A stretch of 29,289 nucleotides of DNA from a virus (lineage: Duplodnaviria > Caudoviricetes), in the IMG/VR virus record IMGVR_UViG_3300012953_000153, positions 1-29,289 of that record; one strand, written 5' to 3'. Position numbers and translations under genes: made by a program. Shown here in pieces: positions 1-29,289 of this stretch (positions are counted from its first letter, which is position 1; the number at the start of each line of letters is the position of its first letter). The notes under the pieces are model-generated. The model was not told the origin of the DNA, did not search any database, and saw nothing but the letters and a program-made list of their open reading frames with translations.

Positions 1-14
1 ATAGAAGAAACCAA

Positions 15-614
15 ATGAAAATGGTAAAGCGAGAGCAGGTCATTATCTTAGATGATCTGTTCACCGAACGCGAAGTGCAACAAATGGAAGAATACTTCAT
101 TCACTTTGACGGTTGGCAACTTATATTTGATGATCCATCACAAGATTTAAGTAGTTACTCTTTAGGTAAGGTTATAGACCAACCTAACTGGGGTAGATTT
201 GAGACATGGTGTGCTCAAATATTTCAGGAAAGATCTGGTATACCAGTGCCACCTTTCCATAGAGTAGTATATAACTGCTTTCGTTTTGGTGATTCTCCTA
301 ACCTACATATAGATGGGGAGTCCGAAGAATCTTTAAGTTTCATGGTCTATCCTATAAGCGAGTGGAATGAATCATGGGGATCAGAAACAGTATTCATTAG
401 AGATGGTGAAGTAACTGATGCAGTGGTTCCTAAACCTGGAAGAGTTGTAGTATTCCCAGGCTCTATACCACATGGTGCTAAAGCACCTAATCGTCAACAT
501 GGTGGTGTCGCAAGATTTAGTGCAGTGTTTCAATTTACACCAGGGCAAGAAGAAGAGATGCTGACACATGCCCAACAAGAACCGCCAAACGATAGACCTT
601 TTCCTTTAAGCTAA
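15..614 (+). CDS. 2OG-Fe(II) oxygenase (prolyl-hydroxylase-like)
   Basis: HxD (LHID), WxxxWGxET, PKPGRVVVFPGSIPH distal His and downstream R; stop overlaps the g17 start (TAATG). Confidence 0.85.
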   Translation: MKMVKREQVIILDDLFTEREVQQMEEYFIHFDGWQLIFDDPSQDLSSYSLGKVIDQPNWGRFETWCAQIFQERSGIPVPPFHRVVYNCFRFGDSPNLHIDGESEESLSFMVYPISEWNESWGSETVFIRDGEVTDAVVPKPGRVVVFPGSIPHGAKAPNRQHGGVARFSAVFQFTPGQEEEMLTHAQQEPPNDRPFPLS

Positions 615-2269
615 TGGCAACTGCTGCTACCGATATTTACTTAGGTAATCCTAATCTAAAGCGATCTAATGTCGCTCAAGATTTTACGAAGGAGCAGGTA
701 CAGGAGTATATTAAGTGTTCACGGAATCCTGCATACTTCATTAGGGAGTATGTCCAAATTGTTTCTCTTGATGAAGGATTAGTTCCTTTTGACATGTATC
801 CTTTCCAAGAGGAAATGGTGAACAAGTTTCATGAAAATAGATTCAACATTGCAAAATTACCCAGGCAATCTGGGAAGTCCACTATTGTTACGAGTTACCT
901 TCTATGGTACGTATTATTTAATGAAGAAGTTAACGTCGCGATCCTTGCCAACAAAGCGGCCACGTCGCGGGAAATGTTGGGGAGGTTACAGAAATCGTAC
1001 GAACACTTACCGAAATGGTTACAACAAGGGGTCGTAAACTGGAACAGAGGTAGTCTGGAACTAGAGAATGGTTCTAAGATCATGGCAGCATCTACATCTA
1101 GTAGTGCTGTTCGTGGTATGTCATTCAACGTTATATTCCTAGATGAGTTCGCATTCGTTCCTACACATATAGCAGATGAGTTCTTCTCCTCTGTATATCC
1201 TACTATATCTTCTGGTCAAAAAACCAAGGTCATAATCATATCCACACCCCATGGTATGAATATGTTCTACAAGTTATGGCATGATTCGGAACGCGGAAAA
1301 AATGAATATGTAAATACTGAAGTACACTGGTCTGAGATTCCTGGTAGAGATGCTAAGTGGAAAGAGCAGACAATTAGAAACACATCAGAACAACAGTTCA
1401 AAGTTGAGTTTGAGTGTGAGTTCTTAGGATCTGTTGATACTCTCATCTCACCAAGTAAGTTAAAAGTTTTAGCATATGATGATCCTGTTAAGACTAGTGC
1501 GGGATTAGATGTATACAAAGAAGTGGAGAAAGATCATCAGTATGTAATTGCAGTTGATGTGGCGAGAGGTGTTGCAGGAGATTATTCTGCGTTCGTAATT
1601 ATAGACACTACTACTTTCCCATATACACTGGTAGGTAAGTATAGAAACAATACTATTAAAGCCCTAATGTTCCCAAACATTGTGGTTCAGGCAGCTAATA
1701 ATTACAACCATGCATACGTTTTAGTAGAAGTAAATGATGTTGGAGGACAAGTTGCAGACATCATTCATTATGATTTGGAGTATGATAATCTGTTAATGGC
1801 ATCTATGAGAGGTAGGGCAGGGCAAGTTGTAGGTCAAGGATTCTCAGGAACTAAAGTTCAGATGGGAGTTAAGATGAGTACCACTGTTAAATCAATTGGG
1901 TGCTCTAATTTAAAAGCATTAATAGAAGAAGATAAACTCTTACTTGCTGATTATGATATCATATCTGAGCTGACTACATTCATTCAAAAAGGTAAATCAT
2001 TCCAAGCAGAAGAGGGTTGCAACGATGACCTGGCAATGTGTTTGGTGATATTTGGGTGGTTAGCATTACAACCTTATTTCAGAGAAATGAATGATAATGA
2101 TGTACGTCAAAAGATCTATGAAGATCAACGTGATGCTATAGAACAAGACATGGCACCATTCGGATTTATTAACGATGGAACTGCGGAAGATACGTTCGTT
2201 GATGCGGATGGAGATGTCTGGCATACAGACGAATACGGAGATCGTGCGTATATGTGGGAGTATCGTTGA
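614..2269 (+). CDS. g17: terminase large subunit (gp17)
   Basis: Walker A LPRQSGKS, Walker B VIFLDEFAF, IISTPHG, nuclease VDVARG and DDLAM; T4-like synteny. Confidence 0.97.
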   Translation: MATAATDIYLGNPNLKRSNVAQDFTKEQVQEYIKCSRNPAYFIREYVQIVSLDEGLVPFDMYPFQEEMVNKFHENRFNIAKLPRQSGKSTIVTSYLLWYVLFNEEVNVAILANKAATSREMLGRLQKSYEHLPKWLQQGVVNWNRGSLELENGSKIMAASTSSSAVRGMSFNVIFLDEFAFVPTHIADEFFSSVYPTISSGQKTKVIIISTPHGMNMFYKLWHDSERGKNEYVNTEVHWSEIPGRDAKWKEQTIRNTSEQQFKVEFECEFLGSVDTLISPSKLKVLAYDDPVKTSAGLDVYKEVEKDHQYVIAVDVARGVAGDYSAFVIIDTTTFPYTLVGKYRNNTIKALMFPNIVVQAANNYNHAYVLVEVNDVGGQVADIIHYDLEYDNLLMASMRGRAGQVVGQGFSGTKVQMGVKMSTTVKSIGCSNLKALIEEDKLLLADYDIISELTTFIQKGKSFQAEEGCNDDLAMCLVIFGWLALQPYFREMNDNDVRQKIYEDQRDAIEQDMAPFGFINDGTAEDTFVDADGDVWHTDEYGDRAYMWEYR

Positions 2270-2287
2270 TTCTCAGTAGTTGAAATT

Positions 2288-2295
2288 TATAAATA
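2288..2295 (+). promoter_or_regulatory. T4-type late promoter TATAAATA
   Basis: Exact T4 late consensus in the intergenic gap before g18; AGGAG SD downstream. Confidence 0.8.
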
Positions 2296-2336
2296 TTTCT
2301 AGAAAACTGATATAGTATTCTTTAGGAGAAGATCAC

Positions 2337-4739
2337 ATGGCAGCGTCACAATTATCGCCAGGTGTCGTTATTAGGGAGCGCGACTTCACTACCGTTAGCA
2401 CAGTATCACTGGCTAATATTGGTGCGATTGCTGCACCATTTGAAAGAGGTCCAGTAGAGCAGATCGTTGATGTAAACAACGAAAGAACTCTCATCTCAAC
2501 CTTCGGCAAACCAAATGAGAGCAACTACGAGTATTGGTTCACAGCCGCTCAATTCTTGAGCTACGGTGGAACACTTAAAACTATTCGTGCAGATGCAACA
2601 AACCTTAAAAATGCGGTAAGCAATGGTGCTGCTGTAAAGATTAAGAATTTACAAAACTACGAGACAACTTACGAGACAGGACAAACTAACACTTGGAGAT
2701 TTGGAACTACAACTCCTGGTGCATATGGTAACTCTCTAAGAGTCTTCATAACAGATGCTGGTGCAGACCAGATCGCAACTATTACAGCTCCTAATTCAGG
2801 TAACGAATTTGAATTCGTTAAAGGAGACCCTCTTGTAAACGGTGGTACTTCAGGTAAAGTATTCCGTTATGTTGTTAAACTACAAATTGAAACTGATGTC
2901 ACAGGTGAATTTACTCCTAAAGTACATGGTGCATGGACACAAGGTACATACTACAGTCAGTACGCTAGAGTTTCAAACGGTGGTAATTCATACGTAGCAA
3001 CTAATTCAGGTACAGCAGGTGCTTCTGCTCCTACACACACTTCAGGTGAAACAACTGATGGTGCTGTTGTTTGGGCATACGAAGGATCAGTCACTGCTTC
3101 AACAATTGAAATTAGTGGATCTCCTCAAACAGTTGATATTCTTTCATGGAATAGTGTAGACAGAATTGCTGAGATTGCAATCCCTGCTGCTGGTATAACT
3201 GGTATCATTGATAATACAATGGTATTAACACAAGGTACTGTAACAGGTTCTATTGATACTGTTACTCGCGAACTACAAATTGTTCTTGATAAGAACTCAG
3301 GTGCATTCGCTGCAACTAATACAGTTTCTGATGACAACTCTGCTACTGCTACTATCGGTGCAGTAAGAGAAGAGTATCCAGAGCGTGAGTATCTACCTGG
3401 CAAAAAGTGGATCTCATTCGCTTCTAGACCTGGTACTTCACTCTATGCAGCTGATAAAGGTGGATACCGTGATGAACTACACGTTATAGTTCTTGATGGA
3501 GACGGTGCTCTAACAGGTACACCTAATACTCTCCTTGAGAAATTCGTTGCAGTTTCTAAAGCAACTGATGCTAAGAGTACAGTTGGTGAGAACAATTACT
3601 ACGCTAATGTTCTTAAGCAAACTTCTTCTTACATCTATTGGGGTAATCATACTGCTGAAACATTTACAGTAGGTGCTGCTTCATCCACAGGTGACTGGGG
3701 TAATGTTGCTGCTAACCGTTCATTCAACCTAATTCAATCCGCAGGTCCTGTTCTTTCAGAACCAGATGGAAAAGAATTGTATGCAGGATTTGAAGGTTCT
3801 TCTGTTCAATACCAGTTTGCTGGTGGTGCAGATGACTATACAAATACTTCAGCAAACTTTAGTACAGCATACAACTTAGTATCAGATGCAGAATCTATAC
3901 AAGTTGATTACATCCTTAGCGGACCTCAAGGTTCCACTGCTGATGCTGCTGTAGCAAAAGCAAATGCTATCCTTAACATAGTTAATACAAGAAAAGATTG
4001 CCTAGCATTCTTCTCTCCACAGAGATCTGACATCATTGGTCAGTCTGACTCTGATGTAATTACAGATCGTATTCTCGCTTATTTCACTAAGTTAGGATCT
4101 ACATCTTATGCAGTTCTAGATGCTGGTTACAAGTACATCTATGACAAGTACAGTGATGTTTATCGTTACATCCCTTGTAATGGTGACGTTGCAGGATTAT
4201 GTCTAGAGACTGGTGTTCAACAGGATCCATGGTTCTCACCTGCTGGTTTCTCAAGAGGTGTTCTACGCAACTCTATTAAACTTGCTTACTCTCCTAATAA
4301 AGATCAGAGAGATAAGTTATACGCAGAAAGAGTTAACCCAATTGTGTCTTTCCCAGGACAAGGTATTATCCTATTCGGTGACAAGACTGCTCTTGGATAT
4401 CAATCTGCATTTGACAGAATCAATGTCAGACGCTTATTCCTCACAATGGAGAGAGTTATAAGTAGTGCAGCAAAGCAACAACTATTTGAACAGAATGATG
4501 AGACCTCAAGGTCACTCTTCCGTAATATTGTTGAACCATATCTTCGTGACGTACAAGGACGTAGAGGTGTAACAGACTTCTTAGTCAAGTGTGATGAAGA
4601 GAATAATCCTCCTGATGCAGTTGATCGTGGTGAGTTCTACGCTGAAATATACGTTAAACCTACACGTACTATCAATTACATTACATTGACATTCACAGCA
4701 ACCAGAACAGGCGTAGCCTTCTCTGAAATTGCTTCTTAG
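2337..4739 (+). CDS. g18: tail sheath protein (gp18)
   Basis: SPGVVIRERD N-terminus, PWFSPAGFSRG, FDRINVRRLF, KPTRTINYITLTF C-terminus. Confidence 0.97.
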   Translation: MAASQLSPGVVIRERDFTTVSTVSLANIGAIAAPFERGPVEQIVDVNNERTLISTFGKPNESNYEYWFTAAQFLSYGGTLKTIRADATNLKNAVSNGAAVKIKNLQNYETTYETGQTNTWRFGTTTPGAYGNSLRVFITDAGADQIATITAPNSGNEFEFVKGDPLVNGGTSGKVFRYVVKLQIETDVTGEFTPKVHGAWTQGTYYSQYARVSNGGNSYVATNSGTAGASAPTHTSGETTDGAVVWAYEGSVTASTIEISGSPQTVDILSWNSVDRIAEIAIPAAGITGIIDNTMVLTQGTVTGSIDTVTRELQIVLDKNSGAFAATNTVSDDNSATATIGAVREEYPEREYLPGKKWISFASRPGTSLYAADKGGYRDELHVIVLDGDGALTGTPNTLLEKFVAVSKATDAKSTVGENNYYANVLKQTSSYIYWGNHTAETFTVGAASSTGDWGNVAANRSFNLIQSAGPVLSEPDGKELYAGFEGSSVQYQFAGGADDYTNTSANFSTAYNLVSDAESIQVDYILSGPQGSTADAAVAKANAILNIVNTRKDCLAFFSPQRSDIIGQSDSDVITDRILAYFTKLGSTSYAVLDAGYKYIYDKYSDVYRYIPCNGDVAGLCLETGVQQDPWFSPAGFSRGVLRNSIKLAYSPNKDQRDKLYAERVNPIVSFPGQGIILFGDKTALGYQSAFDRINVRRLFLTMERVISSAAKQQLFEQNDETSRSLFRNIVEPYLRDVQGRRGVTDFLVKCDEENNPPDAVDRGEFYAEIYVKPTRTINYITLTFTATRTGVAFSEIAS

Positions 4740-4740
4740 T

Positions 4741-4747
4741 CTAAATA
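4741..4747 (+). promoter_or_regulatory. late promoter (CTAAATA variant) for g19
   Basis: TAAATA just after the g18 stop, GGAGG SD downstream. Confidence 0.65.
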
Positions 4748-4774
4748 ATAATATCAGACGGAGGATAACAGAAA

Positions 4775-5365
4775 ATGGCAGTAAGAGGCACTATTGACTC
4801 ATTTAAGTCAAGTGTAGTTTCGGATTTTGCGAGACCTAATCTATTCCAAGTAGATTTAAGTTTCCCTACAGAAGTTATCGCGAACGCTACTGGTCTGAGT
4901 GATTTGGGTAAGTTCACTGTGAGAGCAGCGAATCTACCTTCCTCCCAGATGGGTATCGTTGAGGTTCCATTCCGAGGTCGCGTATTAAAAATCGCTGGCG
5001 ATAGGACATTTGAACCTTGGACAATTACTATTATGAACGATAGTAGATTTTCCCTAAGAAATGCTTTTGAGGCTTGGGTAGAGAAAATTCAGGCAGCAAA
5101 CGAAAACATCACTCAAACATCAGGACTTGGTGACGAGTCTGATGCTACAGGATATTTCACAGATATGTTTGTACATCAACTTTCTCGTGACGCTTCTTCT
5201 TCAGAGAAGTCAACGATTCTAAGATCGTATAAATTTACTGATGTATTCCCAAGTAATGTTTCAGCAATAGATTTGGACTTCGGATCAAATGATGCTGTTG
5301 AAGAGTTTACTGTAGAACTACAAGTTCAGTACTGGCAAGCAATCCCAGATGGGGTAGTTGCTTAA
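4775..5365 (+). CDS. g19: tail tube protein (gp19)
   Basis: ARPNLFQV, VPFRGRVLKIAGDRTFEPWTITIMND, EEFTVELQVQYW. Confidence 0.96.
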   Translation: MAVRGTIDSFKSSVVSDFARPNLFQVDLSFPTEVIANATGLSDLGKFTVRAANLPSSQMGIVEVPFRGRVLKIAGDRTFEPWTITIMNDSRFSLRNAFEAWVEKIQAANENITQTSGLGDESDATGYFTDMFVHQLSRDASSSEKSTILRSYKFTDVFPSNVSAIDLDFGSNDAVEEFTVELQVQYWQAIPDGVVA

Positions 5366-5384
5366 AAGGGGTTTTGAAACCTTG

Positions 5385-5391
5385 CTAAATA
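5385..5391 (+). promoter_or_regulatory. late promoter (CTAAATA variant) for g20
   Basis: TAAATA in the g19-g20 gap. Confidence 0.6.
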
Positions 5392-5413
5392 ACTATATAA
5401 TAGATCAAGATTG

Positions 5414-7030
5414 ATGTCACAGCTATTCGGTTTTTCAATTGAACGTGCGAAGAAGGCTCCAAAGGGGCCTTCTTTTGTACAGAAAGACCACCTAGACGGT
5501 TCGTATCCTGTCGTAGGTGGTTCTCATTTTGGGTACACCGTAGATATTGATGGCACAGTTCGTAATGAGTATGAACTAATTGGTCGTTACCGTGATATGA
5601 TTCTACAACCAGAGTGTGACTCTGCTGTAGATGACGTTGTTAATGAGACTATCTGTGGTAATTTTGATGCAGTTCCTGTATCATTAGAACTATCCAACCT
5701 TAAAGTTGGTGAAAAGATTAAGAAATTAATGAGGGATGAGTTTGATGTCATCCTTAAGCTTTTAGATTTTGACAATAGAAGTTATGAGATCTTCCGACGC
5801 TGGTATGTGGACGGAAGACTTTTTTATCATAAGGTAATAGACCCTAAGCAGCCAAAAAAGGGTCTTGTAGATATCAGATACATTGACCCTCGTAAGATAC
5901 GTAAAGTTACTGAGATTGACAACAAACCAGTTCGTACAAATACTCAGATTAACGATGCATTATCTCAGAAACAAACAGATTACTTCCTGTATAATCCTAA
6001 AGGACTAAAGCAGACAGGTAATCAGGGACTGAAGATTGCTCCTGATTCCATATGTTATGTGCATAGTGGTATCATGGATCTGAATAAGAACATGGTATTA
6101 TCTCACCTACATAAGGCAATCAAAGCGGTAAACCAACTCCGCATGATTGAGGACTCTCTAGTCATCTATCGTTTGTCTCGTGCACCAGAACGTAGAATAT
6201 TCTATATTGATGTAGGTAACTTACCTAAGCAAAAAGCGGAGCAGTACCTCCGTGAAGTTATGGGTAGATACCGTAACAAGTTAGTATATGATGCATCTAC
6301 TGGTGAGATCAGAGATGATAAGAAATTCATGTCTATGCTAGAAGATTTCTGGTTACCTAGACGTGAAGGTGGTCGTGGTACTGAGATCACAACTCTACCT
6401 GGTGGACAGAACTTGGGTGAATTGGAAGATGTCAAATACTTCCAAAAGAAATTATACAAAGCATTAAACGTCCCAACTTCAAGACTAGAAACAGAGACAA
6501 CATTTAACATTGGTCGTGCTGCTGAAATCACACGAGACGAAGTTAAATTCCAAAAATTCATTGCACGTCTACGCAAGAGATTCGGGGAGATGTTCCTAGA
6601 TCTTTTGAAGACACAACTTATACTTAAGGGCATTTGTTCCATTGAAGAATGGGATGAGATGAAGGAGAACATCACGATTGATTATATCGCTGATAGTTAC
6701 TTCAATGAACTTAAGGAGACAGAAATCCGTAACGAGAGAATGAATCTTGTTAATGTTATGGATCCATTTGTCGGCAAGTACTTCTCCATTGAACACATAC
6801 GTCGTCAGATCCTTAAACAGACTGATGTAGAATTAAAAGAAATAGATAAACAGATAGATCAGGAGATGGAGGAAGGTAAGATCGTAGATCCTGCCGAGGA
6901 AGCAATGATGGCCGCTGCTGGAGGTATGGAGGGAGATCCTGCTGCTGGCGGTGCCCCTGCACAAGAACAGAAACCTCTGTTTTCCGATGCAGAACTAAGT
7001 AGTTCTGACGCGAAGCGCGGAACTTTCTAA
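5414..7030 (+). CDS. g20: portal vertex protein (gp20)
   Basis: SQLFGFSI, IYRLSRAPERRIFYIDVGNLPK, EDFWLPRREGGRGTEITTLPGGQNLGE; ATG 5414 preferred over TTG 5411. Confidence 0.97.
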   Translation: MSQLFGFSIERAKKAPKGPSFVQKDHLDGSYPVVGGSHFGYTVDIDGTVRNEYELIGRYRDMILQPECDSAVDDVVNETICGNFDAVPVSLELSNLKVGEKIKKLMRDEFDVILKLLDFDNRSYEIFRRWYVDGRLFYHKVIDPKQPKKGLVDIRYIDPRKIRKVTEIDNKPVRTNTQINDALSQKQTDYFLYNPKGLKQTGNQGLKIAPDSICYVHSGIMDLNKNMVLSHLHKAIKAVNQLRMIEDSLVIYRLSRAPERRIFYIDVGNLPKQKAEQYLREVMGRYRNKLVYDASTGEIRDDKKFMSMLEDFWLPRREGGRGTEITTLPGGQNLGELEDVKYFQKKLYKALNVPTSRLETETTFNIGRAAEITRDEVKFQKFIARLRKRFGEMFLDLLKTQLILKGICSIEEWDEMKENITIDYIADSYFNELKETEIRNERMNLVNVMDPFVGKYFSIEHIRRQILKQTDVELKEIDKQIDQEMEEGKIVDPAEEAMMAAAGGMEGDPAAGGAPAQEQKPLFSDAELSSSDAKRGTF

Positions 7031-7033
7031 ATA
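7027..7033 (+). promoter_or_regulatory. late promoter (CTAAATA) overlapping the g20 stop
   Basis: TAAATA includes the g20 TAA stop and lies upstream of the next ORF. Confidence 0.6.
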
Positions 7034-7055
7034 GTATATGTAACAACCGAATATT

Positions 7056-7397
7056 ATGGCTTCAGAAATAGCAACTGACATAGTGAATAAGATCTTTGCC
7101 GACGATAAGGCAGGTGCAGTAGATGCAACCAACGATGCAATATCAGCAGCAAGTTATGATCTAGTTCAAGCAAAGAAAGCAGACTGGGCAAAGAACTGGG
7201 GATATGACCCAGACGATACTGCTCAAAAAGCTGCTGATGATGTAGCAGCATCATTACCTGATGGGACTGATCAAGCAAAGGACTACGTTCCTAGCGAGGA
7301 AGAACCAACGGTTGAAACAGAACCAGAAGCACCTCAAGCTTCTGCGGAACCTGAAGCAACACAAGACGAGGAACAACCAGATGAAACTAATAGCTGA
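7056..7397 (+). CDS. acidic hypothetical, probable prohead core protein (gp67/68 position)
   Basis: Sits between g20 and g21; acidic E/P/A-rich C-terminal half. Function inferred from synteny only. Confidence 0.7.
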   Translation: MASEIATDIVNKIFADDKAGAVDATNDAISAASYDLVQAKKADWAKNWGYDPDDTAQKAADDVAASLPDGTDQAKDYVPSEEEPTVETEPEAPQASAEPEATQDEEQPDETNS

Positions 7398-8025
7398 AGA
7401 AATTGAATCAGTTGAGTTTATTACCGAAGAAAAAAACGGTAAGAAATCTCACTACATTGAAGGTATCTTTTTGCAAGGTGACATCAAAAACCGTAATGGG
7501 AGAATGTATCCTATTCATGTCCTTGCAAATGAAGTTGCTAAATATGATCAGAAGTCTATTCAAACTGGACGTGCTCTAGGTGAACTAGGTCATCCTGATG
7601 GTCCTTCCATCAACCTTGATCGCGTATCACATAAGATCACACGTTTAGAACAGAGTGGATCAAACTTTATAGGTAGAGCAAAACTTCTTGGCACACCAAT
7701 GGGAACAATTGCTAAAAACCTACTTGATGAAGGTGTAAAACTTGGTGTATCTTCTAGAGGTATGGGATCCATACGTCGGGAGAACAATTGTAATGTAATA
7801 CAAGATGACTTCATGTTGTCTACAGCAGCAGACATAGTTGCTGATCCATCAGCTCCAGACGCATTTGTGGATGGAATCATGGAAGGTAAAGAGTGGGTAT
7901 GGGATAATGGGATCATAAAAGAGTCCCAAGTGGCACAAATCAAGAAAGAAATTGACTCTGCTACACTTATCAATATCCAAGAACGTAAGATTTCCGCGTT
8001 TGAATCCTTTTTACAAACATTATAA
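7381..8025 (+). CDS. g21: prohead core protease (gp21)
   Basis: MKLIAEE start at 7381 with GAGG upstream; NRNGRMYP, ALGELGHP, GVSSRGMGS, DIVADPSAPDAFV. Confidence 0.95.
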   Translation: MKLIAEEIESVEFITEEKNGKKSHYIEGIFLQGDIKNRNGRMYPIHVLANEVAKYDQKSIQTGRALGELGHPDGPSINLDRVSHKITRLEQSGSNFIGRAKLLGTPMGTIAKNLLDEGVKLGVSSRGMGSIRRENNCNVIQDDFMLSTAADIVADPSAPDAFVDGIMEGKEWVWDNGIIKESQVAQIKKEIDSATLINIQERKISAFESFLQTL

Positions 8026-8027
8026 AG

Positions 8028-8035
8028 TATAAATA
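8028..8035 (+). promoter_or_regulatory. T4-type late promoter TATAAATA for g22/g23
   Basis: Exact consensus in the g21-g22 gap. Confidence 0.8.
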
Positions 8036-8075
8036 ATCTTAGATAAAGCAAATGCTGAGTACAGGAGAACCACAA

Positions 8076-9155
8076 ATGTCCGAAACCCGCGACACAGAAT
8101 TTGAGGCTTCAATGTCATCAACTGCGACTCTTACCGAAGACGCAGCGACTGGCGTTGCAGCAATAAAGAAGGGGGCAACCTCTGGTGAAAAAATTGATAC
8201 CTCTGGTGCGAGTCACTCCGACATCGGTGGATCAGATAGTAAGTCCAACCCCGAAGGTACCGAAAACCTCGGAGCTAAGGCATCTGCACCTGTTGGTGTA
8301 GAAGGAGATAAGTCAATTAAGACTAAACCCTCCGCAGCTGGAACTGGTAACGTAAGTGCTGGTTTATCAGGAAAACTTTTTGACTCTAAGGAGCAAGATG
8401 GCGAAACGATCCAAGAAGAAACCCCTGAAGCCGAGTACGACTTTACTGAAGATGTTGACGCTCTTGTCGCTGGTGAAGAACTAAGCGAAGAGTTTAGAGA
8501 GAAAGCAGTTACTATTTTTGAAGCTGCAGTGAACTCTAGAGTCACTAAAGAGAAAGCATCTCTACAGGAAGCATTTGAAAATGCACTCACCGAACAGGTA
8601 GAGGCAATCAAAACAGAATTGGCCGAAAAGGTTGACGATTACATCTCGTATGCTGCAAAGCAGTGGAGCGAAGAGAACTCCCTAGCTATAGAGCATGGCG
8701 TTAAGAACGAGATAGCAGAGTCATTCATGGACGGTCTAAAAGGTCTTTTTGAGGAGCACCATGTTGGTGTACCCGAAGAGAAGTTCAATCTACTTGACGG
8801 TATGGTTGAGCAAATTGATGAGATGGAAGGAAAACTCAACGAGCAAATTGAATCCAATGTATCTTTGAATAAGAGACTTGGGTCTTATATAAAAATGGAA
8901 ATTGTGAACGAATGTGGTCACGGTCTTACCGAGACGCAGAAAGAGAAACTAAGTGAACTTTCTGAGGGTGTTGAGTTTGAGAGTGAAGATGATTTTAAAA
9001 CTAAAATCACAACTATTAAAGAATCCTACTTTACGAAAAAGGTTGACGCACCTAGTGCAGATCCTGTAGAGGACGTGGATCCTGTAGTAGACGAGGCCAA
9101 ATTAACTGGCGCAATGGGAGCTTATGTTGATACCCTGAGCCGTTGGTCTACATAA
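8076..9155 (+). CDS. g22: prohead core scaffold protein (gp22)
   Basis: LSEEFREKAVTIFEAAV, KVDDYISYAAKQW, AESFMDGLKGLFEEH, TIKESYF; AGGAG SD favours the MSETR start over 8052. Confidence 0.93.
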   Translation: MSETRDTEFEASMSSTATLTEDAATGVAAIKKGATSGEKIDTSGASHSDIGGSDSKSNPEGTENLGAKASAPVGVEGDKSIKTKPSAAGTGNVSAGLSGKLFDSKEQDGETIQEETPEAEYDFTEDVDALVAGEELSEEFREKAVTIFEAAVNSRVTKEKASLQEAFENALTEQVEAIKTELAEKVDDYISYAAKQWSEENSLAIEHGVKNEIAESFMDGLKGLFEEHHVGVPEEKFNLLDGMVEQIDEMEGKLNEQIESNVSLNKRLGSYIKMEIVNECGHGLTETQKEKLSELSEGVEFESEDDFKTKITTIKESYFTKKVDAPSADPVEDVDPVVDEAKLTGAMGAYVDTLSRWST

Positions 9156-9203
9156 ATGATGGTTTGTAAAAATACTACTTTTCTATTTTTAAAGGAAAAT
9201 TAA

Positions 9204-10592
9204 ATGGCTGATTTAAAGCAATTACAAGAAAAGTGGGCACCCGTACTTGATCACGAAAGTCTTCCAAAGATTGAAGACTCTCACAAGCGTGGCGTAGTCG
9301 CACAACTTCTTGAAAACCAAGAATTTGCTGCTCAAGAAGAGCAACAAATGCTAACAGAGGCACCTACACATTCTGCTGGAACAGGCGGATTTGGTAGTGG
9401 TGCAACAGCAACTGGTCCTAACGCAGGTTTTGACCCAGTTCTAATCTCATTGATTCGCAGATCAATGCCTAAGCTTATTGCTTATGACATTGCTGGTGTT
9501 CAACCAATGACAGGTCCTACTGGACTAATCTTCGCGATGCGTACTAACTATGGTACACAGCGTGATCCTCAGAATGCTGCATACAGAGAGGCATTCTTCA
9601 ACGAACCTAACCCAGGTCAATCAGGTGGTAGCGGTACTTCCTATGATCCAGGTGCTTCAGGTTCTGCAAACAACGATGCAGAAGGTAACAACCCTGCTGT
9701 ATTAAACGACTCATCTCCAGGTACATACGAACAGACTGCTGACGCAACTGGTATGGCAACAGCAACTGCTGAAGCTCTTGGAGAATCAGGAACTGAGTTC
9801 CGCGAAATGGGTTTCGCAATTGAGAAGGTAACTGTTACTGCTAAGTCTAGAGCACTAAAGGCAGAGTACAGTTTAGAACTTGCTCAAGACCTTAAGGCAA
9901 TTCATGGTTTGGATGCCGAACAGGAATTAAGCAACATCCTCTCAACTGAGATACTTGCTGAAATCAACAGAGAAGTTGTTAGAACAATTTACACAAACGC
10001 TGTAAAAGGTGCTATCAATGATACTGCTGCTGACGGAATCTTTGACCTAGACGTTGACTCAAATGGTAGATGGTCTGTTGAAAAATTCAAGGGACTTCTT
10101 TTCCAGATTGAAAGAGATGCAAACGCTATCGGGCAAGAGACTCGTCGCGGGAAGGGCAACATCCTGATTTGTTCAGCTGATGTCGCTTCTGCTCTTGGAA
10201 TGGCTGGTGTACTAGATTACGCACCTGCTCTTAATGGTAACAATGCTTTAACATCTGTTGATGATACTTCATCTACTCTTGTTGGAACATTAAACGGACG
10301 TATCAAAGTTTACGTTGACCCTTATTCTGCTAACGTTGCTGACAAGCACTTCTACGTTGCTGGATACAAAGGTACTTCTGCTTATGATGCAGGTCTGTTC
10401 TATTGCCCTTATGTACCTCTACAGCAGGTCAGAGCAATCAACCCAGATACCTTCCAACCAAAAATTGGATTCAAGACTCGTTACGGAATGGTTTCTAACC
10501 CATTCGCACAGGGTCTTACACAAGGTAGTGGAGCACTTACTGCTAATACTAACAAGTATTACAGAAGAGTTCAGGTTACTAACTTGATGTAA
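9204..10592 (+). CDS. g23: major capsid protein (gp23)
   Basis: LQEKWAPVL, GVQPMTGPTGLIFAMR, KSRALKAEYSLELAQDLKAIHGLDAE, FQPKIGFKTRYG. Confidence 0.98.
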   Translation: MADLKQLQEKWAPVLDHESLPKIEDSHKRGVVAQLLENQEFAAQEEQQMLTEAPTHSAGTGGFGSGATATGPNAGFDPVLISLIRRSMPKLIAYDIAGVQPMTGPTGLIFAMRTNYGTQRDPQNAAYREAFFNEPNPGQSGGSGTSYDPGASGSANNDAEGNNPAVLNDSSPGTYEQTADATGMATATAEALGESGTEFREMGFAIEKVTVTAKSRALKAEYSLELAQDLKAIHGLDAEQELSNILSTEILAEINREVVRTIYTNAVKGAINDTAADGIFDLDVDSNGRWSVEKFKGLLFQIERDANAIGQETRRGKGNILICSADVASALGMAGVLDYAPALNGNNALTSVDDTSSTLVGTLNGRIKVYVDPYSANVADKHFYVAGYKGTSAYDAGLFYCPYVPLQQVRAINPDTFQPKIGFKTRYGMVSNPFAQGLTQGSGALTANTNKYYRRVQVTNLM

Positions 10593-10611
10593 TCCAACGG
10601 ATACAACTTTT

Positions 10612-10640
10612 AAACAGGGTGCTTGACACCCTGTTTTTTT
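10612..10640 (+). terminator. rho-independent terminator after g23
   Basis: Stem AAACAGGGTG / CACCCTGTTT (10 bp), loop CTTGA, T7 tract at 10634-10640. Confidence 0.9.
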
Positions 10641-10650
10641 ATGCTATAAT
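10623..10650 (+). promoter_or_regulatory. sigma70-type promoter TTGACA-N16-TATAAT with extended -10
   Basis: TTGACA 10623-10628, TGc-TATAAT with -10 at 10645-10650; overlaps the terminator. Confidence 0.85.
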
Positions 10651-10656
10651 ATAGGG

Positions 10657-10841
10657 GTAACGACGGTTACGTCGGGAGTGACTGAATAAACTTACTGGCA
10701 TATAGCTGGTTAAGGTGATGAGACACAGGTGGTGCTGCTACGAAAGTAGAACCGATCAACCAATCGGGTCTCAGGCAGAGGAGTTTTTCTAAACTGTAGA
10801 AATGCCCTCCTCTTGTTGGTACACAGGAATCCAACCTCCCC
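10657..10841 (+). ncRNA. large structured RNA, probably manA RNA motif-like
   Basis: Nested helices read by eye: GGGAG 10674-78/CTCCC 10836-40, CTTACTGGC/GCTGGTTAAG, TGAGAC/GTCTCA enclosing CTAC-GAAA-GTAG and CCGAT/ATCGG, AGAGGAG/CTCCTCT enclosing TTTCTA/TAGAAA, GTTGG/CCAAC. Directly downstream of a promoter. The manA name is from recall and needs an Rfam check. Confidence 0.75.
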
Positions 10842-10864
10842 CTTTACAATTTAATCAGGAGATT

Positions 10865-11365
10865 ATGAATATCTTTGTTACTGATCCTGATCCGATTGCA
10901 TCTGCACAAGTTTTACCAGACAAGCATATTGTTAAGATGCCTCTGGAGACTTGTCAGATGCTTTCTATTGTTGGATCTTCTAAATGGGGTCACGGTTTTG
11001 GTTCTCTTCCGAAAAAAGATGGCACACCATATGCAACTGAGAAAGGTGCATTTCGTAATCATCCTTGTACTGTCTGGGCACAGACTAATTTCCTTTGGTT
11101 GATTGACCACGGACTTGCTTTATGTGCAGAGTACAGACACAGATATAATAAGGTACATAGTTGTGAGACCGCTATGAGACACGCAAACAAAATCTTTCCT
11201 CAGAACAATGATTTCCCTAAAAGTTTCACGAGAGCAATGCCAGACATCTATAAATATGACACAAGCATTGACACTTTTACTGCTTACAAGAATTACATTA
11301 GCAGCAAACCTTGGGTTGCATCTAATTATCTTCGTGACCCATCCCGCAAACCAAATTGGTTATGA
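10865..11365 (+). CDS. pyrimidine-dimer DNA glycosylase (DenV)-like phage protein
   Basis: MNIFV..DKHIVKMPLETCQMLS, NHPCTVWA, LCAEYRHRYNKVH, AMPD, AYKNY; AGGAG SD before ATG 10865. Confidence 0.75.
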   Translation: MNIFVTDPDPIASAQVLPDKHIVKMPLETCQMLSIVGSSKWGHGFGSLPKKDGTPYATEKGAFRNHPCTVWAQTNFLWLIDHGLALCAEYRHRYNKVHSCETAMRHANKIFPQNNDFPKSFTRAMPDIYKYDTSIDTFTAYKNYISSKPWVASNYLRDPSRKPNWL

Positions 11366-12894
11366 ATTTTCTAGGACTAAGACTTGACGATCATGATGCC
11401 AACATCACATACACAAACGGTACTGAAGTAAAGTACTATAATACAGAAAGAGATTATCAATCAAAACATTTTGCATATAAAAATCTAACATCTTGGGTAG
11501 ATGTTTTAAAACGTTGGGATTTAGATCCGCATGAAGTAAATGCTATTGGTATAGTATTTGATAATGATAAGTACCCTAAATTAAAGTGTGATCACACCCA
11601 AACATATGAGAAGATAGAGATCCCACTCTTTAGAGATATGGGATTTTATTGTCCTATCTATAGAATAGATCATCACTATGCTCATGCTAAAAGTCTGTGG
11701 CCAATGAACGTAGATACTACGATTGACTTTGTGTATGATGGTTTTGGTGATGATAGAATTACACGCACTATATTTAAAGATGACAAAAGAATACAGATGG
11801 GTACTATGGATGACTCACCTAGTTTTGGTTCTGTATTAGGAGATATTGGTGGTCATATTTTAAAACTAAGTGGGTGGGATTCTGACATGGCAGGTAAAGT
11901 CATGGCATTAAAAGCACATGGTAGACTATCAAAAGAGTCTATTGAGAAAACTAAGTTGGAGTTAAAGACGTATGAACAGTGTAACATTGATGGGATACGC
12001 GACCTATGGAATCTTCCTTATCTTGAGCGTCTCGTATATAATTCTATTTCTAAGGAGGGGGAAGACCTCAAGATAGTAGATCATATTCAATTTTGTCATG
12101 AGGTAACTGAAGATATATTCATGAAGTACTTCTTAGAGAATAGTACAAAGGAAGATGTCATTGGATACTCAGGTGGTGTTGCACTGAATACTATTATCAA
12201 TTCCAAATTAAGAAAGGCACGGAATATACATATACCTCCTCATACTAATGATGGTGGTTTGAGTCTTGGAATAGTAGAAGTATTGAGAGAGATTTATAAT
12301 GAAGAACCATTTGAAACAGATGGGTTTCCATACTGGCAAGATGATGAAGCACCTGTTGACAGACCTTCACAAAGAACAATTGAAGAAACTTGTGAGTTAC
12401 TTGCTGATGGTAATATAGTTGGATGGTATCAAGGTCATGGTGAATGCGGACCTAGAGCATTAGGTAATAGAAGTATTCTAATGAGACCTGATCTTAGAGA
12501 CGGAAAGAAATTTATTAATGATAGAGTCAAAAATCGTGAGTGGTTTAGACCATTTGGTGCATCTATATTAGAAGAGAATGTTAGTGACTACTTTGAATTT
12601 GAAGGTAAGTCTGAGTTTATGTTATATAATATGCCAACTAAAGATCCTAATACCTTTGCACCTATTGCCCATGTTGATGGTACATGTAGAGCACAAACAG
12701 TAGGACAAGACAAAGAAGACTTTTATAATTTACTCAGTACTTTTAAAGGTGTAACTGGTTTACCTATGGTACTTAATACATCACTTAATCAAGGTGGTGC
12801 ACCAGTCGCAGGTCGTATTAATGATGCACTTGGTATTCTACATAATACTGATCTAGATGTACTTGTAGTCGGGGATGCCATCTATTCTAAATAG
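11362..12894 (+). CDS. carbamoyltransferase, NodU/CmcH (TobZ) family
   Basis: HDA, DHHYAHA, DGFGD, AGKVMAL, SGGVALN, NDGGLSLG, GPRALGNRS, KNREWFRPF, HVDGTCRAQ, LNTSLN; ATGA overlap with the upstream gene. Confidence 0.92.
   Translation: MNFLGLRLDDHDANITYTNGTEVKYYNTERDYQSKHFAYKNLTSWVDVLKRWDLDPHEVNAIGIVFDNDKYPKLKCDHTQTYEKIEIPLFRDMGFYCPIYRIDHHYAHAKSLWPMNVDTTIDFVYDGFGDDRITRTIFKDDKRIQMGTMDDSPSFGSVLGDIGGHILKLSGWDSDMAGKVMALKAHGRLSKESIEKTKLELKTYEQCNIDGIRDLWNLPYLERLVYNSISKEGEDLKIVDHIQFCHEVTEDIFMKYFLENSTKEDVIGYSGGVALNTIINSKLRKARNIHIPPHTNDGGLSLGIVEVLREIYNEEPFETDGFPYWQDDEAPVDRPSQRTIEETCELLADGNIVGWYQGHGECGPRALGNRSILMRPDLRDGKKFINDRVKNREWFRPFGASILEENVSDYFEFEGKSEFMLYNMPTKDPNTFAPIAHVDGTCRAQTVGQDKEDFYNLLSTFKGVTGLPMVLNTSLNQGGAPVAGRINDALGILHNTDLDVLVVGDAIYSK
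12887..12893 (+). promoter_or_regulatory. late promoter (CTAAATA) for g3
   Basis: TAAATA at the end of the carbamoyltransferase gene, 22 nt before the g3 ATG. Confidence 0.6.
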
Positions 12895-12915
12895 TTAAGA
12901 TTAGACTGGAAAGAT

Positions 12916-13479
12916 ATGGCTGCCACCTGGTACGAAGAGGAACTAAAAAATAAAAACTTTCTTGCTCCGATTGGATTCAAATTCATTCTGGAGAAAGCAC
13001 CAAAGGTTGCATTCCTTGTACAGCAAGCAAGTATCCCTGCACTGGATATAGGTTCTGTTGATATACCAACAGCAGGTTTGGTTCAGTATCCTATTGATGG
13101 TAATGTTAAATATGGTGATCTAACCCTGTCATTTTTGGTTGATGAGAACCTAGAAAACTATCTTCAGATCCACAATTGGATGAGAGCAATGGGTACTCCA
13201 CAAGATTTAGGAGAGAGAAAAGTATGGATAGATACGAAACGAAGAGGAGATGCACCCAACTATAAAAGTTTAGTCTCGGATGGAACCTTACAAGTGCTAA
13301 ATAACCAAATGAACGTAGCATTTGAGTGTGTATTTGAAGATAGTTTTCCAACATCTTTATCTACATTACCCTTTGATGTAACCCAAACGGACACACAATT
13401 TTTTGTGGCAGAAGCAACATTCAGATATACTCTGTATGAAATCAGAGCGTTAAACCGTGGTAATAGACGTACAAGTTAG
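12916..13479 (+). CDS. g3: tail completion / tube terminator protein (gp3)
   Basis: NKNFLAPIGFKF, YGDLTLSFLVDENLENYLQIHNW, SDGTLQVLN, FPTSLSTLPFD. Confidence 0.9.
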   Translation: MAATWYEEELKNKNFLAPIGFKFILEKAPKVAFLVQQASIPALDIGSVDIPTAGLVQYPIDGNVKYGDLTLSFLVDENLENYLQIHNWMRAMGTPQDLGERKVWIDTKRRGDAPNYKSLVSDGTLQVLNNQMNVAFECVFEDSFPTSLSTLPFDVTQTDTQFFVAEATFRYTLYEIRALNRGNRRTS

Positions 13480-13861
13480 TTTTGGTAAGGGCACTGACCC
13501 TTGGTATGCTAAGGCAGAAAGATGGGCTAGGAAAAAACCTTTTCCTTGGAACCATTTATTACTTGGTGCGATCAAATGGTTGACACAGGTCTGGATTGAT
13601 GCTAAAATATATAACACCATGAAGTCCGTAGATAGACAAGCTGCCGACATCGTTAAAACATGGGAGGAACAAGATGACAGAGGACACACCGATAGACACA
13701 TCTTGGAGACAGGAGTATTTGGAGATGAAGGCTGGTCTATCCAAATTTCAAATCCAATTGTTGACAGAGGGACCGAAACAACTAGCACAGGCATGGTTAC
13801 TTGGGGCAATGCACCAAGACTACAACAAGATGAAGGGGATAAAGGAACCTCCAACAGGTAA
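13457..13861 (+). CDS. hypothetical protein (overlaps the next ORF)
   Basis: 134 aa, Trp-rich amphipathic N-half; fills the otherwise empty gap after g3; GTG start uncertain. Confidence 0.6.
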   Translation: MVIDVQVSFGKGTDPWYAKAERWARKKPFPWNHLLLGAIKWLTQVWIDAKIYNTMKSVDRQAADIVKTWEEQDDRGHTDRHILETGVFGDEGWSIQISNPIVDRGTETTSTGMVTWGNAPRLQQDEGDKGTSNR

Positions 13862-13919
13862 GGCGGTTCAATCATCCTTGAAAGAATTCTACGCTAGAAA
13901 TAAAGATCAAGGATTATGA
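13674..13919 (+). CDS. hypothetical cyanophage protein
   Basis: GGAGG SD at 13663-13667; ATGA overlap with uvsY. Confidence 0.75.
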   Translation: MTEDTPIDTSWRQEYLEMKAGLSKFQIQLLTEGPKQLAQAWLLGAMHQDYNKMKGIKEPPTGKAVQSSLKEFYARNKDQGL

Positions 13920-14344
13920 ATTTAGATATTATACAAGAGCAGTGGTCTAAAGATTCAATCATAGACTCTGACTTGTATGGTGAGGAGTCTGTTAAAATTG
14001 CTAGACTCCATGCAAAGTATTTTGAATACATGAATACTTTCAATGCAATGAAGATTGAATCAGAAGCGAAACTTAAATCTTTGTTGAAAGAGAAATGGAA
14101 ATACTATAAGGGAAAGGCACCTGCGACAGTGTATCGTGAGGTGCCTTTTGATTTAAAATTAACTAGTCGTGAAGAGGTAGAAACCTTTATTAATGGGGAT
14201 TCTGACGTAATAAAACTACGTTCTAAACTGTCATATATAGAGATGTGTACCAACTATTTGGATTCAATTATCCGAACGATTAACAACCGTGGGTTTCACA
14301 TTAAAAATGCTATTGATTGGGAGAAATTCCAAGCAGGAATGTAA
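13916..14344 (+). CDS. uvsY: recombination mediator UvsY
   Basis: WSKDSIID, LHAKY, YYKGKA, RGFHIKNAIDWEKFQAG. Confidence 0.92.
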   Translation: MNLDIIQEQWSKDSIIDSDLYGEESVKIARLHAKYFEYMNTFNAMKIESEAKLKSLLKEKWKYYKGKAPATVYREVPFDLKLTSREEVETFINGDSDVIKLRSKLSYIEMCTNYLDSIIRTINNRGFHIKNAIDWEKFQAGM

Positions 14345-14346
14345 TT

Positions 14347-15804
14347 ATGGATCTGACAATCTCTAAGAAGAATGAGGTTAACCTCAAGGTTATTGCCGAG
14401 CCTCATGTTCATCAAGAGTTGTCTGATTACTTCACATTTGAAGTACCAGGATTTAAGTATCTACAAAGGCAAAGGAGATATCGGAAGTGGGATGGTAAGA
14501 TAAGATTATATTCTCCTGGCACTGGAGAGTTATATGTAGGTCTATCAAATTACTTGATAGATTGGTGTCAGGAAAATTGTTATGATTATACGTTTGAACC
14601 TAGCGAAAGGTTTGGTCTTCCCTTGGAAGAGAATCCACTGATAACCCCTGAGGCTGTGGGTCAGTTCGTAAATTCTTTATCTCTTCCTGTAAAGATGAGG
14701 GACTACCAATACCGAGGAGTATACGAGTGCCTACGATACAACAGACGGCTCCTATTGTCGCCAACTGCCAGTGGGAAATCCTTGATGATCTATTCATTGG
14801 TTAGGTTTCATGTAAATGTAGAGAGAAAGATATTAATAGTAGTTCCTACGACGACGTTGGTGGAGCAAATGCATAAAGATTTTGAGTCTTATGGTTGGAA
14901 AGCGTCCTACTATTGCCACAAAATATATGCGGGGCAAGAGAAAACATCTGAAAAGGATGTAATAATTACCACTTGGCAGTCTGTCTATAAGCAACCTGTT
15001 AATTGGTTTAAGAGGTTTGACGTAGTGATCGGTGACGAGGCTCACCTTTTCAAAGCAAAATCTCTCACGCAATTGATGTCTAAGTTGCATCTCTGTAAAT
15101 ATAGGATTGGATTCACAGGAACGTTAGATGGATCTGAAACAAATCAACTAGTACTAGAGGGTTTGTTTGGTAGATGTTCACAGGTAACCAAGACAAAAGA
15201 TCTTATGGAGAGACAGCAAGTTGCTGATCTAAAAGTTAAAGTCCTAGTATTAAAGCATGAATTCCAAGCATTTGAATCTTACCAAGATGAAATGGAATAC
15301 ATTGTTTCTCATGAACAACGGAATAATTTCATTATGAGATTAGCAAAAGATCTAACTGGAAATACACTCGTTCTCTTTAACTATGTAGAACGTCATGGTA
15401 TCCCTCTTTATGATCTGCTAAATAGTAATGTAGCACACCCAGTACATTTAGTACATGGTGGTGTTGATATTGATGACCGTGAAGAGATCAGGTCTCTGAC
15501 AGAAGAATCAGATAATAGTATTATCGTTGCTTCCTATGGTACTTTCTCTACAGGTATTAATATTAAAAACCTTCATAATGTAATCTTTGCTAGTCCTAGT
15601 AAGTCTAGGGTGAGAAACCTACAGTCTATTGGTAGAGTACTTAGGAAAGGAGATAACAAATCACAAGCAACGTTGTATGACATTGCCGATGATATCTCTA
15701 GAAACAGTTTCCGTAACTATACCTTGAATCATCTTATTGAGAGAGTAAAAGTCTACAACGAAGAACAATTTGATTATGAAATTATAGACGTAAAACTAAG
15801 GTAA
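14347..15804 (+). CDS. uvsW: SF2 helicase UvsW
   Basis: SPTASGKS, DEAH, FTGT, QSIGRVLR; start placed at ATG 14347. Confidence 0.95.
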   Translation: MDLTISKKNEVNLKVIAEPHVHQELSDYFTFEVPGFKYLQRQRRYRKWDGKIRLYSPGTGELYVGLSNYLIDWCQENCYDYTFEPSERFGLPLEENPLITPEAVGQFVNSLSLPVKMRDYQYRGVYECLRYNRRLLLSPTASGKSLMIYSLVRFHVNVERKILIVVPTTTLVEQMHKDFESYGWKASYYCHKIYAGQEKTSEKDVIITTWQSVYKQPVNWFKRFDVVIGDEAHLFKAKSLTQLMSKLHLCKYRIGFTGTLDGSETNQLVLEGLFGRCSQVTKTKDLMERQQVADLKVKVLVLKHEFQAFESYQDEMEYIVSHEQRNNFIMRLAKDLTGNTLVLFNYVERHGIPLYDLLNSNVAHPVHLVHGGVDIDDREEIRSLTEESDNSIIVASYGTFSTGINIKNLHNVIFASPSKSRVRNLQSIGRVLRKGDNKSQATLYDIADDISRNSFRNYTLNHLIERVKVYNEEQFDYEIIDVKLR

Positions 15805-16257
15805 ATGACTTTAAACTACGTTAAACACGACGAAGAATTCCACTGTACTATTAAGTTAGTTAATGGTGAGGAACTTATTGGGAAAGTAATTGTATCACGA
15901 GACAAGTCAACATTCCCCGCCACCGATTTATTATACGTCCAAGACCCTTTGGTTGTACAATCTTTTACAAAGGAAATGGATGAGACCAGAGCAGTAAAAG
16001 GTATTGGTTTTACTCAATGGCAAAATTTTTCTGATGAAGATTTTTATATTGTAAGTGAAAAGGATGTTATTTCAATTGCATCTCTTTCAAGAGAAATGAT
16101 ATTTGTTTACGAATCATTCTTGCACTCGCAGCGCGGGGATGGAGAGAAGGCAAAATTAAAAAAGGATCACCGAGTAGATGTCACCGCCAAAGAAGGGATG
16201 GTAGGTAAGATATCTGAAGCACGTAAGAAGTTTGAAGATCTATTTAAAAATAGCTAG
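15805..16257 (+). CDS. conserved cyanophage protein, Sm-like fold candidate
   Basis: IKLVNGEELIGKV N-terminal motif; position between uvsW and g55. Confidence 0.65.
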   Translation: MTLNYVKHDEEFHCTIKLVNGEELIGKVIVSRDKSTFPATDLLYVQDPLVVQSFTKEMDETRAVKGIGFTQWQNFSDEDFYIVSEKDVISIASLSREMIFVYESFLHSQRGDGEKAKLKKDHRVDVTAKEGMVGKISEARKKFEDLFKNS

Positions 16258-16284
16258 AGGTAACCCTTCACAACTGACATTGTT

Positions 16285-16313
16285 ATTCTACAGACATTTA
16301 TTACTCTTGTCAA
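16285..16313 (-). promoter_or_regulatory. divergent sigma70-like promoter (TTGACA-N17-TAGAAT)
   Basis: Minus strand TTGACA 16313-16308, TAGAAT 16290-16285. Confidence 0.55.
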
Positions 16314-16320
16314 CCCCCTA

Positions 16321-16349
16321 TTGACAATTAGTTTGAAGTTCAGTATAAT
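16321..16349 (+). promoter_or_regulatory. consensus sigma70 promoter for g55 (TTGACA-N17-TATAAT)
   Basis: TTGACA 16321-26, TATAAT 16344-49. Confidence 0.88.
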
Positions 16350-16372
16350 AGCATTATATAATAACAGGCTCA

Positions 16373-16861
16373 ATGTATACTAAACCTAAGATGCCAGCTA
16401 GGAAAAAGGAGCACTATCTAGATAACAAAAAGTTCTTAGCGGAGCTGGAAAAGTATCGTGCCAAAATTGCAAGAAATGAAAGAGAAGGTAAACCTAAACC
16501 TCGTGTCAATAATTATATTGGTGGTTGCTTTTTAAAAATTGCTACTCATTTATCATACAGACCAAACTTTATCAACTACATGTATAAGGATGATATGATA
16601 TGTGATGGTGTAGAGAATTGTATACAGTACATAGACAACTTTGATCCTGCTAAATCTAAAAATCCATTTGCTTATTTCACACAGATAGTTTACTTTGCTT
16701 TCCTTAGACGTATTGCTAAAGAAAAAAGACAAATGGAAATAAGAGATAAGATAATAGAGAAGTCAGGTTATCAAGAAGTATTCAGTGTAGATGGAGATGG
16801 TAGTACAGCAGAGATGAATCAGATCAAACAACGCATAGAAACTACCCAAAGAAATAAGTGA
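16373..16861 (+). CDS. g55: late transcription sigma factor (gp55)
   Basis: HYLDNKKF, LSYRPNFINY, NFDPAKSKNPFAYFTQI..AFLRRIAKEK; start may be 16391. Confidence 0.95.
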   Translation: MYTKPKMPARKKEHYLDNKKFLAELEKYRAKIARNEREGKPKPRVNNYIGGCFLKIATHLSYRPNFINYMYKDDMICDGVENCIQYIDNFDPAKSKNPFAYFTQIVYFAFLRRIAKEKRQMEIRDKIIEKSGYQEVFSVDGDGSTAEMNQIKQRIETTQRNK

Positions 16862-17892
16862 AAATTCTCCTAATAACCGATCAACACTTCGGTGTTCGCA
16901 ATGATAACGTTGCGTACATTAATATGTACAAAAAGTTTTATGGTGAGATAGTCATACCTTTCATCAAAGCACATAAAGTAGATACCATTATCAACTTAGG
17001 TGATACATTTGACAAGAGAAAGAGTATTAACTTCCTATCTCTAGATGCTGCTAGAGAGATGTGGTTTGACCCACTTAGAGAGATGGGTGTTCAGATGACT
17101 ACTCTTATTGGTAATCATGATATCTATTACAAGAACACACTTAGAGTAAATGCTATACGAGAACTACTGGGAGAGTATGAAAACATCAATATTATTGAAT
17201 CTGCAACTACCATTAACTTTGACGGTACTGATATTCTCTTCTTACCTTGGATATGTGATGACAACAGAGATGCCATATACAGAGAAATCAATGAGACTAC
17301 TGCTCGCTGCTGTTTTGGCCATCTTGAACTTAATGGCTTTGAAGCTCATCCAGGTGCTGTCATGACCTTTGGGGTTGATAGAGATCCCTTTTTAAAATTT
17401 GATAAAGTATTTACTGGACACTATCATATGAAGTCCAGACAAGATAACATTGTATATCTAGGTAATCCATATCAGTTGTACTGGAATGATTATGGATGTA
17501 AACGTGGGTTCCACATGTTTGATACGGATACTCTAAAGACTACATTCTATAGAAATCCATTTGACATGTTCCACAAAATCTACTATAATGATGGGTGTGT
17601 CTTACCTGACCTAGAAACTATTAAGGGTACTTATGTCAAATTGATAGTAGAACACAAGTCAGATCAGATTGATTTTGACAAGACTGTTCGTATTCTACAG
17701 GGGTCTGAACTAGCAGACTTAAAGATCATTGAAGATCTTGGTACTGTTCTAGAAAAACAACTAGAGGTAGTAGAGTCCGAAGACACTTTAACTCTGCTAG
17801 AGTCCTACATAGATGAGATGGAGATGAAACAAAACAAAGAAAACATCAAATCCATAATGAAATCTCTCTACGTAGAAGCATGTTCATACTAG
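16858..17892 (+). CDS. g47: recombination endonuclease subunit gp47 (Mre11/SbcD-like)
   Basis: TDQHFG, GDTFD, GNHD, GHL, GHYH phosphoesterase motifs. Confidence 0.95.
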   Translation: MKILLITDQHFGVRNDNVAYINMYKKFYGEIVIPFIKAHKVDTIINLGDTFDKRKSINFLSLDAAREMWFDPLREMGVQMTTLIGNHDIYYKNTLRVNAIRELLGEYENINIIESATTINFDGTDILFLPWICDDNRDAIYREINETTARCCFGHLELNGFEAHPGAVMTFGVDRDPFLKFDKVFTGHYHMKSRQDNIVYLGNPYQLYWNDYGCKRGFHMFDTDTLKTTFYRNPFDMFHKIYYNDGCVLPDLETIKGTYVKLIVEHKSDQIDFDKTVRILQGSELADLKIIEDLGTVLEKQLEVVESEDTLTLLESYIDEMEMKQNKENIKSIMKSLYVEACSY

Positions 17893-18158
17893 TAGATAAG
17901 AGCAACGATGGTGTTTACGCTGTTAAAGACCAAGAGAAGAAGAAGATAGTTCATATCTTTCAAGAAAGAGACGATGCGGAACGTTACTTAGTTCATCTAG
18001 AAGCAAGACCTGAGCAACCTAAGTCTGGTGAATATAAGAATGATAATCTAAGAATTGCTAATATTGATGTTGACATAGTTGCTGCCAACTGTAAACAGTT
18101 TGGTTACCGCTATACCATTATTGAACCTGATGCCTTGGTGATACCACCTGAATTATGA
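17880..18158 (+). CDS. small conserved cyanophage hypothetical
   Basis: GVYAV..FQERDDAERY pattern; coupled to both g47 and g46. Confidence 0.75.
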   Translation: MFILVDKSNDGVYAVKDQEKKKIVHIFQERDDAERYLVHLEARPEQPKSGEYKNDNLRIANIDVDIVAANCKQFGYRYTIIEPDALVIPPEL

Positions 18159-19876
18159 TTGTTTTTGAAAAGATTCGTTGGAAGAATTTCCTAGCAACAG
18201 GAGATCATTTCACCGAAATTGAATTGGATAGTGACCGAAGCACTCTAATTGTTGGTACTAATGGTGCAGGTAAATCAACCATACTAGATGCTATTACCTT
18301 TGTATTGTTTAATAAACCTTTTAGAAAGGTTAGTAAAGGTCAACTAGTAAACACTATTAATGAGAAAGGAACTGTAGTTGAGATAGAGTTTTCTACACAT
18401 GGTAGAAAGTATTTGGTACGTCGTCAAATGAAACCTGCCAAGTTTGAGATATTTGAAAACAATGACTTGGTAGATCAGGATGCTGCTAATAGAGATTACC
18501 AAAAGTATCTTGAACAAACCATTTTAAAATTAAACTTTAAAAGTTTTACACAGGTTGTTATACTAGGGAGTAGTACGTTTGTTCCATTCATGCAATTGAA
18601 TGCTAGTGTTAGACGTGAAGTTGTAGAAGATCTATTAGATATTCAGATCTTTGGTGTGATGAATACCCTTCTTAAAGATCGTATTAAAGAATCACAAGAC
18701 AAAGGTAGAGATTGTGATCATCTTCTTGCAGTAGCAGAGGAAAGAATTGAGACTCAACAGTCTCATATTGATAAAATCAATGCCATTAATGAAGAAAGAG
18801 TTAAGGAAAAAGAAGATGATCTTAAAAATAATAAAGATTTGATTAAGAATTTAAAAAAAGAAAGCAAGAGTGTTGAATTTAAACTAAAAAAGAAAGAACC
18901 CGAAATCAATAGTTACAAAAATGTTAAGAAAGATTTAGAAAAGCTTCAATCTTTGCGTATAAAGATAGAGCATCGTCAGGCATCCCTGTTAAAAGAACTA
19001 AAATTCTTTAATGGTAATGAGGTTTGTCCTACATGTACACAACCTATTGGTACAGAATTTAAAGAACATAAGTGTAGCAAATTAGATGAAGAGTCCAGTA
19101 AATATGGGGAAGGTCTAGTAAAATTAGAATCACAAATTAAAGATACTCTTGAAGATGTAAGTAAACTAGAAAAATTAAACACTCTTATCTTTAATTTAAA
19201 GAACAATTTAAACAACCTTGAACGAGATGCTTTAAAACTAGAGAAAAATAATTTAATTTTAAACAAACAAATACAATCTTTAACTGAAGAACAACCTAAT
19301 TTAAAAGAAGAATTGAATACTTTAAAAGATTTAAAGCAAAAGTTCAAACAAGTTGAAGAAGATTGTAGTGGTATCAATAAGGTTCTTGATGAGTATACTG
19401 CTGTGTCCTATATGTTAAAGGATAGTGGAATTAAAAGTAAGGTTATTAATAAGTACATTCCAATTTTTAACACACTCATTAATAAATACCTTCAATCAAT
19501 GGATTTCTATGTGAACTTTACTCTTGATGAGGAGTTCAATGAGGTGATCAGATCAAGATTTAGAGACCATTTCTCATACGCATCTTTCTCTGAAGGAGAG
19601 AAACAAAAGATTGACCTAGCACTTCTCTTTACATGGAGAGAGGTAGCACGTATGAAGAACTCAGCAGCAACTAATCTTTTAATTCTTGATGAAGTTTTTG
19701 ATAGTTCATTAGATGATTCCTCTACTCAGGAACTACTGAAGATCCTAAGAGATTTAGGTTCTACCACTAACGTGTTTGTGATCTCTCATAAAGGTGAGAT
19801 CCTACAAGATAAGTTCATGAGAACTTTAAAATTTGAGAAGTTGAATGACTTTTCTAAGATGGTGGACGCTTTATAA
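18155..19876 (+). CDS. g46: recombination endonuclease ATPase gp46 (Rad50/SbcC-like)
   Basis: GTNGAGKS, coiled coil with CPTC zinc hook, FSEGE signature, LILDEVFD. Confidence 0.96.
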   Translation: MIVFEKIRWKNFLATGDHFTEIELDSDRSTLIVGTNGAGKSTILDAITFVLFNKPFRKVSKGQLVNTINEKGTVVEIEFSTHGRKYLVRRQMKPAKFEIFENNDLVDQDAANRDYQKYLEQTILKLNFKSFTQVVILGSSTFVPFMQLNASVRREVVEDLLDIQIFGVMNTLLKDRIKESQDKGRDCDHLLAVAEERIETQQSHIDKINAINEERVKEKEDDLKNNKDLIKNLKKESKSVEFKLKKKEPEINSYKNVKKDLEKLQSLRIKIEHRQASLLKELKFFNGNEVCPTCTQPIGTEFKEHKCSKLDEESSKYGEGLVKLESQIKDTLEDVSKLEKLNTLIFNLKNNLNNLERDALKLEKNNLILNKQIQSLTEEQPNLKEELNTLKDLKQKFKQVEEDCSGINKVLDEYTAVSYMLKDSGIKSKVINKYIPIFNTLINKYLQSMDFYVNFTLDEEFNEVIRSRFRDHFSYASFSEGEKQKIDLALLFTWREVARMKNSAATNLLILDEVFDSSLDDSSTQELLKILRDLGSTTNVFVISHKGEILQDKFMRTLKFEKLNDFSKMVDAL

Positions 19877-19919
19877 ACTGTCCCTAGGGTAGACCATTGC
19901 ATACTAGGTATGCTATAAT
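19874..19919 (+). promoter_or_regulatory. early-type promoter (extended -10 TGCTATAAT with upstream TAAACTGTCCC box)
   Basis: TATAAT 19914-19919; weak -35 TAGACC; upstream box shared with the 22395 promoter. Confidence 0.7.
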
Positions 19920-19941
19920 ATGTACATACACAGGGAAATGA

Positions 19942-22146
19942 ATGGCAGTAAACACAGAAGTCAAAGGTCAACTTGCTAAACTACTAGCAACAGAGAACTT
20001 ACATGTGGAGCATCGTAAGATCTCAACAGCATACTTTGATGTTCAGAAAAGAGTCCTTGCTTTACCTATCTGGAAAGATGTAACAGGTAATGTATATGAC
20101 ATGCTTGTAGGACACGAAGTTGGTCATGCACTTTATACTCCATTAGAACTACTAGAAGATGCTCCTAAAGATTTTGTAAACGTTGTAGAAGATGCAAGAA
20201 TTGAGAAGATGATGAAGAAGACCTATCCTGGTCTACGTAAGTCTTTCTACCAAGGTTATAATGAGTTATTTGCTAGAGATTTCTTCGGAGTAAAAGAACA
20301 AGATGTTTCTAAACTAGCATTCATTGATAGAATAAATCTTCACTATAAGATTGGTTCTTTACTACAAGTACCTTTCAGTGCTGAGGAACTACCATGGGTT
20401 GAGAGAGTTGGTAAGTGTGAAACATTCCAAGAAGTTAAGCAACTATCAAAAGAATTATATGAGTACTGTGAAGGTAAGCAACTAGCAAAAGAAGAAGATT
20501 TAGATATAGATGACCTACCAGAAATCTTTGGTGGCGGTGGTGATCAAGCACCAACTGGTGAAGAAACAGAGCAAGTAGATTACACTCCAGTACAGAAGAA
20601 TACTGATGATGAGGTTCAAGATGGTGGTGCAGATGAAGGTCAAACACCAGTACCTCAAGATGCTCCTAAAGATCCTGCTCAACTAGATGTTCCTAGTTAC
20701 AGCAGAGGTACTGAAAGACCTGATACACCTGACGAAACAGTTGCTACTACTCAAGAAGCATTTGAAGAAGCACAAGAAGAGTTAGTTGATGATGATGCTA
20801 AGGAGTGGGTATACTTAGATCTACCTAAGATTCACTTAGAAAATATAGTTGTACCTTACAAAGAGATTGTTGAAGATCTTAGATACCACTTCTTAGGTCA
20901 TGCTCATACTGATAAAGAAGAGCAAGAACGTTACAACAAGCAATTAGAATTCAACTTTGGTAAGTTCAATGAGTTCAAGAAGTCATCAACCAAGACAGTT
21001 AACTATCTTGTTAAGCAGTTTGAAATGAAAAAGTCTGCTGCTAACTATCAACGTGCAGCAACTTCTAAGTCTGGAGTTATCAATACTAATTCACTATACA
21101 AGTATAAGATTAGTGAAGACATCTTTAAGAGAGTTACTACAGTTCCTGATGGTAAGAACCATGGTTTAGTAATGCATCTTGATTGGTCAGGTTCTATGAC
21201 AGATCATACTCCTACTGGATGTGTTCTTACTGATACTCTTAAGCAAGTATACAACCTAATGTGGTTTTGTAAGAAAGTAAACATTCCATTCAGAGTATAT
21301 GCATTCAACTGTGGATGGCATAGTAAAGGTGAAGCAAAGAAAACATATACTCCTCAAGAGAATCATCTAGCATTAACTGAGCATTTTGAAATGTATGAGT
21401 TCTTCAGTTCTAAAATGAATAAGCAAGAACTAGAGAATCAAATGAAATTTATTTGGACTCAAGCATGGACATTCAAATCATACTATGGTATTAATGCTCA
21501 TCCTAACTACACACTAGGTGGTACACCTCTTGCTGAAGCAGTTATATGTACTAAGCAATTAGTTACTAACTTCAAGAATGAAGAAAAGGTTGATAAGGTT
21601 AACGTTGTAATCTTATCTGATGGTGAGTCAAATCCAATGTCATATGCTACTAAGAGAACTGAAACTTGGTCAATAGATGATCAATGGAAAACTTCATACC
21701 TATGTCATTCTAGAATGAAGTCATACATCCTTCGTGATAAAGCATCACGTTATTCTAAGAGAATATCATCTCAACATCAATTAACTACAAAAGAGATTGT
21801 AGGATTCATGAAAGAAGTTACTGACTATAACTGGATAGGTATTCGTATCGGTGACAAATCTGACATGAATGCAATTCTTAATCAGTGTAATATTTTCTGG
21901 GAAGATCAGATTCCTTACAATAAGCAATGGAGTAAGGAAAGATTCGTAAACACAGATAAATATGGATACAGTGAACTTCTAATCCTAGGTTCTTCAAACG
22001 TAGGTGGTGATACCCAAGATCTAAATGTTAAGGTTAAAGGTGAAGTTGCAACTGCGGGTGAACTTACTAGAGCATTCAAGAAACACATGGGTTCTAAGAT
22101 GACTAACAAGTTAATCCTTAATAAATTTGTGGAGCAAATCGCATGA
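19942..22146 (+). CDS. metallopeptidase-vWA protein (CobT-like partner of CobS)
   Basis: HEVGH and NVVEDARIE N-domain, acidic linker, MIDAS LDWSGSM..GGTPL..LSDGES. Confidence 0.85.
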   Translation: MAVNTEVKGQLAKLLATENLHVEHRKISTAYFDVQKRVLALPIWKDVTGNVYDMLVGHEVGHALYTPLELLEDAPKDFVNVVEDARIEKMMKKTYPGLRKSFYQGYNELFARDFFGVKEQDVSKLAFIDRINLHYKIGSLLQVPFSAEELPWVERVGKCETFQEVKQLSKELYEYCEGKQLAKEEDLDIDDLPEIFGGGGDQAPTGEETEQVDYTPVQKNTDDEVQDGGADEGQTPVPQDAPKDPAQLDVPSYSRGTERPDTPDETVATTQEAFEEAQEELVDDDAKEWVYLDLPKIHLENIVVPYKEIVEDLRYHFLGHAHTDKEEQERYNKQLEFNFGKFNEFKKSSTKTVNYLVKQFEMKKSAANYQRAATSKSGVINTNSLYKYKISEDIFKRVTTVPDGKNHGLVMHLDWSGSMTDHTPTGCVLTDTLKQVYNLMWFCKKVNIPFRVYAFNCGWHSKGEAKKTYTPQENHLALTEHFEMYEFFSSKMNKQELENQMKFIWTQAWTFKSYYGINAHPNYTLGGTPLAEAVICTKQLVTNFKNEEKVDKVNVVILSDGESNPMSYATKRTETWSIDDQWKTSYLCHSRMKSYILRDKASRYSKRISSQHQLTTKEIVGFMKEVTDYNWIGIRIGDKSDMNAILNQCNIFWEDQIPYNKQWSKERFVNTDKYGYSELLILGSSNVGGDTQDLNVKVKGEVATAGELTRAFKKHMGSKMTNKLILNKFVEQIA

Positions 22147-22397
22147 GTTTACCGAAGTGGAACTTCAAATACTATTATAAAGAAGATCGTGAAAAACTAT
22201 ATGAGGGGCATGTGTTTGCCCCTACTCAGGCACGAGCATGTCTGAATTTTCAAGCAGGTTTTCCCAATGCTTTTATGAAAGATTATCCTACTGTAGATCC
22301 ATCTATGCCCATTACTGGTGGTGGTAGTCAGGAGGATATTGCTATGGATAGTTTAAATAATTTAGGGTCATCAACCACAGGTAAACCCAATTTTTAA
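22143..22397 (+). CDS. hypothetical protein
   Basis: 84 aa ORF with ATGA overlap to the upstream gene. Confidence 0.6.
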   Translation: MSLPKWNFKYYYKEDREKLYEGHVFAPTQARACLNFQAGFPNAFMKDYPTVDPSMPITGGGSQEDIAMDSLNNLGSSTTGKPNF

Positions 22398-22441
22398 AGT
22401 GGCACATTGACCTAGCATTATAGTAGAATTACTGCTATAAT
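22395..22441 (+). promoter_or_regulatory. early-type promoter (TGCTATAAT with upstream TAAAGTGGCAC box)
   Basis: TATAAT 22436-22441 ahead of cobS. Confidence 0.7.
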
Positions 22442-22468
22442 ATTATTATAAACAAAAAACAAATACAA

Positions 22469-23569
22469 ATGCCAAAAAAATCTGAAGTCTCAACTGCTGA
22501 TCTAAAAAGATTCATCAAAAGAAAATACGGTAACGAGTTTGGAAACGATGCTATTCGTGCCTGTGTTACTAAGTTTGACATAACACAACCAACAGTTTTT
22601 AAAAGACTATCAGATTTTAAAGTTGGAAGAGGTAAGTGGAATCTTACTGTAGCAGATCTAGAGAAAACATTCTCAGCACCTTCTGCTAAGGTTGAAGCAA
22701 ACTTGGTACCTGCTAAGGATTCAACATTTGTTCCCTTCGGTGCTTACAATGACATTAAGAAGATCATCTCATCCAAGTCTTATTATCCAGTATTCATTAC
22801 TGGTTTATCTGGTAACGGTAAAACTGTATCTGTTGAGCAAGCATGTGCTAATGCCAAACGTGATTTGATACGTGTGAACATTACTATTGAAACTGATGAA
22901 GACGATCTTATCGGTGGTTTCCGTCTAGTCAATGGTGACACAGTATGGCATAACGGTCCTGTTGTTGAAGCACTTGAGAAAGGTGCAGTTCTTCTCTTAG
23001 ACGAGATTGATCTAGCATCTAACAAAATTCTTTGCTTACAATCTGTACTAGAGGGTAAAGGTTTATTCCTCAAGAAGATTGGAAAGTATGTTAGACCCGC
23101 AGCAGGATTTACTGTAGTTGCTACTGCTAACACTAAGGGTAAAGGATCTGACGATGGTAGATTCATTGGTACTAATGTACTTAATGAAGCATTCCTTGAG
23201 AGATTCCCTGTAACCTTTGAACAGGCATATCCTTCTCCTGTTACTGAGACTCGTATTCTTACTAACATTAAATGTGAGAAAGAGTTTGCTGAGAACCTAG
23301 TTAAGTGGGCAGGTGCAATCCGTAAAACATTCTATGATGGTGGAGTAGATGAGATCATTACTACACGTCGTTTAGTTCACATTGCTCAAGCGTACCATAT
23401 CTTTGGTGACAAGTTAAAGGCATTGACCAATTGTATCAATCGTTTTGATGATGATACTAAGCAATCATTCCTTGATTTATACACAAAGGTTGACGCAGGA
23501 GAAGAAACAGTGTATAATGAAGACGGACAAATGACAGACGAGCAATTGCTTGCATCATTAGATGAATAA
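22469..23569 (+). CDS. cobS: CobS-like MoxR-type AAA+ ATPase
   Basis: GLSGNGKT, LLLDEID, ATANTKGKG, NEAFLERF, ITTRRL. Confidence 0.92.
   Translation: MPKKSEVSTADLKRFIKRKYGNEFGNDAIRACVTKFDITQPTVFKRLSDFKVGRGKWNLTVADLEKTFSAPSAKVEANLVPAKDSTFVPFGAYNDIKKIISSKSYYPVFITGLSGNGKTVSVEQACANAKRDLIRVNITIETDEDDLIGGFRLVNGDTVWHNGPVVEALEKGAVLLLDEIDLASNKILCLQSVLEGKGLFLKKIGKYVRPAAGFTVVATANTKGKGSDDGRFIGTNVLNEAFLERFPVTFEQAYPSPVTETRILTNIKCEKEFAENLVKWAGAIRKTFYDGGVDEIITTRRLVHIAQAYHIFGDKLKALTNCINRFDDDTKQSFLDLYTKVDAGEETVYNEDGQMTDEQLLASLDE
23490..23518 (+). promoter_or_regulatory. internal sigma70 promoter TTGACG-N17-TATAAT in the cobS 3' end
   Basis: TTGACG 23490-95, TATAAT 23513-18; upstream of the replication genes. 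Confidence 0.7.
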
Positions 23570-23879
23570 CAAGTATAGTGAACAGGAGATCTTGAAAGAG
23601 ATCTCCGATTACATTTCAAACACATACCGAGGTCATTATTCTGTAGGAAACGTACAGACTCTTGACCTTATTGATTCTGTGGGTGACGCAGAAGCATTCT
23701 GTAGAAGTAATGTTCTGAAATATGCATCAAGGTATGATCGTAAAGGATCTGCAAGGAAAGATATTATCAAGATCATTCACTATGGTATGCTACTCTTACA
23801 TTTCAATGATAAGAGAGAAGCAGCAAATCAATCAATCGCAAACAATCCTACAGCATTCTCAGTTGACTACGACAAATGA
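23562..23879 (+). CDS. DUF3310-like conserved phage protein
   Basis: HYS..QTLDLI, AFCRSNVLKYASRYDRKG..DIIKIIHY. Confidence 0.75.
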   Translation: MNNKYSEQEILKEISDYISNTYRGHYSVGNVQTLDLIDSVGDAEAFCRSNVLKYASRYDRKGSARKDIIKIIHYGMLLLHFNDKREAANQSIANNPTAFSVDYDK

Positions 23880-24529
23880 CAGTAATTTCTAGAGAGACCA
23901 TTGATATTCTGAAGAACTTCAGCAGTATCAACAAGTCTATTGTAATTAAACCAGGTAACACTATTAGAACTCTTAGTGTTAACAAGAACATCCTTGCCTC
24001 AGCAAGTATTGAAGAAAGTATTGATCAACAGATTTCAATTTATGATCTTAGTTCTTTCCTAGGTTGCTTGAGTTTGTTTGATCAACCTCAATTTGATACT
24101 ACTAACACACAGTATCTAACTGTAACTAACAGTAGTGGTAAATCTAAGACTAGATTTTTCTATGCTGACCCTGATGTTATAGTACAACCACCAGATAAAG
24201 ATCTTGATCTTCCTTCAGAAGATGTACGTTTTGTTTTAAGTGCTGAGAATTTGAATGCACTTCAACGTGCAGCAGCAGTATATGGTGTACCTGATCTATG
24301 TCTTGTAGCACATAATGGTAAGATGACCTTACGTGTTACTGATAAGAAGAACGATACATCCAATTCATACACAGTAGAAGTTGGTGAAACCGATGCTGAG
24401 TATTGCTATTGTTTTAAGATTGAAAATTTAAAGTTAGTTCCTTGTGATTATCAAGTAACTATTAGTGATGCTAATGTTGCTTTCTTTCAAGGTACAAATA
24501 TCAGATACTGGATTGCCCTTGAACCATGA
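23876..24529 (+). CDS. g45: sliding clamp (gp45)
   Basis: LKNFSSINKSI, IYDLSSFL, FKIENLK, YWIALE. Confidence 0.95.
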   Translation: MTVISRETIDILKNFSSINKSIVIKPGNTIRTLSVNKNILASASIEESIDQQISIYDLSSFLGCLSLFDQPQFDTTNTQYLTVTNSSGKSKTRFFYADPDVIVQPPDKDLDLPSEDVRFVLSAENLNALQRAAAVYGVPDLCLVAHNGKMTLRVTDKKNDTSNSYTVEVGETDAEYCYCFKIENLKLVPCDYQVTISDANVAFFQGTNIRYWIALEP

Positions 24530-25068
24530 AGAGTGTATGGAAACATACGTTGAAAGTACATAAGCAGTTAAAGAATCCACTGCTAAGATCCATAGCATAT
24601 ACAACTGCTAGTAATTGTACACAACCTAATGGTGATCAGATCTCAAGAACTGATTACTATGAGAAAGTACAACTAACAGATAAGAACTACTTCACACTCT
24701 TCTATGATCAACTAGGAGAGTTTTTTGATGAGGTTGGTGAGAGATATGTGCTTAAAGATTTTGATGTGGTCAATGGATGGTTTCAGCAATATCAAACAAC
24801 TGATATTCATAACTGGCACTTCCATGGAAATACAAATGTTGCATGTGTTTACTTTCTAGAAATGGAAAAGAAAGAAGACAGTACGTTATTATATGATCCT
24901 GACACTATGCTGAAATATCAGCATGATGTTGAAGAAGGTGACATCCTAGTATTTCCAGGATGTATACCTCATTGTTCTCCTGCCTTGACAAACAGCGAGA
25001 GAAAGACTATTATAGGTTTTAACCTATCCTTTAAAACAGCAAACGCTGCTATATTAGATGCCAAGTGA
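24526..25068 (+). CDS. putative 2OG-Fe(II) oxygenase (HxH type)
   Basis: WFQQY..HNWHFH, CVYFL, EEGDILVFPGCIPH, RKTIIGFN. Confidence 0.75.
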   Translation: MKSVWKHTLKVHKQLKNPLLRSIAYTTASNCTQPNGDQISRTDYYEKVQLTDKNYFTLFYDQLGEFFDEVGERYVLKDFDVVNGWFQQYQTTDIHNWHFHGNTNVACVYFLEMEKKEDSTLLYDPDTMLKYQHDVEEGDILVFPGCIPHCSPALTNSERKTIIGFNLSFKTANAAILDAK

Positions 25069-26002
25069 TTTCCTCTGGGTAGAGAAGTACAGACCCACAA
25101 AAATTGATGATTGTATTCTCACTGATTCTATTAAGGATACTTTCAAATCTTTCCTAGATAAAGGTGAGATACCAAATCTCTTACTAGCAGGTCCGCCTGG
25201 CGTAGGTAAGACCACGGTAGCAAAAGCATTATGCAATGAGTTAGGAGCAGATTTCTATGTCATTAATGGGTCTGATGAAGGTAGATTCTTGGACACTGTA
25301 CGCAATCAGGCAAAGACCTTTGCTTCTACTGTCTCTCTTGTTGGTGGAGCGAAGCACAAAGTACTTATTATTGATGAAGCAGATAATACCACCAATGATG
25401 TCCAGTTACTATTACGTGCAAGCATTGAAGAGTTTCAAAAGAACTGTCGTTTTATCTTTACATGCAACTACAAAAACCGTATCATTGAACCCCTCCATTC
25501 TCGTTGTAGCGTTGTTGAATTTGGTATAACTGGTAAGGCAAAGATGGAACTGTCTCAGCAGTTCTTCAAACGTGTTAATACTATTCTCGGTACAGAGAAT
25601 GTTGAGTTTGAGATGAAGGTAGTTGCTGAGTTGATCAAGAAGTACTTCCCTGATTGGAGAAGAGTACTGAATGAACTACAACGCTATGCAGCAGGTGGTA
25701 GAATTGATAGTGGTATCCTATCCATTATTGGTGATGCTAAGATGGATAAGTTGGTTGAAGCATTGAAGCAAAAGAATTTTACTAACGTTAAATCATGGGT
25801 AGTTCATAATATTGATAATGATGTTACGAGTTTATTCAGACAGATTTACGACACCCTATATACTAAACTGGAACAGCAGAGTGTTGCTGCTATGGTTCTG
25901 ATCATTGCTGACTATCAGTATAAAGCAGCGTTTGTTGCTGATCAAGAAATCAATCTTCTAGCATGTCTTACACAATTGATGATGGAATGTAATGTCAAAT
26001 AA
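25058..26002 (+). CDS. g44: clamp loader large subunit (gp44)
   Basis: LWVEKYRP, GPPGVGKT, IIDEAD, SRC. Confidence 0.96.
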   Translation: MPSDFLWVEKYRPTKIDDCILTDSIKDTFKSFLDKGEIPNLLLAGPPGVGKTTVAKALCNELGADFYVINGSDEGRFLDTVRNQAKTFASTVSLVGGAKHKVLIIDEADNTTNDVQLLLRASIEEFQKNCRFIFTCNYKNRIIEPLHSRCSVVEFGITGKAKMELSQQFFKRVNTILGTENVEFEMKVVAELIKKYFPDWRRVLNELQRYAAGGRIDSGILSIIGDAKMDKLVEALKQKNFTNVKSWVVHNIDNDVTSLFRQIYDTLYTKLEQQSVAAMVLIIADYQYKAAFVADQEINLLACLTQLMMECNVK

Positions 26003-26549
26003 AGTTGGCGAAATAGCAATCACTCAGAGAAAGATTGATCTACTACAGATGATGAATGAGAGTTGTTATCGTAAAGGTAACTTCAAACTATCATCTGGGA
26101 AAGAAAGTGAACACTATATTAATTGTAAAAATTTAACCTTATCAAGTACTGGACTTCGTATGATCTCGCAGTTAATGTATGAGATGGTAGAAGAGAACTC
26201 TTCAGCAGTAGCAGGTCTTACATTAGGTGCTGATCCCCTTGTAGCAGGTGTGTCATTAACATCCTATGGTAAACTAGATGCATTCATTGTTCGTAAAGAA
26301 CCTAAAGGACATGGAACTCAAGCATGGATTGAAGGTCCTCCTCAAGTAGAAGGTGCTAGAGTTACTATTTTAGAAGATGTAATTACTACAGGTGGTTCAG
26401 CAATTAAGGCAGCAGATATAATGAGGAGAGCAGGTTATCAAGTTGAGAGAGTTGTTAGTATAGTTGATAGACAAGAAGGGGGAGAGCATGCTATAATGAA
26501 TGCAGGTCTAGAACTAAAGAGTATCTTTACTATTGAAGATTTCAAATGA
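25992..26549 (+). CDS. pyrE: orotate phosphoribosyltransferase
   Basis: FKLSSGKESEHYI, GLTLGADP, RKEPKGHG, PRPP loop ILEDVITTGGS. Confidence 0.93.
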   Translation: MSNKVGEIAITQRKIDLLQMMNESCYRKGNFKLSSGKESEHYINCKNLTLSSTGLRMISQLMYEMVEENSSAVAGLTLGADPLVAGVSLTSYGKLDAFIVRKEPKGHGTQAWIEGPPQVEGARVTILEDVITTGGSAIKAADIMRRAGYQVERVVSIVDRQEGGEHAIMNAGLELKSIFTIEDFK

Positions 26550-27373
26550 AAGCATTGAAAACACCACTCAGATATCCTGGTGGTAAGTCTAGAGCAGTCC
26601 CTAAACTTGCACAATGGATTCCTGATTTAACTAATTACGATATCTATCGTGAACCATTCTTAGGTGGTGGATCAGTAGCATTACATGTTACTAAAACCTA
26701 TCCTAAACTTAGAGTATGGGTTAATGATTTGTATGAACCCCTTGTCAATTTCTGGCAGCAACTTCAACATGAAGGTGATTATCTTTATCAAGAGATAACC
26801 AAGGCAAAGAACTTTCATCCAGACCCTGACTCTGCTAAAAACTTATTTACCGAATCAAAACAAAAGATTAATGATGACAACTCCTCTGCCAAAGACCGTG
26901 CTGTTGCTTTCTACATTGTTAACAAGTGTTCCTTTAGTGGTCTTACTGAGTCTTCCTCATTTTCAAAACAAGCATCAGATTCCAACTTCTCCTATAGAGG
27001 AATTGAAAGATTACCAGGCTACACTGAGTTAATTCAGAACTGGCAGATCACCAACTATCATTTTGCTGCATTACTAGATGACAATCAGAAAGCATTTGTA
27101 TATCTAGATCCACCATATGAAATTGGTGATGCTCTATATGGTAAGAAGGGTAACATGCATAAGTACTTTGATCATGATGCCTTTGCATCATCTTGTGACA
27201 ATTATTGTTGTAAGCAAATGATCAGTTATAATGCTAGTCAGTGTATAAAGGATCGCTTTAAGGACTGGGGTGCAGCAGAGTTTAGTCACACTTACACCAT
27301 GCGTTCTGTGGGTGACTACATGAAAGATCAGAACGATAGAAAAGAATTGGTATTAATGAACTATGAAGTGTGA
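26546..27373 (+). CDS. dam: DNA adenine methyltransferase (Dam/D12 class)
   Basis: LRYPGGKS, EPFLGGGS, YLDPPY. Confidence 0.93.
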   Translation: MKALKTPLRYPGGKSRAVPKLAQWIPDLTNYDIYREPFLGGGSVALHVTKTYPKLRVWVNDLYEPLVNFWQQLQHEGDYLYQEITKAKNFHPDPDSAKNLFTESKQKINDDNSSAKDRAVAFYIVNKCSFSGLTESSSFSKQASDSNFSYRGIERLPGYTELIQNWQITNYHFAALLDDNQKAFVYLDPPYEIGDALYGKKGNMHKYFDHDAFASSCDNYCCKQMISYNASQCIKDRFKDWGAAEFSHTYTMRSVGDYMKDQNDRKELVLMNYEV

Positions 27374-27506
27374 AGTAAGACTATACGTAGCAGGTCAAGT
27401 ATTTACAGAGACCGTTCGCTGTCGTAATTATGAAGAAGCAAGGGAGGTTGCTCTTGCCAGAAATCCTAACGCTAAGGTCTTAGGTGTAACTGCGGTGTTT
27501 ACTTGA
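27363..27506 (+). CDS. small hypothetical protein (47 aa, not in the ORF track)
   Basis: MKCEVRLYVAGQVFTETVRCRNYEEAREVALARNPNAKVLGVTAVFT; exactly fills the gap, overlapping the dam end and the next start (TTGA). Confidence 0.75.
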   Translation: MKCEVRLYVAGQVFTETVRCRNYEEAREVALARNPNAKVLGVTAVFT

Positions 27507-27724
27507 AGACTGTTTGGAAAGTCTGGAAGTATGCTTTAGGTTCCTTCCAAGATGAAACCACAAAGAGGTATGATGATATTATCTGCATCATCAGGACTTT
27601 TATCTTTGTACAATTAGTTGTTACTAATTGTTTTATTATAGCAGGTAATATAAGACACTGGAACGATGCAACTGAAAGACTACCTCAACAGCATAAACAA
27701 CACAAAACACAACTTCATGGATGA
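27503..27724 (+). CDS. small hypothetical membrane protein
   Basis: WKYALGSF..hydrophobic segment..GNIRHWND; TTG start overlapping the upstream stop. Confidence 0.65.
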   Translation: MKTVWKVWKYALGSFQDETTKRYDDIICIIRTFIFVQLVVTNCFIIAGNIRHWNDATERLPQQHKQHKTQLHG

Positions 27725-28046
27725 AGATCCCTTGAACGAGAAGGGATATCCAGCATACATTATTAACAAGTGTATGTCACATCATATTGACACTGTGATG
27801 CATGCAAATGAGATGAATAGATGCTCAAACTTACCTGCCAAAATGCAGTACGATTTTTTTATAAATACGGTTAGACCAAGGAAGCGTTTTAGTCCTTGGG
27901 AAAAAAAGGACACGGTTGAAAACCTTGATCTTGTTAAAAAGTACTATGGTTATTCTATAGAAAAAGCAAGACAAGCCTTATCGCTGCTATCCCCGCAACA
28001 AATTGACTATATTAAAAACAAACTGAACACTGGAGGAACAGGATGA
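27666..28046 (+). CDS. g62: clamp loader small subunit (gp62)
   Basis: LKDYLNSIN, YPAYIINKC, QYDFFIN..RKRFSPW, YYGYSIEKA. Confidence 0.93.
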   Translation: MQLKDYLNSINNTKHNFMDEDPLNEKGYPAYIINKCMSHHIDTVMHANEMNRCSNLPAKMQYDFFINTVRPRKRFSPWEKKDTVENLDLVKKYYGYSIEKARQALSLLSPQQIDYIKNKLNTGGTG

Positions 28047-28471
28047 GCGATGAGATGGAAGTATCGTGGACTAAAAACGATATGGTTGAGGTTACCCTTC
28101 GGGAACCTGATGACTTTCTAAAAGTACGTGAAACTCTTACAAGGATAGGAGTAGCATCTAGGAAAGAAAGAAAACTATATCAGTCATGCCATATATTACA
28201 CAAGAAGGGTCAGTACTACATTGTACATTTTAAGGAACTCTTTGCTCTAGATGGTAAAAGGACAAACTTGTCTCAGAATGACGTGCAACGGAGGAACAGG
28301 ATCGTACAATTACTATGTGATTGGGGTCTAGTTGAAGTACCTAAGAAGGATACTATCAATGACACTGCACCTCTTAGTCAAATTAAGATTATTTCCTATA
28401 AGGAAAAAGGTGATTGGGATTTAGAGTCCAAGTATAACATTGGTAAAAAGAAACAATCATCGGAGGTTTGA
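28043..28471 (+). CDS. regA: translational repressor RegA
   Basis: DDFLKVRETLTRIGVASR, LYQSCHILHK, YYIVHFKELFALDG. Confidence 0.96.
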   Translation: MSDEMEVSWTKNDMVEVTLREPDDFLKVRETLTRIGVASRKERKLYQSCHILHKKGQYYIVHFKELFALDGKRTNLSQNDVQRRNRIVQLLCDWGLVEVPKKDTINDTAPLSQIKIISYKEKGDWDLESKYNIGKKKQSSEV

Positions 28472-28472
28472 C

Positions 28473-28928
28473 ATGGCAGAAGTAGTATTACCAGAAGAAG
28501 ATTCTAAAAAGGATCTAAAAGAAGAGAAGAAAGGTATCTTTGGTAAAGTCAAAGCTGCCATCATACCAGATGCTGAAGAACAAGCAGCAATCATTAGTAC
28601 AGCTGTACGCATTACCGTTCTTGCCTGGTCGGGAGGAATATTGACTTTAAATTATGTCGCCATACCTGGTGTACCGCAACAGAAAATTGATCCAACTTTT
28701 ATAGCTTCGGTTTTTACAGGAGTTTTAGCTAGCTTTGGCATCCAGACGGCTTCTAAGAAGGGTGACGGTACTATGAAGATGCAGAACGGTGGTGCAGGTG
28801 GATCTGGTGGTGGCATCAGCAAAAAAGAAATGGAAGTGCTATTAGCAAAAGCATCTATACCTTCACAAACAATACGAATAGAACAAGCACCATTAAAGAT
28901 AACAACAGACGAAAAATACAAAATGTAA
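28473..28928 (+). CDS. hypothetical membrane protein (two TM segments)
   Basis: GGAGG SD before ATG 28473; hydrophobic stretches flanking DPTFIASVFTG; Gly-rich linker. Confidence 0.75.
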   Translation: MAEVVLPEEDSKKDLKEEKKGIFGKVKAAIIPDAEEQAAIISTAVRITVLAWSGGILTLNYVAIPGVPQQKIDPTFIASVFTGVLASFGIQTASKKGDGTMKMQNGGAGGSGGGISKKEMEVLLAKASIPSQTIRIEQAPLKITTDEKYKM

Positions 28929-28945
28929 TTATTGAGGAATAACCA

Positions 28946-29289
28946 ATGAACAAGTGGATAGGAATTAGTTTGGGTGCAGTCTTTGGAGTGTCCCATATAG
29001 GTATGATAGGATTACTAGCAACTAGGAATTCTAATAAGGTACCTTATATCAATCCTCCAGTAGGAGATTATACTTCGTATGTTATCTCAGCAGATGAAGA
29101 AGGATATAAGATCAGTTACACTGCTAACGATCCTAAGACAATGCACATCACTAAGGACATCAAGAAGAAGGGTGGTTTCTTAGGACTAGCAAACAATACA
29201 ACTCAGATTGTTGAGGAGTATGTCATGGATGGTAAGACCAATCAGGGCGGACCTGTCTCTAACAAGAGATCATGGCAAGATCCATCTAC
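28946..29289 (+). CDS. partial hypothetical protein with N-terminal TM/signal segment (runs off the window)
   Basis: GAGG SD; MNKWIGISLGAVFGVSHIGMIGLLA... open to the window end. Confidence 0.75.
   Translation, partial: MNKWIGISLGAVFGVSHIGMIGLLATRNSNKVPYINPPVGDYTSYVISADEEGYKISYTANDPKTMHITKDIKKKGGFLGLANNTTQIVEEYVMDGKTNQGGPVSNKRSWQDPS

Follow-up and report, generated by a model that had tools for sequence, protein, structure and literature searches.

The structured tract that follows the major capsid gene g23 in this virus is a full-length manA RNA. Comparison with its relatives makes it moderately probable that manA is a stand-alone non-coding RNA, made by the host RNA polymerase, which self-assembles through the loop contacts L5–L7′ and L8–L9′ into pentamer-based, RNA-only assemblies. 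The preliminary description had offered either a riboswitch-like leader or a stand-alone RNA; as judged from sequence comparison the second is better supported, because the promoter is kept while the neighbours vary, a Shine–Dalgarno core is infrequent, each genome holds one copy and the slot can be flanked by tRNA genes. The leader is weakly supported.

An Rfam scan of the whole 29,289-nt stretch analysed here (the window) returned manA (RF01745) as the sole family above cut-off, with 184.5 bits against a threshold of 55.2 (E = 3.7e-50) and the model covered from end to end (1–192/192; Table 1). The likeness to manA that had been proposed from the letters is borne out; the scan gave no match to wcaG, PhotoRC-II, other cyanophage motifs, GOLLD or ROOL. 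This covariance-model match is decisive for the identification, folding alone being modest: the single-sequence fold (−58.4 kcal/mol, z = −2.35) lies modestly above chance, with 3 of 200 shuffles equally good. The record is a 29-kb linear viral one that encodes T4-like terminase, sheath, portal, g21–g23, uvsY/W, g55 and replisome genes, and myoviruses of Synechococcus and Prochlorococcus give the window its closest annotated DNA matches. These matches, with the T4-like genes for head and replication, place it among the marine T4-like cyanophages, in which manA occurs. Elsewhere in the window (25992–26549), a phosphoribosyltransferase-like gene (phrog_32468) and a DNA methyltransferase lie between clamp-loader genes. 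The manA copy is 89% identical over 229 nt to that found after g23 in phage metaG-MbCM1; it is a typical member of an already catalogued family, at a site also used in cultured phages.

The family was described by Weinberg et al. (2010) from marine metagenomes, cyanophages and two gamma-proteobacteria as a cis-regulatory RNA and riboswitch candidate, in the portion of that paper available to us (PMC2864571). The window RNA matches the motif over its full length with all nine helices present and itself shows no difference from it; the gene behind is denV-like instead of one for mannose or fructose, and the comparisons made here speak for a stand-alone RNA more than for the cis-regulatory role given in the family's label. 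The literature searched, with poor coverage of subscription journals, yielded no in vivo manA transcript or function and no reported ligand, and the available portions of five further sources (PMC9964418, PMC12197685, PMC7779021, PMC3023696 and 10.1101/2020.02.04.933952) add no function for manA.

Table 1. Features of the g23–manA region, in window positions.
Feature	Position	Strand	Evidence or remark
g23 major capsid protein gene, upstream neighbour	9204–10592	+	PF07068 Gp23, E 2.8e-148; phrog_138
Intrinsic-terminator-like hairpin of g23, 10-pair stem (10612–10636) and T tract	10612–10644	+	−35 box in loop; T tract is the promoter spacer
Sigma-70-type promoter: −35 TTGACA (10623–28), TG (10642–43), −10 TATAAT (10645–50)	10623–10650	+	12/12 match
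manA RNA, full length	10656–10845	+	RF01745, 184.5 bits, model 1–192/192
P1 hairpin, GACG loop	10657–10670	+	Model alignment; loop GACG in 141/164 loci, GATC in 14/164
P2 closing helix, GGGAG (10674–78)/CTCCC (10836–40)	10674–10840	+	A-U to U-A swap in 12/76
P3 with near-invariant single strand UGAAUAAACUU	10681–10716	+	Alignment
P4 four-way junction, TGAGAC (10719–24)/GTCTCA (10768–73), enclosing P5, P6 and P7	10719–10773	+	Two-sided change in 5/6 P4 pairs
P5, loop UGGU (10730–33)	Within P4 junction, 10719–10773	+	L5 of the L5–L7 kissing pair
P6 hairpin CTAC-GAAA-GTAG, GAAA tetraloop	10738–10749	+	Sequence
P7, CCGAT/ATCGG, loop ACCA (10759–62)	10752–56/10763–67	+	Two-sided change in 4/5 pairs
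P8, AGAGGAG (10777–83)/CTCCTCT (10807–13), loop CUGU (10794–97; L8)	10777–10813	+	Lower stem, two-sided change in 6/7 pairs
P9, GTTGG (10815–19)/CCAAC (10831–35), loop ACAG (10823–26; L9)	10815–10835	+	L8–L9 kissing pair
A/U-rich linker (24 bases) with AGGAG (10857–61)	10841–10864	+	Sequence
Pyrimidine-dimer glycosylase-like (denV-like) gene, first behind promoter	10865–11365	+	PF03013, E 1.7e-16; phrog_624
Carbamoyltransferase-like gene	11362–12894	+	PF16861/PF02543

The RNA was also said to have its own promoter, and at the level of sequence it does: TTGACA and TATAAT, 16 nt apart and with a TG element, form the only perfect example among 16 promoter-like sites between 9000 and 13000. The predicted transcription start lies near 10656–57, about 6 nt past the −10 box. 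The same fusion of g23 terminator and promoter, again with manA behind it, is seen by eye in MbCM1, P-RSM4 and P-HM1, and TTGACA is absent, also by eye, from the g23 terminator of 11 phages that lack manA at this site. Six phages without manA (L401-L405 and L407) have a gap of 190–210 nt after g23 that contains shared sequence blocks with no Rfam match. The compact arrangement, with the −35 box in the terminator loop and the T tract as spacer, precedes manA at other sites too.

Across the family, 98 of 112 distinct homologous loci (9 of 121 were left out as short or duplicate) have a promoter scoring at least 10/12 ahead of them, compared with 54 of 2,636 control windows, a contrast inflated by the mostly coding DNA of the controls. 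The −10 box ends 20–32 nt before P2. A promoter of its own, set at a constant distance from the 5′ end, is what a stand-alone non-coding RNA should have, and manA has it. By eye, TTGACA..TATAAAT is present in 8 of the 12 loci that score lowest, and the other 4 directly follow tRNA-like sequence. Sigma-70-type promoters serve these phages as early promoters. The T4 late motif TATAAATA is found upstream in 9 of the 112 loci and is absent before the window manA; in eight loci (L006, L007, L023, L036, L038, L088, L098 and L101) it overlaps a TTGACA..TATAAAT promoter, and some copies may therefore be transcribed in the early as well as the late phase. Within the window the motif occurs at 11249, inside the denV-like gene and 113 nt before the carbamoyltransferase start, and at 2288, 8028 and 27860.

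Every helix named in the preliminary description was found in its place, and covariation supports the multi-helix consensus fold. In an alignment of 76 close copies, hand-picked for diversity from 135 distinct sequences, the Rfam fold plus the two loop pairs is paired in 95.0% of cells, and 26 of 56 pairs show change on both sides, more than in any of 500 shuffles (14.4 in shuffles) or in any slid control (at most 6). Mean column identity is 79%, and many unpaired bases are invariant, the near-invariant strand UGAAUAAACUU included. The variable pair of P2 is A-U in 103, U-A in 27 and U-U in 5 of the 135 sequences; the upper stem of P8, which falls in a gapped region of the alignment, is only 58.6% paired. 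The sequence ACACAGG does occur twice (10723 and 10821), as had been reported, but it is no conserved repeat and was dropped as such: in most aligned sequences the second copy reads ATACAGG.

Three extra complementarities had been proposed as pseudoknots or alternative folds, and they fared differently. The pairing of UGGU with the ACCA loop (L5–L7) holds, at 99.0% paired with a G-C to A-U exchange in 4 of 76; the pairing of CTGT with ACAG 10725–28 was rejected, two of its four pairs being broken in 20 and 11 of 76 without compensatory change. GGCAT/ATGCC is present, and GGCA 10697–700, in P3, may pair instead with UGCC 10803–06; the two are invariant in 76/76, hence uninformative on pairing. 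The CUGU loop does have a partner in the ACAG of L9, a pairing (L8–L9) that is 99.7% paired with C-G exchanged for A-U in 10 of 76. Over all 135 sequences, L5/L7 reads UGGU/ACCA in 131 and UGAU/AUCA in 4, the latter stemming from a targeted search that returned nine metagenomic loci with the L5 variant; by eye, all seven of these that reach L7 carry the matching change, and two end too early. In viral contigs, two patterns for variants of L5 matched 0 and 0 loci. L8/L9 reads CUGU/ACAG in 123, AUGU/ACAU in 10 and AUGU/UCAU in 2. On a tree of the 76 close copies built without the loop columns, the L8–L9 swap is one event and the L5–L7 swap one or two, so that sequence counts overstate independence. 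In the divergent copies of S-CREM1 and ACG-2014f the L8/L9 four-mers (UGUC/GACA and UCUU/AAGA) are complementary by eye, each with a chance of roughly 1 in 6 by rough count; the S-SSM4 copy has no L8–L9 match and the L5–L7 match of S-CREM1 is imperfect.

Covariation is blind to whether two paired strands belong to one molecule or to two. A recent cryo-EM preprint speaks to this: according to the portion available to us, Ren et al. (2026; bioRxiv 10.64898/2026.07.01.735769) find that manA RNAs build up from pentamers in vitro, at about 3 mg/ml RNA and 10 mM Mg, into octamers, decamers and a T=1 cage of 60 copies. There the loops pair between molecules in the maps (PDB 24QD, 24QE), the pentamer interfaces being L5–L7′ and L8–L9′ in manA_A0F1, and L5–L7′, L3–L8′ and a GNRA receptor in the pho34 type; related variants gave octamers or decamers. 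We matched loop numbers to the preprint by counting helices, which puts the GAAA hairpin at P6, as its L6 GNRA requires. With this numbering the window copy, like manA_A0F1, has complementary L5/L7 and L8/L9, the loops which join the pentamer and 60-mer of A0F1; the oligomers were seen for the preprint's constructs, and their formation by the window copy is a prediction. Two of the three extra complementarities therefore probably matter as contacts between copies, following the preprint, and not as pseudoknots within one molecule.

Homologues were gathered by exact-pattern scans, which sampled 120 viral loci out of an estimated 910 or so and are biased to the close subfamily; a P2 variant added 65 loci out of 106 and the L5 variant the 9 metagenomic ones. 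One pattern for a P2 variant matched 34 loci without a manA among them. Scanning a genome collection produced 120 loci with one full manA and one weak partial match. The full copy (L133, G003:C19:338-528; 182 bits) is of cyanophage type and sits on a 13-kb contig of an archaeal metagenome-assembled genome, probably a mis-binned phage contig. RF01745 matched none of 151 genomes from the class of a cyanobacterial metagenome-assembled genome and none of 151 from the order of a Shewanella genome, sets in which no positive control matched either. The RNA is single-copy in all 7 complete genomes that have it.

The position directly after g23, part of the preliminary description, is true of the window and one of many: g23 lies upstream of manA in 2 of 64 frames tested, from 96 listed, and we dropped the notion of a special link between the two. 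In S-CREM1 and ACG-2014f, manA is flanked on either side by a tRNA gene only 0–1 nt away, so tRNA processing is expected to excise it and there is no protein gene for it to regulate; a discrete 3′ end is implied by these tRNA boundaries. Of 107 metagenomic loci, 6 have a tRNA that begins no more than 20 nt away. In some phages a glutamine riboswitch, wcaG or abiF RNA lies within about 500 nt of manA (L022:312-360, L002:1918-1969, L416:1031-1128 and 1817-1853), making RNA islands with tRNAs.

The alternative that survives best, though we consider it unlikely, is that manA is a riboswitch or protein-sensing leader acting in cis: its fold would close P2 and free the ribosome site, the unfolded 3′ strand CCUCC would cover the Shine–Dalgarno sequence of the next gene, and the cages would be a test-tube by-product. 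The family is classed as cis-regulatory and a probable riboswitch in the available part of its first description (PMC2864571), its many invariant unpaired bases recall aptamers, and manA begins at the predicted transcription start. The first downstream ATG reading frame, found in 91 of 103 distinct loci, is always in sense and within 260 nt, an orientation that says little, as only sense frames were considered and these genomes are mostly one-directional. Some of these genes are metabolic (transaldolase, purS and PMM-like), yet 70 of the 91 fall into 19 unrelated PHROG families (gp32 15, transaldolase 12, Hsp20 5, PMM-like 5, purS 2 and many unknown) and 21 into none; with the tRNA-flanked copies of two genomes, the functional coherence expected behind a riboswitch is missing. 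Nor is an expression platform conserved: a Shine–Dalgarno core (GGAG or GAGG) precedes the ATG in 25 of 130 loci, distances to the ATG span 11–243 nt (median 44.5), and the P2 swap from A-U to U-A turns the anti-Shine–Dalgarno-like CCUCC into CACCC in 27 of 135 sequences. The single copy per genome also speaks against a switch.

Within 100 nt downstream of the RNA, a terminator-like hairpin is present in 32 of 142 homologues against 49 of 646 controls, a conserved uncatalogued hairpin in 28 of 142, and neither type in 82 of 142. The uncatalogued hairpin (in L013, L015, L094, L100 and others) lies 5–45 nt past the manA 3′ end, starts with GACCTAAGATGCAAC, ends with GCAGATGGTC and is often followed by T runs; its internal loop, judged by eye, resembles a kink-turn in having tandem GA pairs together with a bulge. 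It has no credible Rfam match and is absent from the window. The window copy has no terminator after it, so manA is here also the 5′ leader of the denV-like gene, and a fold that pairs CUCC 10836–39 with the Shine–Dalgarno sequence reaches −59.4 against −60.7 kcal/mol (+1.3, in a model blind to kissing loops); for this copy a translational switch is possible. Of 24 metatranscriptome runs listed with small shares, 4 were aligned at 90% likeness, and their contigs cover relatives' manA (about 10672–10847) and conserved parts of g23. No contig of the four covers 10878–11217 or spans the stretch; these are relatives' contigs, which show neither RNA ends nor levels.

We think it improbable that the unit is a mobile promoter with a stabilising 5′ cap, in which a compact fold, its loops paired within one molecule, shields early phage mRNAs or tRNA precursors from host nucleases. 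Promoter and RNA do travel together to many sites: the carbamoyltransferase-like gene directly follows g23 in ACG-2014d and S-SSM4, compared with which the promoter, manA and the denV-like gene form an extra block. A cap would, however, be useless before a terminator, as in the 32 of 142 homologues above, or between tRNAs; each genome holds one copy, the column identity exceeds a shield's needs, and the cryo-EM maps show the loops joining separate molecules (10.64898/2026.07.01.735769; available portion).

Far less credible is a pentameric ring like the phi29 pRNA, serving head assembly or DNA packaging, which would explain the place after g23. T4-type packaging motors are not known to need RNA. 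The likeness, taken from partial sources, is of size and mode of joining, pRNA being a phage RNA of about 174 nt that multimerises by kissing loops, and manA does lie among head genes, in the window as in MbCM1, P-RSM4 and P-HM1. But pRNA is essential for packaging, whereas a search of 16 further complete T4-like genomes, picked from a g23 list after those already known to hold manA had been set aside, found it in 3 and not in the other 13, Syn9 and S-PM2 among them; g23 is rarely its upstream neighbour, and its promoter is of host type, with the late motif upstream at a few loci and not here. The last alternative, a chance folding or part of the small open reading frames that cross the stretch, draws on the modest folding z-score and on a 'hypothetical protein' annotated over the P-HM1 copy, and is refuted, to a negligible residual chance, by the Rfam match and by two-sided change far above that of shuffled and slid controls. 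That P-HM1 annotation, PHM1_121 (L393:2504-2680), spans promoter and manA RNA and is probably a false gene call.

Returning to the stand-alone, self-assembling RNA, its life in the cell would run as follows. Host RNA polymerase would transcribe manA early in infection from the sigma-70-type promoter, starting near 10656–57, and the promoter would also drive the gene behind, here denV-like, as a by-product. The RNA would be cut from the longer denV-like transcript in the A/U-rich linker and trimmed to P2 or, where tRNAs flank it, be released by tRNA processing. Copies may then join loop to loop inside the cell through L5–L7′ and L8–L9′, as those of relatives pair between molecules in vitro. There are precedents in the GOLLD and ROOL nanocages, which in the available part of the source (PMC12286853) are likewise phage-encoded and accessory, often lie by tRNA genes, self-assemble by loop contacts and have an unexplained function; their sequence and fold are unrelated to manA and they measure 600–800 nt against its 190 nt. 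For those phage RNAs an accessory advantage has been guessed (PMC12286853).

This account is weakest on what the assembly is for, where we have a best guess only. Granted the rest, we tentatively suggest, as something that could well be otherwise, a nuclease-resistant multivalent decoy or scaffold that would show its invariant unpaired strands (UGAAUAAACUU and AAUGCC) to a host protein and so give an accessory advantage. A bolder proposal, which we hold to be more doubtful still, is that manA is nature's smallest phage RNA capsule, an RNA made early by the host polymerase that would form pentamer-based shells of up to 60 copies in infected Prochlorococcus and Synechococcus, with its kissing interfaces under selection, and that would sequester a host defence or RNA-decay factor or shelter phage tRNAs, and not a regulatory leader.

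The locus itself is routine; what the comparison adds is a testable reading of the manA family, which is still labelled cis-regulatory and whose close subfamily is carried by an estimated 900 or so stored viral stretches. The cultured phages P-HM1, P-RSM4, P-SSM2 and MbCM1 carry manA, and the naturally swapped loop variants UGAU/AUCA and AUGU/ACAU are ready-made orthogonal pairs for testing pairing between molecules. A conserved promoter of its own, changing neighbours, copies flanked by tRNAs and compensatory swaps in the very loops that build the cages in vitro together suggest that the assembly of manA is biological.
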